From contig NZ_JAVZIN010000001.1 of NCBI RefSeq assembly GCF_038871235.1, forward strand, positions 86,508 through 150,507: 64,000 bases of DNA, read 5' to 3'. The position numbers and the translations under genes were made by a program. Of this stretch, positions 1 to 64,000 are shown in pieces; within the stretch, counting starts at the first letter, position 1, and each line of letters begins with the position of its first letter. The notes beneath the pieces are model-generated. The model was not told where the DNA came from. It was given only the letters and a program-made list of their open reading frames with translations, and ran no database searches. The DNA is from Candidatus Hadarchaeum sp. GTDB taxonomy: Archaea; Hadarchaeota; Hadarchaeia; Hadarchaeales; Hadarchaeaceae.

Positions 1-686
1 ATTTCGGCCAAAATCCTTTTTGGACCATCGCGTACTAGATCCACGCTTGTCCTCCTTGCCTCCTCACTATCCCGAGCAGTCATATCCAGCGCTACCTCCT
101 CGGCACGTTCACCAATTATTCCAGAATGGGGCTCCTCCACAAAGCTTCTCAATCCCTCGGAAAGCCAGTGATATCGCCGCGCAAAGTTTTCGTTCATCCC
201 CTGCTGAACCACGGCCCAATTTCCGTTCTCATCGACGAAAAAAGCGTGGTGGTAAAGCTGATAACCATCCTGAACGCAGGCGTTGTCCACCTTTGCGGCC
301 ATCCTGCTGGCATATTTGAGCCGCTCCGTCTTTGCCGTGGTGAATGAGAAGATATCCGTCAATCCTTCAATTTCCTGTGGCACCAATTTTGACACTTTTC
401 CCTTGCCACCACAGACAGCTATTCCCAGCTCCTCGGGCATTAGTGCTTCTTTCAGGGCGCCGGTGAGCGTCGTGGTCAGACCTGAGGAGTGGAAATCAAA
501 ACCCACGATACAACCAAGTGACTGGAAGAAGAATGGGTCCGCCATCCTCTGCAAAAATTCCTCCGTGCCGTGTTCCAGCACAATGGCCTCAACTATTGCA
601 CCCGATAATTTAACCATGCGCCGGAATAGCCAAGGGGGGCAAGCCCCATAATGCAGAGGTAGTTCCGCGGTTCCGGTTCTTTTCAT
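1..686 (-). CDS. DUF763 family protein (runs off the left window edge)
   Basis: Manual translation from ATG at 686: MKRTGTAELPLHYGACPPWLFRRM...GFDFHSSGLTTT...KVDNACVQDGYQLYHH...QQGMN...ARRYHW; absent from ORF track because it is truncated. Confidence 0.85.
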   Translation of the reverse strand, partial: MKRTGTAELPLHYGACPPWLFRRMVKLSGAIVEAIVLEHGTEEFLQRMADPFFFQSLGCIVGFDFHSSGLTTTLTGALKEALMPEELGIAVCGGKGKVSKLVPQEIEGLTDIFSFTTAKTERLKYASRMAAKVDNACVQDGYQLYHHAFFVDENGNWAVVQQGMNENFARRYHWLSEGLRSFVEEPHSGIIGERAEEVALDMTARDSEEARRTSVDLVRDGPKRILAE

Positions 687-855
687 TTCAACACCCAATC
701 ATTTTCATGGGTGGAAACTGCACGCTTTTTCACTATCCTTTATCTTGGTCTGTTTTTTTATTTTCGATGGTGTTTGGGAAAAAGAATGCTGTGATTGTCT
801 ATAACCTAGTTACAACTAAGGCAAGATAAAAAAACAAAAAAGCAGGGGGGTGGAG

Positions 856-1071
856 TCACTTTAACAAATGATATCCCGCCGCCTTTTCTCTCGCCACGCG
901 CTTGGCAAAGCCTTTCGCGACGAGCTCCATCAGCGCGTTGTTCACCATACCCTTGGGTAGGTGCGCGGTTCGCATCACATCGTCCGCTGTTTTCAGCACC
1001 TCAGGGCTTGTCGCGCCTAGCTTTTTAAGCGCATCGTAGACCTTCTGGGCATTGGGTGTCAATTCGGCCAT
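856..1071 (-). CDS. Small basic winged-helix DNA-binding protein
   Basis: 71 aa, Lys/Arg-rich, HTH-wing pattern KTADDVMRTAHLPKGMVNNALMELVAKGFAKR; GAGGTGA RBS upstream. Confidence 0.7.
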   Translation of the reverse strand: MAELTPNAQKVYDALKKLGATSPEVLKTADDVMRTAHLPKGMVNNALMELVAKGFAKRVAREKAAGYHLLK

Positions 1072-1171
1072 ATGATCACCTCATTTTCTGCTATTCTGTC
1101 ACCGATTATCTTAAAAACGCTTACTGTTGCGGTCTCCAGTCACAAAAGACGGGTTTTGAATACCACCTCGC

Positions 1172-2023
1172 TCAAAGGGCCTCCCTTATCTTTAGCGTCA
1201 TATCTATTGAATGCGAGCGCATTGTCATGTAGCTAGTCGATATTATTTCAACGCCAGTTGCCGCATAATCGGCGATATTTGCAGGAGTTATCCCCCCAGA
1301 GGCTTCCAAGGAGACTCTCTTTCTCAAATCTGCCTTTTCAAGCAACGTGATAGTACGTTTTATCTGGTCCGGTGTCATGTTATCCAGCATCACAATATCG
1401 GCACCGGCACTCGCCGCTTCCAGCACCTCCTCTGGCGTGGTGATTTCAATCTCGATCTTTCCGAACTTGCCTACCTCCTTAAACTTCTTCACCGCGGCAG
1501 CGATGGAACCCACCAGCTTGAGATGGTTGTCCTTAATGAGAACTTGGTCGCTCAAGTTGAAACGATGAGGATGGCCGCCAGCAATCTCCACTGCGCGTTT
1601 ATCAAAATACTTTAACAGTGGGGCCGTTTTCCTCGTCGCCGCGATTATCACCTTGGGATTTTTTTCTCTCGCCAACTCGATCAGCTCACGCGTTGCCGTG
1701 GCTATGCCGCTCATTCTCATCATCAAATTCAGCGCCACTCTTTCGGCGGCCAGTATCTTTCTCGCCGGGCCGTCCAATCTCATGATCACTTCATCGGGAC
1801 GGATGCTCTCTCCATCACGACGCAAAATTTTCACCCTAACGCCAACTTCCCTGAAGACCATCGCGGCCTCCTTCACACCGGCCAGCACCCCGTCCTGTTT
1901 TGAGATAATTTCAGCCTTAGCGCGGAGCTTCGGATCAATCAGAACGTTTGAGGTCACATCTCCGCTTCCTAGGTCCTCGGCCAGCATCTCCCGGATTTTC
2001 TTTCTAAGATAGTTTTCAGTCAC
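1172..2023 (-). CDS. nadC: Nicotinate-nucleotide pyrophosphorylase (quinolinate phosphoribosyltransferase)
   Basis: EDLGSGDVTS, ERVALN, TRKT, LIKDNH, IVMLDN, EASGGI motifs. Confidence 0.97.
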   Translation of the reverse strand: MTENYLRKKIREMLAEDLGSGDVTSNVLIDPKLRAKAEIISKQDGVLAGVKEAAMVFREVGVRVKILRRDGESIRPDEVIMRLDGPARKILAAERVALNLMMRMSGIATATRELIELAREKNPKVIIAATRKTAPLLKYFDKRAVEIAGGHPHRFNLSDQVLIKDNHLKLVGSIAAAVKKFKEVGKFGKIEIEITTPEEVLEAASAGADIVMLDNMTPDQIKRTITLLEKADLRKRVSLEASGGITPANIADYAATGVEIISTSYMTMRSHSIDMTLKIREAL

Positions 2024-2948
2024 GGGTAGCCCTCCCTGAGAGCTCCAACATCCTTCCCGTCGCTCGTCGAGCCCTTGCGGCGATGGCCGGCGGAACTGTC
2101 ACCACGTGTTTCATATCCCGCAATGACTCGTATAGCTTTTGCAGGTTGTGTTTTTTCATCTGCTGACAGACAGCAGTCCCCAGCGCGGGTATAAACTCCT
2201 TTTCTGGGAACTCCCGCCTGAGGCGCTCCACCATACCTACTTCGGTGGTGATGATGAACCTTTTCGCTGGGGAGGCCTTGGCTCTGATCACCATCTGGCT
2301 GGTGCTGCACATGTGGCTGGCCAGCTTCTGTACCTCGGGGTCGCATTCAGGGTGAACCAGTACCTCGGCGTCCGGAAACCTCTCCTTTTTGAGGAGGATG
2401 TCAGCGGGAGTGAACATTCTGTGAACATAACAGTAGCCGAAATCTGGTATTGGAATAATCTTCTTGTCAGTTCTCTGCTGAACATACCAGGCCAAGTTTT
2501 TGTCAGGACCAAAAATGATTTCCTCCTCATCGAGAGCATTGACTATCTGAGCCGCGTTAGCTGAGGTGCAGACAACATCGGCCTCGGCGCGAGTTTCGGC
2601 GAGGGTGTTGATGTAAAGAACCACCGCCGCCCCGGGATACTTCAACCTGACCTCGCGGACCGTTTCAGGGGGCAGCTGGGCGGCCATCGGGCATCGGGCA
2701 TCTGGGTCCGGGATCAGAATTGTTTTATCCGGGTTCAGCATCGCCGCGGTCTGGGCCATGAAATCAACTCCGGCAAAGAGCACTACTTTCTCCTTTACCT
2801 TAGCAGAATACCTTGCTAAATCAAGCGAGTCCCCGATGTAGTCCGCAAGTAGCTGTATCTCCTCCCGCTGATAATTGTGGGCGAGGATGATGGCCTCACG
2901 CTCGGCCTTCAGCCTCAAAATTTCGTCACGAAGTTGCTCTTGCTGCAT
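2016..2948 (-). CDS. nadA: Quinolinate synthase
   Basis: ILAHNYQ, GDSLDL, CPMA, YINT, CTSANA, CYVH, HPEC motifs. Confidence 0.97.
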   Translation of the reverse strand: MQQEQLRDEILRLKAEREAIILAHNYQREEIQLLADYIGDSLDLARYSAKVKEKVVLFAGVDFMAQTAAMLNPDKTILIPDPDARCPMAAQLPPETVREVRLKYPGAAVVLYINTLAETRAEADVVCTSANAAQIVNALDEEEIIFGPDKNLAWYVQQRTDKKIIPIPDFGYCYVHRMFTPADILLKKERFPDAEVLVHPECDPEVQKLASHMCSTSQMVIRAKASPAKRFIITTEVGMVERLRREFPEKEFIPALGTAVCQQMKKHNLQKLYESLRDMKHVVTVPPAIAARARRATGRMLELSGRATRD

Positions 2949-2985
2949 ACTGACACTAAGAAAACAAGTGGGCAGAGGTTATTAA

Positions 2986-3840
2986 CTATGTGCCAACTTG
3001 AACTGTCTCGCTTAGATTTTTTAAAGTTCGTGCTACTGAAAGTGCTGCCAGATAGCTGGTTCGCGGTGACTCCGGAAAGGGCACATTAAGCGACCTAGTC
3101 AAGAGTTCGCCTGCCTCGCCGCGGATTCTAATCTCGTGGATATTTCTTTTGATTCGCGGGTCGGCAACAATCCTCACTAATGTTCTATCAAAGCCGACAC
3201 CGGCCAAGCTCAAGGTGGCGGCCACGTTGACGCTGGCTGGGAAGAACTTCACAGCCTCACGGGCTGTTCCACTAAAGATCACCTTTGGTCCCCTGAGTCC
3301 GCTTAGCTTTATTCCTTTTCTTTTGAGATATTCGTTATTCTTAAAAGCAGAAGGAGGTTTTCGCGTTGTCAGCCTCACCTCTTTAATTTCCCGTAGCGAC
3401 GAAGCCTTTGCTCCGTCAATTCCCACCACGGCGCCGGAGGGGATGTAGATCTTCCTGCCCAAGTTCATGGCTTCGGTTCGCAGACTGTTGAGGAGGTCCT
3501 CACCAGAAAGAGCGCCCACACTAAGGATGATGAGGTCTTTTCCGGACCTGAGGACGTCCAGCGAATATTGTCTGACCGCCTCCTGAGAAGCGGCCTCGAC
3601 AACTATGTCGACATCCTCGTCCTCGTAAATTTCGGCAACCCTGCGCAAAATTCTGGGCTTGTTTTTTAAGCCGGAAACCAGCCTCTTGCAGCGCTCCAGC
3701 TTCAAGTCATAGACCCAGCCCAGCTCCACCCCACCTGCTTCACCTGAATCAATCAACTGTGCCAATGCCGCGCCAATTGCGCCACAACCTATCAGGCCAA
3801 CCTTCATCTCATCCACCAAAGTTTTGAGCTCATAGGTCAT
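2986..3840 (-). CDS. nadX: L-aspartate dehydrogenase
   Basis: GLIGCGAIG, VEAAS, SGAVVGID, FPASVNVAA, PRTSYLAALS; clustered with nadA/nadC. Confidence 0.93.
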   Translation of the reverse strand: MTYELKTLVDEMKVGLIGCGAIGAALAQLIDSGEAGGVELGWVYDLKLERCKRLVSGLKNKPRILRRVAEIYEDEDVDIVVEAASQEAVRQYSLDVLRSGKDLIILSVGALSGEDLLNSLRTEAMNLGRKIYIPSGAVVGIDGAKASSLREIKEVRLTTRKPPSAFKNNEYLKRKGIKLSGLRGPKVIFSGTAREAVKFFPASVNVAATLSLAGVGFDRTLVRIVADPRIKRNIHEIRIRGEAGELLTRSLNVPFPESPRTSYLAALSVARTLKNLSETVQVGT

Positions 3841-3867
3841 TTTTCCATTGAGGGCATCCTAGTTACT

Positions 3868-4653
3868 TTAATGCGGGCTCTTAAAAGCGATTTCCAGAAG
3901 TTTTCTGTATTTTACATTATAGTTAAAGAACCCAACGGCAAGTATGAGGTAGCCCAGATCCCAGAGAACGTCGATAATGTGGCCGCTCAGGTAGGAGCTC
4001 AATATAAGGGTGTAAAGGACGTCTGCGACCGCTATTAATAACAGAGCAGCTAAAATTGTCACCCACAGCTTGAAAAGCTCTTTTCCCGAAATGTGGATCA
4101 TCGTGGTGATGAGGGCGATCAACAAAAAGGCGTCACCAATGATATAGCCTGCGGTGGTTGCCTTCTCCACAGCGGGCATGTCGACCGCTGTGAGTGTTGG
4201 CAACGAAAGGTAAAAAAAGAAGACTAAGATAATCGCTGACAGCATCAGATTGAAAATCAGCCTTTTATAATCGCGCTTTATTTTTGTCGAGTTCCAAACG
4301 AGCAAAATTCCCAGTATAAATAGAGGATAGCCGGCAATCCAAAAAACATCAGCAATGCTGGCCACGGGCGCTTCAACACCGAGAACGATTTTATATAAGC
4401 TCCAGCTTAATTCCCCAAGAAACCAGAAAAATATCCCCGCCGTCAAGAAAATCATGATTCTGCCTCTGATGTTAGAGAGACCATGCAGTTTGCAGGAAGC
4501 AGCGCCGAAAATTACTGCAAGAAGTGAGAAAAACATAGTGATGATATTGCTTACGAGGGAAAAGTCGTCGCCTAGGGGCTGAAAAATGTGGAGAAGCAAA
4601 TCAACCAAAAAGGCAATCGCTAAGCCTACAGTTGTGGGACCAAGCCTTTTCAT
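3868..4653 (-). CDS. Multi-pass membrane protein resembling a stand-alone membrane sensor domain
   Basis: About 8 hydrophobic segments; WFLGELSW and PVASIADVFWIAGYP motifs; start taken at ATG 4653. Confidence 0.65.
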   Translation of the reverse strand: MKRLGPTTVGLAIAFLVDLLLHIFQPLGDDFSLVSNIITMFFSLLAVIFGAASCKLHGLSNIRGRIMIFLTAGIFFWFLGELSWSLYKIVLGVEAPVASIADVFWIAGYPLFILGILLVWNSTKIKRDYKRLIFNLMLSAIILVFFFYLSLPTLTAVDMPAVEKATTAGYIIGDAFLLIALITTMIHISGKELFKLWVTILAALLLIAVADVLYTLILSSYLSGHIIDVLWDLGYLILAVGFFNYNVKYRKLLEIAFKSPH

Positions 4654-4735
4654 GTATGTCCTAAATGACTTGTTTTTTCGTTTTAAATGCTGTTGTGTCA
4701 ACCAGCTAAATTGCCTTTTTCCCGCGAGCGGGTCC

Positions 4736-6229
4736 TCACATCTGCAACGGGTTTAATCCCTGTTCCATCGCCCTCAGATATGGCTTGAGCCCACGCTTGA
4801 TGAACCCGATGAAAACCTTCTCCAGCATGATTCGATGGACGAACGACCTGAATTCATCCTTAGCTAGCTCGTCAATCCATTTCAGGTCATGTTTCACACA
4901 AGCGGCCAGCAGTTTCCAATGTTCTGGCATCATGTCGTTAACGGTAAATCTCCTCGCTTCACTGAGCACCCCTAGCGGCACGAAAAAGAGGGGAACGATG
5001 AGGGATTTGTACTCCTTTAGTTCCTCCACCAGTTCAATCGTCTTTACAACATCTTCTGGTTTTTCCCCGGGCAACCCCATGATCAGCGTAGAACAGGGCA
5101 CCCAGCAGTTATCGTGCAACAGCTTGTGGGCCTCAATCACCACCTCCGGCCACTGCTCTGGTTTGAATGGTGCCACCTTTCCCCGCATATTTTTTTCTAT
5201 GAGACGGGGCGACCCGGTCTCTATGCCAACCTGTCCCGCGATCCATGGTATTTTTCTGCTCGGCACCTCCATGAGCTCCTTCAGCTGCTTTATCAGCTCG
5301 GGTTTCGCCATAGCCGAGGCGAAGGCAAAGTGAGAGATATAGGCACCCCATCCCGTGACCTTTTTCACCTCTTCAAACAGCTTCAGGACCTTAGCTTCAT
5401 CAGGGATGATACTTTTCGCCCCGTATCTCAGCACATCCTCGGCATGCAGGAGGATTCTGTCGAGCCCGGCATCGAGGTTGACCTTCACCTCCTCCAGAAT
5501 TTTGTCGATCGGTCTGCATCTGAAATAGCGGAGGGTGGGAACGCAGAACTCACATCCCCTGCCGCAACCTCGGGCGATTTCAACTATCCCATTTATCGTG
5601 GCGTGTTTTATGGATGGGATTTCCTCAACGGGTACCACTTCACCCTCTACAATCCCCGGGAGCGTCTCACCTTTCAATGCCTTTTCAAATACCTTCACAG
5701 CGGTTCTTTCTCCCTCCCCTACAACCACACAATCTATCTCCAATTGTTTTCGCACCGAATCGTCCGCCAGCTGCCACGCCCCAGGGCCACCGACTATCGT
5801 CTTTAGACCATTGTCCTTAATTATGGGATTGGTGATCAGTTTCCGGAAGAAGATTGCCGAATAGGTCTCCTTACCCATCAGGCTGGAAAAAGTACTGGAA
5901 GCGGGACCTATTCCTAAGGGGTCGTTCGAGGTAATGCCCAAAACCTTGGTTTCGTTATCGATAACCTTATTCAACTGATCCGGATGCGCCACCACCACAT
6001 CGAAGCCCTTCTCTAATAGGGCGGCCTCGATCTTTCTCGTTCCTCCGGGCGCATATTTCACCACCCCGTTGTGCCGGGGCACGGGGGGACATACCACCAA
6101 CCTGTATAACCAATCTGGCACTATCTTCGGGGCGCAGGCGGCAAAGCCGAGAAACTCTGAACCGCGGTAATCGCTCATCAGGGAATACTCCGCGGTCAGA
6201 ACTATCTCGCTCAGAGCAACTACCCCCAT
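4736..6229 (-). CDS. B12-binding radical SAM protein, Grs/Gms-like tetraether-lipid-modifying family
   Basis: CGRGCEFC motif; N-terminal IVLTA..SLMSDY..GF.AC.P, YAP.G.RKIEA, DPLGIGP.S, IVGGPGAWQL. Confidence 0.8.
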   Translation of the reverse strand: MGVVALSEIVLTAEYSLMSDYRGSEFLGFAACAPKIVPDWLYRLVVCPPVPRHNGVVKYAPGGTRKIEAALLEKGFDVVVAHPDQLNKVIDNETKVLGITSNDPLGIGPASSTFSSLMGKETYSAIFFRKLITNPIIKDNGLKTIVGGPGAWQLADDSVRKQLEIDCVVVGEGERTAVKVFEKALKGETLPGIVEGEVVPVEEIPSIKHATINGIVEIARGCGRGCEFCVPTLRYFRCRPIDKILEEVKVNLDAGLDRILLHAEDVLRYGAKSIIPDEAKVLKLFEEVKKVTGWGAYISHFAFASAMAKPELIKQLKELMEVPSRKIPWIAGQVGIETGSPRLIEKNMRGKVAPFKPEQWPEVVIEAHKLLHDNCWVPCSTLIMGLPGEKPEDVVKTIELVEELKEYKSLIVPLFFVPLGVLSEARRFTVNDMMPEHWKLLAACVKHDLKWIDELAKDEFRSFVHRIMLEKVFIGFIKRGLKPYLRAMEQGLNPLQM

Positions 6230-6265
6230 TTTAACTAGTCGCTAAGATGTTACGTTGCTCTTTTT

Positions 6266-6589
6266 TCACCCTGAAATCTTCTTCAGATAGTATAGACGCC
6301 GGCGTATCTCACATCCCACTGCCCGGATGAAATCATCAGAATGCAACCTGAAATAGCGATAGGCTAACCGCCCTTCCTTTGTCACTGAGATTTCTCTCTG
6401 AACTAGTTTCAAATTAACCAGCTTCTTCAGGTGCTCTTTAACGGCCCGCTCCGATCTTTTCGTGCCAGCGACAATTTCCGCCACTGAGAGTTTTTTCTCA
6501 GTTCGCGCCAAGAGGTCCAAAATTCTCCTTCCTGTGGACTTTATCCCTAATATCTTTGCCGCTTCATGAATCATGCCTTTGTCATTCAT
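6266..6589 (-). CDS. ArsR/TrmB-like winged-helix transcriptional regulator
   Basis: LSVAEIVAGTKRSERAVKEHLKKLVNLKLVQRE HTH. Confidence 0.8.
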   Translation of the reverse strand: MNDKGMIHEAAKILGIKSTGRRILDLLARTEKKLSVAEIVAGTKRSERAVKEHLKKLVNLKLVQREISVTKEGRLAYRYFRLHSDDFIRAVGCEIRRRLYYLKKISG

Positions 6590-6629
6590 AACCTTACCCA
6601 ATATGATGATAAAAAAAGTCACTTATAAA

Positions 6630-6643
6630 TGCACACGTGTGCA
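6630..6643. promoter_or_regulatory. Perfect 14-bp palindrome TGCACACGTGTGCA abutting a minus-strand TATA box; candidate operator
   Basis: Seen directly; TTTATAAG follows immediately on the minus strand. Confidence 0.55.
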
Positions 6644-6722
6644 AAAATATCTGCATCAGAAATTATCGGGGTAAAAGTTTTAGGTTCCGCAACACGATTT
6701 TATAACAAACTTTGGTGAGCTG

Positions 6723-7742
6723 ATGAGGGCAGCGGTGATCACAAAGATTGCTCCTGTCGAAGAAAATCCACTGGAACTAGTCGACCTGATCGACCCCGTT
6801 CCCGCTGGCAATCAGATTCTGATCAAGATATCCGCTTGTGGAATCTGCCACACCGAACTGGACGAAATCGAGGGCAGAGTGCCACCGACAAGATTTCCCA
6901 TGGTGCCTGGACACGAGATAGTTGGTCGGGTGGAAAAACTTGGCCCCCAAGCTTCCAAATTTAAGGTGGGTGACCGGGTAGGGGTGGCTTGGATCAACTG
7001 GGCCTGCGGCAGATGTCACTTCTGCCTCGTCGGTGCGGAAAATCTATGCGCCGAGGCTAGATGGACGGGTAAGGATGAAGATGGAGGTTATGCCCAGTAC
7101 ACGGTCGTCTCCGAGGATTTCGCTTACCCAATACCAGAGCTATTTACCGACTTCCAAGCCGCACCACTGCTCTGCGCAGGTGTAATCGGTTACCGGGCCC
7201 TGAGGCTGTCAGGGATGGCGGATGGAAAGGTTCTCGGCCTTTATGGGTTCGGTGCCTCGGCCCACATCGTCATTCAGGTGGTCAAACACCTTCAACCTAA
7301 CTCAAGGGTCTTCGTCTTCACCAGAGTGGGACAAACGGAACATCAGGAACTGGCCCGGAAGCTAGGAGCCGATTGGGTTGGAGCCACTGGGGATACCCCT
7401 CCGGCCAAACTTGACTGCGCCATTGATTTTACTCCTGTGGGCGAACCAGTTCGGGAAGCGTTAAGAAACCTTCAGAAGGGAGGCAGAGTCGTGGTCAATG
7501 CGATCAGAAAAATAACCACCATCCCTGAGCTAAACTATGCCGAGCATCTCTGGTGGGAGAAAGAGCTGAAAAGCGTCGCCAATGTGACTCGGAGAGACGT
7601 GCGGGAGTTTTTACCCTTAGCGGCCGAAATACCGATAAAACCGCAGATCAAATTGTTTAAGCTGGAAGAAGCAAACGACGCTTTGATTCTACTCAAGCAG
7701 GGAAAAATTAGCGGCGCCGGGGTACTAAATATAAACGGATAA
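6723..7742 (+). CDS. Zinc-dependent alcohol dehydrogenase family protein
   Basis: CGICHTE, GHEIVG, CGRCHFC..C, APLLCAGVIGYRAL, GLYGFGASAH. Confidence 0.92.
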   Translation: MRAAVITKIAPVEENPLELVDLIDPVPAGNQILIKISACGICHTELDEIEGRVPPTRFPMVPGHEIVGRVEKLGPQASKFKVGDRVGVAWINWACGRCHFCLVGAENLCAEARWTGKDEDGGYAQYTVVSEDFAYPIPELFTDFQAAPLLCAGVIGYRALRLSGMADGKVLGLYGFGASAHIVIQVVKHLQPNSRVFVFTRVGQTEHQELARKLGADWVGATGDTPPAKLDCAIDFTPVGEPVREALRNLQKGGRVVVNAIRKITTIPELNYAEHLWWEKELKSVANVTRRDVREFLPLAAEIPIKPQIKLFKLEEANDALILLKQGKISGAGVLNING

Positions 7743-7835
7743 TTTTATTTACCCTCTTTAAGCGTGGTGGTGACGAAATCCAAAAATATATTATGATTCA
7801 TAAATTGTTCCTGAGATACTAGTAATGAGAGCCAG

Positions 7836-8819
7836 ATGATAGAAACTATACTCAAATGCATGCTTGGTGCCAGATGGAAAACTGCCATCTTCAGTGTTAC
7901 CTCCGCTTGCAACTGCCGGTGCTCGATGTGCAACATACCAAACCTGCCTCCTAAAAATCTTCCCATCGACGCTGCCTTTGAACTCCTGCGCCAGTGTGTG
8001 GAAAATAAAGTGGCCTTTCTTTCCCTCACCGGAGGTGAGCCTTTTCTCCACCCCCATCTTCCTGCGTTGGTAAAGAGGGCCCATGATTTGGGTATCTTCG
8101 TACACATAGCGACAAACGGAACCTTGCCCGACAGAGTCGACGAAGTAAAGGGCCACGTGGATGCGATCGGTTTTAGCATCGACAGCCATGTGAGTTCAGA
8201 ACATGACCAAAACAGGGGGCACGCTGGTGCTTTTGAAAAATGCTTGAAAAGCGTGGGAAATTGTAAAAAGTTAGGAATAAGATCTTTTGCCAACACCCCA
8301 CCCAACCGATACATAATCGAAAAAATAGAAGAATATGTCAGGTTTGTAAACGACGAAGTTGGCATTCCCGTTGGTTTCTGCTATCCCGAAACGAATGGCG
8401 GGGAATATTTTTCGAAGTGCAACAGCATCATCAGTGGCCTGAGAAATGAGCAGATAGCAGATTTCTTCAGCGCCGCGCTCAGGCTGAAAAAAATGGGTTA
8501 CGATATCATCAACACTGATATTTTTTTGCACGAGGCGATAGCATACGCAAAGGGTAATTTCAGTGACACGAGCCGTTGTGGCAGCGGGCGCGTCGTTTAT
8601 TGGATTGATTGGTCCGGAAAAGTTCACCCTTGTTTTAAAAAGAGGACGGTGTTGAACAGGAACAAGAGCTGGGAAAAATACAACCCATTTGGTTGTAATG
8701 ATTGTTTCGTTCAATGTTTCAGGGAACCGTCTTCATTTGTTTACCATCTACCCTTCTCGCTCAATGACCTGAAAACTTGGAAACGTTTTCTTGTGAAAAA
8801 ACCAAGTGGCTCAAAGTAA
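7836..8819 (+). CDS. Radical SAM protein with C-terminal SPASM/Twitch-like cysteines
   Basis: CNCRCSMC, LTGGEP, TNGT; C-terminal C..G, HPC, CNDCFVQC. Confidence 0.85.
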   Translation: MIETILKCMLGARWKTAIFSVTSACNCRCSMCNIPNLPPKNLPIDAAFELLRQCVENKVAFLSLTGGEPFLHPHLPALVKRAHDLGIFVHIATNGTLPDRVDEVKGHVDAIGFSIDSHVSSEHDQNRGHAGAFEKCLKSVGNCKKLGIRSFANTPPNRYIIEKIEEYVRFVNDEVGIPVGFCYPETNGGEYFSKCNSIISGLRNEQIADFFSAALRLKKMGYDIINTDIFLHEAIAYAKGNFSDTSRCGSGRVVYWIDWSGKVHPCFKKRTVLNRNKSWEKYNPFGCNDCFVQCFREPSSFVYHLPFSLNDLKTWKRFLVKKPSGSK

Positions 8820-8967
8820 AAACCTCATTTTTACAAACGGGAAGTCCAGAGTTTAATTTGAGGAAGCTAATGAGGGATAAAAAGTTTATTTTCCACACGC
8901 ACCAAGAAGTATATTTGTACCTCAAAACTTTTTTGATTTTAAAACTACTTAACAGTTTCAGCCAAGT

Positions 8968-9447
8968 TTACCCTCCCGGAGTTCCATGATAAGGAACGTC
9001 TCTCCAGAGGGCACTCCACCAGTCCTCCTCAGTTACCGTTTCACCTCGAATGAGAATCTCCAACACCTTTTTTAGCAATTCGTGATGTCTCTTCTCGTCC
9101 GAAAGTATCGCATCTAAAAGGAGTTTAACCTTCTCATTTTCGATGCTTGGCATCACTTCGCTGATCTTTTGAATCAGTTCTGCCTCAAGGCGGATGTGTT
9201 TTTTCACGAGTTCCTTTTGTTTGTCGAGATGCTCCTGTGTAAGGGCGCGGGTAATGCCAGTTAATAACTTAATGGCCGCATCGTACATTTCCGCGTGCTT
9301 TTTCGAATCCAAGGAGATGCCTTTAAGAGCTCCCTTCACGGCGGGATTTCCAATTTCAACCAATGCGCGGTTCAACGAGCGAGTGATCTCTTTTTCGATC
9401 TTAATTTGTTCCTCAATGAAATTTACTAAGGCTTCCTTTGATTTCAA
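8968..9447 (-). CDS. Ferritin-like/rubrerythrin-domain protein
   Basis: Two helix-pair repeats with DSKKHAE and DEKRHHE; likely TTG start at 9447. Confidence 0.75.
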   Translation of the reverse strand: MKSKEALVNFIEEQIKIEKEITRSLNRALVEIGNPAVKGALKGISLDSKKHAEMYDAAIKLLTGITRALTQEHLDKQKELVKKHIRLEAELIQKISEVMPSIENEKVKLLLDAILSDEKRHHELLKKVLEILIRGETVTEEDWWSALWRDVPYHGTPGG

Positions 9448-9594
9448 GGATTTCCCATATTTATTGTAAATTCGTTTGATAAATATTTTGCAGAAACTGA
9501 GGATCACGGAGACTGCAAAACCGATAGATGGTCAAAAGATATTAGATGGAGGACAAAAAGTCTACTAGGAAAGACTTATGAATTTGGTGATTTA

Positions 9595-10144
9595 TTGAAA
9601 AAACTTACGTCCATAACCGCCGCGATGGTCTTGGTGATTGCCCTAGCAGGGGTGGCTGGATATTTTCTAACGATGGGGAAAACCAGTCCTCAGGGTTCAG
9701 AAAATCGACCAGAGGAAAATGACATTGGCATTGGAATCGGACAAATAGCCCCGGATTTCACCCTGACTGATATCGACGGTCACCCATTCAGCCTTAGCGA
9801 TCATCGCGGCAAAATCGTGATCATCGATTTTCATGGCCACATGGTGCGGCCCCTGCGTTGCGCAGATGGGCCATCTCAAGGAAGTTTATGGCAACTACGG
9901 TAATAAAGTTGTGATAATGTCGATCGATATCGACACAAATGAGACAAACGAGACCATCCGGGTATTCAAGGAGAGATACGGTGGTGAGTGGATCTTTGCA
10001 AGTGGACCAGACGTTGGAGTAACCTACGCGGTGAGTTATATTCCGACGATATACATACTTGACCAGCAAGGGCGCATCTCACATAAAAACGTGGGCGCGA
10101 CATCCTACGCGGTCCTATCGGCTGAAATCGACAGGTTAATCTAG
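9595..10144 (+). pseudogene. TlpA/ResA-like thiol-disulfide oxidoreductase with a +1 frameshift
   Basis: TM anchor and APDFTLTDIDG..GKIVIIDF in one frame, MATWCGPC in the next; an extra T in GATTTTCATG near 9828-9831. Confidence 0.8.
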
Positions 10145-10156
10145 GTTGTCGTTGAT

Positions 10157-10834
10157 ATGGTAGATACTGCGCTCCTTTCGCTCGCTTTCGGAGCTGGCCT
10201 TGTCACCTTCTTTAACCCCTGTGCCTATGCCCTGCTTCCAGCATATGTCGCTTACCATTTCAGACGACGCGGAATTATCTCTATGCGGAAAAGTGTCGCC
10301 GAGGGAGCCAGTGTTGGTGCCGCGGTATCTTTCGGCTTCATCACCGTTTTTCTCATGACGGGCACACTGGTCTCACTGTTGGGCGTCCAAATCGGACCAT
10401 ACTCTCCCTGGGCGATGATCGCAGTTGGGGAATTCCTCATCGCGCTCGGTCTCCTCTGGCTGGCCGGAGTTAAGCTCTCCCTCTCTGTCTCACTCCCCGC
10501 GCCACTTCGCGGAGGTCTGCTGTCCTTCTTCATCTTTGGAGTCGGCTACGCCATTGCATCCACCGCTTGTGCCCTCCCGGTTTTTCTGATGGTGGTCTTC
10601 ACGGCGATAAGCTCGGGGGAACTCCTCTCGGGACTCTTAATCTTCTTGGCATATTCGCTAGGAATGGCCGTGCTGATGGTTCCACTGACGATAGCGGTTT
10701 CAACATCGAAAAATTTGATCCTGCATCGCTTTGAGCGGGTTATACCACAGGTGCGAAAAATAGGGTGGAGTAATCCTGATCCTCGCGGGAGCTTATCTCA
10801 TCTATCTTCAGAGCTGGATCCTTTTTTTAACTAA
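10157..10834 (+). CDS. ccdA: Cytochrome c biogenesis CcdA/DsbD-like membrane protein; C-terminus frameshifted
   Basis: FFNPCAYALLP and STACALP; extra G near 10763 diverts the last TM helix (GGVILILAGAYLIY). Confidence 0.8.
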   Translation: MVDTALLSLAFGAGLVTFFNPCAYALLPAYVAYHFRRRGIISMRKSVAEGASVGAAVSFGFITVFLMTGTLVSLLGVQIGPYSPWAMIAVGEFLIALGLLWLAGVKLSLSVSLPAPLRGGLLSFFIFGVGYAIASTACALPVFLMVVFTAISSGELLSGLLIFLAYSLGMAVLMVPLTIAVSTSKNLILHRFERVIPQVRKIGWSNPDPRGSLSHLSSELDPFFN

Positions 10835-10916
10835 AGTCAGTTCATGGCTGTCTGCGCTTCCAGCCCGGCCAATGTGATTTTACCGAGATGTCTTGGAATT
10901 TAATATCCAAAAGGTT

Positions 10917-10994
10917 TGGTGGGGCCGCCGAGATTTGAACTCGGGTCACCAGCACCCCAAGCTGAGAGGCTAGACCAAGCTACCCCACGGCCCC
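10917..10994 (-). tRNA. tRNA-Pro(GGG), CCA encoded
   Basis: GGGGCCG...CTCAGC-TTGGGGT-GCTGG...GTTCAAAT...CGGCCCCACCA cloverleaf. Confidence 0.95.
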
Positions 10995-11092
10995 CTAAGG
11001 ATTAACAACTTGGTATAAGAAAATGTTTTCTGCTGAACATCGCCCACAAAATCGCTGTTTTTGGTGCGTACATTACTTAGTGACGTGGATGC

Positions 11093-12097
11093 CTAGATGC
11101 TCTCAGCGACTGGTTCCTCTTCAGATATCACGAAGAGAAAATCACCTTTTTTAAGTCTAAATTCACCCTTTGGGTTTATGTTTATTTCACCGCCTCTTTC
11201 CACTGCCAGCAGGATGATGTCTTTCTCTCTACCAAATCTAACAAAGGTTTCCTTGAAACTTTTTCCGACGCAACTGTTGGGCAGTGGTATCCTATAGACC
11301 TCATCACCCTCCCCAAACGTTAAAAGCGAGGAGAACATCTTCGACAAGCCTGGGCTGACACACGACTGCAGAATCAAATACTCCCCAAATTTACTGGGAC
11401 AAATAACTTCATCGACCTTTGCCTTCGCTAGATGTCGCTCGTTCTCCGGGTCCAATATTTCCACACAGGTGTAAACATCCCTGTTCAGACTCTCCACCGT
11501 AAGCGTGGTGAGAATAGCTTGGGCATCGGGATTATCTGACTTTTCATCTGCCAAAATTATAGCGGCATAAGCAGACATGACGCCGGCTTTTCTCATGTCT
11601 TCGTCTTTGGTCGGGTCACCGGAAATAAAATGGATGTCTTCCTCAGGGAGCGGGTTCTTTGGCTCCTTGGAGAGGTAAACTATTTGACGCTTGGTCTTTA
11701 TGTCCGGTGACCTTAACTGAAGAATTATCCTTCGGGCTTTTTCCGGCGGGCCACATAAGATTATGTGGTTTTTAAACCCCTTGCCCTTCGTAATTGTCCC
11801 ACCCTTCATGATATAGCTAGCAACTGCAGCGATAAATATTGAGAGGACGGCTAGACCCTCAATGACGACCATCGTGCAAACGATGCGTCCGGCTGTTGTC
11901 GCTGGTACTATCTCAGCCCCGCTCACCAGATAGATGATTATGAACCAAAATGCCTCAAAGGGATCACTGGCCTCTGGATTGGCCTGACCCTCAAATATCC
12001 AAAACAGCATCGCTTGAACAAAAATTATAGCAGCCAGAATGGCGCCGACCTTCAGGGTTTTTATAACAGCTAGCTTAAACGACCTGCTAAAAACCAT
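11093..12097 (-). CDS. MthK-like 2TM channel with RCK (TrkA-N/C) domains; degenerate filter
   Basis: TM-pore-TM then NHIILCG, GDPT, ADEVI-like and TrkA-C INP motifs; filter region reads YLVSGAEIVP. Confidence 0.85.
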   Translation of the reverse strand: MVFSRSFKLAVIKTLKVGAILAAIIFVQAMLFWIFEGQANPEASDPFEAFWFIIIYLVSGAEIVPATTAGRIVCTMVVIEGLAVLSIFIAAVASYIMKGGTITKGKGFKNHIILCGPPEKARRIILQLRSPDIKTKRQIVYLSKEPKNPLPEEDIHFISGDPTKDEDMRKAGVMSAYAAIILADEKSDNPDAQAILTTLTVESLNRDVYTCVEILDPENERHLAKAKVDEVICPSKFGEYLILQSCVSPGLSKMFSSLLTFGEGDEVYRIPLPNSCVGKSFKETFVRFGREKDIILLAVERGGEININPKGEFRLKKGDFLFVISEEEPVAESI

Positions 12098-12199
12098 GCC
12101 CTGTCCCTAATATACCGTTTGCTACAATTTAAAACTATCTGCCGTGCCTTGCATCGTTTTACTTCAATAATTCACCGCTTTAAATTCTAGTATAACTAT

Positions 12200-13141
12200 T
12201 CACGTTTTTATCACGCGCAATATATTCTCATGCGTCTCGGCCGGTGGCGGCACGGTGTTGACCATGAAGACCTCCGATTTTTCTAGGAGCCTTTTGAAGA
12301 AGTTCTTTCGCAGCGCCATCTTCCTGGCGTCCCTGACCAGCTGGTGGGGGTTGCAGAAATCGTTGGCGAGCAGGTATTCCAGTCCCTCCTCGGGCGAAAT
12401 TCTGTAGACCCGTCTCTCATCTGTGCTATCCCGCTTCAACAGGATGATCTTCCTAATCGTGGTCATGGGGATCACGCCACCTGAACCAACTATCCACCTC
12501 ACGTTTACCACCGCTCGGCCCTTCTCGTCAAAGTGCGACCGTTCCACAAGCGGTAGATATTCACCCCAGATCTTGCCGATGTCGGCCTCGATGTAGCAGT
12601 TCTTCTCCGAGCCGAAGGCCAGATGCCCCCGGTCGAATAACCTCACGAAAAACCAGTCATCCGAGATCAGCCTTGCCTCAGGATGTCTGAGCAGCCCCCA
12701 GGAGTGCGTCGTCTTTCCCGTCCCAGAAGGCGCGATAATGCAAACACCGGTGCCACCAAAATCTATCGCCGCCCCGTGAACCGAGTAAATCCCGTGCTCA
12801 TCCTCGAGAACATCTCCGGCCACGGCCAGCGCGATGCTTTTCACCCACCCATAGTAGTTCACGTTGGTGAGAAAGGCGGTGTTGGTGTAAGGATCGTACT
12901 TGACGTTCAGTTCGCCACCTTTTTCCCTCAGCACGATAAGGCGGCCGTGGGAGCGGATGTTCTCATCCATCGTGTAAAAATTTTCCTCCCACCTGTCCTT
13001 GATCTCCTCAAGCTCGGTGAGCAATTTTATGCAGCAGCCGTAGATGTTGGCCTTCTTGGTGTAGAGGTAGCGGTGCAGGTTCTGGTTGAAAATTTCATCC
13101 TTTTCCTCAGGAGTGATCAGCTCAACATTATAAGGCGACAT
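12200..13141 (-). CDS. HprK/PEP-carboxykinase-like P-loop kinase
   Basis: SVHGAAI, APSGTGKTT, LISDDW, GSEKNCY; ATG at 13141 with GGAG RBS. Confidence 0.75.
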   Translation of the reverse strand: MSPYNVELITPEEKDEIFNQNLHRYLYTKKANIYGCCIKLLTELEEIKDRWEENFYTMDENIRSHGRLIVLREKGGELNVKYDPYTNTAFLTNVNYYGWVKSIALAVAGDVLEDEHGIYSVHGAAIDFGGTGVCIIAPSGTGKTTHSWGLLRHPEARLISDDWFFVRLFDRGHLAFGSEKNCYIEADIGKIWGEYLPLVERSHFDEKGRAVVNVRWIVGSGGVIPMTTIRKIILLKRDSTDERRVYRISPEEGLEYLLANDFCNPHQLVRDARKMALRKNFFKRLLEKSEVFMVNTVPPPAETHENILRVIKT

Positions 13142-13158
13142 CGCTCCCTCTCCATTGT

Positions 13159-14448
13159 TCACTTCGGTCTGGTGTATCCCCAGGTTTCCAGAGCCCGCCT
13201 TAGCTCCTGGTGCGTCTTGGCATACTCGCTCAATGGGATCCCATCCATGGTGGCCTCAATCGCCTGCCGGAGCGCCCTAGCTCCAGCACGGCCACCATCA
13301 GGATGGCCCCAAATGCCGCCTCCGATCTGGATGAGGATGTCGTGACTCAAAAGCCTCATAACCTGTGGGACAAGGCCCGGATGAAGTCCACCGGAGCTGA
13401 CTGGAAAGATCGGCCTGAGCCCGCACCAGTCCTGTGGCAAGAATCCATCAGATTCTTTTACCCGATCGCTGGTGATTGTTTCTTTGAGCGCGAGCACCTC
13501 TTCCTTGGGTGACTCCAGCTTACCCACCACTGTACCTACATGAAGCTGGTCAACGCCCTGCAACCTAGCTATCTTGGCGACCACGCGCATAGACATGCCG
13601 TGTTTCGGGTTCCTCGTGAAGGCCGCGTGGAAGGCCCTGTGGGCGTGGATGGCTAGGCCTAGCCGCTCACACTCCTCTCGCAACGTCTGCACCGCCGCCC
13701 AGCCGACTGTGAGGATATCAACCATCACGTATTCGCCGCCGAGGCTCTTCACCATCCTAGCGCGCCTCAGCATTTCCCGGGTCTCGGCAGTAACGTTAAT
13801 GAGATAGCTCTTTCTTTCACCGGTTTCCTTCTCTGCCTTATTCCTCATCTTGAAAGAAAGCCTAGCCCTCCTTTCAAACTGGTTGAAGGTCTGGCTGGAG
13901 AGATTCTCATCGTCCTTCAACAAGTCCAACCCGCCCGACCAAGCCTCGTAACCAGCCTCGGCGTGCTCCTCGCTACTCATTCCAACCTTGGGCTTGGGCA
14001 CCGAAACCGTCAGCGGTCTATCCTTAACTCCAAAGATACTTCTGATTCCTGAAATGCCGAACTGCGGCCCGGGAAATGATTTCACCAACGATGGCGGAAA
14101 ACTGACGTCCTCCAGCCTGAGGTTTTTGATGGCCTTCATACCAAAGATGTTGCCCGCGATGGAGCTGAGCACCTGCGGCATGTTACCTAGTTCGAAAAGC
14201 TCAGAGGGGTAGGCGACCTTGACCCAAGGCTTGTTGATGTCGAAGGCCTTGGCCATAAGCCTCCTCCTCTCAGGAGTCATCGTCGTCAGCTTGGTCCAGG
14301 TCCCTATCGAGCTCTCAGAAGCCACCCTGCCCACTGCCTCAGGCATGCTGATGCCTTTAGCCGGCTCGACTCTAAAGAGGGCGACGAGCTCATCGCCAGA
14401 GGGCCGGTAGTCGAGGTCAACAAAGTCCAGATACCACTCGGTGCTCAT
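13159..14448 (-). CDS. rbcL: Ribulose-1,5-bisphosphate carboxylase, form III large subunit
   Basis: ASESSIGTWT, KPKVG, GLDLLKDDE, HAHRAFH, VVGKLE, SSGGLHPG, GGGIWGHPDG. Confidence 0.96.
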   Translation of the reverse strand: MSTEWYLDFVDLDYRPSGDELVALFRVEPAKGISMPEAVGRVASESSIGTWTKLTTMTPERRRLMAKAFDINKPWVKVAYPSELFELGNMPQVLSSIAGNIFGMKAIKNLRLEDVSFPPSLVKSFPGPQFGISGIRSIFGVKDRPLTVSVPKPKVGMSSEEHAEAGYEAWSGGLDLLKDDENLSSQTFNQFERRARLSFKMRNKAEKETGERKSYLINVTAETREMLRRARMVKSLGGEYVMVDILTVGWAAVQTLREECERLGLAIHAHRAFHAAFTRNPKHGMSMRVVAKIARLQGVDQLHVGTVVGKLESPKEEVLALKETITSDRVKESDGFLPQDWCGLRPIFPVSSGGLHPGLVPQVMRLLSHDILIQIGGGIWGHPDGGRAGARALRQAIEATMDGIPLSEYAKTHQELRRALETWGYTRPK

Positions 14449-14487
14449 GTGTTTAAATTGATCCTTTGCGGCTAAAAAGCTGTTTGA

Positions 14488-14682
14488 CTACTTCTTGAAC
14501 TTGGCGATTTCTTCGGTGAAATCGACGCTAGTGATAACCGCCGTCCTGCAGCAATAGCGCTTCAACCCTAAGTCATCCAACACTCGGGCGGGTTCCTCGC
14601 CCTTCTTGACCCGCTCCTCGAAAATGTCGTATTTATCGGCGAGGAGCTTGCCGCAGGTGAAACAGCGCACAGGTCTCATCAC
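14488..14682 (-). CDS. rpoN: RNA polymerase subunit N (Rpo10)
   Basis: PVRCFTCGK...RYCCR. Confidence 0.97.
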   Translation of the reverse strand: MMRPVRCFTCGKLLADKYDIFEERVKKGEEPARVLDDLGLKRYCCRTAVITSVDFTEEIAKFKK

Positions 14683-14688
14683 AACACC

Positions 14689-15090
14689 TCAACGATAGCT
14701 CTTCTGGAACTTGGCCCTAGCCCCCGGGCCTCCCGGCTTCTTCGTCTCCTTGAACCTAACATCGCTCTTGATCAGTGTCCAGTCATGGCGCCTGAATAAC
14801 TCGCGAATTTTGGGATCCTTGGACCACTCAAAAAGCCCCCGGGCAATCGCCGTGCGGGCGGCCTCGGCCTGTCCCATGAACCCACCACCCTTCACCTCAA
14901 TTTTTATGTCCACAGTCTTGGCGAGTTCCGGAACCAGCTGCAGCGGCTCCATGATCTTCAGGCGGGCCAGCTCCGGCTCATAGGCCTCTAGTGCCCGATT
15001 GTTCACAATAACTTTTCCCTTACCAGGTGTGATCTTCACCTTAGCCAGCGACGCCTTCCTTCTCCCGATGGCAATAACCGGCTTCATCAA
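14689..15090 (-). CDS. rps9: 30S ribosomal protein uS9
   Basis: GRRK, GGGFMGQAEA, GPGARAKFQKSYR. Confidence 0.97.
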   Translation of the reverse strand: MMKPVIAIGRRKASLAKVKITPGKGKVIVNNRALEAYEPELARLKIMEPLQLVPELAKTVDIKIEVKGGGFMGQAEAARTAIARGLFEWSKDPKIRELFRRHDWTLIKSDVRFKETKKPGGPGARAKFQKSYR

Positions 15091-15515
15091 AACCTACCGC
15101 CCAACAACTTGCTCAGCTCGCCAACCCTTATAAAGCGTCTGGTACCGAGGTCCGCCAAACTGGCTCGCGGCACCTTAGCGGTCTCCTTCCCGGTGAACTC
15201 CTCCGGCACCCCAACAAAAACACGAAGGCGACGAAAGGCTTCCCTGCCTTTGGGCTTATCGTACGGTAACATGCCCCTGACTGCGCGTCTTACGATGTCC
15301 TCAGGTCGTTTGGGGTGTTGAGGTCCTTTTCTTGGGTTGGCGACGTTCCTCGTTTCCAGCCACGCCCGGTAGGACTCCAGAGTAGCGTCTTTCCTTCCTG
15401 AGATAACCACCTGTTCCGCGTTCAGCACGACGACCTTCTCACCCTCCAGCAACCTCTTGGCTGCGAAACTCGCCAGCCTGCCCAGAACCAAGTCCTTTCC
15501 GTCAACGATAATCAT
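15087..15515 (-). CDS. rpl13: 50S ribosomal protein uL13
   Basis: LGRLAS, VRGMLP, RLRVFVGVP. Confidence 0.97.
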   Translation of the reverse strand: MIIVDGKDLVLGRLASFAAKRLLEGEKVVVLNAEQVVISGRKDATLESYRAWLETRNVANPRKGPQHPKRPEDIVRRAVRGMLPYDKPKGREAFRRLRVFVGVPEEFTGKETAKVPRASLADLGTRRFIRVGELSKLLGGRF

Positions 15516-15519
15516 GATA

Positions 15520-15885
15520 TCACTCCATCAACTTCACACCTTTGCCCACCGGGTTCTGCTCCAGCAGCTGTTGCAGGGTCATGGGGGTGCCACCTGCCGC
15601 CAAGATCTTGCGCTTCGCCGGGGCTGAGAACGCCAGCGCCGCGACCTTGACGGGATGATCCAACCTTCCCGCCGACAAAACCTTGCCAGGAACTGCAACG
15701 AAGCTTCCGTTTTCAGTATAGCGATTGATCTGGCTGAGGTTGACCTCGGCGCGAGACCTCCGAGGTCGCTCCAATCGCTCGGCCAGATCCAGCCAGATCT
15801 TCGCCTTCTGCTTTTTACCCTGCTCGCGAAGTAGTCGCAACAGCTTCCTTACTTGGGGGTTGGTCGGTCCCGTGGGCTTAGGCAT
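15520..15885 (-). CDS. rpl18e: 50S ribosomal protein eL18
   Basis: TNP, EVNLSQINR, VPGKVLSAG, FS..AK.KI..AGG. Confidence 0.97.
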   Translation of the reverse strand: MPKPTGPTNPQVRKLLRLLREQGKKQKAKIWLDLAERLERPRRSRAEVNLSQINRYTENGSFVAVPGKVLSAGRLDHPVKVAALAFSAPAKRKILAAGGTPMTLQQLLEQNPVGKGVKLME

Positions 15886-16003
15886 AGTATCAGCTTCACA
15901 AACTTATCCACTCACCCCAAATAAATGCTACGGTTGAGGACAATAACCTCGAACTCACCTGCCCGCAATCCAGCAGCTGGCCATAGAAAGGAACGACTTT
16001 GTA

Positions 16004-16243
16004 TCACTGCTCAGTTTTCTCGGCTGGGGCACCACCCGTTTCCGCAGGGCTGGGCTCAACCGGTCTTCTCTTCTCCAGCTCACCGGCTAGATTCAGGGCA
16101 CCGACGACGATCAGGTAAATACCCACCAGCCAGGAGATCAGCGCGGGAAAGGCGATGATCAGGGCACCGAAGATTATCATCAAAATCGCTGCCGCCATCC
16201 CGTGGATGCCAACTTTTTTAAGAAGCTTTTCCGGCGTTTCCAT
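16004..16243 (-). CDS. Small 2-TM membrane protein (DUF3096-like)
   Basis: ILMIIFGALIIAFPALISWLVGIYLIVVG; GGAGGTGA RBS. Confidence 0.7.
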   Translation of the reverse strand: METPEKLLKKVGIHGMAAAILMIIFGALIIAFPALISWLVGIYLIVVGALNLAGELEKRRPVEPSPAETGGAPAEKTEQ

Positions 16244-16314
16244 CTCCCTTCACCTCCGATATTTTTCTCTTTCTCTCCTGCAAAAAAGCTTCTGGTCTTC
16301 TCCGATGACCAAAC

Positions 16315-16402
16315 TGGTGCAGGGGGTGGGATTTGAACCCACGAAGGCCTTAGCCACAGGGTTCTAAGCCCTGCTCCTTAGACCTAGCTCGGATACCCCT
16401 GC
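16315..16402 (-). tRNA. tRNA-Leu(TAG), CCA encoded
   Basis: GCAGGGG...CAGGG-CTTAGAA-CCCTG, long variable arm, GTTCAAAT, CCCCTGCACCA. Confidence 0.95.
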
Positions 16403-16450
16403 CCGTGAGAATCTATTCCTCACTGAATTAAACTTATTTTGTTGAGCTGA

Positions 16451-16639
16451 TTATCTCCAATAATCGCGCTGGGCCATCCTCTCATAGCGTGACTGCTTTT
16501 TGCCCTCCTTGTAGCAGCTCCGGCAGTAGCTCTTTCCCAAGGTTTTCTTGGCGCACTGGCGATGCATCTCAGCACCGCATCGGGCGCACTTCACCGTGGC
16601 TTTTTCCAGCGGTTTTCCGCAAACAGCGCAGCTGGGCAT
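16451..16639 (-). CDS. Small Cys-rich zinc-finger protein
   Basis: CAVC..CARC...H..C...CRSC. Confidence 0.7.
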   Translation of the reverse strand: MPSCAVCGKPLEKATVKCARCGAEMHRQCAKKTLGKSYCRSCYKEGKKQSRYERMAQRDYWR

Positions 16640-16693
16640 GACTTCACCAACCAAAACGGCAGGTCCCGCCCATATAAATCATGGGTCTAAGAT

Positions 16694-16993
16694 TTACCTG
16701 ATGGGAATTCTCTTGGTCTTTATCGGCTTCAGCAGCGGGGCAACTATCTCCAGCAGCCCCTCGACATCGTAGTACTTGGTCTTGACTTTGTTCGGGTCAA
16801 CGGGGACATCAAGGGAACGGCAGGTGGCGAAGACGAGATCATCCCTCTGAGCCTTGATACAGAATCCATTCTTGGAAAAGTTCAGCTCGATGTTCTCCTT
16901 TTTCACCTGTGGCAACCTGACGTGGATTTCGTATTTTTTTCCCGAATGGTAGTGTGCGCAGACCTCGGGAGCAACCAAAGGTCGTTTTACCAA
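16694..16993 (-). CDS. Hsp20/alpha-crystallin family protein
   Basis: LPQVKKENIEL, VDPNKVKTKY, GLLEIVAP. Confidence 0.8.
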   Translation of the reverse strand: MVKRPLVAPEVCAHYHSGKKYEIHVRLPQVKKENIELNFSKNGFCIKAQRDDLVFATCRSLDVPVDPNKVKTKYYDVEGLLEIVAPLLKPIKTKRIPIR

Positions 16994-17056
16994 CTATTCA
17001 CCTATAAACAATCCGAGTCGATGTTTTTATCTTTTTTTGCCCATCGCAAGGAGCGG

Positions 17057-18286
17057 CTACGAGAGCGGCGGCCTAGTGCCCAGCTCAACGGAGACATTAA
17101 TGGTGGTGTTGCTCCTGACTACCGTGAATTTAACCACCTGCCCCGGGGTGGTGTTTTCCTCAAGGTAGCTCATCAGATCATCAAGGGTAATTATGCGGTG
17201 CCCGTCGACGGCTATCAGGATGTCGCCCCCGATAGTCACCACAGCACCAGTTGAAGTCAAGTACTGCTTGGTGCCACCGCGCAGGCCCGCCTTATCAGCA
17301 GGGCCTCCAGGGACTACCGAGACGACCAGCCAACCGTAGGTCACGTCGGTGTTCATGGCTCGGGCAATCTCGTAGTCCATGTCGCGCCCCAAAATGCCAA
17401 GCCAGGGATGTTTGTTGTAGGTGCCTGTTTTTACCAGCGCCTCTATCTCGCGCAGAATTGTGTTTGAGGGAACGGCGAAACCCAAGCCCTGGGAATCGGC
17501 GACAATCGCGGTGGTGATTCCAACTACCTGACCAAGAACGTTCAGCAGCGGCCCGCCTGAATTGCCGGGATTTATTGGTGCGCTGGTCTGGATGATGTTC
17601 GCGATTGAGTAGTTTCCAATGGTTGACTCCTGTATTGTGCGACCGAGCTGGCTCACTATCCCCACCGTCATCGAGCCGGTGAGGCCGTAGGGGTTGCCCA
17701 CCGCCACCACCGTATCACCGACCTTCAACGTGGACGAGCTGACGATCTCCAGCGTCTTGATTTCATGGCTGGGGACGCTGAGGGAAAGCACGGCGAGGTC
17801 TGCATATGGATCCGAGCCGAGCAGCGTGGCGGGATAGGCGTTGCCGTTTCTGAGCGTCACCACTATCTCGCTGGCACCGCTGACCACGTGGTAGTTGGTC
17901 ACTATCACTGGCTGGCCCTCAAAATTATACCAGAAACCAGAGCCCTGAGCCACCCTACCAGAAAGTGTGGAGCGAATCACGACGACGGCGTCCTTGACCT
18001 TTTCATATAAGTCAGGGAGAGAAAAATTCTCCTGCACCACGTGAATGACATTTTCCCTCGCCAGCCCAGAGATCTGGTCGCTGATTGACGAAATTTTGTT
18101 TTCCAGCGCTAAGAGCTGCTCCTCAAGTGAAGACACCTGGCCTTGGAGGTTTTTAACCTCCTGCCAGGTTATCATGTAACCGGCCACTGCACCGGCAAAA
18201 ATGCCGACCGCCAGCACCAAAACGACCAACCCAACCAGCAGCCGGCCTGAGTAGCGGCCTCGGCGTCTCGGCAAACCATTCACCAA
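17057..18286 (-). CDS. HtrA/DegP-like membrane-anchored serine protease with PDZ domain
   Basis: TM plus coiled coil, GSGF, VTNYHVV, DLAVL, INPGNSGGPL, PDZ GGPADKAGL. Confidence 0.93.
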   Translation of the reverse strand: MVNGLPRRRGRYSGRLLVGLVVLVLAVGIFAGAVAGYMITWQEVKNLQGQVSSLEEQLLALENKISSISDQISGLARENVIHVVQENFSLPDLYEKVKDAVVVIRSTLSGRVAQGSGFWYNFEGQPVIVTNYHVVSGASEIVVTLRNGNAYPATLLGSDPYADLAVLSLSVPSHEIKTLEIVSSSTLKVGDTVVAVGNPYGLTGSMTVGIVSQLGRTIQESTIGNYSIANIIQTSAPINPGNSGGPLLNVLGQVVGITTAIVADSQGLGFAVPSNTILREIEALVKTGTYNKHPWLGILGRDMDYEIARAMNTDVTYGWLVVSVVPGGPADKAGLRGGTKQYLTSTGAVVTIGGDILIAVDGHRIITLDDLMSYLEENTTPGQVVKFTVVRSNTTINVSVELGTRPPLS

Positions 18287-18344
18287 AACCCAATTTCGCT
18301 GCGATTTGTTTTAACCCTTATCATCTAGCGATCGTGGGTTGTTT

Positions 18345-19172
18345 TTACCTCATGAGCATGGCGCCGTTTGCTACCCATGCCGCCCAGAGAACCGCGATCA
18401 AAATGGCTAGGGCCAGAAGATAAATTGCGATTAAAACGGCCTTTCTCTTCCAGCCCGTGGATAAAAGTCCACCGAAGAATCTCCTCAGTCGATGTGGAAC
18501 GAATGGAAGTAGAAAGGGAACCCGCCGTTGATATTCCAAGTACGCCTGGCCAAACTTTTCCTTGAGCCTCCCCTCCTCATCCTCGGCTAAGATTGCGTGG
18601 AGGAAGACTAGGTTGGCCCAAGCAATGAAATCAATTGGCCTCAGGCCGTAAAGCACAAAGCCAAGGGCCAAGATGTTGACGCCCAGATATTGCGGATGTC
18701 TGACCAGCGAATACAGTCCAGCTGTCACCAGCCCGCCACCGCGAATTTTTGACCTGATGATTTGAACAAGACCGACCACAAAAATTGCCAAGCCTAACAC
18801 GGTGAGGATTGGGGCGATAAGTTGGAACAGTTGCGGATCTGATGTTCGTCCTCTCACCAGCCAAGCGGTGGCCTCAGAGGAGAGCAGCGGGGCCCAGATT
18901 CCGTAGATGAGAGCAACCAGTCCACCGTAGATCAACGCCATGCCTACCGAGACCTGAAAGAGCGCTAGCAGGACTGGGGCGTAAAACGCCCACACCGCTC
19001 CGGCTCCGGCCCAGCTCAAAATTCGACGCTTCCATAGAACTCCTAACAAACCGATGGCGAGAAGCGCTACGACTAACAGTGCCGGAAGCAGCTGCGGAAC
19101 GCTGCCCATGATCCAGAAGACAGAAAAGAGCGTCAGGAGGATGATAACAGTTTGTGCAAGCGTTTTTCTCAT
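18345..19172 (-). CDS. Isoprenylcysteine carboxyl methyltransferase (ICMT/PEMT) family membrane protein
   Basis: LVTAGLYSLVRHPQYLG, EE..L..KFG..Y..Y..RVP. Confidence 0.85.
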   Translation of the reverse strand: MRKTLAQTVIILLTLFSVFWIMGSVPQLLPALLVVALLAIGLLGVLWKRRILSWAGAGAVWAFYAPVLLALFQVSVGMALIYGGLVALIYGIWAPLLSSEATAWLVRGRTSDPQLFQLIAPILTVLGLAIFVVGLVQIIRSKIRGGGLVTAGLYSLVRHPQYLGVNILALGFVLYGLRPIDFIAWANLVFLHAILAEDEEGRLKEKFGQAYLEYQRRVPFLLPFVPHRLRRFFGGLLSTGWKRKAVLIAIYLLALAILIAVLWAAWVANGAMLMR

Positions 19173-19308
19173 CTCAGACAGCCAATTAACTGACGTGGTT
19201 GAATAAATAAATTACATCATTCGTAAAAACCGAAGCTGAAATTCTCAACTAGAAAAACCAATTTAAATATTATTCAAAAATATCAGATTGAGTGCTCTTG
19301 GTGGATGT

Positions 19309-20784
19309 ATGAACAAGGTGATGTTCACCATCATGATCCTGCTGATATTAGGAGCGTTAGGCACCAGTGTTTACTTATTTTTTATGAATCCGAGACAACT
19401 GACTCAAACGATATCCACAACAACCACCTTGACATCCCTCCCGCCAGAGTTGCCACCATCTAACACGCCGACCACAACTGGAACCATAAAGCTGGAAGTG
19501 CCTGTTTATCCCGGCGCAAACGAATTTCTGATACCAGATTGGATGAAACTCAGACTGGGGATTCCTTCAGATGCCAGCCCTGAAGGATACACCACAAGCG
19601 CAGATGCTGAAGAAGTAGTGGACTGGTACCTCCAGCACATGGGCGAATGGGAATTGGTAAAGGAGAACAGCTTTTTCCCTGACACCAAAACTGCCGTGTA
19701 TCTGCAGTACTACAGATCTGGTGACAGCGGTGTATTCATCTTTGCGGTAATGACCACTGAAATGGAAGGCACGATATTTGGCATCGTCACTGGGTCCTGG
19801 GCGGCTGTTCTGGGGTATGGTCCAGCCGCAGAAGAGCAGGCCGAAGAGGAAAAAGTATTTGGCTTTGATCCCGCTCTTCCTCCGGGAGAACTTGAATTTA
19901 CCTTTTCGCCCGTGGAAATCGACTTAATCAAGTACATCATCCCCTTGGGTAACTTGGTGCCACCAGCCCATACCCTGCCCACGGACCACATCTACTTCGT
20001 TTACGGTGGGGCCAAGAGTGATGTTTTCGCTCCGACCTCGGGAAAGGTTTTAGAGATAAGACCCAGTGGCCCGGACGACAATCAGATCATCATCGGCGTA
20101 TCCAGCAGCTTTTCCTACTATCTGGACCACGTAATAGTGGACGAAAAAATAAAAGTCGGAGACTATGTGGATGCCGGGCAAAGGCTCGGAAACTTGGCAC
20201 CGCCGACGGCGTTGGACCTAGGCGTACTCAACAAAGACTTGATAAATCCCTTTGTTAATCCGCAAAGATACAGTAGCAAAGGAATACACGGAGATAAACC
20301 TCTCCAGTACTTCGTCGAGCCAATCAAAACGCAGCTGTACTCGATGGTGGCGACCACCGGGGAGGACAAGAACGGGACCTTCTGCTCCGACGTCCCCGGA
20401 AAGCTGATCGGAAACTGGTTCTACGAAAACATCCCCCCAGAGGTCTTGAACACATCCGAGTTCGAGGAATATGCGATCGCTTTCGTTTATAGTAACTACG
20501 ATCCATCTCAAGTTATGATCTCAATCGGGAGCGAAATGGTCGGTCTGCCTCCTGCGGCTTACAAGGCCGAGGGACCACCTCCTGAAAGCGTTGCTCCTTC
20601 TTCAGGAAAGGTTGCATACAAACTATACTCGTTCCAGTGTGGATGGCCGTTTAACTACGGTGGAAGAGTGGGAATTCTCATCGTGGAGATGCTCGACGAA
20701 AACACCCTCAGGGTTGAAGCTTTTTCTGATGTGGTTTCGGAGACTAGAGAGTTCACTTCGAACGCGAAAATTTACCTCAGGTAA
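19309..20784 (+). CDS. Membrane-anchored surface protein with a peptidase M23-like domain
   Basis: N-terminal TM, Thr/Pro linker, VPVYPGA domain, then DVFAPTSGKV..YYLDHV..IKVGDYVDAGQRLG. Confidence 0.6.
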   Translation: MNKVMFTIMILLILGALGTSVYLFFMNPRQLTQTISTTTTLTSLPPELPPSNTPTTTGTIKLEVPVYPGANEFLIPDWMKLRLGIPSDASPEGYTTSADAEEVVDWYLQHMGEWELVKENSFFPDTKTAVYLQYYRSGDSGVFIFAVMTTEMEGTIFGIVTGSWAAVLGYGPAAEEQAEEEKVFGFDPALPPGELEFTFSPVEIDLIKYIIPLGNLVPPAHTLPTDHIYFVYGGAKSDVFAPTSGKVLEIRPSGPDDNQIIIGVSSSFSYYLDHVIVDEKIKVGDYVDAGQRLGNLAPPTALDLGVLNKDLINPFVNPQRYSSKGIHGDKPLQYFVEPIKTQLYSMVATTGEDKNGTFCSDVPGKLIGNWFYENIPPEVLNTSEFEEYAIAFVYSNYDPSQVMISIGSEMVGLPPAAYKAEGPPPESVAPSSGKVAYKLYSFQCGWPFNYGGRVGILIVEMLDENTLRVEAFSDVVSETREFTSNAKIYLR

Positions 20785-20861
20785 TTTCCGTTCTTGTTAT
20801 TTCGCCAAAGACCTAGGGAACCGGATGGCTGGAGATTAACTTAATTGAACATTGGCCAAGT

Positions 20862-20939
20862 TGGTGCCCCGGGCGGGATTTGAACCCGCGTCGCAGCCTC
20901 GAAAGGGCTGTATGATTGACCGGCCTACACCACCGGGGC
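20862..20939 (-). tRNA. tRNA-Glu(TTC), CCA encoded
   Basis: GCCCCGG...CAGCC-CTTTCGA-GGCTG...GTTCAAAT...CCGGGGCACCA. Confidence 0.95.
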
Positions 20940-20986
20940 CCACTATCTTTTACGCTTCAGATTATTAAACCCGATTTCATCAAAAG

Positions 20987-21691
20987 CTATTTCTCCATGA
21001 TCCTGAACTCAACATCACCCTTGAGCTGGCTGACCATCCCGCCACCCTGCGAGATCTTCCTCATCACGCTCGCGGGATCTTTCACCCTGACGCCGGCGAG
21101 CACATCCGCCCCGTAGTCAAAGAGAACCTCGGACATTGGCGTGGATGGTCCCATGATCACGGTGAACTTGCCCCGGCTCAGCTCCAGCAGCCTCTCCAGT
21201 GACTTGTTTATGATCGCCGACCCAGTGATGGCGACGATATCGGCTCTCGGTATCAGGTACTCCGCCGCGGTATCGGGGAGGTCCCCGGGTTGCGGGTTTC
21301 TCTCCAGCACCCAGACCTCCTTGGCCACCCTCTGCAAATCTTTGATATCGGGAAAGTGCCCCACCATCACTATCCTCTTGTTCCTGCCTACCTCCCTGAT
21401 GATGTCAAAGGCGTTCTTCCTCTTCCCTCTGACATCGATCAGCGAGTTCAGGGTGGCGATGCCGATGCCCGCCTCAAGGAAGTTCCAAGATTTAGCGTAG
21501 GACAGTAGCTTAGAGCACCCCAGCTTTTCCAGATTGCCGAAGCCCTCCGGAGCCGGGGTGTAAGGCCCACCGTAATTCTTCGCCAGCCCGCAGTGTTTGG
21601 TCACGACACCGATCCAGAGGTAACCGACGCGGACCTCCCTGACCTTACACTCCTTGTCCGGCAGGCTGGCGATCAGATCATCGATGAGCAT
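20987..21691 (-). CDS. DUF364 family Rossmann-like protein (putative heavy-metal chelation)
   Basis: IGIATLNS, MVGHFP, VAITGSAIINKS, MGPSTP. Confidence 0.85.
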   Translation of the reverse strand: MLIDDLIASLPDKECKVREVRVGYLWIGVVTKHCGLAKNYGGPYTPAPEGFGNLEKLGCSKLLSYAKSWNFLEAGIGIATLNSLIDVRGKRKNAFDIIREVGRNKRIVMVGHFPDIKDLQRVAKEVWVLERNPQPGDLPDTAAEYLIPRADIVAITGSAIINKSLERLLELSRGKFTVIMGPSTPMSEVLFDYGADVLAGVRVKDPASVMRKISQGGGMVSQLKGDVEFRIMEK

Positions 21692-22208
21692 CCACGTCCA
21701 CCTGAAATTTTCCCATCAAATCAACGAGCAAACGGGGCAGCTCCTCCCGGTTCTCCTCTGTGACCTCAACAACCTTGAAGTCGATGCCGTCCAGCTCACG
21801 TAGCAGCCTGTCCTTAAGAGTGTCTTGGACTACGAGGATGACATTATCATGCTGTTTGAAGGTCTCCAGTGCATTATCGAAGCCCCTTCCCATCAGCTCC
21901 AGCTTGCCGAACTCGTCAATTATCATCAGATCGCCTTTCTTTCCCAGCGCCCTCTTACCAAAATCGATTCCTTCCGGACTGAAGACAAAGTGACAGTGTG
22001 GTATCCCTCCCGGAATCTCGCGGGAACCGGTCACGGCGGCAAGAAGCTTTTTATCACCGCTGGCGATGTCCTCGACCACGAGTTCATCACCCTGCTGTGA
22101 AGTTATCGTGCCAGCACAGATGAGCCTCATCTCAGCAGCGATCTCGATGATCTTCCGGCAAATCGTTGTCTTGCCAACTCCCTTCTCTCCAGCTAAGATA
22201 ACCCTCAC
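21678..22208 (-). CDS. Nucleoside triphosphatase (THEP1/DUF2478-like)
   Basis: GEKGVGKTT, IIDEFGKLE..G.G. Confidence 0.8.
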   Translation of the reverse strand: MRVILAGEKGVGKTTICRKIIEIAAEMRLICAGTITSQQGDELVVEDIASGDKKLLAAVTGSREIPGGIPHCHFVFSPEGIDFGKRALGKKGDLMIIDEFGKLELMGRGFDNALETFKQHDNVILVVQDTLKDRLLRELDGIDFKVVEVTEENREELPRLLVDLMGKFQVDVDAHR

Positions 22209-22212
22209 CGTC

Positions 22213-23001
22213 TCACCCTGCGAAGTTCTCCGGGGCCAGCTCCGCTATCGGTCGCTTCTCCACCTTTCTAAACACCAGTTTCATGCCATATATCCCTTTC
22301 AAGACCCGTTCCGTCAGCACCTTGATCGGGTCTCCCTGAGCGATTATCCTGCCCCCGTTCAGTATCTTGACCTCATCCGCCACTAGTGAGGCCTCATTGA
22401 CATCGTGGGTGGAGAAGATCACCGTCTTTCCTGCCTTCGCCGCCTTTCTGATCGCCTGAAGCACTCGAGCCTTATTCCTAAGATCTAGGTGTACTGTGGG
22501 CTCATCGAGGATTAGCACCTGAGTTTGCTGAACTAGGGCCCGAGCGATGAAGATTAACCTCTTCTCGCCGCCGCTCAGGTCGGTCGTCTTTCGGCAGCTA
22601 AGTTCCGAAATTCCCAGCTCAGCAAGGGTGCGCCTGAGTATCCGCTCGTCCTCACCCGTCGGCACGTCGAAGAAGCCGAGGTGCGGTGCCCGGCCCAGCA
22701 TGAGATATTCGTGCACCGTGTAGGGAAACAGCGGCTCCTCCTCCTGTGGCACCCAGGCCACGATTTTGCTCAGCTCAGACAAACTCAACTGGTTTAGCTC
22801 TCTTCCGTTGAGATGGATGCTGCCCGCGGTCGGGGTCAGCACCTTGAGGATTAACTTGAAAAGCGTTGTCTTTCCGGAGGCGTTGGGTCCGAGCAAAGCG
22901 GTGACTCTGCCTCCAGAGAAGACCGTAGAAACTCCTCTCAGAACATCCTCGCTTTGTCCCGAATATCGGAACCTCACTCCCTTGGTCTCTATCTTTGTCA
23001 T
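22213..23001 (-). CDS. Iron-chelate/cobalamin ABC transporter ATPase
   Basis: GPNASGKTT, VPQ, LSGGE, LDEPT, STHD. Confidence 0.9.
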   Translation of the reverse strand: MTKIETKGVRFRYSGQSEDVLRGVSTVFSGGRVTALLGPNASGKTTLFKLILKVLTPTAGSIHLNGRELNQLSLSELSKIVAWVPQEEEPLFPYTVHEYLMLGRAPHLGFFDVPTGEDERILRRTLAELGISELSCRKTTDLSGGEKRLIFIARALVQQTQVLILDEPTVHLDLRNKARVLQAIRKAAKAGKTVIFSTHDVNEASLVADEVKILNGGRIIAQGDPIKVLTERVLKGIYGMKLVFRKVEKRPIAELAPENFAG

Positions 23002-23972
23002 CAGCTTTCACCCCCTCTTGAAAGCAGCAGGAGAAAGACCGGCGCTCCGCAAAGCGATGTGATTATGCCCAGTGGAATTTCACCGGCGGTAATGGCTCTG
23101 GCGATGGTGTCAAAGACAATCATGAGCGTGGCGCCCAAGATCAGAGAAGCCGGGACAATCCGGCTGTTATCGGCGCCGAATATTTTCCGAGACATGTGTG
23201 GTACGATCAGGCCCACCCAAGCGATAACTCCGGCCACCGAGGTGACCGCCGCAGCGGCCAGTACGGCAAAAACAACCACCACGGCGCGTAGCTTCCCCGG
23301 ATCGGAACCCAGTGAAAAGGTGACGTCATCCCTCAAGGTGAGCAGATTAATCCTCCAGCGAATTATCAGAAGCCCTGTAATTCCACAAAGAGTCAGCGGT
23401 AGCATGTAAATCAGGTCATTCCACCGCACCCCGGAGAGACCACCCAGCAGCCAGAAGGTCAGTGCCGGAAGCTGGTTCAGCGGATCGGCCATGGTCTTGA
23501 TAACCCCGACCCCGCCGGAAAACATCGCCGAGACCGCAATCCCAGCCAGAACCAGCCTGAGGATTTTTCCACCGTATTTTATTGACGAAGACAGCGTGTA
23601 GGCGACCAGAAGCGCCAGCAACCCGAACACGGTTGACGACGCCTCGATGACGAACGGCGAGTTTACCAAAAACAGGATGGCCAGCGCCGCACCGAAGGCC
23701 GAACCCTGGCTCACGCCAAGCAGGCTTGGCTCCACCAGCGGATTTTTAAACGCCGACTGCAAAGCCGCGCCCGCCGCCGAGAGCGCCATTCCCAGCAGAA
23801 CCGCGGCGAGTATTCTCGGCAATCTAATGTTGAAAATTATTTCCGCGCCCAAGCCACTAGAGATCAAATCCCGAATATCCGCTGCGTATCTGCCCGCGAA
23901 TAGGGAAACAAAGAAAACCGCCAGCAAAACGACCGTTATCGCCAGAAAGCGGAAGTGGTGCCTCATGTCCAT
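23001..23972 (-). CDS. FecCD/BtuC family ABC permease
   Basis: IRLPR, QSAFKNPL.EP..LGVS.G, WVGLIVPH, EIPLG. Confidence 0.92.
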   Translation of the reverse strand: MDMRHHFRFLAITVVLLAVFFVSLFAGRYAADIRDLISSGLGAEIIFNIRLPRILAAVLLGMALSAAGAALQSAFKNPLVEPSLLGVSQGSAFGAALAILFLVNSPFVIEASSTVFGLLALLVAYTLSSSIKYGGKILRLVLAGIAVSAMFSGGVGVIKTMADPLNQLPALTFWLLGGLSGVRWNDLIYMLPLTLCGITGLLIIRWRINLLTLRDDVTFSLGSDPGKLRAVVVVFAVLAAAAVTSVAGVIAWVGLIVPHMSRKIFGADNSRIVPASLILGATLMIVFDTIARAITAGEIPLGIITSLCGAPVFLLLLSRGGES

Positions 23973-23974
23973 CT

Positions 23975-25096
23975 CTACAAATCCCCGGTGATCTGCTGCA
24001 TGATCTCACCGGCCCCTACCTCATCGAGACCATACATTTCCCTGTAGAACTGCCTCACCTCAGCCGTCAGATCCAGCTCCGTGAAGATGGTAGGCTGGAT
24101 TTTCTTGGCCATCCAAAGCTGTCCCAGTATCCACCGGGAGTTTGGAGTATCCCAGCTTCCAATCGCGATCAAATGGGAATCATCCGGTACCGCATAAACC
24201 CGGCCCTCCTTAACCGCGGCCACATCTCTCCAGAGTGGATCATGGAGGATGTTTTCCTTGACGCTGGCTGGAGAAGGATTATCAGAATAGGTAACGATGA
24301 AGATGATCTCCGGATTCCACTGTGCAATCTGTTCGAATGACACTGTGTTCCATCCCCCGCCGCCGAGTTCTTTGGACAGCGGGTAACCTCCGGCCACTTC
24401 AATCATCATTGTCTGCAGCCAGCGAGATCCCGGCGCGTTGAACGAGATGGTTCCTCCCTTGACGCTGTAAAATAGGAAGAGAGTTCGAGGTCTATTCGAC
24501 AGCGGTAAGGAGGAGGTCTTGGAGAGAACGTAGCGGTATTTCTCCTCATAGTAGCCAGCGATTTTGTTGGCTCGAGGCTCTTCACCAAACAACTTCCCCA
24601 TCAGCCTGACATCGCGGAGATAGCTGTCGATGTTCTCCAGATCAACATAGACCACGCTGATGCCGAGGGACTCTAGGGACTCAGCGACCTGGAGTTTTAC
24701 CACCGTCTTGAATATCACCAGATCAGGGTTCAGCTTGGCCAGCTCCTCGACGTTAGGGGCATCAGAGCCGGCGCCCAGATCACTGCTCACCGTCTTGGCG
24801 TCAATTGATGGATCGACCGCACGGAAAAGCGGCACGCTGGCGGTCCGCTGGTCCAGTCCATACAACACACTTCTGGCACTGGAAAACATGTAGGCCACGC
24901 TGGTGATGGGAAAGGCGCTCTTGCCGGTGATGATGACACGATCAACGGGAAGCTCGACCTGAACCGTCCTGCCGAGAGCATCGACAACGGAAATTGGCCC
25001 CGTTAACGGGGGATAGGATGTCTGTCCGATAACCAGATAGGCGGCCACCACCACGACCAGTATCAGGACAATCGGAGAGATAAGATTCTTTTTCAT
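23975..25096 (-). CDS. Iron-chelate/cobalamin ABC substrate-binding protein
   Basis: N-terminal TM, D.LGR.V, NVEELAKLNPDLV, VSFEQIAQWNPE, AVKEGRVY. Confidence 0.9.
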   Translation of the reverse strand: MKKNLISPIVLILVVVVAAYLVIGQTSYPPLTGPISVVDALGRTVQVELPVDRVIITGKSAFPITSVAYMFSSARSVLYGLDQRTASVPLFRAVDPSIDAKTVSSDLGAGSDAPNVEELAKLNPDLVIFKTVVKLQVAESLESLGISVVYVDLENIDSYLRDVRLMGKLFGEEPRANKIAGYYEEKYRYVLSKTSSLPLSNRPRTLFLFYSVKGGTISFNAPGSRWLQTMMIEVAGGYPLSKELGGGGWNTVSFEQIAQWNPEIIFIVTYSDNPSPASVKENILHDPLWRDVAAVKEGRVYAVPDDSHLIAIGSWDTPNSRWILGQLWMAKKIQPTIFTELDLTAEVRQFYREMYGLDEVGAGEIMQQITGDL

Positions 25097-25209
25097 TCCC
25101 TTACACCAAGTTCCTTAATTTTCAAACACTACTTTTTGTTAAACAATAATAGTATAAAAAAAGATATGTTAATTAAAAAAGGTTTACAGCTGGAGCACTC
25201 AAAATCAGA

Positions 25210-25322
25210 TGGTGGGCCCGGAGGGCTTCGAACCCTCGACCACCCGGTTTCCCCGGTCAACCTATGAGCCTCGCCCAACTTCTTCAGTTGTCGGGCGCTC
25301 CACCAGGCTGAGCTACGGGCCC
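25210..25322 (-). tRNA. tRNA-Ile(CAT) (Ile2 type) with two introns: 22 nt at 30/31 (25270-25291) and 14 nt at 37/38 (25249-25262)
   Basis: Removing both introns gives a 77-nt cloverleaf GGGCCCG...CCCGG-CTCATAA-CCGGG...CGGGCCCACCA; Ile2 rather than Met is inferred from the acceptor sequence. Confidence 0.88.
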
Positions 25323-25466
25323 ACAAAAAGCCATATGCAATCACTGCTAAAAAAAGTTTGCAAATCTCTAGCCCTGCTGAAAAAGTAGTCGTACCTGTTA
25401 TGTAGCCATACTACATATTTATAGACATCGCCACATAGGTTGATGGTAAAAAGCCTGGTGGGCCGG

Positions 25467-26153
25467 ATGAAAGAAGTGGTCAAGGTTGATGAGGTAACCA
25501 AGATCTACCGCATGGGTGAGGTTGACCTGCGGGCGCTGGACGGAGTGAGCTTAAAGATCATGCCCTCAGAAAATCTATCGATAATCGGTCCCTCGGGATC
25601 GGGAAAGTCCACCCTGCTGCACCTGATGGGCTGCCTGGACAGGCCGACCAGTGGCAGGATCTACATCGACGGTGTTGACACCTCGCAGCTCAATGGCACT
25701 AAGCTGGCCGAGATCAGAAGACACAAAATTGGCTTCGTCTTCCAGTTCTTTTACCTCATCCCGACGCTGAACGCCTTGGAAAATGTGGAACTGCCCATGA
25801 TGTTCGCGGGTGTGAATGAAAGCGAGAGAAAAAAACGCGCCGCCGAGCTTCTGGAGCTGGTAAACCTGAAGGATCGGATGAAACACCGGCCCTCCGAGCT
25901 GAGCGGAGGCGAGAGGCAGAGAGTGGCCATAGCCAGAGCCTTGGCAAATAACCCCAAGATCGTGCTTGCCGACGAGCCCACCGGCAACCTCGACTCCCGT
26001 TCGGGCAGAGAAATCATTGACCTATTAAGAAGGTTGAACGAGGAGAAGGGGGTAACGCTGGTGATCGTGACCCATGATCCTTATATTGCCAGCACTATGA
26101 AGAGAACAATATATTTAAAGGATGGTCGAATCGTAAAGGAGGAGAGGAGATAA
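25467..26153 (+). CDS. LolD/MacB-type ABC ATPase
   Basis: GPSGSGKST, IGFVFQ, LSGGERQRVAIARAL, LADEPTGNLD. Confidence 0.93.
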   Translation: MKEVVKVDEVTKIYRMGEVDLRALDGVSLKIMPSENLSIIGPSGSGKSTLLHLMGCLDRPTSGRIYIDGVDTSQLNGTKLAEIRRHKIGFVFQFFYLIPTLNALENVELPMMFAGVNESERKKRAAELLELVNLKDRMKHRPSELSGGERQRVAIARALANNPKIVLADEPTGNLDSRSGREIIDLLRRLNEEKGVTLVIVTHDPYIASTMKRTIYLKDGRIVKEERR

Positions 26154-26155
26154 TT

Positions 26156-27361
26156 ATGAAAAAAGCGATGTTGATGCTAACGGTCTCAGCTCTGGTCGCT
26201 CTGGCCATCATAGGGGGCGCGGGGTCGGCCTCGGCAGCTGATGGTTCGCTCAACTTGGGCTGGTCACTGCTCGATAACTACATCAGGCCGGGCGGAGAAA
26301 CCACCCTGATAATTTCCATTCAGAACGCCACGACCTCAAAAATTTACCACGTGGAAATCAGCTTTAAAACCGGGGATGAGCTTTCGCTTGACCCCTCCGA
26401 TTTTTACCTCTATAGCATTTCTCCGATGACTTCCCAGCTGACCTCGTTCAAGATCAAGGCAGGCGAAAATGCACCGCCCAAGGTCACCTATGTGGAAATC
26501 ACGGCAAAATATCACGTCGGCAACGTCAGCGCCGAGGAAAACGAGCTCAAAATCTGGGTACCTGTAGTCATCAGGTCCGCACCGCTGCTGAAGATAGAGA
26601 AGATCGCGTTCGACAAAGATCCAGTCAGCCCAGGCAGTGTTGTAACCGTTTCCTTTGAGGTGAAGAACTATGGTGATGGTCCAGCCAAGGATCTCATAGT
26701 TTCGCTGGACCAAGCTGCGGGTACTTTTGTCTCTGATCTGAACGAAAAATACGTGGGGGGGGTGCCGGTAAACGGCTCAGCAAAAATCTCCTTCAGGCTG
26801 AACATCAACCAGAACCTGAGCGCGGGAGTCTACTCGATCCCAATACTTTTGAGTTACTTGGATGAGACCAAGACACAGATTTTCACCGGCCGAGAATTTG
26901 CCGGGCTGAGGGTCTACGGCAGCATCAACCTGATAACCACGCTGAACTCACAGGACATGGTGGCGGCCGGTACCAGTGGCTCCATGGAAATAAAGATCGC
27001 CAACGCCGGGACGATGGAGGCTCAGTTCCTGCAGCTGAACTTTATCGGCTCCTCGGTCTTGGAAGATGTTTCGCCCACTAGCATCTATATCGGGCGCCTG
27101 AAATCCGACGACTACGACACCGAAAAAATATCCTTCCGGGTCAGCGGAAACGCGACCAAGGGGGTCTATCCTGTGAAGCTGGAGTTGGTCTACCAAGACC
27201 CGTTTGGCAAGGAGTTCACCGAGGCCGAAACGGTGTACCTAACGGTGTTGTCTCAGGAGGACCTTAATAAAAATGTTGAAATTCCCCTCTGGCAGCTGGC
27301 CATCATTGGTCTAATTATTGTCATCGTCGTCTACTCTTTCTGGCGTAAGAGGAGAAAATGA
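26156..27361 (+). CDS. COG1361-like S-layer-domain protein with signal peptide and C-terminal TM
   Basis: Signal peptide, repeated PG...I.N.G beta-sandwich domains, TM followed by WRKRRK. Confidence 0.8.
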   Translation: MKKAMLMLTVSALVALAIIGGAGSASAADGSLNLGWSLLDNYIRPGGETTLIISIQNATTSKIYHVEISFKTGDELSLDPSDFYLYSISPMTSQLTSFKIKAGENAPPKVTYVEITAKYHVGNVSAEENELKIWVPVVIRSAPLLKIEKIAFDKDPVSPGSVVTVSFEVKNYGDGPAKDLIVSLDQAAGTFVSDLNEKYVGGVPVNGSAKISFRLNINQNLSAGVYSIPILLSYLDETKTQIFTGREFAGLRVYGSINLITTLNSQDMVAAGTSGSMEIKIANAGTMEAQFLQLNFIGSSVLEDVSPTSIYIGRLKSDDYDTEKISFRVSGNATKGVYPVKLELVYQDPFGKEFTEAETVYLTVLSQEDLNKNVEIPLWQLAIIGLIIVIVVYSFWRKRRK

Positions 27362-27364
27362 TGT

Positions 27365-28603
27365 ATGCTGAAGGGTTCCTTTATCCTGATCTTCAGGAAC
27401 TTGACGCAGCGGAAGCTGAGGAGTTCCCTGACGACGCTGGGCGTCATCATCGGAATAGCGGCGATTGTCGGCATGGTCTCGGCCACTCAGGGAATCAGCA
27501 ATTCCATCGGTGAACAGCTGGAAAAGCTACAGGGGAACAGAATCCTTATCACCTCGAGTAGCCGGGGTGGACTGTTCTCCCCCGGCACCGCCGGAGGATT
27601 GACGGAAAAGGATGTTGAAATTATTCAGAGGATCAACGGGGTCAGTGTCGCCTACGGCCAGCTTCAGACCTCGGCCCTCGTCATTTACGGGGGCGAAGGG
27701 CAGGGTCTGACCATCGTCGGGCTCTCGCCCAGCGATTTTGAAAGGCTGGACACCCTTGGCGTGGAGGTGGGGCGGTATCTCAAGGACTCCGATCGCTACG
27801 CCACCGTCATCGGCAATTCCGTGGCCTACGAAAAGTTCCAGAAGGAGGTTGGCCTGAGGAAGAAGCTGGTAATCAAGGACACCGAGTTTCAAGTCGTCGG
27901 CATCATGAACAAGGCTGGCGGCGCCCTGATGACCACCGACTCCACCGTTTATCTCCCCAAAGAGGCGATGAGGGAGGTATTCAACTTGCCCGAGGACCGT
28001 GTGGACTCAATTGTCGTGGGGGTAAAATCAGACGCGAACATCAACGAAGTGGCGGAGAGGATCTCCGAGGCCCTGCGCCGCTCCCACCGAGTCACCAAGA
28101 ACAACGAAGACTTTACCGTGATAACGCCCGACTACGTCAAGAACATCGTGGGGCAGATAACCGGGCTGCTGTCCATCCTGCTGGGCGGCATCGCCGGCAT
28201 CTCCCTGATCGTGGGGACCATCGGCATCACCAACATCATGTTTGTCACCGTCTCCGAGAGGACGCGGGAAATTGGCGTGATGAAAGCGCTGGGATCGACC
28301 AACCGCGATATCCTGATGCTGTTCGTCTTGGAGTCCGGCATCATCAGCCTCATCGGTGGCGTCATCGGTGTGTTTGTAGGGCTAGGGCTTGGGGAGGGTC
28401 TGATATTCCTCTCCCGCATGGCCATCAGCGGCACCACCATTGCCAACGGTGGTTTGAGTTCACTTCGTGCCAGTATAGCCATCATTCCAGAACTCATTGC
28501 CGGTGCCATTGCCCTTTCCTTCTTCGTGGGTGTTATCGCAGGATTTCTACCGGCCAGAAAGGCGGCCAACCTGAACCCCATCGAGGCCCTCCGCTACGAG
28601 TGA
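27365..28603 (+). CDS. MacB/FtsX-like ABC permease
   Basis: RS.LT.LG.IIG, GITNIM..V.ERTREIG, PARKAANLNPIEALRYE. Confidence 0.93.
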   Translation: MLKGSFILIFRNLTQRKLRSSLTTLGVIIGIAAIVGMVSATQGISNSIGEQLEKLQGNRILITSSSRGGLFSPGTAGGLTEKDVEIIQRINGVSVAYGQLQTSALVIYGGEGQGLTIVGLSPSDFERLDTLGVEVGRYLKDSDRYATVIGNSVAYEKFQKEVGLRKKLVIKDTEFQVVGIMNKAGGALMTTDSTVYLPKEAMREVFNLPEDRVDSIVVGVKSDANINEVAERISEALRRSHRVTKNNEDFTVITPDYVKNIVGQITGLLSILLGGIAGISLIVGTIGITNIMFVTVSERTREIGVMKALGSTNRDILMLFVLESGIISLIGGVIGVFVGLGLGEGLIFLSRMAISGTTIANGGLSSLRASIAIIPELIAGAIALSFFVGVIAGFLPARKAANLNPIEALRYE

Positions 28604-28663
28604 ACCTTTATGCCGCTGGCTCAAAGTTATTAGTTAAAAAATCTAACTGAGCGTGGTGCTGGC

Positions 28664-29641
28664 TTGGGGATAAAGATACTGACTCACGGCGACACCGATG
28701 GCATTTGCGCCGCCGCACTGGCCCGATACCGGTTTCCCGATGCCGAGATTTGGTTCACCAGACCCATTAGGTTGCTAAGGGATCTGAACACCATCGAGCC
28801 GGGCACGGCGGTGATGATCTTTGACGTGGCCATCGATGAAGCCAACAAGGATCAGATCTTCCAGCGGATGCGGGAGCTGGCCCAAAAGGATGAGGTTCTC
28901 TACGCGGATCATCACCCCCTCCCACCCGGAACTCTGAAAAGGGATTTCCCGGTGACGCAGTTTGCCCTTGATACTGGGGCAAGTTCTTCCGAGCTGGCCT
29001 TCAAGCTGCTCATTCAGGACCCCAAATCTGACATGGACCGCGTCGCCCTCTGGGGAGCCATCGCCGACTACTGCTGGGACACCGAGTTCGTTCGGGGAAG
29101 GATGGACAAATACGACCGGAGAACCATCTACATGGAGGCGGGCCTGCTCACCCAGGGTCTGGGGGAAGCTGCCGGAGACTATCACTTCAAGAGGGATATC
29201 GTGATCAAGCTCGCCCAAGGAATACCGCCCACGGAGATGCCCGACCTGGTCGATCGAGCCCTGAAAGCTACCAAGAGGGAGTGGGACATCTACGAATATG
29301 TGAAGAAGCACGTTGTTGTTGAGGACAATATCGCCATCGTCTACGATCTCCCAGTAGGCAGCTTGGGAAAGGCTGCGCTTTACGCCTTGGGCATCACCGG
29401 AGTTGACGTCGGGATCTGCACCCGGGTAAAGAAGGACGATGTGGATATCAGCATCAGGCGCAGGACCGGGAGCAAGATAGACCTAAACGAGATGCTCCGC
29501 CACATCACGGCTAGGGTCGGTGGATCTGGCGGTGGGCATGAAGGGGCTGCCGGGGCCACCGTCCCAGTAAACCTGCTGGAGACATTTCTGGAGACGATAA
29601 AAAGGGAGGTTTCTCCCATCAGTGGTTTGGGAACCGTTTAA
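28664..29641 (+). CDS. DHH/DHHA1 family phosphoesterase
   Basis: HGDTDG, FDVA, YADHH, GAIAD, GGGHEGAAGA. Confidence 0.88.
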   Translation: MGIKILTHGDTDGICAAALARYRFPDAEIWFTRPIRLLRDLNTIEPGTAVMIFDVAIDEANKDQIFQRMRELAQKDEVLYADHHPLPPGTLKRDFPVTQFALDTGASSSELAFKLLIQDPKSDMDRVALWGAIADYCWDTEFVRGRMDKYDRRTIYMEAGLLTQGLGEAAGDYHFKRDIVIKLAQGIPPTEMPDLVDRALKATKREWDIYEYVKKHVVVEDNIAIVYDLPVGSLGKAALYALGITGVDVGICTRVKKDDVDISIRRRTGSKIDLNEMLRHITARVGGSGGGHEGAAGATVPVNLLETFLETIKREVSPISGLGTV

Positions 29642-29648
29642 ACTCGCT

Positions 29649-30644
29649 TCAAAAAAGTTCGACCCACTTTCCCTTGCCCAGTTTTTTTGCCTTCTGATAA
29701 ACGAACCAGTCGGTGGCGATGTCCTGTATGGCGAGGCCGGTGGAATCGAACACGGTAATTTCATCGCGGGAAGTTCGACCTGGTTTTTTCTTGGTCACTA
29801 TTTCACCGAGGTCTGCATAGATATCGGACCTCGAGATCAAGCCTTTCGCCAGCGGGACGTTAACCTCTCCCCCATGAATCGCCTGCTCCACATCGTCGAC
29901 GACCACCTTGGCGTGCAGGAGGATGGCCGGATCGAGCTCCTGTTTTCCCGGGGCATCGGCACCGATGGCGTTAATATGCGTACCGCTCCTGACATACTCG
30001 TTCATCAGGATGGGCTTCGTCGAGGGGGTGGTGGTTACTATAATGTCGGCTACCTCAACGGTTTCCTTCACCCTCCGAAAGACCTTCGTCTCCACCCCCA
30101 GCTCCTCGCGCATCTCAGCGGCAAAGCGCGAGGCATTTTTGGCATCGATATCGTTGACCCTGACCTCCTCTATCTTCAGCACCTCGTTCAGCCCCAGCAG
30201 CTGGGTCCTCGCCTGAACTCCGGCGCCGAGCATCGCAACGACCTTGGAATCTCGCCGAGCCAAATACTTTGCCGCGACCGCCCCGCCGGCTCCGGTTCTC
30301 AGGTTGGTTATCAGTGTTCCATCCATGATGGTGAGGGGGGCGCCCGTCTTGGGGTCAAGCAGTAGTATCGTGGCCATGACTGTGGGCAACCGGTATTTTT
30401 TTGGATTTCTGGGGTGAACGTTAACGATCTTGACACCTGCGGCGCCCATGTCCTCCAAGTAAGCGGGCATGACCCTGAAGTCGCCCCCGTACTTTTCAAA
30501 ATTCACGTAGGACTTGGGCGGCATCTGGACCTTGCCCAGCCCCTTTGCCATGAAGGCCTTCTCGACCGCGTCTATAACTTCGCGCATCGAGATTAACCCC
30601 TCGATCTCCTTCTTTGACAAAAGCAGGATTTTCATCTTTGGCAC
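29649..30644 (-). CDS. ala: Archaeal alanine dehydrogenase (ornithine cyclodeaminase/mu-crystallin family)
   Basis: MPPKSY, GDFRVMPAY, GVKIVNVHPRN, RTGA, AIGADAPGKQE, FDSTGLAIQD. Confidence 0.88.
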   Translation of the reverse strand: MPKMKILLLSKKEIEGLISMREVIDAVEKAFMAKGLGKVQMPPKSYVNFEKYGGDFRVMPAYLEDMGAAGVKIVNVHPRNPKKYRLPTVMATILLLDPKTGAPLTIMDGTLITNLRTGAGGAVAAKYLARRDSKVVAMLGAGVQARTQLLGLNEVLKIEEVRVNDIDAKNASRFAAEMREELGVETKVFRRVKETVEVADIIVTTTPSTKPILMNEYVRSGTHINAIGADAPGKQELDPAILLHAKVVVDDVEQAIHGGEVNVPLAKGLISRSDIYADLGEIVTKKKPGRTSRDEITVFDSTGLAIQDIATDWFVYQKAKKLGKGKWVELF

Positions 30645-30719
30645 CGATTACTGCTACCGGGACTAGGTTTTAACCGTTGCGCCTTAGCGCCCTATGGTAA
30701 GCGATCAAGGTTAGGAAAA

Positions 30720-30871
30720 TGGCGCCGGGGAGAGGACTCGAACCTCTGACCGCTCGGTTGCTGTGCCCAGACGTGTCGTCTTTTTTTATTGAGGTTCGTT
30801 CTTCATTCACATCCGGTTTAACAGCCGAGCACTCTACCTACTGAGCTGTCGGGCCGCAACGGAACCCCGGC
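30720..30871 (-). tRNA. tRNA-Asn(GTT) with two introns: 16 nt at 8/9 (30848-30863) and 60 nt at 37/38 (30759-30818)
   Basis: Removal gives a 76-nt cloverleaf GCCGGGG-TA-GCTC AGTAGGTA GAGT-G-CTCGG CTGTTAA CCGAG-CGGTC-AGAGG TTCGAGT CCTCT-CCCCGGC-G-CCA; both junctions fold as BHB. Confidence 0.88.
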
Positions 30872-30875
30872 ATTT

Positions 30876-30882
30876 CCCCGGC
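30876..30882 (-). repeat. Second copy of the tRNA-Asn 5' acceptor strand (GCCGGGG) in the leader
   Basis: Minus strand reads GCCGGGG-AAAT-GCCGGGG. Confidence 0.85.
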
Positions 30883-31042
30883 ACTTCTTACTTTTCCACC
30901 GAATTCATAAGCTTTTGCCCAGTTTATCCCTTGCCCCCTCAGGAGCAAACTGCCTCTGCTCAGCTTTACCTATTCAGCAGTCGACAATGGTTGCTCATGC
31001 TCCTCTCTTCGTCCAAGCGGGTTCCAAGCATTGAGTCAAAAA

Positions 31043-31105
31043 TCGTACTGGGGAGTACGACACGGCTTTGTCTTTAAACCCATCAATCAGTACCGGGGAA
31101 TACGA
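31043..31105. promoter_or_regulatory. Two related 18-bp sites flanking a TATA box; candidate operators
   Basis: TCGTACT-GGGG-AGTACGA (31043-31060, perfect inverted repeat) and CAGTACCGGGGAATACGA (31088-31105, 14/18 identical) around TTTAAACC. Confidence 0.6.
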
Positions 31106-31400
31106 ATTCTCAAAGACCGTTAGATCTGTGCGAGCACCTGAGCAGGCGAGCTAGAACCGAAATCGTCCAGCTGCTGATCGATAGAGTCGGGCCAATCGCG
31201 GGTCTGGCTAGGAGGGTAGGTGTCACTGAGGGTGCCGTTAGAAAGTGGCTGATCTCGACCCATCCATCCAATTTTACCCTGTTTTCATTGCTGATACTGG
31301 CCGCTTAAATTGAAAGAGAACGAGCTCTCGAGATACCGGAGCAGGATTTCCACAACTACTGAAAGGACCTCACCAATTTTATCAACCAAATTCATCTCCC
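31102..31400 (+). pseudogene. XRE/Cro-like HTH regulator pseudogene
   Basis: Frame reads LSRRARTEIVQLL...GLARRVGVTEGAVRKWLISTHPSN with in-frame stops at 31306 (TAA) and 31360 (TGA); no ATG (ACG at 31102); end approximate. Confidence 0.65.
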
Positions 31401-31446
31401 ACATAAACCAAGGCAGGGCCCCTACCGAACCGAAGGGTCTGGAATC

Positions 31447-32223
31447 TCATCGCCTCAAGGTGCCGGTTTCCGCCAGACGACGCAGCCCATCCTGCATTAA
31501 TCGATAGGTTGCCCTCAAGCTAGAGTCATTGTCAAAATCGCCAATCGCCTTTTCAGCGCTCCTTCGGGACAGTTTGGAGAGACGCCTGGCCTCTGCGACC
31601 AAAAGCGGCATTGCCCTGACGATGTTGTCCACAATGGTGATGTCCGCCGCCCGAGCCGTTCTTGACATGGGATTCAGGTCAATCGCAATCACGCGCTTAC
31701 CGAGCCTCTTCAGGGCCTCCGTTCGGTCGCCGTCCTCCAGAGGAACCAGCACCACATCCGCGGCGGCTATTCCTCGCCTGTCAACCTTCCTCCGCTGGCT
31801 GTGTACTTCCCGGATCCTCGTGTAAAACCTAGGGTCGACTCCAAGAACCTCGCTGGCACCGTGTTGGCGTAGCCAGCGGGCGATGGCTCTCTCCCTCCCT
31901 CGTGAACCATGAAACAAGTTGACCTCAAGCTTCGCCCCAGTTACCCTCGAGAGCTCGACCAATTCCTCAGGGACAAGGGCCGCGGCATTTCCGTTGACAG
32001 AGATCACCGGCCGCTCAGCCAAGAGCAGCGCTGCGGCCGCGGCCTTTATCGCTCTTCTGGCCTCACGCGTGGTCCTTTCACTCAGCAGATAATCAAAGGC
32101 CTCCCCCCTTCCGTGCGCCGCCAGCCCTTCCTCGACGACCAGCCCCATCTTAAACCCATCCACGAGTTTTTTCCTTACCCTCAAGGACTCCGCCCGCGGA
32201 TGCAGGGAAGAAATTTCATCCAT
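31447..32223 (-). CDS. Phosphopantothenate synthetase (4-phosphopantoate--beta-alanine ligase)
   Basis: HPRAESL, AHGRGEAFDYL, ISVNGN, LEVNLF, VPLEDGDRTEAL, IDLNPMSRT. Confidence 0.93.
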   Translation of the reverse strand: MDEISSLHPRAESLRVRKKLVDGFKMGLVVEEGLAAHGRGEAFDYLLSERTTREARRAIKAAAAALLLAERPVISVNGNAAALVPEELVELSRVTGAKLEVNLFHGSRGRERAIARWLRQHGASEVLGVDPRFYTRIREVHSQRRKVDRRGIAAADVVLVPLEDGDRTEALKRLGKRVIAIDLNPMSRTARAADITIVDNIVRAMPLLVAEARRLSKLSRRSAEKAIGDFDNDSSLRATYRLMQDGLRRLAETGTLRR

Positions 32224-32315
32224 GGCTCTTCCTCCGGAGTCAAATTTACTTCCTGCTGATATCACCAAAAAGCTTTTTGAACAGGGAGAGAAGGTCTAAA
32301 GCGGTGAAGTTTAAC

Positions 32316-33134
32316 ATGCGGCTATATCCCCTCGCGATAATCCCATTGGTCTTGTCTCTGGGCGCGATAGTGGTCTCGGGCATAAATCCCGGGCCGCAGT
32401 CCTATCTTACCCTCGGCGTTGCCGGCGCCACTTTCTTGGTCTCCGCGGCGATATTATTCGCTTATTCTAGAAAATCCACTGAGGCCAAGCAGATCCCGCT
32501 GGAAAATTTCTCCGTCTGGGCTGACGTCGGCGAACCAGCTTCAGAGCTGAGAAGGCTGAGCCGGGGAGAGACCTTTGCCGCTGCCCAGATAGCTGCCACT
32601 GACCTAGATTCCCTCGCCGCAAACGCTGAACTGCTCCAAGCACGAACTTACATGCTCGTAGGCAAGGTCGGTTTTGAATCCGTCACCGAGGAGAAGATGC
32701 ACAGGCGGGTGGAAGCGCTAGTGAACGACATCAACCATATCTCAAAATCCATCAGCACCTCTAAGGAATTAACTAAGGAAGTCATCCCTCAAATAGAACA
32801 GTGCGCCGCCCAAGCCGAACGAATCGCCAATAAATTTTTTGAGCTTGAGGAAGGAAAACCAGAGACCATCTACATATACCTGGAGCCGCTGAGGAGAGCG
32901 GCTGAAAAGCTCTCCCGCGACCTGAGGCTGGCGGCAACCAACATCTCCAAATATCTGCTGTGGGAAGAAAAAGCGCCCGGCCAGGTAGAGACGCCCGCCC
33001 CGCTGGCTGCCTCCGGTGTTGAAGCCCCTCCTCAGCCCCCGCCAGCACCGACTGAACCTGAGTCGAAGACCTCGACCACTGAGATGCTCCCACAACCTGA
33101 ACTACCCTCTGAACAACCGACCGAGAATAAATAA
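32316..33134 (+). CDS. Hypothetical 2-TM membrane-anchored helical protein with Pro/Glu-rich tail
   Basis: Two N-terminal TMs, helical middle, low-complexity C-terminus; ends 12 nt before the EF-1alpha gene. Confidence 0.7.
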   Translation: MRLYPLAIIPLVLSLGAIVVSGINPGPQSYLTLGVAGATFLVSAAILFAYSRKSTEAKQIPLENFSVWADVGEPASELRRLSRGETFAAAQIAATDLDSLAANAELLQARTYMLVGKVGFESVTEEKMHRRVEALVNDINHISKSISTSKELTKEVIPQIEQCAAQAERIANKFFELEEGKPETIYIYLEPLRRAAEKLSRDLRLAATNISKYLLWEEKAPGQVETPAPLAASGVEAPPQPPPAPTEPESKTSTTEMLPQPELPSEQPTENK

Positions 33135-33146
33135 AAGGGTCTGAAC

Positions 33147-34400
33147 GTGAAGCCGCATTTGAACCTGGTCTTTATCGGCCACGTTGACCACGGCAAATCA
33201 ACCCTCATCGGGAGACTGCTGGTAGAGATGGGAGTCGTCAAGGAGAAGGAGCTTCTGGATGAAGCCGGAAGCTTCAAGTTCGCCTGGGTGATGGACAGGG
33301 AAAAGGAGGAAAGGGCGCGGGGGGTGACCATTGATATCGCCTACCAGAAGATCGAGACCCAGAAGAATGTCATTACCATAATCGACGCCCCGGGCCACCG
33401 CGACTTCGTCAAAAACATGATCACGGGCGCGAGCCAGGCCGACGCGGCAGTGCTGGTTGTGGCCGCTGATGATGGGATTATGCCGCAGACCCGTGAGCAC
33501 GCGGCACTGGCCTTTACCCTTGGTGTTGGCCAGATCATCGTCGCCATCAACAAGATGGACCTAGTGGGTTTTCGCCAGGAAGTTTATGAAGAGATAAAAA
33601 ACAGCATGATCACCCTGCTCAGCAGCATCGGTTACCGAAATGCCTCAGAGTTGCCTTTTATCCCACTGGCGGCTTTCTTCGGCGAGGGCGTCACTAAACC
33701 CAGCCCAAAGATGCCCTGGTACAATGGACCCACCCTACTCGGAGCTCTGGAGAGGTTAAAGGAACCCGAGAAGCCGATAAACAAGCCCCTGAGGATCCCG
33801 ATTCAAGATGTTTTCTCAATTACTGGAGTTGGCACGGTACCGATAGGTCGCGTGGAAACCGGCGTCCTGAAAATTAAGGACATCGTCGTCTTTGAGCCTT
33901 CGGGCAGTAGCGGTGAGGTCCGCAGCATCGAGATGCACCACGAACAGATTCAGCAGGCGGTTCCGGGCGATAACATCGGCTTTAGCGTCAGAGGGGTCTC
34001 CAAGGATGAGGTGAGGCGGGGAGACGTCGCCGGCCATCTGACAAACCCGCCCACCGTCACCAATGAGTTCACAGGAAAAGTGGTCATCCTCGCCGTCCCT
34101 ACTGAAATCTCGCCGGGATTCACGCCGCTCTTCCACTGCCACGCGGCTCATGTCCCGGGAACCATAATCGAGATCCTGCAAAAAATAGATCCCAAGACCG
34201 GGGCGGTTGTCGAGGAACATCCGAAATCGCTGAGGAAGGGCGACGCGGGCGTCATCAGGGTCAGGCTGGCCAAGCCGATGGTGATCGAGCGATCCAGCGA
34301 ACTCCCGGAGCTAAGCCGGTTCGCCATCAGGCACGCCGGACAGACCATTGCCGCCGGCATGTGCATTGACCTCGTTGAAATTAAGAGGGCCGCGAGATAA
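33147..34400 (+). CDS. tuf: Translation elongation factor EF-1alpha, divergent (possible paralog)
   Basis: GHVDHGKST, RGVTID, DAPGHRDFVKNMITG, NKMD, PLRIPIQDV, GRVETG, SIEMHH. Confidence 0.88.
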   Translation: MKPHLNLVFIGHVDHGKSTLIGRLLVEMGVVKEKELLDEAGSFKFAWVMDREKEERARGVTIDIAYQKIETQKNVITIIDAPGHRDFVKNMITGASQADAAVLVVAADDGIMPQTREHAALAFTLGVGQIIVAINKMDLVGFRQEVYEEIKNSMITLLSSIGYRNASELPFIPLAAFFGEGVTKPSPKMPWYNGPTLLGALERLKEPEKPINKPLRIPIQDVFSITGVGTVPIGRVETGVLKIKDIVVFEPSGSSGEVRSIEMHHEQIQQAVPGDNIGFSVRGVSKDEVRRGDVAGHLTNPPTVTNEFTGKVVILAVPTEISPGFTPLFHCHAAHVPGTIIEILQKIDPKTGAVVEEHPKSLRKGDAGVIRVRLAKPMVIERSSELPELSRFAIRHAGQTIAAGMCIDLVEIKRAAR

Positions 34401-34435
34401 CTCGATCACGAGTTACTCAGCTGCTTCGCCCTGAT

Positions 34436-34744
34436 TCATCTCATCTTTTCCCTTACCGCTTCCACCTTCGACTCCATGGTCATCCTTTTGTCGCGACGCT
34501 CATCTAGGTTTATCTTGGTCACGATTCGAGAAACGCCCATCTTGAAAACCGCCTCCTGCATCTCCAGAGCCAGCCGTAACAGCTCCTCAGTTTCTCCTTC
34601 CACGATGGTTCCCATGGCCGTGACCTGATACTTCGCCCCCTTGCTTTCCAGAACCCCCACCGCCGCAGCCACATAATTGCTGACCGAAGCACTCCCCGTG
34701 CCCACAGGGACGATGCTAATCTCCATTAGTGCCATAACTGCCAC
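34436..34744 (-). CDS. MTH1187/YkoF thiamine-binding family protein
   Basis: EISIVPVGT..SVS.YVA, AMGTIVEG, DERRDK. Confidence 0.9.
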   Translation of the reverse strand: MAVMALMEISIVPVGTGSASVSNYVAAAVGVLESKGAKYQVTAMGTIVEGETEELLRLALEMQEAVFKMGVSRIVTKINLDERRDKRMTMESKVEAVREKMR

Positions 34745-34818
34745 CCAACCAAGCTTGCTCAGAGAAGTAAATAAAACCGTTGCCTCGCCACCAGCAACGA
34801 GGGAATGCAGCCGGGGAA

Positions 34819-35391
34819 TCAGTAATTTTCGCTCAGCAGCTCATAGTATGCCTGAGGGTGCTTGCAGGCGGGACAGACTTTTGGTGCCTCCATCCCCTCA
34901 TGGACATAGCCGCAGTTCCGGCACTTCCACTTCACCACTCGGTCCTTTCGAAAAACAGTGTTGTTCTCCAAATTCTCCAGCAGCTTCCGATATCTCTTCT
35001 CGTGCTGCTCTTCAACCTCAGCTATTTCCCTGAAAGAATCGGCTATCTCGTCAAAGCCCTCTTCCCTAGCCACCTTTTCGAACTCGGGGTAAAGTGTTCC
35101 CCACTCCATCCTCTCCCCTTCGGCAGCGGCCAGCAAGTTCTCCTTGGTGGTCCCGATTTTCCCGGCAGGATAGGCCGCCTCGATAGCGACTTCCCCTCCC
35201 TCCAAGTATTGGAAGAACACTTTGGCGTGCTCCTTCTCATTATCCGCGGTCTCAAGAAATATCGCACCGATCTGCTCATAACCCTCTTTTTTGGCGACGC
35301 TGGCAAAATAGGTATACCTATTTCTGGCCTGGCTCTCACCGGCAAATGCCTTCAGAAGGTTCTTCTCCGTCCGACTACCCTTTAACCTCAT
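34819..35391 (-). CDS. rbr: Rubrerythrin
   Basis: AFAGESQARNRY, EKEHA, EEQHE, WKCRNCGY, CPACKHP. Confidence 0.95.
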   Translation of the reverse strand: MRLKGSRTEKNLLKAFAGESQARNRYTYFASVAKKEGYEQIGAIFLETADNEKEHAKVFFQYLEGGEVAIEAAYPAGKIGTTKENLLAAAEGERMEWGTLYPEFEKVAREEGFDEIADSFREIAEVEEQHEKRYRKLLENLENNTVFRKDRVVKWKCRNCGYVHEGMEAPKVCPACKHPQAYYELLSENY

Positions 35392-35474
35392 TACATCATC
35401 CCCTGATAAACTAAAGCCCCCCTGTTTAAAAATATCTGCAAAATAAAAACCGATTTTCTGAATCAGCAAACCTT

Positions 35475-36281
35475 TTAGAGCTTCGGGATTTCCGGAGGCC
35501 TGAGCTTGTGGAGACTCCTGCGCTCACGTTCGACAATCGACTTCACTTCATCCAGCCTCAGACCAACTGTTTTTGCAATCGCAACTGGCTTAAGACCCAG
35601 ATCCAAGCCAGCGAAAATCATGTCAAGATTCTTATAACTTATACCTAACTCGCCCTCATCTGTTTGGCCCGGCCACAGCCCCGCCGTTGGTGTCTTATCC
35701 ACTATCTGCTTAGGGATGCCAAGATAACAGGCCAGTTCCCTCACCTGTGTCTTATACAGCGCGCCCAAGGGGGCTAAATCAGATGCACCGTCCCCGTATT
35801 TGGTGAAATATCCCGTCCTAAGCTCGCTCCGGTTACTACATCCCACGACAAGCCTGTTCAACATGTTGGCGTAGTAATAAAGCACGACCATGCGAACCCT
35901 GGGCAGAATGTTGGCGTTTGGCAGTTTGGCCTCGGGTTTAAATTCCAGCTGGCCTCGCAGAGCCTTTACCACCGGAGCGATGTCAATAACCCTGAAATCT
36001 ATGCCCAGCTTCTCCGCAACCAGCCGGGCATCGGCTACGTCGCTAGGGTCTGATACCCCAACTTCAGGAAGTGAAATTCCCAACACCTTTTCTGGACCAA
36101 GTGCTCTTACGCAGAGGACTGCCGTAACGGAGGAATCAATTCCGCCGCTGAGGCCTATGACAACACCATCGGCGCCAGACTCACGAACCTTGTTTTTGAT
36201 AAAGGTAATCAGCTTTTTTTCCACCGCGACCGGATTAATTTTCAGCACTCTAGCAATCTGTTTCAATTCCTCTTCAGACAT
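35475..36281 (-). CDS. nadE: NH3-dependent NAD+ synthetase
   Basis: GLSGGIDS, R.RM..LY, GYFTKYGDG, LYKTQV, PTAGLWPGQTDE. Confidence 0.95.
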   Translation of the reverse strand: MSEEELKQIARVLKINPVAVEKKLITFIKNKVRESGADGVVIGLSGGIDSSVTAVLCVRALGPEKVLGISLPEVGVSDPSDVADARLVAEKLGIDFRVIDIAPVVKALRGQLEFKPEAKLPNANILPRVRMVVLYYYANMLNRLVVGCSNRSELRTGYFTKYGDGASDLAPLGALYKTQVRELACYLGIPKQIVDKTPTAGLWPGQTDEGELGISYKNLDMIFAGLDLGLKPVAIAKTVGLRLDEVKSIVERERRSLHKLRPPEIPKL

Positions 36282-36289
36282 GCCATCAC

Positions 36290-37111
36290 CTAGAATTTTC
36301 TGGGATAGGAACCGAGGATCCTCAGCATCGCAGTTTTCCTTTCAACCTCTCTGAGGGCCTCCTTGACCTTTCTGTCCTCGCGGTGCCCCTCCAAGTCTAT
36401 GAAGAAGAGGTAATCACCCAAGGCCTTTTTGGAGGGTCGGGATTCTATCTTGGTGAGGTTAATCTTCCTCACCGCGAACTCTCCAAGTATTTCATGCAAA
36501 ATACCTGGCCTATCATCCGCCGTGTAAAAGACGATGGATGTCTTATCTCTGCCGGTTCTGCGGCTGTCCTCCTTGGCGATATGTAAAAAGCGAGTAATGT
36601 TCCTTTCGCCGCTTTGGATGTTGTCCCTCAACACCTGCAAATTATATAATTTCGCCAGCATCCGGGGGCCAATGGCCGCAATGTGTGGCTGTCCTAGCTT
36701 GCTCACCTGCTCCGCTGATCTCGCCGTGCTACCCATCTCCACTATCTCCGCCATGGGTAGATTCTTTCTCAAAAATTCCCGGCACTGGGCGATTGCCTGT
36801 GGATGTGAGAGGACCTGGGTTATCTTCTCAATCTTGGATCCCTTCACCCCGAGCAGAGCGTGCGTAATTGGGAGGACGATCTCACCCTTTATCTTAACAT
36901 CGGCCCAGGTAAGTGCATCAAGCGACTCGCCCACCGATCCTTCCCTCATGCTCTCCACTGGGATAACGCCGGCATCAACCTCGCCTCGAGCGACCGCCTC
37001 AACAACGTCCGATATCGTTGGATATAGTACTACCTCAGCCCGTCCCTTGAACTGGGACCAAGCGGCGATCTCCGAGTAGGTACCACGGGGGCCCAGCGCG
37101 CCAACCTTCAT
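36290..37111 (-). CDS. pheA: Prephenate dehydratase
   Basis: LGPRGTYS, SHPQAIAQC, NITRF, ACT domain NLTKIESRP, LGSYP. Confidence 0.95.
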   Translation of the reverse strand: MKVGALGPRGTYSEIAAWSQFKGRAEVVLYPTISDVVEAVARGEVDAGVIPVESMREGSVGESLDALTWADVKIKGEIVLPITHALLGVKGSKIEKITQVLSHPQAIAQCREFLRKNLPMAEIVEMGSTARSAEQVSKLGQPHIAAIGPRMLAKLYNLQVLRDNIQSGERNITRFLHIAKEDSRRTGRDKTSIVFYTADDRPGILHEILGEFAVRKINLTKIESRPSKKALGDYLFFIDLEGHREDRKVKEALREVERKTAMLRILGSYPRKF

Positions 37112-37965
37112 GGTCCTCCTCCCTCAAACCGTCGATACAAATCTGCGTAGGCCCGCTTAACCTCATTCCTTCCGAACAAGGCCACCGCCTTGCCAACAAT
37201 GGTTCTGACGGCCTTTAAATCACCCCTAGCCAATAAAGCATTCAAGGAATGAAATGCCTCTATTGCCGATTGTCTCACCAGCTCGGAATATTTATTCTGC
37301 TGTTGAATTTCCAGATACAGTTCCGGCTTGCCCGCCGAGGCCGCTTTCGCCAGCTCAACCAGCGCCGAGAACATCGGCGTCCGCATTCTTCGGGATATCT
37401 TCCCGCCATTGAGCGCCCTTAACGCTTGGACGTAGGAAAGTAGAATGAAATGGGACAGACATTGGACAACTGCCATGGTTCGGTCGTGAAGTTCTGCGTC
37501 CATCTCAATGACCCGTGCGCCATCACTCCTGAGCAGTTCCTTCAGCTTCCGATAACGTTTTCCTGGCCTGACTGGAATTGCCACCACGTCCTTGTTTTTC
37601 AGGCTTGAGGCCCCCGGTCCGAAGAGCGGGTGAATTGAAACCAGCTCAACGTCTTTTTCTATTCTCTCCATCGTCTTTACCACCTCTAGTTTAACCGAGG
37701 CCACATCAGCTATCAGCGCGCCGCTCTTGGCTTCCCCTGCTACCTCCAGCAAAACTTTTGGCGTGGCTGAAATAGGAACTGCAATAAATATTATGTCAGC
37801 CTCAGCCGCGGCATTTCTTGCCAGCGCGGCCTTGACCTTTAACTCCGCGGCCAACTTTCTGGCCTTAAGGCGATTGACATCAGAAACAACAACTTCGCCT
37901 AAGCGTTTGGAGAACTTTGCCAGCCACTTTCCCATTTCACCAGCACCTATAACTGCCGTCTTCAA
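37108..37965 (-). CDS. tyrA: Prephenate/arogenate dehydrogenase
   Basis: IGAGEMG, AVPI, DVASVK, HPLFGP, HDRTMAVVQ.LSH. Confidence 0.92.
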   Translation of the reverse strand: MKTAVIGAGEMGKWLAKFSKRLGEVVVSDVNRLKARKLAAELKVKAALARNAAAEADIIFIAVPISATPKVLLEVAGEAKSGALIADVASVKLEVVKTMERIEKDVELVSIHPLFGPGASSLKNKDVVAIPVRPGKRYRKLKELLRSDGARVIEMDAELHDRTMAVVQCLSHFILLSYVQALRALNGGKISRRMRTPMFSALVELAKAASAGKPELYLEIQQQNKYSELVRQSAIEAFHSLNALLARGDLKAVRTIVGKAVALFGRNEVKRAYADLYRRFEGGGP

Positions 37966-38816
37966 CCAACCACCTTCCCTATTTCACGTCTAACTGCGTC
38001 TTCCATAACTTTGATGGGTGCCCTCTTTCCTGTCCAAATCTCGAAGGCCAGAGCCCCCTGTCTCACCAGCATGCCCAAGCCATCAACTGTCATGGCCCCT
38101 GCTTTCTCCGCCTCCAGCAACAGACGGGTTCGAATGGGCTTGTAAACGATATCATAAACGGTCAGATTCCGGTGCATCATCTCCGCTGTCACCAGCGTCT
38201 CATCTATCCTCGGCCGCATGCCAACCGAAGTGGCATTAATCAGGACCTCCGTGTTCGTGATAAATCTCTTAAGCGTCCTTCGGTCTATGGAGATAGTTGG
38301 CACCTCTTTTCCCAGCTTCTGCTCAATCAATGAAGCCAGTTCCTTCGCCCGCGACACCGTCCGGTTAGCGATGCTAAGCTCCGCCCCGGCCTTGAGCAAC
38401 GAAAAGGCAATGGCCCGCGCGGCACCTCCGGCTCCAAGCAACAGTACCCTCTTGCCTTTCACTTTGCCAACTTTCTCTTCAAGATATCTCAGCGCACCTT
38501 CGCCATCTGTGTTAAAGCCAACCAGCTTGCCGCGGCTGTTTTTTATCGTGTTGACTGCCCCGGCTAAAGCCGCTGATTCATCCAATGCGTCTAAGAACTT
38601 CATCACAGCAATTTTGTGCGGGATGGTGACGTTGAGCCCGGCAATCCCCATTTTCCTAGTTCCGGCAATGGCATCCCCAAGTAAATTTTCTGGAACTCTA
38701 ACGGCCACGTAGATATGGTTGAGCCTCAGTTTCTTGAAGGCCGCGTTCATCATCGCCGGGGAAAGGGAGCCCGCCACAGGGTCTCCGATAAGCATGAAGA
38801 CCTTTAGGGATTTCAA
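37962..38816 (-). CDS. aroE: Shikimate dehydrogenase
   Basis: SLSP, NVTIPHK, GAVNT, NTDG, GAGGAA, INATSVGM, ML..QG. Confidence 0.95.
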   Translation of the reverse strand: MKSLKVFMLIGDPVAGSLSPAMMNAAFKKLRLNHIYVAVRVPENLLGDAIAGTRKMGIAGLNVTIPHKIAVMKFLDALDESAALAGAVNTIKNSRGKLVGFNTDGEGALRYLEEKVGKVKGKRVLLLGAGGAARAIAFSLLKAGAELSIANRTVSRAKELASLIEQKLGKEVPTISIDRRTLKRFITNTEVLINATSVGMRPRIDETLVTAEMMHRNLTVYDIVYKPIRTRLLLEAEKAGAMTVDGLGMLVRQGALAFEIWTGKRAPIKVMEDAVRREIGKVVG

Positions 38817-39568
38817 CCTCCGCCCTCCCTCGGCATTAGTTTTTGCAGCAGGAGTTTGGTCTCAGCGACATCAAACTGCCCAGGTGCGGTTGGTCTGCCG
38901 ACGCTGGCGTAGGTTAAAGGAGAGCCAAGCATCAGGCTGGCGATTCTGGTTATCCTGCCTGCCTCCCCCATGGCAAAGGCCACCACCGGGACTGAAATTT
39001 CATCCTGAACATCAACGAGGAAATCCAGAACTCTTATCGAATCGGTGGGATCATGGGCCATCGTCACCAACTTAATCACATCTCCACCGGCCTTGACCAT
39101 TTTACCCGCCATCCTCTTGAGCGCTTTAATTCCAGGCGTCATTGAAAAATCGTGCCATGACATCAACACCGAAACCCCTTCCTGTCTAGCCGCTGTCACC
39201 ACCTTATCCCTGAGGGATTTAGGTGTGGAGAACTCGAGATCCACGCAGGGCACCTGGTTCTCGATGGCCTCCAGAATTATCTCAACCCGTTCCCCCTCGC
39301 TTCCTGAAAAAGCTCCACCCTCTCTCTTCGGCCGATGGGTAAAGATCAGGGGTAAATCATCCTTCAGAATTTTCTGCCAACCTTCCTTATCCCCAAGGCT
39401 GTCCATCCTCAGCTCAACCAGATCGGCACCCCTCTTCAGCGCTAGAGAAATGGCCCGGCTCATCTCACGCACGTTCCTGCCCTCCACGGCGCCGCAAACT
39501 GCAGGAGTTTTGACAACGAGCCTTCCCAGTTTAAGCTCATTCAAAGAGAACACCGACTTATCTCTCAA
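38813..39568 (-). CDS. aroD: Type I 3-dehydroquinate dehydratase
   Basis: DLVELRMD, R..REGG, SWHDF..TP, FAMG..G..TR, APGQ. Confidence 0.93.
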   Translation of the reverse strand: MRDKSVFSLNELKLGRLVVKTPAVCGAVEGRNVREMSRAISLALKRGADLVELRMDSLGDKEGWQKILKDDLPLIFTHRPKREGGAFSGSEGERVEIILEAIENQVPCVDLEFSTPKSLRDKVVTAARQEGVSVLMSWHDFSMTPGIKALKRMAGKMVKAGGDVIKLVTMAHDPTDSIRVLDFLVDVQDEISVPVVAFAMGEAGRITRIASLMLGSPLTYASVGRPTAPGQFDVAETKLLLQKLMPREGGG

Positions 39569-40679
39569 CTACGGTCTCCTCAACACTGACGCCGAAGTGT
39601 CTCCCCGCCTTCTCCACATGAATGAGAACTTCATCGCCGGGCCTCAGCTTGGCCACGGAAATCGGATTGCCATCCTTGCTGACGAGATTAATCGTCTCCG
39701 CGTTCTGGAGAAGGGTCTTGTAAATCTCGCCCGCGTATTCGACCTCGACCAACAGCAGCGGTCGTCTCTCTATCTTAACCCTGCCTACTGTGGCCACTCT
39801 GGTCTCCCCCCTGAAGTTCACCAAGAGAACCTCGTCACCAGCGCTGAGCTCCGACATGTACTTAGTCTTGCCTCCCGGCAATCTGATATAGGCATGGACG
39901 GCTCCGGCATTAACCCGAAACGGCCGCGGAGCCACAAATTCGCTGGTTAAGGTCTCCGAATGTACTAAAAACATGCCACTGCTTTGACTACCCACCAGCA
40001 TGCCCTCGCCAATGGTCATTAAAGAAGCAGTATCAATACAAGCCCGGTCGCCCATTCCCACTGGCCTGACCAACCTCACCGTGGCGGGGACGAGCTCCAG
40101 CCTCTCCCGCGAAAGTGACTCCAGCATTTCACCGACCTTGTTAATTTCCTCCGGTCCTCGCTCTCTGGCATCCAGAAGAACGCCCGCAGTTCCCACCTCC
40201 AACGTTTCAACGGCGACCCTGGCCTCGGTGGCGTCTTTTACTCCAGCCAGGACCTTCACGTCCGTCCGCTGCAGCTCTGCGATCATGTTTTCTAAGGGGA
40301 TAACCTTCCAGTCGGGTGTGACCGCTATCAGATAATCCACACCTTTTCCAACCTCGACCGCTGCCCTCTCCATTTCCTTGTTTGAAACCTCAACGAGAAC
40401 GGCGACCTTCGCCTGGGCGCGCAGACTTTTTGCATGCCTCAGCACTTCTTCGACCTCACCGCTCTTCGCCAGGTTGAGGACGACAATGCTGATTCCAGGA
40501 GCAAGTTCCCGGGCGGCCATCAGGATGGTGCCCTGCTTGAGGACTTCGGAAGCCTCCTCAGGCTTTATCAACACAGCGTCGGCTCCTGTTTCTATGGCTG
40601 CTTTGACAAACGGCTTCTTTGACTCCCAAGCTTCATCCCAGTCCGCCCTGACCCAGAGTAGCCTACGCAAAAGGCTCAC
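39558..40679 (-). CDS. 3-dehydroquinate synthase II (archaeal AroB')
   Basis: [48 protein letters not shown]. Confidence 0.93.
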
Positions 40680-41476
40680 CGCTTAAGCTCACGCATCGCC
40701 TGCTCGATAGTAGCGCCCTCATGAACTATACGCGCCAGAGCTCTAGTCATCGCGGTCGGGTTCTTGTGCTGGAAAATGTTCCGGCCGATGGAAATCCCGA
40801 TGGCGCCGGCGCTCAGAGCCTCTGATGCTAATTTCAGAACATCCAAATCCGTGTTCATCTTCGGTCCCCCAGCGATCACAATTGGCACTGGACATCCTTT
40901 CACCACCTTACTAAAGGACTTGACATCACCGGTGTAAACGGTCTTCACGATATCAGCGCCAAGCTCAGCGCCTACGCGGGCAGCATGGGCTACCAGTGTC
41001 GGATCATGTTGGTCCTTGACCTTAGGTCCCCGGGGATACATCATCGCAAATAATGGCATGCCCCAAGTGTCGCAGGACTCAGCCACCTCGCCCAAGTGCT
41101 GCAGCTGTTCCTCCTCATTGGGCGCACCGACGTTAATGTGAACCGAAACTCCATCGGCACCCAGAGCGATCGCCTCCTCCACACTAGCAACCGGCACCTT
41201 GCAGTTAGGGTCGGGCCCAATCGAGGTGCTACCGGAGAGATGGATAATCAGCCCCAGATCTCTTCCGTAACCTCGATGACCAGCACGAACGATTCCCTTG
41301 TGTAGCACCACGGCATTAGCGCCGCCATCGGCCACCTTGTTCACGATGGCTGCCATGTTTTCCAAGCCTGAGATGGGACCCATTGACAGCCCGTGGTCCA
41401 TCGGGACGATTACCGTCCGTTTGGTCTTGCGGTCAATTATCCGCTCTAGCCTAATGCGCTTACCGGCTTCGGACAA
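40676..41476 (-). CDS. 2-amino-3,7-dideoxy-D-threo-hept-6-ulosonate synthase (archaeal AroA')
   Basis: [43 protein letters not shown]; first gene of the aro operon. Confidence 0.9.
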
Positions 41477-41613
41477 CCTTTACACCTCCTTTTGAGATAT
41501 GCCGCGCATGGATTAAAAACGTGTAGGGGAGCTTTTCTGGACATTTAGACCACGGCTAGCTGAATAAGCGTCGGGCTGCCCCACCTCTTACTCATTGTTA
41601 CCTATCCTTATCA

Positions 41614-42474
41614 TCATATTGAAAGAAGAAATAAGCCCACCAAGAACGATGCGATGCCAATCGTTTGGTTAATGTCAACGGTTTCATGGTAAAATATCTT
41701 GGCCAAGATAATGGTGACTATCGGTGAGGATGCTGTTATTGGCGCCACGATGGCGGTATATTCTGAGTTCACGCCCAAGCCATAACCCAAGAAAGCAAGA
41801 AACTCCAACAGCCCTATTAAAATTATGAATGTTGCGGCGACTTTTGGAAAAGACACGTTTCTCCCTGAGGTGCTTGAATAAATGATCAGCAGGGGGAGTG
41901 AAAAAAATTTGATGAAGAAAATCGGCAAGAACCAGCCAAGTTCAGAGACCAGGTAATCGACAATGGCATACTGAACGCCAAAGGCAAACAATGCCAAGAG
42001 CGCATAACTGACCCCAGCAGCCAAGTTCATCTGCCTTAGCCCCAGCATGTCTTGCCATTTGAAGGAAACCAACACAACGGCACAGATCACCAGAGCCACG
42101 CCAGCCAATCTAGCACCAGTCAATGTTTCATCTAAAAAGATCAGACAAAGGATCACCGTGAGAACGACCCATGAAGCGGAAATGGGCGTAACCACAGACA
42201 CCTGCCCCACCTGTAAACTCTTATAGAGGGCCAAGTAAGCCGTGATGTGAAGAAAGCTGCAGCCGAAAATAGTTCCCAGCAAAAATCCAGAGATTGGGGG
42301 CAACTCAAAGAAAAACAGAAGGGTCAAAAAATAAAAAAATAAGCTGACCACTTCCCCCCACAAAAATGCCCTGAAGACGCTTACGCTTTTGACAACTTTC
42401 ACCACCAAAAAATCGGCGAGGCCCCAGCAAAACATGGCGACGAGTCCAAAAATGATGCCGACAGGTAAACTCAT
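41614..42474 (-). CDS. EamA/DMT family transporter
   Basis: About 10 TMs in two repeats; VSVVTPI and AIVAPI motifs. Confidence 0.88.
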   Translation of the reverse strand: MSLPVGIIFGLVAMFCWGLADFLVVKVVKSVSVFRAFLWGEVVSLFFYFLTLLFFFELPPISGFLLGTIFGCSFLHITAYLALYKSLQVGQVSVVTPISASWVVLTVILCLIFLDETLTGARLAGVALVICAVVLVSFKWQDMLGLRQMNLAAGVSYALLALFAFGVQYAIVDYLVSELGWFLPIFFIKFFSLPLLIIYSSTSGRNVSFPKVAATFIILIGLLEFLAFLGYGLGVNSEYTAIVAPITASSPIVTIILAKIFYHETVDINQTIGIASFLVGLFLLSI

Positions 42475-42587
42475 AAAAACAATTTTATAAACGGAGTACT
42501 TAAGCTAATCTGAAAAACAACATTTTTCATCGATTAAAATTAAGATTCAGGCCAAAATATTTAACTAATAAAGTACATGTAAAATCG

Positions 42588-43229
42588 ATGTGTGAAGAGT
42601 TGATTAAGAAGCTATACAATTCTGTTTTGGAGGGGGATGAAGAAAAAAGCCGGAAAGCCGCAGAGGAAGCCGTTGAAAAGGGGATCGATCCTGTTTTCGC
42701 CATCGAGCATGGTCTGGCAGCAGGTTTGAATGAGATGGGCTCGAAATTTGAACGTGGTGAGGTGTTTCTGCCGGATCTCCTTCTCTCTGCTGACGCGATG
42801 AAAGCCGGCATGGACATCCTCCTAGCAAAAGTGCCCAAAGAAATGTCCCAAAAGGCAGGTGTCATAGTAATCGGCACTGTCGAAGGGGACATTCATGACA
42901 TGGGAAAGAGCTTGGTTGCGGCGCTGTTATCGGCTGCGGGCTTTCAGGTCCATGATCTGGGAAGGGACGTCAAAGCGATGAACTTTGTAAAAAAGGCCGA
43001 AGAAGTTAACGCAAACATCATCGCTGCATCAGCCCTTATGTCAACCACCGCCCCTTTTATCAGAGACATTATCTCACTCCTGAAGGATAAGCAGGTTCGA
43101 GATAAATTTAAGGTGATCATTGGCGGTGGGGCGGTAACTAAGGAATTCGCAGAATTGGTCGGGGCTGATGGCTATGGCCAAAACGCCACCGAGGCCGTTC
43201 GACTGGCCAAGGAGGCGATGGGAACTTGA
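42588..43229 (+). CDS. Methyltransferase cognate corrinoid protein (MtmC-like)
   Basis: GTVEGDIHDMGK, DLGRDV, SALMSTT, IGGG. Confidence 0.92.
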   Translation: MCEELIKKLYNSVLEGDEEKSRKAAEEAVEKGIDPVFAIEHGLAAGLNEMGSKFERGEVFLPDLLLSADAMKAGMDILLAKVPKEMSQKAGVIVIGTVEGDIHDMGKSLVAALLSAAGFQVHDLGRDVKAMNFVKKAEEVNANIIAASALMSTTAPFIRDIISLLKDKQVRDKFKVIIGGGAVTKEFAELVGADGYGQNATEAVRLAKEAMGT

Positions 43230-44596
43230 AGCTCACGCCGGCTGAGATCTATAACCGGGCTGAAACCGGCCCGATTATGGACGAAGGACAATTTGATAAA
43301 AAAATCCTGCCGAGGAAGCTCAGAGAGCTAGCAAGGGATTATGATATCAAGTATAATCCCGCTGAACCCGTACCTACCGACGATAGTCTAGCCGATGCCG
43401 TCTTCGAGGCAGGAAAAAGGTTGCTTCTCGATCTAGGCATCCTCTGCACTGACACGGGGAGGTTAATAAAATTCTCTGATGAGGAAATTAAAGAAGGGTT
43501 AAAGTCAGCACCGAACAAAATTGAGGTGGGGCAAGGAGAAAGAACAAGAATATTAACACCCAGAAAGGCCGGAGACAAAAGCGTGCCTTGGCTGGTTCCT
43601 GGACCTAGCGGGATGCCAATATCCGAGGAACTAGCTCCAATCGTGGCCACATCCATTGCTAAGGAACCGCTCGCTGAGGGTTATTGGGGACCGACGATAC
43701 CAAGATTTCAAGGTATCCAAGTAAAACTGCACTCACCGCTCGAGATCTTTGCCTCAAAGTATGAAATCACGTCTTCTAAGGAAGGTGTGAGGAGAGCTGG
43801 TAAGGAAGGCCTAGCTGTGGTCGGTGGGATGACGGGACTTGGCCTCCCTGCCTTCATGGCCGCTATGTCCGCCGGAGGGCTCACCAAGGGTGACTGCATT
43901 CTGACCAGCTGCGTCAACGAGCTGAAGATCAATTACGACATTTTGTCCAAGGTGCTGTACACTTCGAGGTGCACCGATGTGAACCTGATGTACGACCCAA
44001 CACCTGTCCTCGGCGGTATTGCCGGCGGGCCTGAGACAACCGCAATCGTCTCGGCCGCGCAGGAAATAGAGTGTCTGTTACTGGGCGCAACTCTGAGCGG
44101 CGGAAACGCGATCGACATCTGGTCTGGAACGAGTTCCAATCGTGAAGCCATCTGGGCCTCGGATCTGTTTCTAATCGGAATGAACAGAAACGTTGAGGCG
44201 CTGGAATATTGTTACCATTTCGCAGCCGCAGGGCCGTGCACCGAGATGCTTCTCTACGAGGGGGCGGCGAAGACAATAGCCGCCGTCGCCTCTGGCTACG
44301 ACTTCCACTGCGGCCCGCTAGCATTGAAAGCCGGAAAAGAAAACTACATCTCCCCGCTTGAATTCAGGCTGTGTATGGAAGTGGCCCATGCTGTCACCGG
44401 GATCAAACGAGGGGACGCCAACGATTTAATTAAACTGTTATTCGTCAAGTTCGAGGATAAGATTAAGAATCCGCCGCAGGGAAAAAGCTTCACCGAGTGC
44501 ATGGATCTGAAATCGCTGGAACCATCCAAAGAATGGCAAGTAATTTATGAAAAAGTGAAAAAAGAGCTGGAAGATATCGGAATTCAATTTAGATAA
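43226..44596 (+). CDS. Monomethylamine:corrinoid methyltransferase (MtmB) family, no pyrrolysine
   Basis: RAETGP, VPTDDSLADAVFEAG, CTDT.R.IKF, NELKI, GGPE, AGPCTEM, PP.GKSF.EC; no in-frame TAG. Confidence 0.88.
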   Translation: MKLTPAEIYNRAETGPIMDEGQFDKKILPRKLRELARDYDIKYNPAEPVPTDDSLADAVFEAGKRLLLDLGILCTDTGRLIKFSDEEIKEGLKSAPNKIEVGQGERTRILTPRKAGDKSVPWLVPGPSGMPISEELAPIVATSIAKEPLAEGYWGPTIPRFQGIQVKLHSPLEIFASKYEITSSKEGVRRAGKEGLAVVGGMTGLGLPAFMAAMSAGGLTKGDCILTSCVNELKINYDILSKVLYTSRCTDVNLMYDPTPVLGGIAGGPETTAIVSAAQEIECLLLGATLSGGNAIDIWSGTSSNREAIWASDLFLIGMNRNVEALEYCYHFAAAGPCTEMLLYEGAAKTIAAVASGYDFHCGPLALKAGKENYISPLEFRLCMEVAHAVTGIKRGDANDLIKLLFVKFEDKIKNPPQGKSFTECMDLKSLEPSKEWQVIYEKVKKELEDIGIQFR

Positions 44597-44653
44597 ACTT
44601 CTCTCGGCTGTCAGCTACGCTCAAGGCTGGACCAGTGTCTTCAATAACGGTGA

Positions 44654-45997
44654 TTAATCCTTGATCTCTCTAAAGGTCTCGTAAGTCGCTTGGATGGTTT
44701 TCTCAATATCCTCGGGCTCGTGCATTGCTGAAACCATCCACTCCTCAAACCACGCTGAACCCGCCGGTATTACCCCGCGGTTCAACATGTGGAGCCAGTA
44801 TCTACCCCACTTAGCAGCGTCACAGCGGGAGGCCTCACGGTAGTTCTTTGGCGGCTCATCCAGACCGAAGAAGATGCTACCCATCATGGTGCATCGACCC
44901 ACAACAGCCTTTATGCCGGTGTCGGCTATGGCGTCAACCACTCCTTTGTAAAGCTCGTCACCCAGCTTGTTTATCTTCGCATAAGTGGTGTCGGTCATCA
45001 CCTTTTTCAGCGAGGCCAAACCTGCGGCAATGGAAAGTGGGTTGGCGTTGTAGGTTCCATAGTGGACGACCCCGCCCAAAGGCGTTATCATCTCCATATA
45101 TTCCCTCTTACCACCAAATGCCGCCAGCGGAGCACCGCCTCCAATGGCCTTGGCGAAGGTAACTAGATCAGGCTCGATTCCGTAAAGCTGACTGCCACCA
45201 CCTGCGGAGAGGTTGCAGCCCGTCTTAACTTCGTCCAGAATCAACAGGACTCCGTACTCATCGCAGAGTCTCCTGACCTCCCTGAAGTAATCCTTTTCGG
45301 GCGTTATGATACCACTATTGGTCAGCACCGGCTCGGTGATTATTGCCGCGACTTCATTCTCGTGCTTTTGGAGAACCCTCTCCAAGCTACCGACATCGTT
45401 GAAGTGCGCCACCAAGGTCTGCTTAACGACCTCCTCCGGTGTGCCCAATGAATCTGGCGTTGAAGCTGGATTGTGTACCGAACCCAATATCACGCGCCTT
45501 CTGGGCTTATCGCTTATCATCAGGACATCGCTGGCACCGTGGTAGCATCCTTCCATCTTCACGATCAGTTTTCTTCCGGTCGCTGCCCTCGCTAACCTAA
45601 CGGCGTAGAAAGTCGCCTCTAGCCCGGTGTTAGAAAAGCGCAGCATTTCCACATAGGGATATCGTCTCATCAGCTCCTGGGCCAATTCATACGCGCCCTC
45701 GGCTTGGAATCCCAACAGCGTTCCTTTCTTTACCTGCTCATTTATGGCCTCGATTATAACGGGATTGGCGTGCCCCGCCGTCATAGCACCGTAGCCAAGG
45801 CAGTGGTCCACGTATTCCCTGCCATCCAAATCCCAAAGCTTACCACCAAGTCCCCTAGCCATATACAGCGGGTAAGGTCGGAAGAACTGAATAGCGGTGT
45901 TCACTCCTCCCGGAATTATTTTAGATATTTTCTCAAAATATTCTCTAGACTTGGGCGTGTTTTTTATATAAATTTCCTCCTCGGGTAAAGAAGGCAT
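44654..45997 (-). CDS. Class III PLP aminotransferase (glutamate-1-semialdehyde aminomutase-like)
   Basis: IPGGVN, DLDG.EYVD, EGCYHG, LILDEVKTG, TFAKAIGGG, GTYNANP. Confidence 0.88.
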   Translation of the reverse strand: MPSLPEEEIYIKNTPKSREYFEKISKIIPGGVNTAIQFFRPYPLYMARGLGGKLWDLDGREYVDHCLGYGAMTAGHANPVIIEAINEQVKKGTLLGFQAEGAYELAQELMRRYPYVEMLRFSNTGLEATFYAVRLARAATGRKLIVKMEGCYHGASDVLMISDKPRRRVILGSVHNPASTPDSLGTPEEVVKQTLVAHFNDVGSLERVLQKHENEVAAIITEPVLTNSGIITPEKDYFREVRRLCDEYGVLLILDEVKTGCNLSAGGGSQLYGIEPDLVTFAKAIGGGAPLAAFGGKREYMEMITPLGGVVHYGTYNANPLSIAAGLASLKKVMTDTTYAKINKLGDELYKGVVDAIADTGIKAVVGRCTMMGSIFFGLDEPPKNYREASRCDAAKWGRYWLHMLNRGVIPAGSAWFEEWMVSAMHEPEDIEKTIQATYETFREIKD

Positions 45998-46117
45998 TCC
46001 ACCCCCGCTAACTACTCCTTTCTTTCGCTATTTAAACCTGAGTTCAGGGACTGACCCTATAATATCGAAAAACGCGGAAAAAGAAGTTAAATTTTTTAAC
46101 TGATATGAAAATGTTTA

Positions 46118-47182
46118 ATGGGACATATGAAAATTGATGTGGAAGTTAAAAACGTGACCAAGAAATTCGGAGAAGTTATTGCGGTGGATAATATTTCATT
46201 TACCGTTGAAAAGGGCCAATTTTTCTCCCTCTTGGGACCATCAGGTTGTGGAAAAACCACCACGCTCAGAATGATCTGTGGCTTTGAAACCCCAACCGAA
46301 GGTGAAATATTCATCGATGGAAAGCCAATGACAAACGTTCCTCCCTACAAGAGGCCCACCAATCTTGTCTTCCAAAATCTGGCCCTGTTCCCACATATGA
46401 ACGTGTATGACAACATCGCCTTCGGTTTAAGAATAAAGAAAGTTCCAGAGCCTGAAATCCAGAAGAGGGTCAAAGAAATGCTCGAGCTCGTGCGGCTGCC
46501 CGGATATGAAAAAAGAAAGATAAGCCAGCTCAGCGGGGGTGAAAAGCAGCGGATAGCGATAGTGAGGGCGTTAGTGAACCGGCCTGCGGTGCTGCTGCTT
46601 GATGAGCCGCTGGGCCCTCTTGACCTGAAGCTCAGGGAGGAAATGGTCGTGGAATTAAAGCGAATCAAGCGTGAGGTAGGAACTACCTTTATCTATGTCA
46701 CGCACGACCAGGGCGAGGCACTAACCATGTCAGACAAAATAGCCGTTATGAATAAAGGCAAAATTGTGCAGATGGGAACTCCACTAGAAATCTATGAAAG
46801 ACCAAACTCCAAATTCGTGGCTGACTTCATCGGGGGGACCAATTTCTTTGAAGGAAGATACCGCGATGGTGTGGTGGAAGTTGACAAGCTGGGAAAAATC
46901 ATCGTTGCGCCCGGACAGAGGATTTCCAAGAAAACCGTCCTGATCTCCGTGAAGCCCGAAAAAATATCCATAGGTAAAAAGTTGAGGAAGCTAGACAACG
47001 TCTTCGATGGGAAAATCACCGAATCATTCTACCAAGGAAAGTCTGTCACCTATAAGGTTCTGTTGGAAAATGACTCTTTACTCACGGTAGTGGCACCGAC
47101 CACCGGCGTGGAGTTCATTTTCAAAATAGGAGAGAGAGTGAAGATCGGCTGGAACAAAAGAGATGCCCGAGTGATTGAATAA
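46118..47182 (+). CDS. Polyamine ABC transporter ATPase (PotA-like)
   Basis: GPSGCGKTT, FQN.ALFPH, LSGGE, LLDEP, VTHDQ.EA, TOBE domain. Confidence 0.92.
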   Translation: MGHMKIDVEVKNVTKKFGEVIAVDNISFTVEKGQFFSLLGPSGCGKTTTLRMICGFETPTEGEIFIDGKPMTNVPPYKRPTNLVFQNLALFPHMNVYDNIAFGLRIKKVPEPEIQKRVKEMLELVRLPGYEKRKISQLSGGEKQRIAIVRALVNRPAVLLLDEPLGPLDLKLREEMVVELKRIKREVGTTFIYVTHDQGEALTMSDKIAVMNKGKIVQMGTPLEIYERPNSKFVADFIGGTNFFEGRYRDGVVEVDKLGKIIVAPGQRISKKTVLISVKPEKISIGKKLRKLDNVFDGKITESFYQGKSVTYKVLLENDSLLTVVAPTTGVEFIFKIGERVKIGWNKRDARVIE

Positions 47183-48110
47183 GCAGGAAAAACATGAGTT
47201 AGGGGGCCTGATGAAATCGGGTGAAGCCCAAAAGAACTCCCGGGGACCAAAAGCGGCACGATTAAAGGGATTGCTGTTGGTTGTCCCCACCTACCTCTGG
47301 CTCATTGTTACCTTTTTAATCCCTGTCCTTTCGGTGTTAATGCTTAGTTTTGCTGAACTTCATCCGGCAACAAAGGATATTTTGAGATTCCCCATATTGG
47401 ACAACTACGCCACCTTGGTAATAAACTTGGACTACATCTTCGTGCTGCTGAGAACTCTGCTCTTGACCGTGGCGGTAACCGTCTCTTCAGTTGGGCTGGC
47501 CTATGTCTTGGCCTATTTCATAACTTTCAAAATCCTAAAAAACAGATACACTATCCTCATAGCATTTCAAGCACCTTACATCGCCTCCTACATGATGGTG
47601 CTGCTGGCTTGGCGCCTGCTTTTGGGAAGGACGGGAGTAATCAACTCGTTGTTGATGTCGATCGGTTTGACCAACGCCCCAGTTGAGCTCCTAGGATACA
47701 ATGCCTTTTCAGTCTGGTTGGTATTGACAGCCACTTGGTTCCCTTGGCTGATCCTACCGATTTTCGTTTCTCTGGAGAAAATAGACAGGTCCCTTCTTGA
47801 GGCTTCACAGGATCTGGGCGCCTCACCGACGAAAACATTTCTCAAAATCACCTTCCCCCTGAGCTTGCCCGGGGTTTTCGTGGCCATTTTATTCGTGTTC
47901 ATCCCGACCATCGGAGAATTCGTGGCCCCCAGCGTCGTGGGTGGTACCACTGGACTTATGTTCGGGAACCTGATCTATGATTTCTTCCTCAAGGGCTACA
48001 GATGGGAAATAGGCTCCGCCTTTGCCGTTTGCCTGCTCGGCATAGTTATCGTGGCCGTCGTTGCCCTTTTCCGGAAAATAGGCTTTGAGAAATTGATGGA
48101 GAGTCTCTAG
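47175..48110 (+). CDS. Polyamine ABC permease (PotB-like)
   Basis: G.IN..L, LLEASQDLGA (EAA loop), PLSLPG. Confidence 0.9.
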   Translation: MNKQEKHELGGLMKSGEAQKNSRGPKAARLKGLLLVVPTYLWLIVTFLIPVLSVLMLSFAELHPATKDILRFPILDNYATLVINLDYIFVLLRTLLLTVAVTVSSVGLAYVLAYFITFKILKNRYTILIAFQAPYIASYMMVLLAWRLLLGRTGVINSLLMSIGLTNAPVELLGYNAFSVWLVLTATWFPWLILPIFVSLEKIDRSLLEASQDLGASPTKTFLKITFPLSLPGVFVAILFVFIPTIGEFVAPSVVGGTTGLMFGNLIYDFFLKGYRWEIGSAFAVCLLGIVIVAVVALFRKIGFEKLMESL

Positions 48111-48890
48111 ATGAAAACGGAAAAAATCTTTTGGACCATTGTTGTCGCCTTTGCTGTGGTTCTGGCATTCTCCCCAATAACCATCTTATTCCTGCTCTCC
48201 CTCAACGAATCACCGGCCCTGCCGCTGAAAAACTTCCCAACCACCAAATGGTATGAGGCGCTGTTCCAATTCCCGGGTGCGGTGGACTCGATTATCAACT
48301 CCTTCATGGTCGCAGGAGTTACTACGGTGGTAGCAGTAATCTTAGGAATCTGCGGTGGCTACGCGCTGGTCAGAACCAAATTCTATGGAAAAAACTTGTT
48401 TACCGGGCTGCTCCTGTTGCCGATGGTTGTCCCCTACATCATCATGGGTATAAGCCTGCTGTCCTTCCTGCTGAGAATGGGAATGCAGCCCTCGCTGGTT
48501 ACTATCATCATCGGGCATATCTTATTGGCGATACCCTACTCCACGCTGGTGCTGACCTCTAGATTCATCGGGTTCAACATCAGCCTTGAAGAGGCAGCAA
48601 TGGACCTAGGGGCTGACCGATTAACCACCTTCAGAAAGATCACCCTGCCCTTGATTATGCCCGGAATCGTGACCGCAGCTATCTTGTCCTTCATCATCTC
48701 GTGGGAGGATGTGGCCATGGCGGTTTTGCTTGCCGGAAGTCAGCAGACAGCACCGGTCTTCATGTATACGTTGATTACCAAGTTGCCCAAATTCGTGCCA
48801 ATATTGACTGCGATGTCCGCCATCATGTTCGCCATGGCCATCCTGCTTGCCGTGATAATGAGAAAGGCGGAAAGATTCTCGGTAAGTTAG
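48111..48890 (+). CDS. Polyamine ABC permease (PotC-like)
   Basis: TTKWY, LEEAAMDLGA, LPLIMPG. Confidence 0.9.
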   Translation: MKTEKIFWTIVVAFAVVLAFSPITILFLLSLNESPALPLKNFPTTKWYEALFQFPGAVDSIINSFMVAGVTTVVAVILGICGGYALVRTKFYGKNLFTGLLLLPMVVPYIIMGISLLSFLLRMGMQPSLVTIIIGHILLAIPYSTLVLTSRFIGFNISLEEAAMDLGADRLTTFRKITLPLIMPGIVTAAILSFIISWEDVAMAVLLAGSQQTAPVFMYTLITKLPKFVPILTAMSAIMFAMAILLAVIMRKAERFSVS

Positions 48891-48937
48891 CTTAAAAAAC
48901 GTGCCCATATAAAGTCAAAAAAATAAATTCTTCTTTA

Positions 48938-48951
48938 GCCCGTTGACGGGC
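48938..48951. terminator. GC-rich inverted repeat GCCCGT-TG-ACGGGC between convergent genes, followed by a T-rich tract on the minus strand
   Basis: Seen directly. Confidence 0.4.
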
Positions 48952-48977
48952 AGCACCTTTGCCGTTGGCCTGTGATT

Positions 48978-50147
48978 CTATCCAACACCGGCAGCTGTTT
49001 TAGCCTCTGTCCACGCCTCAAAGTACCTGTCCCAGATTTCTGGATCTGGATGCTCCCAGTTATAGAAAATTCCCTTACTCAGCAACGCGTCCGGGTTGTC
49101 AAGCCCCAGCAGATGGATAATCTCTGGATCTGCAATTTCCCATGCCTTTGTGTTCGTGGATGCATAGTAATAAACGTTGGTAAGGAATTGGCCCAATCTG
49201 GGATCCAGAAACGCGTTGATGTAGTCATGCGCAAGTTCGTACGTTCCTCTTTCTTTTGCACCCTGACCCACATTCATACAGTAGGGCCAGATGAAGAGCG
49301 CTTCCCCCTGCCTATAATCGTGTCCTGGTGTGAGACCCAAGTAGACCACATCCAGCCCGTCCTCAAGGCCCATCGCGTACACTTCCGTCCACATGGTTGC
49401 GATGGCCACCTCGCCTGATTTGAGGCTCTCATAAAGCTCGTACTGATCGTCATAAATGATCTTTGCCTGACGAAATGCCTTCGTTACCGCGTCTTTCCAG
49501 GCCGCCAGTTGAGCATCACTCGGGTTCTTGAAGTCCTCTACGGAAAACAGAGCATCAAAGATGGGGCCTCCTATCTCCGAAGGTGCATCGTACATGGCTA
49601 TGCCAACTTCGGCATATCTTGGATCCCAGAGAACCGACCAGCTGTCAGGTTCCGGCAATCCTGCAGCTTGGATCAAGTCTCTTCGGTAGAGGATCGAAGT
49701 CATTCCCATGTCTGTTATCACGACATAGAGGTTGCCATCCTTCCTGCCAACTGTTTCGGTCAACTGCTTGAAGAAGGGATGCACATCTTTGTAATTGGGG
49801 ATAAGGTTCAAATCCAGCGGTTCCAGTGCGCCGAGTTCCAAGTACCTAATTAGATGCGTGCGGTAACCTCCGTAGTTGGAAACGTCAAACCGATCCCCCA
49901 CTGCTACTCTAGCCAAGGCCGATTCCTCATCAGGGAAGTTGGTAACCGATACTTTCAGACCCGGATGGGCTGCGATAAAATCATCCCAAATGCCATATTC
50001 CCCCATCGTCTGCAGATCGTACCCAGCCCATGTCCAGACTTTTAATTCACCAGCCCTCTTCGGACCCTGTGTCATTAGATAAAGTGCAGCAACGCCAACG
50101 ACGATTACTACTACCACCACTATTGCAGCCAGATATTTCTTATTCAC
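48978..50147 (-). CDS. Polyamine ABC substrate-binding protein (PotD/PotF-like)
   Basis: N-terminal TM, WTWAGY, LDLNLIPNY, PDSW..LWDP.Y. Confidence 0.85.
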   Translation of the reverse strand: MNKKYLAAIVVVVVIVVGVAALYLMTQGPKRAGELKVWTWAGYDLQTMGEYGIWDDFIAAHPGLKVSVTNFPDEESALARVAVGDRFDVSNYGGYRTHLIRYLELGALEPLDLNLIPNYKDVHPFFKQLTETVGRKDGNLYVVITDMGMTSILYRRDLIQAAGLPEPDSWSVLWDPRYAEVGIAMYDAPSEIGGPIFDALFSVEDFKNPSDAQLAAWKDAVTKAFRQAKIIYDDQYELYESLKSGEVAIATMWTEVYAMGLEDGLDVVYLGLTPGHDYRQGEALFIWPYCMNVGQGAKERGTYELAHDYINAFLDPRLGQFLTNVYYYASTNTKAWEIADPEIIHLLGLDNPDALLSKGIFYNWEHPDPEIWDRYFEAWTEAKTAAGVG

Positions 50148-50252
50148 GTTAATAACTTTCCAAACGTCATTTATAAAGCATTTTGTCCTTCCCCTTTTCT
50201 ACCGACAATTCTAGATCCAGTTAATATCCTTGAAAAACTCAAAACTTCAAAT

Positions 50253-50912
50253 TTATGTTTTGGTGACCAATTCCTTACACACGGAAACGGCTTCGATGGC
50301 ATCGGAAGCATAGGCGTTTGCCCCGATTTTCTCGGCCCAATGCTTTGATGTTGGCGCTCCGCCAATGACTACCTTAACTTCCTTAAGTAGCCCCTCTTTT
50401 TCCAGCGCCTTGATGACCTCCCCCTGATTGATCATGCTTATGGTCATCAGGGCTGAAAGGCCAACTATCTGCGGTCGATGCTTTTTGACGGCCTCAACGA
50501 ACTTTCCGATTGGCACGTCTCTACCCAAGTCAATTATTTCAAAACCTGCTGTGGAGAGCATCGCCGCAACTATGTTTTTTCCAATATCGTGAATATCGCC
50601 TTCCACCGTCCCCAAGATGACCTTACCTAACGTCTCCCTGCTCACGCCAAGCTGCCTGAGCTTTGGCTCCACGATATCCATTATCGCCTTTCTGCAACCT
50701 TCACCCGCGGCAATTAACTCGATTAGATAAAGTTCGCCGCGCTCATACTTATCTCCCATCTCTCTGAGGACGCGGGCAAAGGCATTTATGACATCCAGAG
50801 GGTTCACATTTTGATCCATCAGCTGCTTGGCGAGATTACAAATCTCCAGCTCGTCAAGTCTGTACACGACCTCTCTAATTTTTTGTTCTAATTCCGATTT
50901 ATCGCTGCTCAT
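50253..50912 (-). CDS. Methyltransferase cognate corrinoid protein (MttC-like)
   Basis: GTVEGDIHDIGKNIV, DLGRDV, GLSALMT, IGGAP. Confidence 0.92.
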   Translation of the reverse strand: MSSDKSELEQKIREVVYRLDELEICNLAKQLMDQNVNPLDVINAFARVLREMGDKYERGELYLIELIAAGEGCRKAIMDIVEPKLRQLGVSRETLGKVILGTVEGDIHDIGKNIVAAMLSTAGFEIIDLGRDVPIGKFVEAVKKHRPQIVGLSALMTISMINQGEVIKALEKEGLLKEVKVVIGGAPTSKHWAEKIGANAYASDAIEAVSVCKELVTKT

Positions 50913-50915
50913 GTG

Positions 50916-52424
50916 TTAACCCGCCGTCGCCTTGGCCAGCTCCTTATCGGCCCTTTTCAAGATTTCACCAAGTCTTTCCCTCACGCTCCGATCAAGAGGT
51001 GCCGGCACATGCGTCTTGAGAATTGTTTTAACCCTTTCCCTAGCCGCCTCCGTCGCCGATCTGCCGCCAGCCTTCAGCCAAACATCGTAAGGCCTAAAGT
51101 CGGAAATCATCGGCTCCCAAGTTTCCCGGAAGTGCGCCAAGGTGTGTTTGTCGGTAAGGTAGTGGCCATCACAGCCGACCCTCATAATCGTGTTCAAGGC
51201 AAGCGTCTCGTCGCTAATCCCCACTCCTTCCAGAAGCTTCACCATCATGGTGACAATTTCGTAGTCTATCACCATCTGCTCGAAACAAAGCGTGTTGTAG
51301 TTCTCCAAAATACCTATGTCTCCAGCACCTATGTCCGCTCCCGTAATTGCCGAGATAAATCCCCCCAACGCCTTTTCATACGCGGATTGGGCGTCTGGCA
51401 GCTTGGAAGCCGTGGTCGTTCCTCCCGAATATACAGGGAGGCCATAATATCTGCCCATCTGATTATGCCCAGCAATCACCAAAAGGGCTTCCGGAGAGGC
51501 TCCCGAATTTCCTCCTCGTCTCATGTCCTGAGTGAGGGGGAAGGAGCCGTACATCACCGGTAGCCCGGGATTTGCCAATTCCAAGATCGTTAAACAGGCC
51601 AGTATCAGCGCGTTTCCTATTAAAATTGACCCCGCCGCCGTTACCGGAGCGGTTGCCCCCAGAATGGGCATCGAAACAATACTAATCGGCACATTGTACT
51701 TAGCCAGCTCAAGAAAGGGATCGATGCCTTCTCGGGGTATGATTAGCGGGCTTACCAAACAGGTACAAGCCGACATGATGGGTCTTTTTCTGATCTCCTC
51801 TCCGCTGCCCACGATCTCCGCCATCATCTCCACAAGATATGGAATCGCCCTGTGATCATCTATTGCCCCAGCACAGTAATGCTTTTCAGTGTTGTTAAGC
51901 ACAGCATCAAACTCATGCAGTATGTGAGAGTGAAGCGGCGTGTCATGAGGCGTCAGAGGGGTAAAAATCGCGTTCATATATTCCAAAAAATCAACAATCT
52001 GCGCGGCCCTGCACAGATCCTCTTTGCAACCAGGGCGCCTCTCTCCGCTTTCAAGATCAATTACGTGAGAGGCCACCCCGTCGGTTATGTTAAAAATGTG
52101 GGCTCCGTCCACGTGCAGGTCAAGCTTGGGGTTCCTAGAATAAAGGGTAACTGATCTGGGCGCCTTTCGTAGTGCTTCTTCAACTAAATGGGCAGGGATT
52201 TTGGCAACGCGTTTATTCCGATCCACCTCTGCTCCTGATCCTTCAAGAAGATTCAGGGCCGTTTCGCTGATGACCTTAACGCCGAGATTCTGAAGCAAAG
52301 TCAGCGAAAGCGCGTGAATTCTATCGGCCTCCTCGTCATCAAAGACGCGAAGAAGCTTCAGCTTTCTTTCACCGATCTTCATGAAACCTACCGGTATCGT
52401 TCCAACCATCTCTTTAAACCGCAT
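50916..52424 (-). CDS. Trimethylamine methyltransferase (MttB) superfamily, no pyrrolysine
   Basis: IH..SL..L...GV, SPL, GATAPVT.AG, PGLPVMYG, DMR.G, PDAQSAYEK, G.L, GHYL...HT; no in-frame TAG. Confidence 0.92.
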   Translation of the reverse strand: MRFKEMVGTIPVGFMKIGERKLKLLRVFDDEEADRIHALSLTLLQNLGVKVISETALNLLEGSGAEVDRNKRVAKIPAHLVEEALRKAPRSVTLYSRNPKLDLHVDGAHIFNITDGVASHVIDLESGERRPGCKEDLCRAAQIVDFLEYMNAIFTPLTPHDTPLHSHILHEFDAVLNNTEKHYCAGAIDDHRAIPYLVEMMAEIVGSGEEIRKRPIMSACTCLVSPLIIPREGIDPFLELAKYNVPISIVSMPILGATAPVTAAGSILIGNALILACLTILELANPGLPVMYGSFPLTQDMRRGGNSGASPEALLVIAGHNQMGRYYGLPVYSGGTTTASKLPDAQSAYEKALGGFISAITGADIGAGDIGILENYNTLCFEQMVIDYEIVTMMVKLLEGVGISDETLALNTIMRVGCDGHYLTDKHTLAHFRETWEPMISDFRPYDVWLKAGGRSATEAARERVKTILKTHVPAPLDRSVRERLGEILKRADKELAKATAG

Positions 52425-52516
52425 TTTAAAATAACTTTTGTGACTGGGCTGACCTCATTTTCAAACTGACCGATTATCTCTTTATTCAAAAAGAAACAAT
52501 ATCTGGCTGGTGAAAC

Positions 52517-53806
52517 ATGAGCGCGCTAATCGTCCGTCCCTCGAAACTTTCGGGTGTAATAACCGCGCCGCCGTCGAAATCCTACACCCACCGCGCCTTC
52601 ATGATAGCGCTGCTCGCCGATGGAGAAAGCGTTATAAAAAATCCGCTCATCGGCTACGACACCATGGCCACCATTGAGGCGGTGAAGGAGATGGGTGCCG
52701 AAGTGATTCAAGAAGGCAACACCTGGAGAGTACGCGGTACTGGTGGCAACATAAAACCGCGCAAAAGATTTATCGACGCGCGCAACTCGGGAACTACCAT
52801 TAGGATGATGAGCGCCATCGCTGCCCTCTCCCCTCAACCCACTAAACTCACCGGTGACCAGTCGATCCTGCAGCGACCGATGGGCCCACTGATTGAAACG
52901 TTGGCTGAACTCGGTGCCAAGGCCAAGTGTGAGGGAAAGGATGGCAGGCCACCTGTTATCGTCGCTGGAGAACTAGAAGGAGGAGATGTCGAGATCACCG
53001 GAAGCATCAGCTCCCAGTTCATCTCGGCCATTTTGCTTGCCGCCCCATACGCGCGAGGGGATGTCAACCTCACCATAACCGGAGAGCTACGCTCGAAGCC
53101 GTACGTCGAGATTACCCTAGAATTGCTTGAGATGGCGGGGGCAAAAATAACGCACGACGGCAAATTCAAGGCCTTCAAAATACCGGGCCGGCAAGTCCTG
53201 AAGCCGATTAATCTGACCATTCCTGGGGACTTCTCCTCGGCGGCCTTTCCCCTCGGGGCCGCCGCGATAACTGGCTCCACGGTGAAAGTAAACAACTTAG
53301 ATATTAAGGGGGCCCAAGGAGATAAACGCATCGTGCCGCTGCTGAAAGAGTTTGGCGCCGAGGTTAGGGTGTTCAAGGACGCCGTTGAGGTCAGCGGAGA
53401 AGGAGGGCTCAACGGCATCGAGGCCGATTGCGGTGACAATCCCGACTTGGTACCCGTCCTCGCGGTTATCGGTTCAGTCGCGGATGGAGAAACACGGCTG
53501 ACCAATATACCGCATCTGAGGTTCAAGGAAACAGACAGGCTCCGTGCGCTGGCTACAGAGCTGCGTAAACTTGGCGTGGAGACTACCGAGCTACCTGATG
53601 AGCTGAAAATAGAAGGAGCGAAATATCTTCAAGGGTCAACGTTGAGATCATACGATGACCACCGAATGGCCATGGCCTTCACCGTTGCTGGCCTAGTCGC
53701 TCGTGGTAAAACAATAGTTGAAAACGTTGATAACATCCCGGTCTCATACCCTAGCTTCATTGACGACATGCGCAAGCTGGGGGCAAAAATCGAACTAATA
53801 AAATAG
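52517..53806 (+). CDS. aroA: 3-phosphoshikimate 1-carboxyvinyltransferase (EPSP synthase)
   Basis: PPSKSYTHR, NSGTT.R, RPM, SSQFISA, PGDFSSA, RFKETDR, DHRMAM. Confidence 0.96.
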   Translation: MSALIVRPSKLSGVITAPPSKSYTHRAFMIALLADGESVIKNPLIGYDTMATIEAVKEMGAEVIQEGNTWRVRGTGGNIKPRKRFIDARNSGTTIRMMSAIAALSPQPTKLTGDQSILQRPMGPLIETLAELGAKAKCEGKDGRPPVIVAGELEGGDVEITGSISSQFISAILLAAPYARGDVNLTITGELRSKPYVEITLELLEMAGAKITHDGKFKAFKIPGRQVLKPINLTIPGDFSSAAFPLGAAAITGSTVKVNNLDIKGAQGDKRIVPLLKEFGAEVRVFKDAVEVSGEGGLNGIEADCGDNPDLVPVLAVIGSVADGETRLTNIPHLRFKETDRLRALATELRKLGVETTELPDELKIEGAKYLQGSTLRSYDDHRMAMAFTVAGLVARGKTIVENVDNIPVSYPSFIDDMRKLGAKIELIK

Positions 53807-54462
53807 GTGGGTTCTGATTTCCTCTGCCCCATTAAACAAATAGCGGTTTTGCTCATATCCGATAAAAATCGGGGAACATTGAAATGTGAAGCACGACATG
53901 TAGAAAGAGAAACGCCGAGAAAAGACCTGAAAGAAGAAACATTCTAAACCTCGTCTTGACCACCAAGTAACAATACCGACCAAAAAGTATGCCGTGTTAG
54001 CTAAAACGTAAAAGGTATCATCCCTCGAGGTCTTTTTTATCAGATGCTGTGATCGGCCACATAGGGAAGGAGAAAGAAGGGGATCATCATTATAAACAAT
54101 GGCGCAAGGGTTTTCAACAGCCCTGATACTTTATCCCTCTTGTCTAAGACCTCCAATCAAAGCCAAATGGCAAAATTGCTAAGGATACATCGAAAACTTG
54201 GTCCCAGATAGAAAAGCCGTAGGAACCTGTGGGCCACAGGGATGAAAATTGAATCCCGCCATCGCAGATAACAATCAGTCAAAAATCATGAAGAAAAATA
54301 CATCGAGATTACTGCGCAACTGACTCAATCAGCTTCGGCCGCAACCATTACCAACGAACCTTTTTTACCGTCCGTCGTTGGATAACCATCGATTATTAAT
54401 CCACCGCTCACATAAACTGAAATTTAATTTTATATCAGACAACAAGGTGTCCTTTCTAATAA

Positions 54463-55173
54463 CTATTTTATATTGAATAGTTGAAAACCTGTGAAAACTA
54501 CAAAACCGATTAAAAAACCAACTCCGTGAGCGAAGACATCTACTTCCGGCGCAACGTTCAGGAAGCTGCCGATGTCGAAGATAACCAAAAACAACAGAGA
54601 AATGACCAGCGAAACGGCAAGCACGCTGGAAAAAAATTTCAACGTGTTGGGGTCTAACCTGAAAACGCTCTGTTTTTTCTTTCTGCTCCTCAAGCGCCTG
54701 CGTTGCCCTGCAATAAATCTAGCATTAGAGGGTAGATCGTGGAGGGCGCATGAAAAAACGATGCCCAGAGAACCGTAAACAATTCCGGAGGCGCCGTATG
54801 ATGACTTGCCTAGTTTAGCCAAGAGAAAAGGATACTGCAGAAGATTGGCAGCGAATCCTGCAACGAATACCAGCAGTAGAAATCGGCTGCTCAAGCGGCG
54901 CCTTGTCTTCTCGGATTTATTCAGGTTGATTAATACGAATAAAACCGCAGCGAAAACAAACCCCACAATATTGCTGGAGATGTGATCTAAATCCACGTGA
55001 GAAAAGACCGAGGTCACGATGCCCCACGGGCGGTCGGCAGAGAGCCATAACCATCCGAGCAAATGTGGCCAGAATGAAAGCACAACGAAGACGCCGAAGT
55101 TCAATGTGAGAAAAATCACCAACGCCTCGAGGACCGGGCGGAACCCGGCAAGAAAGCGGTTGGTTTTACTCAT
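54463..55173 (-). CDS. Rhomboid family intramembrane serine protease
   Basis: PWGIVTSVFSH...HISSN, YGASG, FAHGVGFLIG. Confidence 0.85.
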   Translation of the reverse strand: MSKTNRFLAGFRPVLEALVIFLTLNFGVFVVLSFWPHLLGWLWLSADRPWGIVTSVFSHVDLDHISSNIVGFVFAAVLFVLINLNKSEKTRRRLSSRFLLLVFVAGFAANLLQYPFLLAKLGKSSYGASGIVYGSLGIVFSCALHDLPSNARFIAGQRRRLRSRKKKQSVFRLDPNTLKFFSSVLAVSLVISLLFLVIFDIGSFLNVAPEVDVFAHGVGFLIGFVVFTGFQLFNIK

Positions 55174-55289
55174 ACCATCTACCGCTATTCCTTTTGTCAA
55201 TAGGCTAAAAAAGATGCCAAGAAATCGCCGAGGTGCCGCTTGGAAAAGCAGAAAAAGCTTTGAATCTTATAAAATCAAAAAATAAAATT

Positions 55290-55410
55290 TTCTGTTGGGG
55301 GCGACATCCCAAACATTGAGGTTTTTCTAACCCTCGGGACCGCCGTCCAACTTTTGGCGTGATCCTGTTGGAACCACGACCAACATCCGGGGTTTTGGTT
55401 GCCCTAATTC
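55290..55410 (-). ncRNA. Candidate structured 3'-UTR or small RNA with four consecutive hairpins
   Basis: TGTTGG/CCAACA, GGATCACGCC/GGCGGTCC, GAGGGTT/AAACCTC, TGTTTGGG/CCCCAACA, then a T-rich tract. Confidence 0.35.
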
Positions 55411-55418
55411 TTAACAAA

Positions 55419-55595
55419 TTACGGGCCACGCCTTGATCCCCGGCGTTTCTGGAAGCATTCCCTGCAGTAAACAGGTCTGCCCTCGGTCGGCTTGAAGGGA
55501 ACCTCGGTCTCTGCACCGCAATCGGAACAGGTTGCCTTGTGCATTTCCCTTGGCCCGAACCTTCTTGGCCCACCGTATCTTCCGCCATATGCCAT
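55419..55595 (-). CDS. CxxC-x17-CxxC zinc-ribbon protein (58 aa, below the ORF-track cutoff)
   Basis: MAYGGRYGGPRRFGPREMHKATCSDCGAETEVPFKPTEGRPVYCRECFQKRRGSRRGP; AGGAG RBS upstream. Confidence 0.92.
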   Translation of the reverse strand: MAYGGRYGGPRRFGPREMHKATCSDCGAETEVPFKPTEGRPVYCRECFQKRRGSRRGP

Positions 55596-55755
55596 TTTAC
55601 TAACTCTCCTATTTTTTCTCGGATACGTTACGGAAAAACAGTTTCAACTATTTTTCCTGCGTCTCACAAGGAGACCCCACGTATCTTGAACTTCGTTGTC
55701 TCTCCTTGCTTAAATAGGGCTCGGTCTGCCCTGAAAATTAAAAAAGAAGTCAACT

Positions 55756-56283
55756 TCAAAGGCCAAGTGTTCTTTGGACCGCTTTTACTATAGGTAACAA
55801 CAGCATCCTCGTGATAAACTTTAGTGCCCGTGACCTGCTAATCAGCTTCGCAACGGTTGGTGAAACTCTGTAATACAAGGAGATGAAACCCCTGCCCGCA
55901 CTTTCCCGCATTAGATAGTTATCCCGGAAAGACCTAAGCACGTTTATCTCGTGCGCCATTGATGTCCCGAAAGCTGCGGTGGCGATGAAGCAGCCGCCCC
56001 CACGGCGCTCAAGGTTCAGATTAAATTCCGTCTTATCCTTGGCACACTGGTAGACTAGATGGGGAACCTTTCTAGTGGTCTTACCCCTCAGAGTTCTCGC
56101 TGTCTTTTCCACCTCCTTCCTCCCTTTTATCTCCATGGGGAGCCCACACATGGGACAAAGGATCGTGGGGACAGAGATAAGCGTTCTTGGGTCCACCTCG
56201 GTGTACTTTTTCTTCCCCTTTTTCTCTTCCTTTTTAACCTCACTATCCTTGCCTTTGGCCTCCTTCTCTTGCTCCTTAGCCAT
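55756..56283 (-). CDS. CFI-box-CTERM domain protein with Lys/Glu-rich N-terminus and Cys-containing ribbon
   Basis: GGGCFIATAAFGT..LRSFRD..L....GR.FI.LYYRVSP. Confidence 0.8.
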   Translation of the reverse strand: MAKEQEKEAKGKDSEVKKEEKKGKKKYTEVDPRTLISVPTILCPMCGLPMEIKGRKEVEKTARTLRGKTTRKVPHLVYQCAKDKTEFNLNLERRGGGCFIATAAFGTSMAHEINVLRSFRDNYLMRESAGRGFISLYYRVSPTVAKLISRSRALKFITRMLLLPIVKAVQRTLGL

Positions 56284-56397
56284 TTGAATCAGTGATTTAT
56301 TGAGTCCGACCTTTTATTAAACTATTGGTCGCTGTCATCTTGCCACAAATTAAAATTCGATGAAAAGTGATTTGTTGTCTTACCTAAACTAAAAAGA

Positions 56398-57174
56398 TTA
56401 CTTCAGGTAGGACTCGATGCCCACCGTTTTGTCCAGTATAATTATGGCAATGATCGCTATGACGATGTATATCGACGCTGCCGCGGCAACGTCGGGCGTG
56501 ATGGCGGTTTTGATTCTGGTGTACATGCTTATGGGAAGCGTGGCCGACCAAATCGTTGTCAACATAAGGCTGGTCACAAACTCATTCAGACCTAAAACAA
56601 ACATAAGAAGTCCTCCTGACATTATTCCTGGCAGAAGAGCCGGAATAGTGATGTGCAAAAAGGTGTGGATTTCATTGGCACCCAAGCTCATCGAAGCGTT
56701 TTCCAGATTGGGATCCATGCGATTGACGGCGGAAGAGACCGCCCAAAGCATGAAGGGGAGATTTATTTCCATCAGGGCAAAACCGATGCCTAAAATATTC
56801 CCCACCATCCCGGCGCGCGCATATATGAACAGAAGTGAGATTCCCTGCACCACCAGTGGAACGGTGAACGGAAGTAGGAGATAAACTTGGATGGTGTTCC
56901 TTGCCTTTATTTTGTAACGGAGAAGCCCATACGAGGCCAGCATGCCGATGGGTACGGCCAGAATAGTGCAGAAAGTGGCGGCAATTAAACTGTTCTTTAA
57001 ACCTGCCTGAAACCACGGCGACGCCAGCGCAGTAAAATACCACTGAGTCGAGAACCCCTCAGGAGGAAAGCTCACCCGTGGGGCGCTAGTAAAAGAGCAG
57101 ATCAAGACAATCACCAGCGGAAGAACAAAAAACATCACCACGCCTGCCAGAAAGATCTTGGTATACCATTTCAA
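56398..57174 (-). CDS. Polyamine/opine ABC permease (PotC-like)
   Basis: FPPEGFSTQWY, LENASMSLGA. Confidence 0.88.
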   Translation of the reverse strand: MKWYTKIFLAGVVMFFVLPLVIVLICSFTSAPRVSFPPEGFSTQWYFTALASPWFQAGLKNSLIAATFCTILAVPIGMLASYGLLRYKIKARNTIQVYLLLPFTVPLVVQGISLLFIYARAGMVGNILGIGFALMEINLPFMLWAVSSAVNRMDPNLENASMSLGANEIHTFLHITIPALLPGIMSGGLLMFVLGLNEFVTSLMLTTIWSATLPISMYTRIKTAITPDVAAAASIYIVIAIIAIIILDKTVGIESYLK

Positions 57175-57178
57175 ACTC

Positions 57179-58078
57179 TCACCTACCTCTGATGAAGATG
57201 TTCCCTATTTTTCCTAACCTGAGTATTATGTAGACGATAGCTGACAACGTGATGACAAGCACGACACCCATGGCCGCACCATAGGGATAGTTTACTGCAT
57301 TGAAGATCATCATGTACATCACATTGGCTACAAAGTCAAACACGCCACCGCCCAAAAGGTCCGGGTTCGCATACTCGGTGGCACCAATAGCAAAGGTAAC
57401 TATCAGCGCACCGAGAATGCCTGGTTTCAGCTGGGGTAGTACCACGTGGAAAAAGCATTGTCTTGGTGTTGCTCCCAGATTCTGGGCCGCCATCTCAGTA
57501 TACTCGCTGACTGCAGTCACTGACGGGGCTATGAGCAGAATCGTCATCGGTAGTAACATGTGCAATAAACCCATCAAAACCGCATATGGAGTGTTAATCA
57601 AGCTTACGGGGCTGTGAAAAAGCTGTAGGGTCACTGATCCCAGCAGGCCCCTCTCTCCAAGGATTATCAACCATGCATAAGCCTTAACAATCTCACCGAT
57701 GAAAAATGGCACCAACGTCATCAACAGCAAAATTCTCTTGAGGAACAATGATTTTGTCCTCACCATAAAATAGGCATAGGGAATCCCGATGAGAAGACAC
57801 AGGATACAGGTTATCGTGGTCAAAGTAAAGGTTCTGATGAAGGAGTTTATGACTCCCTCAGTGGTGAATACCCTTACGTAATTTTCGAGAGTAAACGCCG
57901 GAACAAATATTTGGATGATATCATATTTAAAAAAACTAATTAAAGAAAAATAAAAAAGTCCAACCGCCATTATTCCTACGGCTATTATTGCCGGGAGGAT
58001 TAACAAATAACCCGTTCTTTTCTTTGCCCAAGCATACATTTTTTCCCTAAGCGAAACTGTGCCTTTCTCTTCCACCAT
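57179..58078 (-). CDS. Polyamine/opine ABC permease (PotB-like)
   Basis: TLENY, YAW..ILG..G, EMAAQNLGA, P.LLGG. Confidence 0.88.
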   Translation of the reverse strand: MVEEKGTVSLREKMYAWAKKRTGYLLILPAIIAVGIMAVGLFYFSLISFFKYDIIQIFVPAFTLENYVRVFTTEGVINSFIRTFTLTTITCILCLLIGIPYAYFMVRTKSLFLKRILLLMTLVPFFIGEIVKAYAWLIILGERGLLGSVTLQLFHSPVSLINTPYAVLMGLLHMLLPMTILLIAPSVTAVSEYTEMAAQNLGATPRQCFFHVVLPQLKPGILGALIVTFAIGATEYANPDLLGGGVFDFVANVMYMMIFNAVNYPYGAAMGVVLVITLSAIVYIILRLGKIGNIFIRGR

Positions 58079-58135
58079 GTCACTCTAATCTCCTATGCAC
58101 GCCGCGTGCCCGTTGATAGGGGAATTGCCACGACA

Positions 58136-59245
58136 TCAACCGGTGATCTCTTGGAACCTTGCGAACCACTCTTTCTGGTATTTTGCCAACACGTTTTCTG
58201 GTACAAAGATATTCATTCGCCAGTGCTCGGGCTCAGTCGGGAAGGCAGGGTCTCCTTTCATGTACTCAGGAATAGTTGCACCCATTGCCAGGGGTGGGCA
58301 TCCGAGAAGCTCCGCCCACTTGCCCTGGACCACAGGATCACAGGCGATGTTTATAAATTGCTTGGCCCAGTAATCACGCGCGGGCGGTAGATTCTTGACA
58401 ACCTCCATAGAGTCTGTATGTACTTCCACACCCTCCTTTGGAACTACCCAAGCCACTTCAGCTCCGGCTCTCTTCGCCTCAAAGACGTTGGTCAATATGG
58501 TTACCAGAAGCGCCATCTCTTTCCTCTCGATCCACATGGAAAAATCTGGGTCCTCACCAAGTCCGCCGATGTTCGGAGCCAAAGTCTTAAGCAAGTCCCA
58601 AGCCGCTTCCATCTTCTCCGGATGAGCCAAGACTTCACTCATTTCAACGCCCGCCAGTCTAGCCAGAACTGCGTGGAATCCTATCCCGTCGTCGTACATC
58701 GCTATTTTGCCCTTGTACTGTGGCTCCCAAAGCACCCACCAAGAATCCGGCACTTTCGACACCAAGCTCGGCACGTACGCCAGAACGTAGGAGTAGGCGT
58801 AAACGTTGACGTAGGGCCATTTGTCGCCGTAGGGTGCCATCGCATCGGCGCCCGGCTTTGCCTCGGGTCGCATGTTGGCGAGGTTCGGAACCTCAGAGAG
58901 AGACATTGGCGAAACAAGGCCCCATTGTGCTTCCAGATAGGAGTTAGTTGATATCGTCCAGTTCACATCCACTGGAGGTGTCTGCCCGGCTGGAATTATT
59001 TCACGAAGTCGTGTTTGTAATTCACTGTCTTCAGTGTAATCGTACTCCACCTTTATACCCGTGGCCTCCTCAAAGGCTTTACCAACCGATTCATGTAGCG
59101 CGTATTGCCAGCCTCCGCCCCAAGCCCTGACGACAATGCTCGATGGTTTCTCTGCCGCTGGTGACGGTTGACCTACAATCCAAACTGCTGCCCCTACCAC
59201 GATCACTATCACTACTATTGCCGCTATCACGATACTCCTTTTCAT
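58136..59245 (-). CDS. Polyamine/opine ABC substrate-binding protein
   Basis: N-terminal TM, WGG, FE..TGIKV, VPN, PDSW..LW.P.YKGKI, PKEG. Confidence 0.85.
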   Translation of the reverse strand: MKRSIVIAAIVVIVIVVGAAVWIVGQPSPAAEKPSSIVVRAWGGGWQYALHESVGKAFEEATGIKVEYDYTEDSELQTRLREIIPAGQTPPVDVNWTISTNSYLEAQWGLVSPMSLSEVPNLANMRPEAKPGADAMAPYGDKWPYVNVYAYSYVLAYVPSLVSKVPDSWWVLWEPQYKGKIAMYDDGIGFHAVLARLAGVEMSEVLAHPEKMEAAWDLLKTLAPNIGGLGEDPDFSMWIERKEMALLVTILTNVFEAKRAGAEVAWVVPKEGVEVHTDSMEVVKNLPPARDYWAKQFINIACDPVVQGKWAELLGCPPLAMGATIPEYMKGDPAFPTEPEHWRMNIFVPENVLAKYQKEWFARFQEITG

Positions 59246-59379
59246 CGTTTTTCATTTTGCCTACTCATTTATAAACATTTTTGCATATCTTCCAAAAATT
59301 AAAAACTCAATAAGGGTTCATTAATCAATCAGAGTTTCTCATGTAATCTTGCTCTTGAACATACACTTAATGGTGCCAC

Positions 59380-59815
59380 AGTAATTGAACTGATACCTTA
59401 ATTGAAGGTGGAGAAAAAGTCACCCAAGAAATTAAGCTGAACAGAGAAAGATCTGAATTTATAAAGTTAGATGTAACGCGCGCAGAAGAGCGGCAAAAAA
59501 TAGTTGGTGAGATAACGAGAAAATACGGAAAAATAAATATTTTAGTTAACAACCCTGGCATATTAATCTTAAAAATACAGCGCTGGCTTTTGAAAATTAA
59601 AACAAAATTCTGGATATAAATATGAGGGAACCTTTGAGTTGTAAATATGTTTTGCCTGCCACGAAAAAATCAAAATGCGAATCAATCATAATCCCTTTAC
59701 CAATCGCGGGGGTGGTTGCTTTTCCAGAACCTGACCATGTTTATGATACATCAAAAGGTGCCGCAAAAATGTTAACCAAAGCCCTTGCGGTTGACTGTAC
59801 CAAATACCATTGGTG
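59380..59815 (+). pseudogene. Decayed short-chain dehydrogenase/reductase
   Basis: Fragments KLDVT..YGKINILVNNPGI and AGVVAFP..VYDTSKGAAKMLTKALAVD in different frames; no GxxxGxG start; limits approximate. Confidence 0.7.
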
Positions 59816-60526
59816 CTACTTAAGACTCAAATAATGTTTCCTGATGTTTTTATTCTTGAGGAGCTCACGTCCTTTTCCCTGCATCGCTATTTTACCATTC
59901 TCAAGAACGTATGCTTTGTCTGCAACTTCAAGAGCATAGCGTATGTTTTGCTCCACCAAAAGAATGGATACCCCATTTTCTTTTATTGCCTTAATGGAAT
60001 CATAAACACCAGCGACCACTTTGGGCGCCAATCCCAAAGACGGCTCATCCAGCATTAAAAGGGACGGACCACGCATCAATCCTCGAGCGATGGCTAGCAT
60101 TTGTGCTTCTCCTCCGCTCAGCGTTTTTGCTGGTTGACTTTTCCTTTCTTCTAGGATGGGAAACATCTCAAAAACTTTCTTCAACGTGCCATTTTTCATG
60201 TTTTCTCTTGCTAGGTATGCTCCCATCTTGAGATTTTCTAACACGGATAAATTTGGAAAGATCTTTCTCCCTTCAGGGACATGGGAAATCCCCAACCGCG
60301 CGACCTCATGAGGTGGCAAGCCGTTTATTTCTTTGCCCTTAAAGTAAATTTTTCCCGAGTATGGGCGCAAAATTCCCGAAATTGTGTTAAGGAGGGTCGT
60401 TTTTCCCGCCCCATTAGAACCTACAATTGCAACTAGGCTTTTATCAGCAACCTCACAAGAAACTTGGTTTAATATCGGCGACTCGCCATATCCTGAAGTT
60501 AATTTCACAACTCTCAATAAATCCAT
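59816..60526 (-). CDS. livF: Branched-chain amino acid ABC ATPase (LivF-like)
   Basis: GSNGAGKTT, VPEGR.IF, LSGGE, LDEPSLGLAP, LLVEQN. Confidence 0.9.
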   Translation of the reverse strand: MDLLRVVKLTSGYGESPILNQVSCEVADKSLVAIVGSNGAGKTTLLNTISGILRPYSGKIYFKGKEINGLPPHEVARLGISHVPEGRKIFPNLSVLENLKMGAYLARENMKNGTLKKVFEMFPILEERKSQPAKTLSGGEAQMLAIARGLMRGPSLLMLDEPSLGLAPKVVAGVYDSIKAIKENGVSILLVEQNIRYALEVADKAYVLENGKIAMQGKGRELLKNKNIRKHYLSLK

Positions 60527-60527
60527 T

Positions 60528-61253
60528 CTACCACTTTTCCCCCAAATAAGCATTTATAACCTGTTTATTTTTACAGACGCTTCTGGGGCATCCTTTCGCT
60601 ATTATTTCACCGTAGTGAAGCACATACACATTTTCACAAAGCCCCATTATTATTGGCATCACGTGCTCAATGATGAGAATGGTAATTTTCTTTTTTCGAT
60701 TGATCTCCCTAATCATCTTCATAAACTTACTTGCTTCACTAGGATTTAGTCCCGCACCTGGCTCGTCTAAAAGCAAGAGTTCGGGCTCCGTCGTCATTGC
60801 CCTCGCTAGCTCCAATCTTTTCAATTGTGTCACGTTAAGTTCTTTACAGCGCTTCGATCTTAATTCGTCCAACTCGAAATATTCCAGCACGTGATCAATC
60901 AACTCTTGTGCCTCGCTACCGCTCCGTTTTTTTAGCGTGCCTATTAAAAGAGACTCTTCAACGGTGAAATTCAAAAATGGTTTTACTATCTGAAAAGTGC
61001 GCGCCAGACCTAAACTACATATTCTGTGAGGCAGCCAGCCAGTTACGTCCCTCCCTTTAAATACAACACTTCCATGATCTGGCTTTAAAAACCCTGAAAT
61101 GACATTCAATAAAGTCGATTTGCCCGCTCCATTCGGACCAATAAGTCCAGTTATTTTGCCTTTTTCAATCTCAATGTTCACATTATTTAAAGCAACTATT
61201 CCACCGAACTTCTTAACTATCTCTCTCGTTTCAAGAATAATATCGCTATTCAT
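60528..61253 (-). CDS. livG: Branched-chain amino acid ABC ATPase (LivG-like)
   Basis: KFGG, GPNGAGKST, RTFQ, LDEP.AGL, IEH, AYLG. Confidence 0.9.
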   Translation of the reverse strand: MNSDIILETREIVKKFGGIVALNNVNIEIEKGKITGLIGPNGAGKSTLLNVISGFLKPDHGSVVFKGRDVTGWLPHRICSLGLARTFQIVKPFLNFTVEESLLIGTLKKRSGSEAQELIDHVLEYFELDELRSKRCKELNVTQLKRLELARAMTTEPELLLLDEPGAGLNPSEASKFMKMIREINRKKKITILIIEHVMPIIMGLCENVYVLHYGEIIAKGCPRSVCKNKQVINAYLGEKW

Positions 61254-62254
61254 ATTGAACCTCTCAATTTTTTCTTGATTTTTAAATAAACATTTTTAAG
61301 AATGTAACTCAAACCCTCAGGCCTAAACAATATTATCAATACTATAGCCAAGCCAAAAATCGCTGGATAAATACCAAGTACTATAGTCCCAAAAGTTGCT
61401 CTCAAAAGTTCTTTAAGAGTGACCAATATTGCCGCCGCAAGTAATGGTCCATAATATGTTCCCAATCCACCAACTATTCCCAGAACCGCTATCTCAAGTG
61501 CAAAGTCCATGTTGAAATCGGTCCCAGGTTGAATAAAGCTACAAAAACATGCGTAAAAACCACCAAATGCCCCGACGATTAACGAATAAATTAATAATCC
61601 TTTTAACTTTGTCTTGCGAGTATCAACTCCTAAGCTTTCCGCAGCATCTTCATTACTGCCTAAAGCCAACATCGAATATCCGATTTTAGAGTATCTCAAT
61701 CGATAATTAACTAAAAATGCAACTAACAAAAATGCTAGAGCAATATAAAAATATGGAATATATGATCCAAAACTCATGTAATAAAATTCATCTGTTCTAG
61801 ATCGAGGCAAATATCTTTCCAATGGACCACCAACCTCTTTCCACAACATGAAAACTACTCGCAAGATCTCAACAAGGCCCAACGTCGAAAGCGCGTACCA
61901 TATCTCCTTTACCCCGTAGCGAAACATTACATATCCAACCGCCACGGCAAATCCTGCGGCAATAATTGCGCCGAAGAACATACCAATCCACGGTGTAATA
62001 TTCCATCTAATCAACAGAGTTCCCGTTACATAGGCTCCAAGACCCAAATAAGCAGTTGCTCCCAGATCCAACTGTCCAGCAATTCCCCCCATGATATTCC
62101 AAGCTGTAGCAATTACTCCATAAATTAACACGACAGTTGCAAGCAACGTGTAATATTCATTGAACCCAACTAAAACAGGTATCAAGCCGAGTATTAAAGC
62201 AAATACTATAAAAGCCGAAGCAAACTGCTTGGATTTCATATCATTTCCTCCCAA
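61250..62254 (-). CDS. livM: Branched-chain amino acid ABC permease (LivM-like)
   Basis: WNI.GG.AGQ, GLGAY, E.AAESLGV, VGGLGT..GP, RPEGL. Confidence 0.88.
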   Translation of the reverse strand: MGGNDMKSKQFASAFIVFALILGLIPVLVGFNEYYTLLATVVLIYGVIATAWNIMGGIAGQLDLGATAYLGLGAYVTGTLLIRWNITPWIGMFFGAIIAAGFAVAVGYVMFRYGVKEIWYALSTLGLVEILRVVFMLWKEVGGPLERYLPRSRTDEFYYMSFGSYIPYFYIALAFLLVAFLVNYRLRYSKIGYSMLALGSNEDAAESLGVDTRKTKLKGLLIYSLIVGAFGGFYACFCSFIQPGTDFNMDFALEIAVLGIVGGLGTYYGPLLAAAILVTLKELLRATFGTIVLGIYPAIFGLAIVLIILFRPEGLSYILKNVYLKIKKKLRGSI

Positions 62255-63101
62255 ACAGCCCCTTCGGCTTGAGCCATATGACCAATATGAAAAGCAAATA
62301 TATCGGCAAGACGTGGGCTTCAGGGGCTACAAAGGTAACCACTAAAGATTCGGCGATACCAACGATAATCGCCGCAGGAACTATTCCAGATATGCTACCT
62401 AATCCAGCAAGCGCTACTATGCACCAACTAAGTAAGCCAAATCTTACATAAGAAGATGGATCTGCATGTTGATATGTCATCAAAAAAGCAGCTGGAATCG
62501 TGACCAAAGCCAAACCGATCCCAAATGCCAGAGCATAAACCCGCTTAACATTAACCCCCATCAGATAAGCGGCTGTTTTGTCATCGGAGGCCGCTAACAT
62601 AGAAAGTCCTGTGTATGTTCTAGTTAAAAATAAATGAATGATTATCAACAACGCCACGCTTACCAAGGCCGTTGCCAAACGTGAATAAGTAATTGTAAAG
62701 GCGCCAATATTTAAAATACCAAACATAAACGATGAAGGCAAACCTTTGGGTGCTGTACCACCAACTATTTGAACGAAAGAACGTATGATCATTGCAACAC
62801 CCATCATCAGCGCAATTTGGGAAAGAGGAGTTCCCATCGTCCGATTAAGCATGCCATAATAAATTAAAACACCAAAAAGAAAGAAAATTGGTAACAATGG
62901 TAAAAACGCCAAAGTTTGATCTACCCCTAGAAAAGAAACGAACCAAAAAACAAAGTACATCGCTAACATTACAAACTCTCCATGCGCGAAATTTATCAAA
63001 TCCATTACTCCGTAAATAATCGATAACCCAAGTGCAATCATTGCATATATTAGGCCATTGACCAGTCCACTCATGATAGCTTGGAATAGTACTTCTAACA
63101 T
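62241..63101 (-). CDS. livH: Branched-chain amino acid ABC permease (LivH-like)
   Basis: G.IYA..ALGL..IYGV..INFAHG, A.LMGVN, GLGSI.G, KPKGLFG. Confidence 0.9.
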   Translation of the reverse strand: MLEVLFQAIMSGLVNGLIYAMIALGLSIIYGVMDLINFAHGEFVMLAMYFVFWFVSFLGVDQTLAFLPLLPIFFLFGVLIYYGMLNRTMGTPLSQIALMMGVAMIIRSFVQIVGGTAPKGLPSSFMFGILNIGAFTITYSRLATALVSVALLIIIHLFLTRTYTGLSMLAASDDKTAAYLMGVNVKRVYALAFGIGLALVTIPAAFLMTYQHADPSSYVRFGLLSWCIVALAGLGSISGIVPAAIIVGIAESLVVTFVAPEAHVLPIYLLFILVIWLKPKGLFGRK

Positions 63102-63319
63102 TGCATCTTTAATTTTCTTGCCAGTAACATTTATTAAGCTTTTGCCAAATTTTAATCCCTTAAAACTGCCAATAGTTAGACGATTTAGAATCGATGCACA
63201 CTAGAGGCTGTGATTATTTTTATTACAAAAATTTGCTATCAGGATTTTAAAATAAATTTGATTTAGAAAATAAAAACAAAAAACGTTAAAAAGCAGAGAA
63301 TACATAAAAAAATGATTAA

Positions 63320-64000
63320 ATGGAAGTTTCAGTGAATGAACTAATTGATAAATACAAGACAATGGTGAAAATTAGAAGATTTGAGGAAAAAGTAGGTGAA
63401 CTTTTCGCGAAGGGGAAAATACCGGGATTTCTGCATTTGTCAATTGGCCAAGAAGCTGTGCCAGCCGGTATGCGTAATGTGGTAAAAAAAGGCGATTATT
63501 TAATAAGCACGCATCGCGCCCACGGACACATGATTGCTTGGGGCTTGGATTTATCCAAAATGTTTGCTGAGCTTTTCGGCAAAGAAACTGGTTATAACAG
63601 GGGGAGAGGCGGTTCGATGCACATAAGTGATTATGAAAGCGGCGCTCTTTTTGCCAGCGCCATTGTAGGTGCTGGAACGGTGATCGCAACCGGTTCAGGG
63701 TTATCAGCTAAATTGAGAAGAACTGACCAAGTAACGATTTGCTTTATGGGGGACGGAGCCGCGGAGGAAGGAACTTTCCATGAAGGCTTAAATTTAGCCG
63801 CTATATGGAAGTTGCCCGTCATTTTTGTTGTTGAAAACAATATGTATGCGATTTCTATGTGCGTGAAAAATGCGATGCTGTGTGAAAAAATTTCAGATCG
63901 CGCCAAAGCTTACGGGATGCCTGGTGTAACTGTAGATGGAAACGATGTCCTAGAAGTATATAACGCATTTAAAGACGCGGTAAAAAGAGCCCGAGAAGGT
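63320..64000 (+). CDS. TPP-dependent 2-oxoacid/acetoin dehydrogenase E1 alpha subunit (runs off the right window edge)
   Basis: Manual translation: MEVSVNELIDKYKTMVKIRRFEE..GFLHLSIGQEA..STHRAHGH..GRGGSMH..GDGAAEEGTFHEGLN..ENN.YA..VDGND. Confidence 0.9.
   Translation, partial: MEVSVNELIDKYKTMVKIRRFEEKVGELFAKGKIPGFLHLSIGQEAVPAGMRNVVKKGDYLISTHRAHGHMIAWGLDLSKMFAELFGKETGYNRGRGGSMHISDYESGALFASAIVGAGTVIATGSGLSAKLRRTDQVTICFMGDGAAEEGTFHEGLNLAAIWKLPVIFVVENNMYAISMCVKNAMLCEKISDRAKAYGMPGVTVDGNDVLEVYNAFKDAVKRAREG

Follow-up and report, generated by a model that had tools for sequence, protein, structure and literature searches.

Introns of archaeal tRNA genes outside the canonical 37/38 position are listed by Yoshihisa (2014, PMC4090602) for the sites 20/21, 22/23, 25/26, 29/30, 30/31, 45/46, 53/54, 56/57, 59/60 ‘etc.’, and a site at 3/4 is called extreme there. 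In some tRNAs with several introns, one of them must be removed before the next bulge-helix-bulge (BHB) motif can form, as described in the tRNAscan-SE 2.0 paper (PMC8450103). A maximum of three introns per archaeal tRNA gene is given in that paper and by Fujishima 2011. Regarding the order of processing, tRNA ends are trimmed before intron removal in Methanopyrus kandleri (Su 2013). Kaneta et al. (2018, PMC5829648) reported that Hadesarchaea combine an L3-loop-bearing alpha4 splicing endonuclease (EndA) with numerous disrupted tRNA genes.

Here we describe a tRNA-Asn(GUU) gene of Candidatus Hadarchaeum sp., a hot-spring archaeon of the Hadarchaeota, with an intron between positions 8 and 9 and a copy of the 5' acceptor strand in its leader. 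The reading that we consider probable from the comparisons below comprises a single-copy tRNA-Asn with two protein-spliced introns and a leader copy that would free the 5' strand for the BHB. The first-pass annotation of this DNA, made from the letters alone, knew of no documented 8/9 site, and none was found in the literature available to us, nor was a leader copy of the acceptor strand; primary position tables and supplements may list 8/9. Neither feature is mentioned in the accessible parts of Fujishima & Kanai 2014, Chan 2011, PMC8450103, Kanai 2015, Fujishima 2011 and an Asgard preprint of 2026, the last of which lumps ‘acceptor stem and junctions’ together.

Anatomy and copy number of the tRNA-Asn gene

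The gene is located in the window, the whole 64,000-nt stretch of DNA that was analysed. Its features are given in the direction of transcription.

30904..30911, minus strand: TATA-like promoter box CTTATGAA, by consensus resemblance only
30876..30882, minus strand: copy of the 5' acceptor strand in the leader, GCCGGGG, which by our proposal pairs with the 3' acceptor strand in place of the original
30872..30875, minus strand: spacer AAAU from the leader copy to the mature 5' end
30871-30720, minus strand: tRNA-Asn(GUU) gene, three colinear exons within 152 nt
30864..30871, minus strand: exon 1, tRNA positions 1-8, GCCGGGGU
30848..30863, minus strand: 16-nt BHB intron between U8 and A9, UCCGUUGCGGCCCGAC
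30819..30847, minus strand: exon 2, positions 9-37 by Rfam tRNA alignment, AGCUCAGUAGGUAGAGUGCUCGGCUGUUA, starting AGCUCAG
30759..30818, minus strand: canonical 60-nt intron at 37/38
30720..30758, minus strand: exon 3, positions 38-73 plus encoded CCA, A-CCGAG-CGGUC-AGAGGUUCGAGUCCUCU-CCCCGGC-G-CCA
30730-30724, minus strand: 3' acceptor strand CCCCGGC, within exon 3

A split or permuted tRNA is ruled out by the colinearity of all three exons on one strand. Exon 2 contains the D arm, the 5' strand of the anticodon stem and the anticodon GUU. In the window allele 29 nt separate the start of the TATA-like box from the leader copy, and 40 nt separate it from the mature 5' end.

The insert at 8/9 is a strict hBHBh' motif with the order h-H-B1-h'...h'-H'-B2-h. 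Its outer helix h consists of G1C2/G10C11 and is invariant among intron alleles, the central 4-bp helix H pairs C3-G6 (CGGG) with CCCG, and two 3-nt bulges, GU^U and AC^A, lie on opposite strands. The inner hairpin h' reads CCG-uug-CGG in the window allele and comprises 2-5 bp among intron alleles. The first-pass annotation had proposed a textbook BHB at this site, and all elements it named, CGGG/CCCG, the two 3-nt bulges and the flanking helices, are present. It had further predicted that excision of 16 nt restores U8-A9 and yields a 76-nt tRNA. The restored junction is the one found in 36 intronless orthologs, and the product of that length is reached with the 60-nt intron at 37/38 also taken out: with both introns computationally removed (16 nt and 60 nt), the tRNA-Asn(GUU) has 76 nt and includes U8, A9 and the encoded CCA.

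The 27-nt BHB piece folds into H and h' when taken alone, and it is not more stable than its shuffled versions (z +0.63; 142 of 200 shuffles fold as well). Fold energy alone is therefore not evidence for the BHB. Without its leader, the window precursor is predicted to retain the acceptor stem and to form no BHB.

The host genome (1.2 Mb, 94.75% complete) contains one tRNA-Asn locus in a BLAST search with the precursor. A second GUU tRNA was found in the assembled genome neither by ARAGORN or Rfam nor by a scan for acceptor and T arm, which bears on a check proposed with the first-pass annotation, namely that this be the sole Asn tRNA of the genome. A single-copy, functional tRNA-Asn(GUU) gene is the best explanation of these sequence searches, with the reservation that a completeness of 94.75% does not strictly exclude a second copy. 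ARAGORN reports the gene neither in the window nor in the genome, and the Rfam tRNA model matches positions 9-63 only (30.6 bits at a cut-off of 29; anticodon loop CUGUUA), so that both forms of failure foreseen for standard scanners, missing and truncating the gene, occurred. The 8/9 intron is unchanged in the assemblies of two further samples, one of them from another study; three assemblies from two studies thus agree.

The genome encodes a single EndA gene of 179 aa with N and C domains (PF01974 and PF02778), which is, judged by its sequence, of the homotetramer type. RtcB (601.7 bits) and RNase P RNA (198 bits) are encoded as well. Judged by their translations, one neighbour of the tRNA gene resembles an ornithine cyclodeaminase-like gene and the other is a 273-aa gene. 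An origin from a mobile element was considered and rejected, as no integrase-like or endonuclease-like ORF adjoins the gene.

Several further observations concern other tRNAs of the same genome. About ten expected anticodons are unaccounted for by standard finders. A candidate tRNA of 168 nt with the acceptor GCGGGGG/CCCCCGC lies outside the window on the minus strand of contig C1 of G000 (18027-18194); it has a good T arm and several inserts and was missed by Rfam and ARAGORN. Neither a leader copy nor an acceptor-proximal intron was found in the other detectable tRNAs of this genome.

The canonical intron contains the motif AUGAAGA-ACGAACCUC at 30806-30791, and AUGAAGA-RCGARCCUC recurs in the canonical intron of 58 of the 60 orthologs. 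Within this motif, RCGARCCUC is the complement of GAGGUUCG in the T arm of the same tRNA (positions 50-57; 30739-30746), with an A/G variation that keeps the pairing with U54. A box C/D guide RNA is known inside a tRNA intron, that of tRNA-Trp of Haloferax; guides of this kind have C and D (and C', D') boxes, and their target pairs 5 nt upstream of D or D'. Such a guide was rejected for the intron at 37/38: the C-like AUGAAGA is present, but no CUGA occurs at the required spot. A Cm56 guide RNA was likewise rejected, given that there is no D' box, that none of the Rfam families matches the 60-nt intron and that Trm56 is encoded in the genome, as is fibrillarin.

Orthologs and covariation of the 8/9 intron

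Orthologs were collected from 66 Hadarchaeota genomes. In 60 of these tRNA-Asn could be parsed, with one locus each by BLAST with the precursor; completeness is 75-91% in the six genomes that gave no match. Among the 60 genomes the exons are near-identical, and exon 1 is identical in 59 of them, with GCUGGGGU in G038. An 8/9 intron of 15-21 nt occurs at exactly the same place in 24 orthologs from 24 species. In the remaining 36 A/G-GC comes straight after the exon 1 sequence GCCGGGGU, as predicted for the junction; R9 is mostly A and in some cases G.

Among the 24 intron alleles 21 are distinct, providing 210 pair cells for the analysis of covariation. Standard pairs were found in 96.2% of these cells, and the central helix H is paired in 98.8% of its cells in the 21 distinct alleles. 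On the intron strand H' the variants are only UCCG, CUCG and ACCG, and in 23 of the 24 alleles all positions of the strand can pair (Watson-Crick or G-U). Changes on both sides occur in three of the four pairs of the inner helix h', including C-G to U-A in 7 of 21 alleles. The covariation score was reached by none of 500 shuffles, and in slid controls, with the partner moved by 1-3 columns, pairing dropped to 23-40%.

Covariation in relatives had been put forward as a check in the first-pass annotation, and it is found in the inner helix among the intron alleles. From the alignment we conclude that the 8/9 intron is real and selected for its BHB shape. That it is both real and spliced appears very likely. 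Every checkable statement of the first-pass annotation thus stood; what it had not seen were the intron at 37/38, the spare strand in the leader and the reported richness of Hadarchaeota in disrupted tRNA genes.

Both states of the gene coexist within five genera, with ratios of alleles with and without the intron of 4/4 (g1), 4/9 (g8), 2/3 (g9), 1/2 (g10) and 1/1 (g11). A tree built from the remainder of the gene, with 87 columns and many unresolved forks, requires 14 changes of the intron label, and at least four of these changes are forced by well-supported branches.

The orthologs also differ in the number of intervening sequences, with one in 17, two in 32, three in nine and four in two of the 60 genes. 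The two genes with four (L170 in G045 and L179 in G043) have them at 8/9, in the D arm, at 37/38 and at 59/60 in the T loop. The candidate D-arm inserts are 28-31 nt long and follow about G22-G24; the candidate T-loop inserts at 59/60 measure 24-31 nt.

The leader copy and its proposed role

A leader copy of the 5' acceptor strand stands 1-4 nt upstream of the mature 5' end in all 24 intron alleles, across four families. We lean towards the leader copy being a needed folding aid for the 8/9 intron. Another reading, which seems unlikely to us, accepts the intron as real and takes the copy as a passive scar of intron arrival or of a small duplication, kept by linkage next to a BHB that would form transiently and unaided. 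That no intron allele in the four families lacks the copy, despite diverged spacers which vary among the orthologs in sequence and length, argues against a scar. So do the changes within the copy itself, which preserve pairing (C to U) or shorten the inner end. GCCGGGG is found in 18 alleles, GCUGGG(G) in four, and GCCGGG or GCCGG in two; GCUGGGG forms a G-U wobble with the 3' strand, and the other variants are shortened at their inner end. The 3' acceptor strand CCCCGGC is identical in all 24 intron alleles, and within tRNA-Asn no covariation signal between copy and 3' strand is therefore possible.

Two of the 36 intronless alleles, both from family f5, retain a perfect copy, as might be expected of a scar, and a third shows a doubtful pattern match 13 nt upstream. 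Moreover, copy and intron lie about 30 nt apart and one recombination event moves both. The relatives are not independent, and linkage alone could give part of the co-occurrence. The f5 pair (L036 in G031 and L037 in G028) has a shorter canonical intron of 42 nt. As a speculation, these alleles are compatible with a precise loss of the 8/9 intron, possibly via a spliced RNA still bearing the leader.

The position of the promoter differs between the two states. In intron alleles a distance of 27-34 nt separates the TATA start from the leader copy. A TATA-like box is recognisable in 30 of the 36 intronless alleles, and in 28 of those it lies 30-37 nt from the mature end, with outliers at 20 and 40. 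In intron alleles the copy consequently sits where transcription should begin, and we infer from the promoter spacing alone that transcription starts at or near it. This shift of the promoter, placing the copy at the expected start, speaks against a passive scar; the observation that alleles within a genus differ in their whole 5' regions including the promoter is in line with one.

As to these 5' regions, a conserved promoter region CCTTATATGG-N-GGATATTATCC occurs upstream of many tRNA-Asn alleles (L007, L012, L013, L024, L025, L028, L033, L035, L165 and L171-L175). Another promoter region is found in the window allele and its closest relatives, though genus and downstream neighbour are shared. 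The 5' part of the tRNA-Asn locus seems, from such comparisons, to be exchanged as a block.

Bases 3-6 of the tRNA are needed both in the central helix and in the 5' strand of the acceptor stem, and acceptor stem and splice motif are mutually exclusive as a result. When the leader is left out, the acceptor stem appears in the predicted folds of all 24 precursors and the BHB helix in none of them; with the leader, the copy is paired to the 3' strand in the predicted minimum-energy folds of all 24. Forcing the central helix costs a median of 8.7 kcal/mol at 37 °C and 5.5 kcal/mol at 70 °C without the leader, an amount that makes an unaided BHB beside a mere scar less plausible; with the leader the medians are 1.1 and 0.0 kcal/mol, respectively. 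At 37 °C the exact central helix belongs to the minimum-energy fold of only eight of the 24 alleles with leader, and at 70 °C it lies within 1 kcal/mol in 19 of the 24. After computed removal of the intron the copy, and not the real strand, is still paired to the 3' strand in 22 of 24 cases. The model hence predicts no switch back after splicing, a point in favour of a scar, and under the folding-aid reading the switch would have to be driven by tertiary contacts or by RNase P drawing the equilibrium over.

According to the mechanism we propose, the transcript would begin at or near the 7-nt leader copy GCCGGGG, and this copy would pair with the 3' acceptor strand CCCCGGC. The real 5' strand would thereby be free to form the BHB with the intron. 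The homotetramer-type EndA would cut both bulges and RtcB would join U8 to A9. Subsequently, the real strand would displace the copy, the cloverleaf would form and RNase P would take off the 11-nt leader. The spliced mature tRNA is predicted to read GCCGGGGUAGCUCAG. In such a copy-dependent order removal of the 8/9 intron would have to precede 5' trimming. Both the pairing role of the copy and the order of the steps are what we infer from the data above.

The same design was searched for in other tRNAs of the 66 genomes by patterns of duplicated acceptor strands. The GCCGGGG pattern gave 23 places, 20 of them in tRNA-Asn, one in a tRNA-Met(CAU) of G038 and two outside tRNAs. This tRNA-Met (L197, G038:C1:155600-156050, minus strand) has its 19-nt 8/9 intron directly after GCCGGGG-CUGA-GCCGGGGU. 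In its predicted fold the outer BHB helix reaches 6 bp through pairing of the spacer CUGA with the D-stem sequence GCUCAG. With the GGGCCCG pattern three places were obtained, all of them a tRNA(CAU) (L183, L184 and L185 in G019, G060 and G009). They read GGGCCCG-A-GGGCCCGU followed by a 23-nt intron, which is located at 8/9, or at 9/10 by the bulge rule. Their acceptor differs from that of tRNA-Asn, the leader copy matches their own acceptor strand one base upstream, and the minimum-energy fold with leader is a textbook BHB. A matching copy in a different tRNA with a different acceptor is a further point against a passive scar; the cross-tRNA support for the copy comprises only two acceptor sequences. 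The GCGGGGG pattern led to 11 places, none of them a tRNA and all of them G-rich and apparently coding. Ten lack a 3' acceptor strand within 260 nt, and the eleventh (L194) has its CCCCCGC match in apparently coding sequence without tRNA features. A pattern scan of the genome collection returned at least 119 stretches. Among the matches listed, nearly all are chance matches in high-GC bacteria, and the useful archaeal loci are L077 and L106, of which L106 is identical over the tRNA-Asn locus to L027 from the same genus as the window genome.

Far less probable than a scar is a copy whose main function is in initiation, as an initiator or initially transcribed element, or in delaying RNase P like a timer, and not in presenting the BHB. 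Its place at the predicted start site, with a pyrimidine before its first G in intron alleles, and its persistence in two intronless alleles would suit this role, which would predict neither the association with acceptor-proximal introns (24 of 24 versus 2-3 of 36) nor the match to each tRNA's own acceptor sequence.

Slightly less probable still, the upstream GCCGGGG could be the true 5' acceptor strand, with a 7/8-type intron of about 27 nt made up of the spacer, the second GCCGGGG and the 16 nt. Position 8 would then be A or G, depending on the spacer of the allele, whereas all 36 intronless orthologs have U8 directly after the downstream copy, and the latter is always followed by U and then by the intron. 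Both copies do pair equally well with CCCCGGC, and the upstream one lies at the usual promoter distance, but it is the upstream copy that reads GCUGGG(G) in four alleles and is shortened in two, and the first bulge would have no inner helix after it. The upstream copy was rejected as a real exon, as position 8 would not be U.

Just as improbable is an unspliced insert in a decaying pseudogene or an assembly artefact, with the Asn gene in the unassembled 5% that a completeness of 94.75% leaves, which is contradicted by the same architecture with covariation in 24 species, by near-identical exons in 60 genomes with exactly one Asn locus per genome (BLAST) and by the agreement of three assemblies from two studies.

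Starting from the leader copy as a folding aid, a wider reading can tentatively be put forward, to which we give slightly less than even weight. Archaea may generally depend on a spare acceptor strand, transcribed at the very beginning of the precursor, as an obligatory cis-acting folding device. Such a strand would enable BHB introns at 3/4 to 9/10, where the splice motif has to borrow the acceptor stem, force splicing before RNase P and mark hidden introns. The spare strand may even arise first and open acceptor-borrowing positions to intron gain. If the device is general in this sense, the intronless f5 alleles that keep the copy would be pre-adapted or freshly intron-free.

Comparison with known splicing systems

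The gene structure described here explains the apparent absence of an essential tRNA from Hadarchaeota annotations. A duplicated acceptor strand upstream also provides a simple signature for tRNA genes that are missed or truncated by finders. How archaeal tRNA introns are gained and lost can be studied well at this locus, given its patchy distribution and the presence of both states in five genera. Should the spare strand act in the proposed way, it would show how a splice motif is presented against the most stable helix of a tRNA.

Regarding lineage and enzyme, our findings correspond to those of Kaneta et al. 2018 for Hadesarchaea, as lineage and enzyme type, here one EndA of 179 aa, are the same. 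The available text of that study (PMC5829648) gives neither intron positions nor a leader feature. Similar to the non-canonical BHB introns of Thermoproteales and others, the intron is short, is defined only by a transplantable BHB, would depend on EndA and ligase, and belongs to a kind often found beside an intron at 37/38. It differs from the sites listed in PMC4090602 by its U8/A9 position, by a central helix that borrows the acceptor strand and by the accompanying leader copy. In kind it is an ordinary BHB intron; as far as the literature available to us extends, the 8/9 position and the conserved helper element are new.

With the split and permuted tRNAs of Nanoarchaeum, Caldivirga and Thermofilum the locus would share the feature that transcribed sequence outside the mature tRNA is needed to present the splice site to EndA. 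In those tRNAs the flanks themselves form the BHB helices, in trans or across the permuted junction, whereas the tRNA-Asn gene is contiguous and the effect of its copy would be indirect, in that it keeps the 3' acceptor strand occupied. As in multi-intron tRNAs, the splice motif competes with other structure, which enforces an order of processing. There the competition differs from that in tRNA-Asn, where it takes place with the acceptor stem and the order concerned is that of splicing versus RNase P. If true, the order proposed for tRNA-Asn would require the intron to be gone before the 5' end is trimmed, the reverse of the order measured in Methanopyrus kandleri, to which it would be an exception.

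Follow-up and report, generated by a model that had tools for sequence, protein, structure and literature searches.

Hadarchaeota tRNA-Asn(GUU) genes with an 8/9 intron repeat their 5' acceptor strand in the leader, probably as a surrogate strand during splicing

Archaeal tRNA genes are known to carry BHB introns at non-canonical positions, and individual genes may contain several of them (PMC4090602, PMC5829648). The non-canonical introns of Thermoproteales, DPANN, Asgard and Hadesarchaea resemble the one described here in being protein-spliced, BHB-defined and located in multi-intron genes; position 8/9 is absent from the open-ended list of positions in the available text of PMC4090602 (3/4, 20/21, 22/23 ... 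59/60, 'etc.'). In case of split and permuted tRNAs (Nanoarchaeum equitans, Caldivirga, Thermofilum pendens), helper sequences in leader or trailer form the BHB (PMC4090602, PMC3218864). Hadesarchaea combine an alpha4-type EndA with an L3 loop and heavy disruption of their tRNA genes (PMC5829648). The passages covered of PMC4090602, PMC3218864, PMC11291895 and PMC5829648 contain no description of an acceptor strand repeated in the leader (the last of these papers uses neither the word 'leader' nor the word 'acceptor'), and a full-text search of the literature, with some older surveys and supplements lying outside its coverage, yielded no account of such a copy.

The locus presented here encodes a tRNA-Asn(GUU) of the Hadarchaeota and is located in a window of 64,000 nucleotides (the whole stretch of DNA analysed) from Candidatus Hadarchaeum sp. 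(contig NZ_JAVZIN010000001.1), the genome of which comprises 1.2 Mb on 16 contigs. Every feature of the locus is found on the minus strand (Table 1). The gene contains two introns, a 16-nt BHB intron at position 8/9 and a 60-nt intron at position 37/38, and runs colinear from the leader to the CCA on a single strand, i.e., in an order other than that of a split or permuted gene. It was not detected by ARAGORN, and the match to the Rfam tRNA model was partial (model positions 9-63 only, 30.6 bits). Besides this partial tRNA, an Rfam scan of the small region with E up to 10 retrieved two chance-level matches, and for intron 2 it gave no match to a C/D-box family. Intron 2 forms, by eye, a BHB in which CUGU (nt 32-35) pairs with ACAG; an element within this intron (GAAUGAAGAACGAACCUCAAU, 30788-30808) is conserved, complementary to the T arm of the same tRNA and correlated with nt 49.

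Table 1. Features of the two-intron tRNA-Asn(GUU) locus (positions within the window; features in the order of transcription)
Feature	Position	Strand	Basis
TATA-like promoter box CTTATGAA	30904..30911	-	sequence
Leader strand GUGCCGGGG, proposed surrogate 5' acceptor strand	30876..30884	-	ungapped complementarity, identity
Leader copy of nt 1-7, GCCGGGG	30876-30882	-	sequence
Spacer AAAU, between copy and true +1	30872..30875	-	sequence
Exon 1, tRNA nt 1-8 (GCCGGGGU)	30864..30871	-	GCCGGGG nt 1-7 = 30865-30871
Intron 1, 16 nt, position 8/9, UCCGUUGCGGCCCGAC	30848..30863	-	pairing across 22 distinct sequences
Exon 2, nt 9-37: D arm, anticodon stem 5' strand, anticodon GUU	30819..30847	-	Rfam tRNA alignment starts at A9
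Intron 2, 60 nt, canonical 37/38 position	30759..30818	-	BHB by eye; conservation
Exon 3, nt 38-73, including discriminator G73	30723..30758	-	sequence
3' acceptor strand CCCCGGC, nt 66-72	30724-30730	-	complement of GCCGGGG
Genome-encoded CCA	30720..30722	-	sequence

Excision in silico of positions 30848-30863 joins U8 to A9 and restores a standard cloverleaf, and in intron-less orthologues GCCGGGGU-AGCUCAG is contiguous. The central helix H of the BHB is formed by C3-G6 with CCCG at the 3' end of the 8/9 intron. The two bulges of 3 nt each (G7 U8|U and A C|A9) contain the cut sites, the inner hairpin h' is closed by CCG/CGG, and the outer pairing connects G1 and C2 with C11 and G10. Across the 25 genes with an intron at this position, H comprises 4 bp in 24 and 3 bp in one, and h', in fixed register, 2-5 bp in 24 and 0 bp in one; the bulges follow the consensus G7 U8|N and N N|R9. 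The outer helix h does not exceed 2 bp in 21 genes and comprises 3-6 bp in four, and is thus short. Each of the archaeal BHB features looked for is present, i.e., bulges with a 4-bp helix, flanking helices and a cloverleaf after excision. When the 22 distinct orthologous sequences are aligned, 95.9 % of the BHB cells are paired, as compared to at most 40.5 % with partners slid by 1-3 columns, and all four h' pairs display changes on both sides (12 cells; matched by 0 of 500 shuffles). Judged by this pairing level and by the compensatory changes in all four h' pairs, the 8/9 BHB is real. The BHB and the 7-bp all-G:C acceptor stem are mutually incompatible, since the BHB borrows the tRNA's own 5' strand. 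To our knowledge, archaeal tRNA introns are thought to require the BHB motif alone; the formation of a BHB from a strand of a 7-bp all-G:C acceptor stem is not addressed in the literature covered.

Upstream of the gene, GCCGGGG (30865-30871) is repeated at a distance of 4 nt (30876-30882), in agreement with the tandem repeat split by AAAT that a preceding sequence-only reading of this DNA had described. With the U and G beyond the copy able to pair with G73 and C74, the leader strand at 30876-30884 represents a 9-bp ungapped complement to nt 66-74. The heptamer as such is common in the window (17 matches versus 11.2 expected). Among the 37 tRNA genes of the host genome, tRNA-Asn is the only one whose leader is strongly complementary to the 3' end of the same tRNA (9 bp versus a median of 4), the next-best case being an 8-bp helix that consists mostly of G.U pairs; a shuffled leader attained at least 9 bp in 15 of 20000 cases. 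A genome-wide scan for the arrangement 'X, 0-8 nt, X, reverse complement of X' returned 55 rows, several of them overlapping registers, and the tRNA-Asn site is the only one located at tRNA acceptor strands. A chance origin of the copy is ruled out by its conservation across genomes. Target-site duplication was rejected as a source of the repeat, since the intron is located outside the repeat and not between the copies, as was removal of the leader by EndA, since no BHB can be drawn at the -1/+1 junction.

The distribution of copy and intron was followed in 66 genomes of the phylum Hadarchaeota using an intron search pattern that ignored the leader. This pattern matched 24 tRNA-Asn genes and one tRNA-Met gene; a looser pattern, permitting any insert of 1-30 nt at 8/9, found the same 24 Asn genes. 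In all 25 genes, 8-11 leader bases pair without gaps with the 3' end, in a helix that terminates 1-4 nt upstream of the true +1; among them is the tRNA-Met(CAU) of genome G038 with its 8/9 intron plus leader copy. The intron-less Asn genes amount to 36 (32 obtained via the pattern, four via other matches), and no Asn gene was found in six of the 66 genomes. In 34 of these 36 the leader helix is absent, the best complement comprising at most 7 bp and being mostly distant from +1. Co-occurrence of duplicate and intron across genomes, which the sequence-only reading had put forward as a check, is therefore observed (25/25 genes with the 8/9 intron versus 2/36 intron-less Asn genes), and the situation speaking against it, relatives that retain the intron without the duplicate, was encountered in none of the 66 genomes (0/25 genes).

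The two intron-less genes with a full copy belong to genus g16 (G028 and G031). In a third genome of this genus, G034, an identical upstream flank is followed by one copy only, which looks like a collapsed form of the G031 repeat. In intron-less G033, a complement of 7 bp, one of them G.U, is located 7 nt upstream and may be a remnant. The minimal form is found in G024 as the perfect tandem GCCGGGGU GCCGGGGU. Overall, the copy is conserved over 10 genera and 3 families (f1, f2, f4). Genera g1, g8, g9, g10 and g11 each contain both states, i.e., with and without intron plus copy, indicating that the copy-intron pair was gained or lost several times. This grouping follows genus labels instead of a tree, copy and intron being too tightly linked to separate; owing to their distance of 1-4 nt they are co-inherited, and the counts do not represent independent events. 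The asymmetry between genes with intron and no copy (0/25) and genes with copy and no intron (two) is predicted by a dependence of the intron on the copy. At the same time, G028 and G031 indicate that both are separable and that the copy can exist without the intron, with the tRNA presumably maturing.

Between genera (24 genes, 249 between-genus pairs), sequence identity amounts to 0.91 for the copy versus 0.38 for the 10 nt further upstream and 0.42 for the 4 nt just before the copy, and the spacer between copy and +1 (1-4 nt over 25 genes) varies in length and sequence, which is in keeping with selection acting on the copy. The copy is not always identical to the true strand, from which it differs by wobble or truncation in 7/25 genes. 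In four genomes it reads GCUGGG(G), by which a G.U wobble with G70 is kept and the pairing with the intron's CCCG is lost. Three copies are truncated: GCCGG and GCUGGG are preceded by a 5' extension UGGC and GCCGGG by UGGU, both extensions pairing with nt 73-76. In the intron-bearing genes, UGGY is in register with the copy and not with the true strand. Since UGGY is also present upstream of +1 in many intron-less Asn genes, and pairing of UGGY with nt 73-76 is seen too in two tRNA genes of L096, the extension has to be regarded as an ordinary leader feature rather than a copy-specific one and provides weaker evidence for pairing. As judged from these comparisons, what is kept is the pairing of the copy with the 3' strand rather than its identity. 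The acceptor stem is invariant within each tRNA family; no double compensation and one wobble-preserving change only are found within a family.

A second acceptor sequence was obtained from weak tRNA matches screened in three genomes, of which eight low-scoring regions were inspected. One region harbours a tRNA-Lys(CUU)-like gene in which the acceptor reads GGGCCCG/CGGGCCC and an intron of 22-25 nt occupies position 9/10; the other seven contain eight genes with introns in D-loop, T-arm or anticodon and none with an acceptor-proximal intron. The Lys BHB also uses the 5' strand (C4-G7 with CGGG; bulges U8 R9|A and A N|G10). This Lys-like gene was matched in 38 genomes, ten of which have the 9/10 intron, and (Y)GGGCCC abuts +1 in 10/10 intron-bearing genes versus 0/28 intron-less ones. 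The leader thereby provides a second GGGCCCG overlapping G1; in case of G015, the second copy is complete and separate. When the Lys type is compared with the Asn/Met type, both partners differ in five of the seven leader:3'-strand pairs; the leader copy (GGGCCC in Lys, GCCGGGG in Asn/Met) thus varies with the acceptor sequence of the tRNA it precedes.

Other phyla were covered by scanning the prokaryotes, each species represented by one genome, again with an intron pattern blind to the leader. Of the 55 stretches retrieved, 16 are tRNA-like, 15 of them representing the Hadarchaeota type and one originating from a Thermofilales archaeon, with the filter for tRNA-like stretches missing a few genes of the Hadarchaeota type. 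In the remaining stretches, mostly from G+C-rich bacteria, T arm and 3' strand are absent within 330 nt. The Thermofilales gene, a tRNA-Phe(GAA), has a 29-nt intron at 8/9 and carries ACCGGGG 9 nt before +1, which forms 6 bp to nt 66-71 and is weaker than its Hadarchaeota counterparts; this copy starts about 30 nt downstream of a TTTAAT box.

The position of the copy relative to the promoter bears on its transcription. Counted from the first T of CTTATGAA (30910), the leader copy follows after 28 nt, in line with the spacing of about 28 nt given in the sequence-only reading, and the mature +1 after 39 nt. For the intron-bearing genes (n=17), the first T of the TATA-like box is found 27-32 nt before the copy and 37-40 nt before the true +1. 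Of 13 intron-less orthologues, 11 have the box at a distance of 26-34 nt from +1, while the crude rule applied found no nearby TATA-like box in the other two. In the host genome, the best TATA-like hexamer is positioned 25-34 nt before +1 in 27/37 tRNA genes. Since the copy occupies the place of the normal 5' end, transcription should start at or just before it, and from promoter spacing the leader copy should be transcribed. A pyrimidine directly precedes the copy in 25/25 genes. With respect to processing enzymes, the host genome encodes an archaeal RNase P RNA (198 bits) and a single EndA (one PF01974 match, 115.5 bits, in an ORF of 179 aa at 38604-39140 of genome contig C10); tblastn on this genome gave no match better than E 0.39 for a second EndA subunit or paralogue.

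The influence of the leader on folding was estimated for the 25 genes from ViennaRNA constrained ensemble energies, which ignore tertiary structure and proteins, with the transcript start set at the first paired leader base. If the leader is omitted, the true acceptor stem forms with a probability of 0.84-0.98, and the median probability of the BHB helix is 9e-7 at 37 °C and 1.8e-4 at 70 °C. Inclusion of the leader increases the latter to 0.19 and 0.36, respectively, and the ratio with versus without leader exceeds 100 in 22/25 genes (21/25 at 70 °C). With the leader, the BHB helix reaches a probability of 0.1 in 14/25 genes at 37 °C and 18/25 at 70 °C, and stays below this value in 11/25 and 7/25, respectively. 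A smaller run with 17 genes agrees with these results. In terms of these constrained ensemble energies, leader helix and true acceptor stem compete for nt 66-72, and the leader decides on BHB formation. Two points of the sequence-only reading are thereby reproduced in the folding model: the 5' strand, supposed to be otherwise locked in the acceptor stem, is indeed held there in the leaderless RNA with the BHB nearly absent, and in the proposed comparison with and without leader the median probability of this helix rises from about 1e-6 in the leaderless RNA to about 0.2. Co-transcriptional folding might form the BHB ahead of the 3' strand, copy or no copy.

The situation after splicing differs from what had been anticipated. 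In the RNA spliced in silico, the leader helix beats the true stem in 24/25 genes at 37 °C (median +4.5 kcal/mol) and is ahead in 23/25 at 70 °C (median +2.5). Since the leader helix is favoured also post-splicing, secondary-structure energies do not explain its release. Of the original proposal, the placeholder is supported by association, acceptor-matching, folding, promoter spacing and the presence of RNase P RNA; the subsequent strand exchange is not accounted for by the calculated energies. If the leader is cut to its 7-nt core, the true stem wins in 9/25 genes (10 at 70 °C). Six genes possess a weakened core and all belong to this group; the BHB is then no longer favoured before splicing in five of them. 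This behaviour in the model suggests a two-step release, in which RNase P may first take the extension.

Anatomy, conservation, link to the intron, acceptor-matching and energetic effect are established in silico. On this basis it is considered probable that the leader GCCGGGG is a transcribed surrogate 5' acceptor strand that enables 8/9 splicing before 5' maturation; that the copy is transcribed, that it acts as a tether, that the steps follow the order given below, and that strand exchange and RNase P complete the process is inferred. In the primary transcript, the surrogate would pair with nt 66-74 (U.G73 and G-C74 included) in place of the true 5' strand. The freed nt 1-8 could then fold with the 16-nt intron into the BHB hairpin, and EndA would cut at U8|U and C|A9. 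Pairing of the surrogate and liberation of nt 1-8 are backed by comparison and folding. The leader helix probably tethers the 8-nt 5' exon until a ligase joins U8 to A9; a tether is proposed because otherwise just two base pairs would hold this exon. Following ligation, the true strand would displace the surrogate, and RNase P would then remove a leader of about 11-13 nt. Release only after ligation would imply that 8/9 splicing precedes 5' maturation.

A wider generalisation is conceivable and at present rather doubtful, according to which acceptor-strand-proximal introns settle only where the leader offers a surrogate, constituting a general archaeal, cross-phylum device that acts as a one-shot strand-displacement ratchet. 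In such a ratchet, the surrogate would hold the 3' end and tether the 8-nt exon through cutting and ligation, a first RNase P cut at a pseudo +1 would strip the UGGY extension, the weakened surrogate would yield to the true strand, and a second cut would create the mature 5' end. In this way, the RNA itself would dictate that splicing comes first and trimming later.

Among the explanations competing with the surrogate strand, a general element pairing leader and 3' end, which would serve CCA protection or the timing of RNase P or 3' processing and would be only secondarily linked to the intron, deserves the most attention, unlikely as it is. It could account for the UGGY complementary to nt 73-76 in many intron-less Asn genes and two L096 tRNA genes as well as for the full copy without an 8/9 intron in two genomes. 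Against it, the 7-nt copy is absent from 34/36 intron-less Asn and 28/28 intron-less Lys genes, is present in 35/35 genes whose intron needs the 5' strand, and none of the other genes in the 37-gene tRNA set of the host has a strong leader complement. The close linkage of 1-4 nt, which makes co-inheritance automatic, could instead point to a functionless relic of a small tandem duplication hitch-hiking with the intron, the more so as tandem repeats readily arise and collapse; the perfect tandem GCCGGGGU GCCGGGGU of G024 and the G034 gene, similar to a collapsed G031, would be in line with this. Such a relic is nevertheless improbable in view of the persistence of the copy in 10 genera and 3 families while spacers and flanks diverge (0.91 vs 0.38), the preservation of pairing by the changes observed in the copy, and the recurrence of the same design in tRNA-Lys, with another sequence, and outside the phylum, where the helix is weaker and comprises 6 bp.

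Two further explanations are very unlikely. The normal promoter distance of the upstream copy would fit its being the real 5' end, with the spacer and the second copy forming a mini-intron or part of a larger intron, and deletion of any 8-11-nt frame in the repeat does yield an identical mature sequence. This is very hard to reconcile with spacers as short as 1 nt, which would leave an excised piece of 8 nt, too short for a BHB, with the base following the upstream copy (A, G or U, hence no conserved U8), with the deviation of the copy from the true strand in 7/25 genes, and with a BHB restoring U8-A9 that is built from the downstream strand. Equally remote is a role of the copy at the DNA level, as a promoter or initiator element about 28 nt past the TATA box: TATA box spacing is constant and a pyrimidine precedes the copy in 25/25 genes, as is the case at initiators, but other tRNA genes have unrelated sequences at this place, each its own acceptor strand, and the copy changes with the acceptor of the tRNA to which it belongs (Asn vs Lys).

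If the surrogate-strand reading is true, it would explain how introns colonised the acceptor-proximal region and why such genes evade tRNA finders, and processing order would be enforced without extra proteins by a natural RNA strand-displacement device. For annotation, a simple rule follows, namely to search the leader for a copy of the acceptor strand.

In comparison with known systems, the intron appears ordinary and the leader helper element appears undescribed. A close parallel is provided by split and permuted tRNAs, where likewise a non-mature leader or trailer pairs in the precursor, presents the BHB and holds the pieces for ligation; there, the leader or trailer sits in the BHB and is removed by EndA (PMC4090602, PMC3218864). 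In tRNA-Asn, in contrast, the BHB is formed by the intron together with nt 1-11, whereas the leader is located outside it and would pair with nt 66-74; unlike in split and permuted tRNAs its removal would presumably be accomplished by RNase P at a later stage. The model for tRNA-Thr of Caldiarchaeum also comprises an intron-bearing gene preceded by a duplicate of the tRNA's 5' part, the copies being separated in that case by a 1.8-kb recombinase-bearing element (PMC3293823). An integration-derived, att-type repeat was rejected for the present locus, since there is no mobile element and the copies are 1-4 nt apart in 25/25 genes. In attenuators and the expression platforms of riboswitches, one strand has two competing partners, and the winner decides on the next step. 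The 3' acceptor strand of the tRNA-Asn precursor likewise has two competing partners, yet neither ligand nor ribosome is involved here; intron excision would act as the trigger, with each molecule using the switch a single time.

A leader copy, i.e., a second copy of the 5' acceptor strand just upstream of +1, also accompanies acceptor-proximal introns in tRNA genes other than tRNA-Asn(GUU). The tRNA-Lys(CUU)-like gene carries a 9/10 intron of 22-25 nt in 10 of 38 genomes, and in every such case a GGGCCC leader copy directly abuts +1. The leader copy of the tRNA-Met(CAU) gene of Hadarchaeota genome G038 is UGCCGGGG; here, a CUGA spacer lengthens the outer helix of the bulge-helix-bulge motif to 6 bp, and an encoded CCA is absent. 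In the tRNA-Phe(GAA) gene of a Thermofilales MAG, which contains two introns (29 nt at 8/9 and another one in the anticodon loop), ACCGGGG is located 9 nt upstream of +1.

Features with their locations
Feature	Location	Strand	Remark
tRNA-Lys(CUU)-like gene, 9/10 intron	sequence stretches L098 (genome G025), L102, L105, L106, L117, L131-L135		
tRNA-Met(CAU) gene, 19-nt intron at 8/9	L049 (G038, contig C1:155792-155933)		
tRNA-Phe(GAA) gene, Thermofilales MAG	L150:3440-3600		
EndA gene (splicing endonuclease), 179 aa	genome contig C10:38604-39140, outside window	-	
Conserved element GAAUGAAGAACGAACCUCAAU in intron 2 of tRNA-Asn	30788-30808	-	strong conservation
tRNA-Thr-like gene, acceptor GCCGCCG	genome contig C4, start 103052, outside window	+	

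Within genus g16, the tRNA-Asn genes of two genomes (G028, L086; G031, L088) have kept the full leader copy GGUGCCGGGG in the absence of the 8/9 intron, the spacer between leader copy and +1 being A or GAAGU. The third g16 genome (G034, L087) harbours a single copy and shares the upstream flank with the other two. The g16 states look as if the intron had been lost first and the repeat had then collapsed, or as if gain had taken place in the reverse order.

Leader pairing with the 3' end is also found at the tRNA-Thr-like gene, which is without an acceptor-proximal intron: its leader GGUUGUUG, 1 nt upstream of the gene, forms 8 bp with the 3' end, 5 of these 8 being G.U pairs. Pairings of this kind are expected by chance about 0.5 times per genome, according to a rough, uncalculated estimate. 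This leader resembles the gene's own acceptor strand with each C replaced by U. Leader positions -4 to -1 frequently read UGGU, UGGC or CGGU, both in L096 (G025 C1:40540-40940) and in many Asn genes that lack introns; these bases can pair with the discriminator and CCA (nt 73-76), which would extend the acceptor stem of the precursor to 11 bp.

Some tRNA-Asn orthologues (L032, L033, L038, L046 and others) possess up to four introns, the sites being 8/9, 37/38, the D arm and the T loop, with presence or absence of the D-arm and T-loop introns being independent of the 8/9 intron. The conserved element in the 37/38 intron includes CGAACCUC, which is complementary to the T arm of the same tRNA (GAGGUUCG, nt 50-57). 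Among 59 distinct Asn genes, the base 3' of CCUC in this element is C exclusively with G49 (16 genes); an A stands there in 39 genes that have A49 and in 4 that have G49. The element has a C-box-like start, and a comparison with Rfam C/D families yielded no match; it may serve as guide or folding helper.

Non-canonical introns occur in many tRNA genes of the genome under study, in which a sole EndA gene was found. As a putative assignment, its 179-aa product fits the EndA of Hadesarchaea, which is reported as alpha4 type with L3 loop (PMC5829648).
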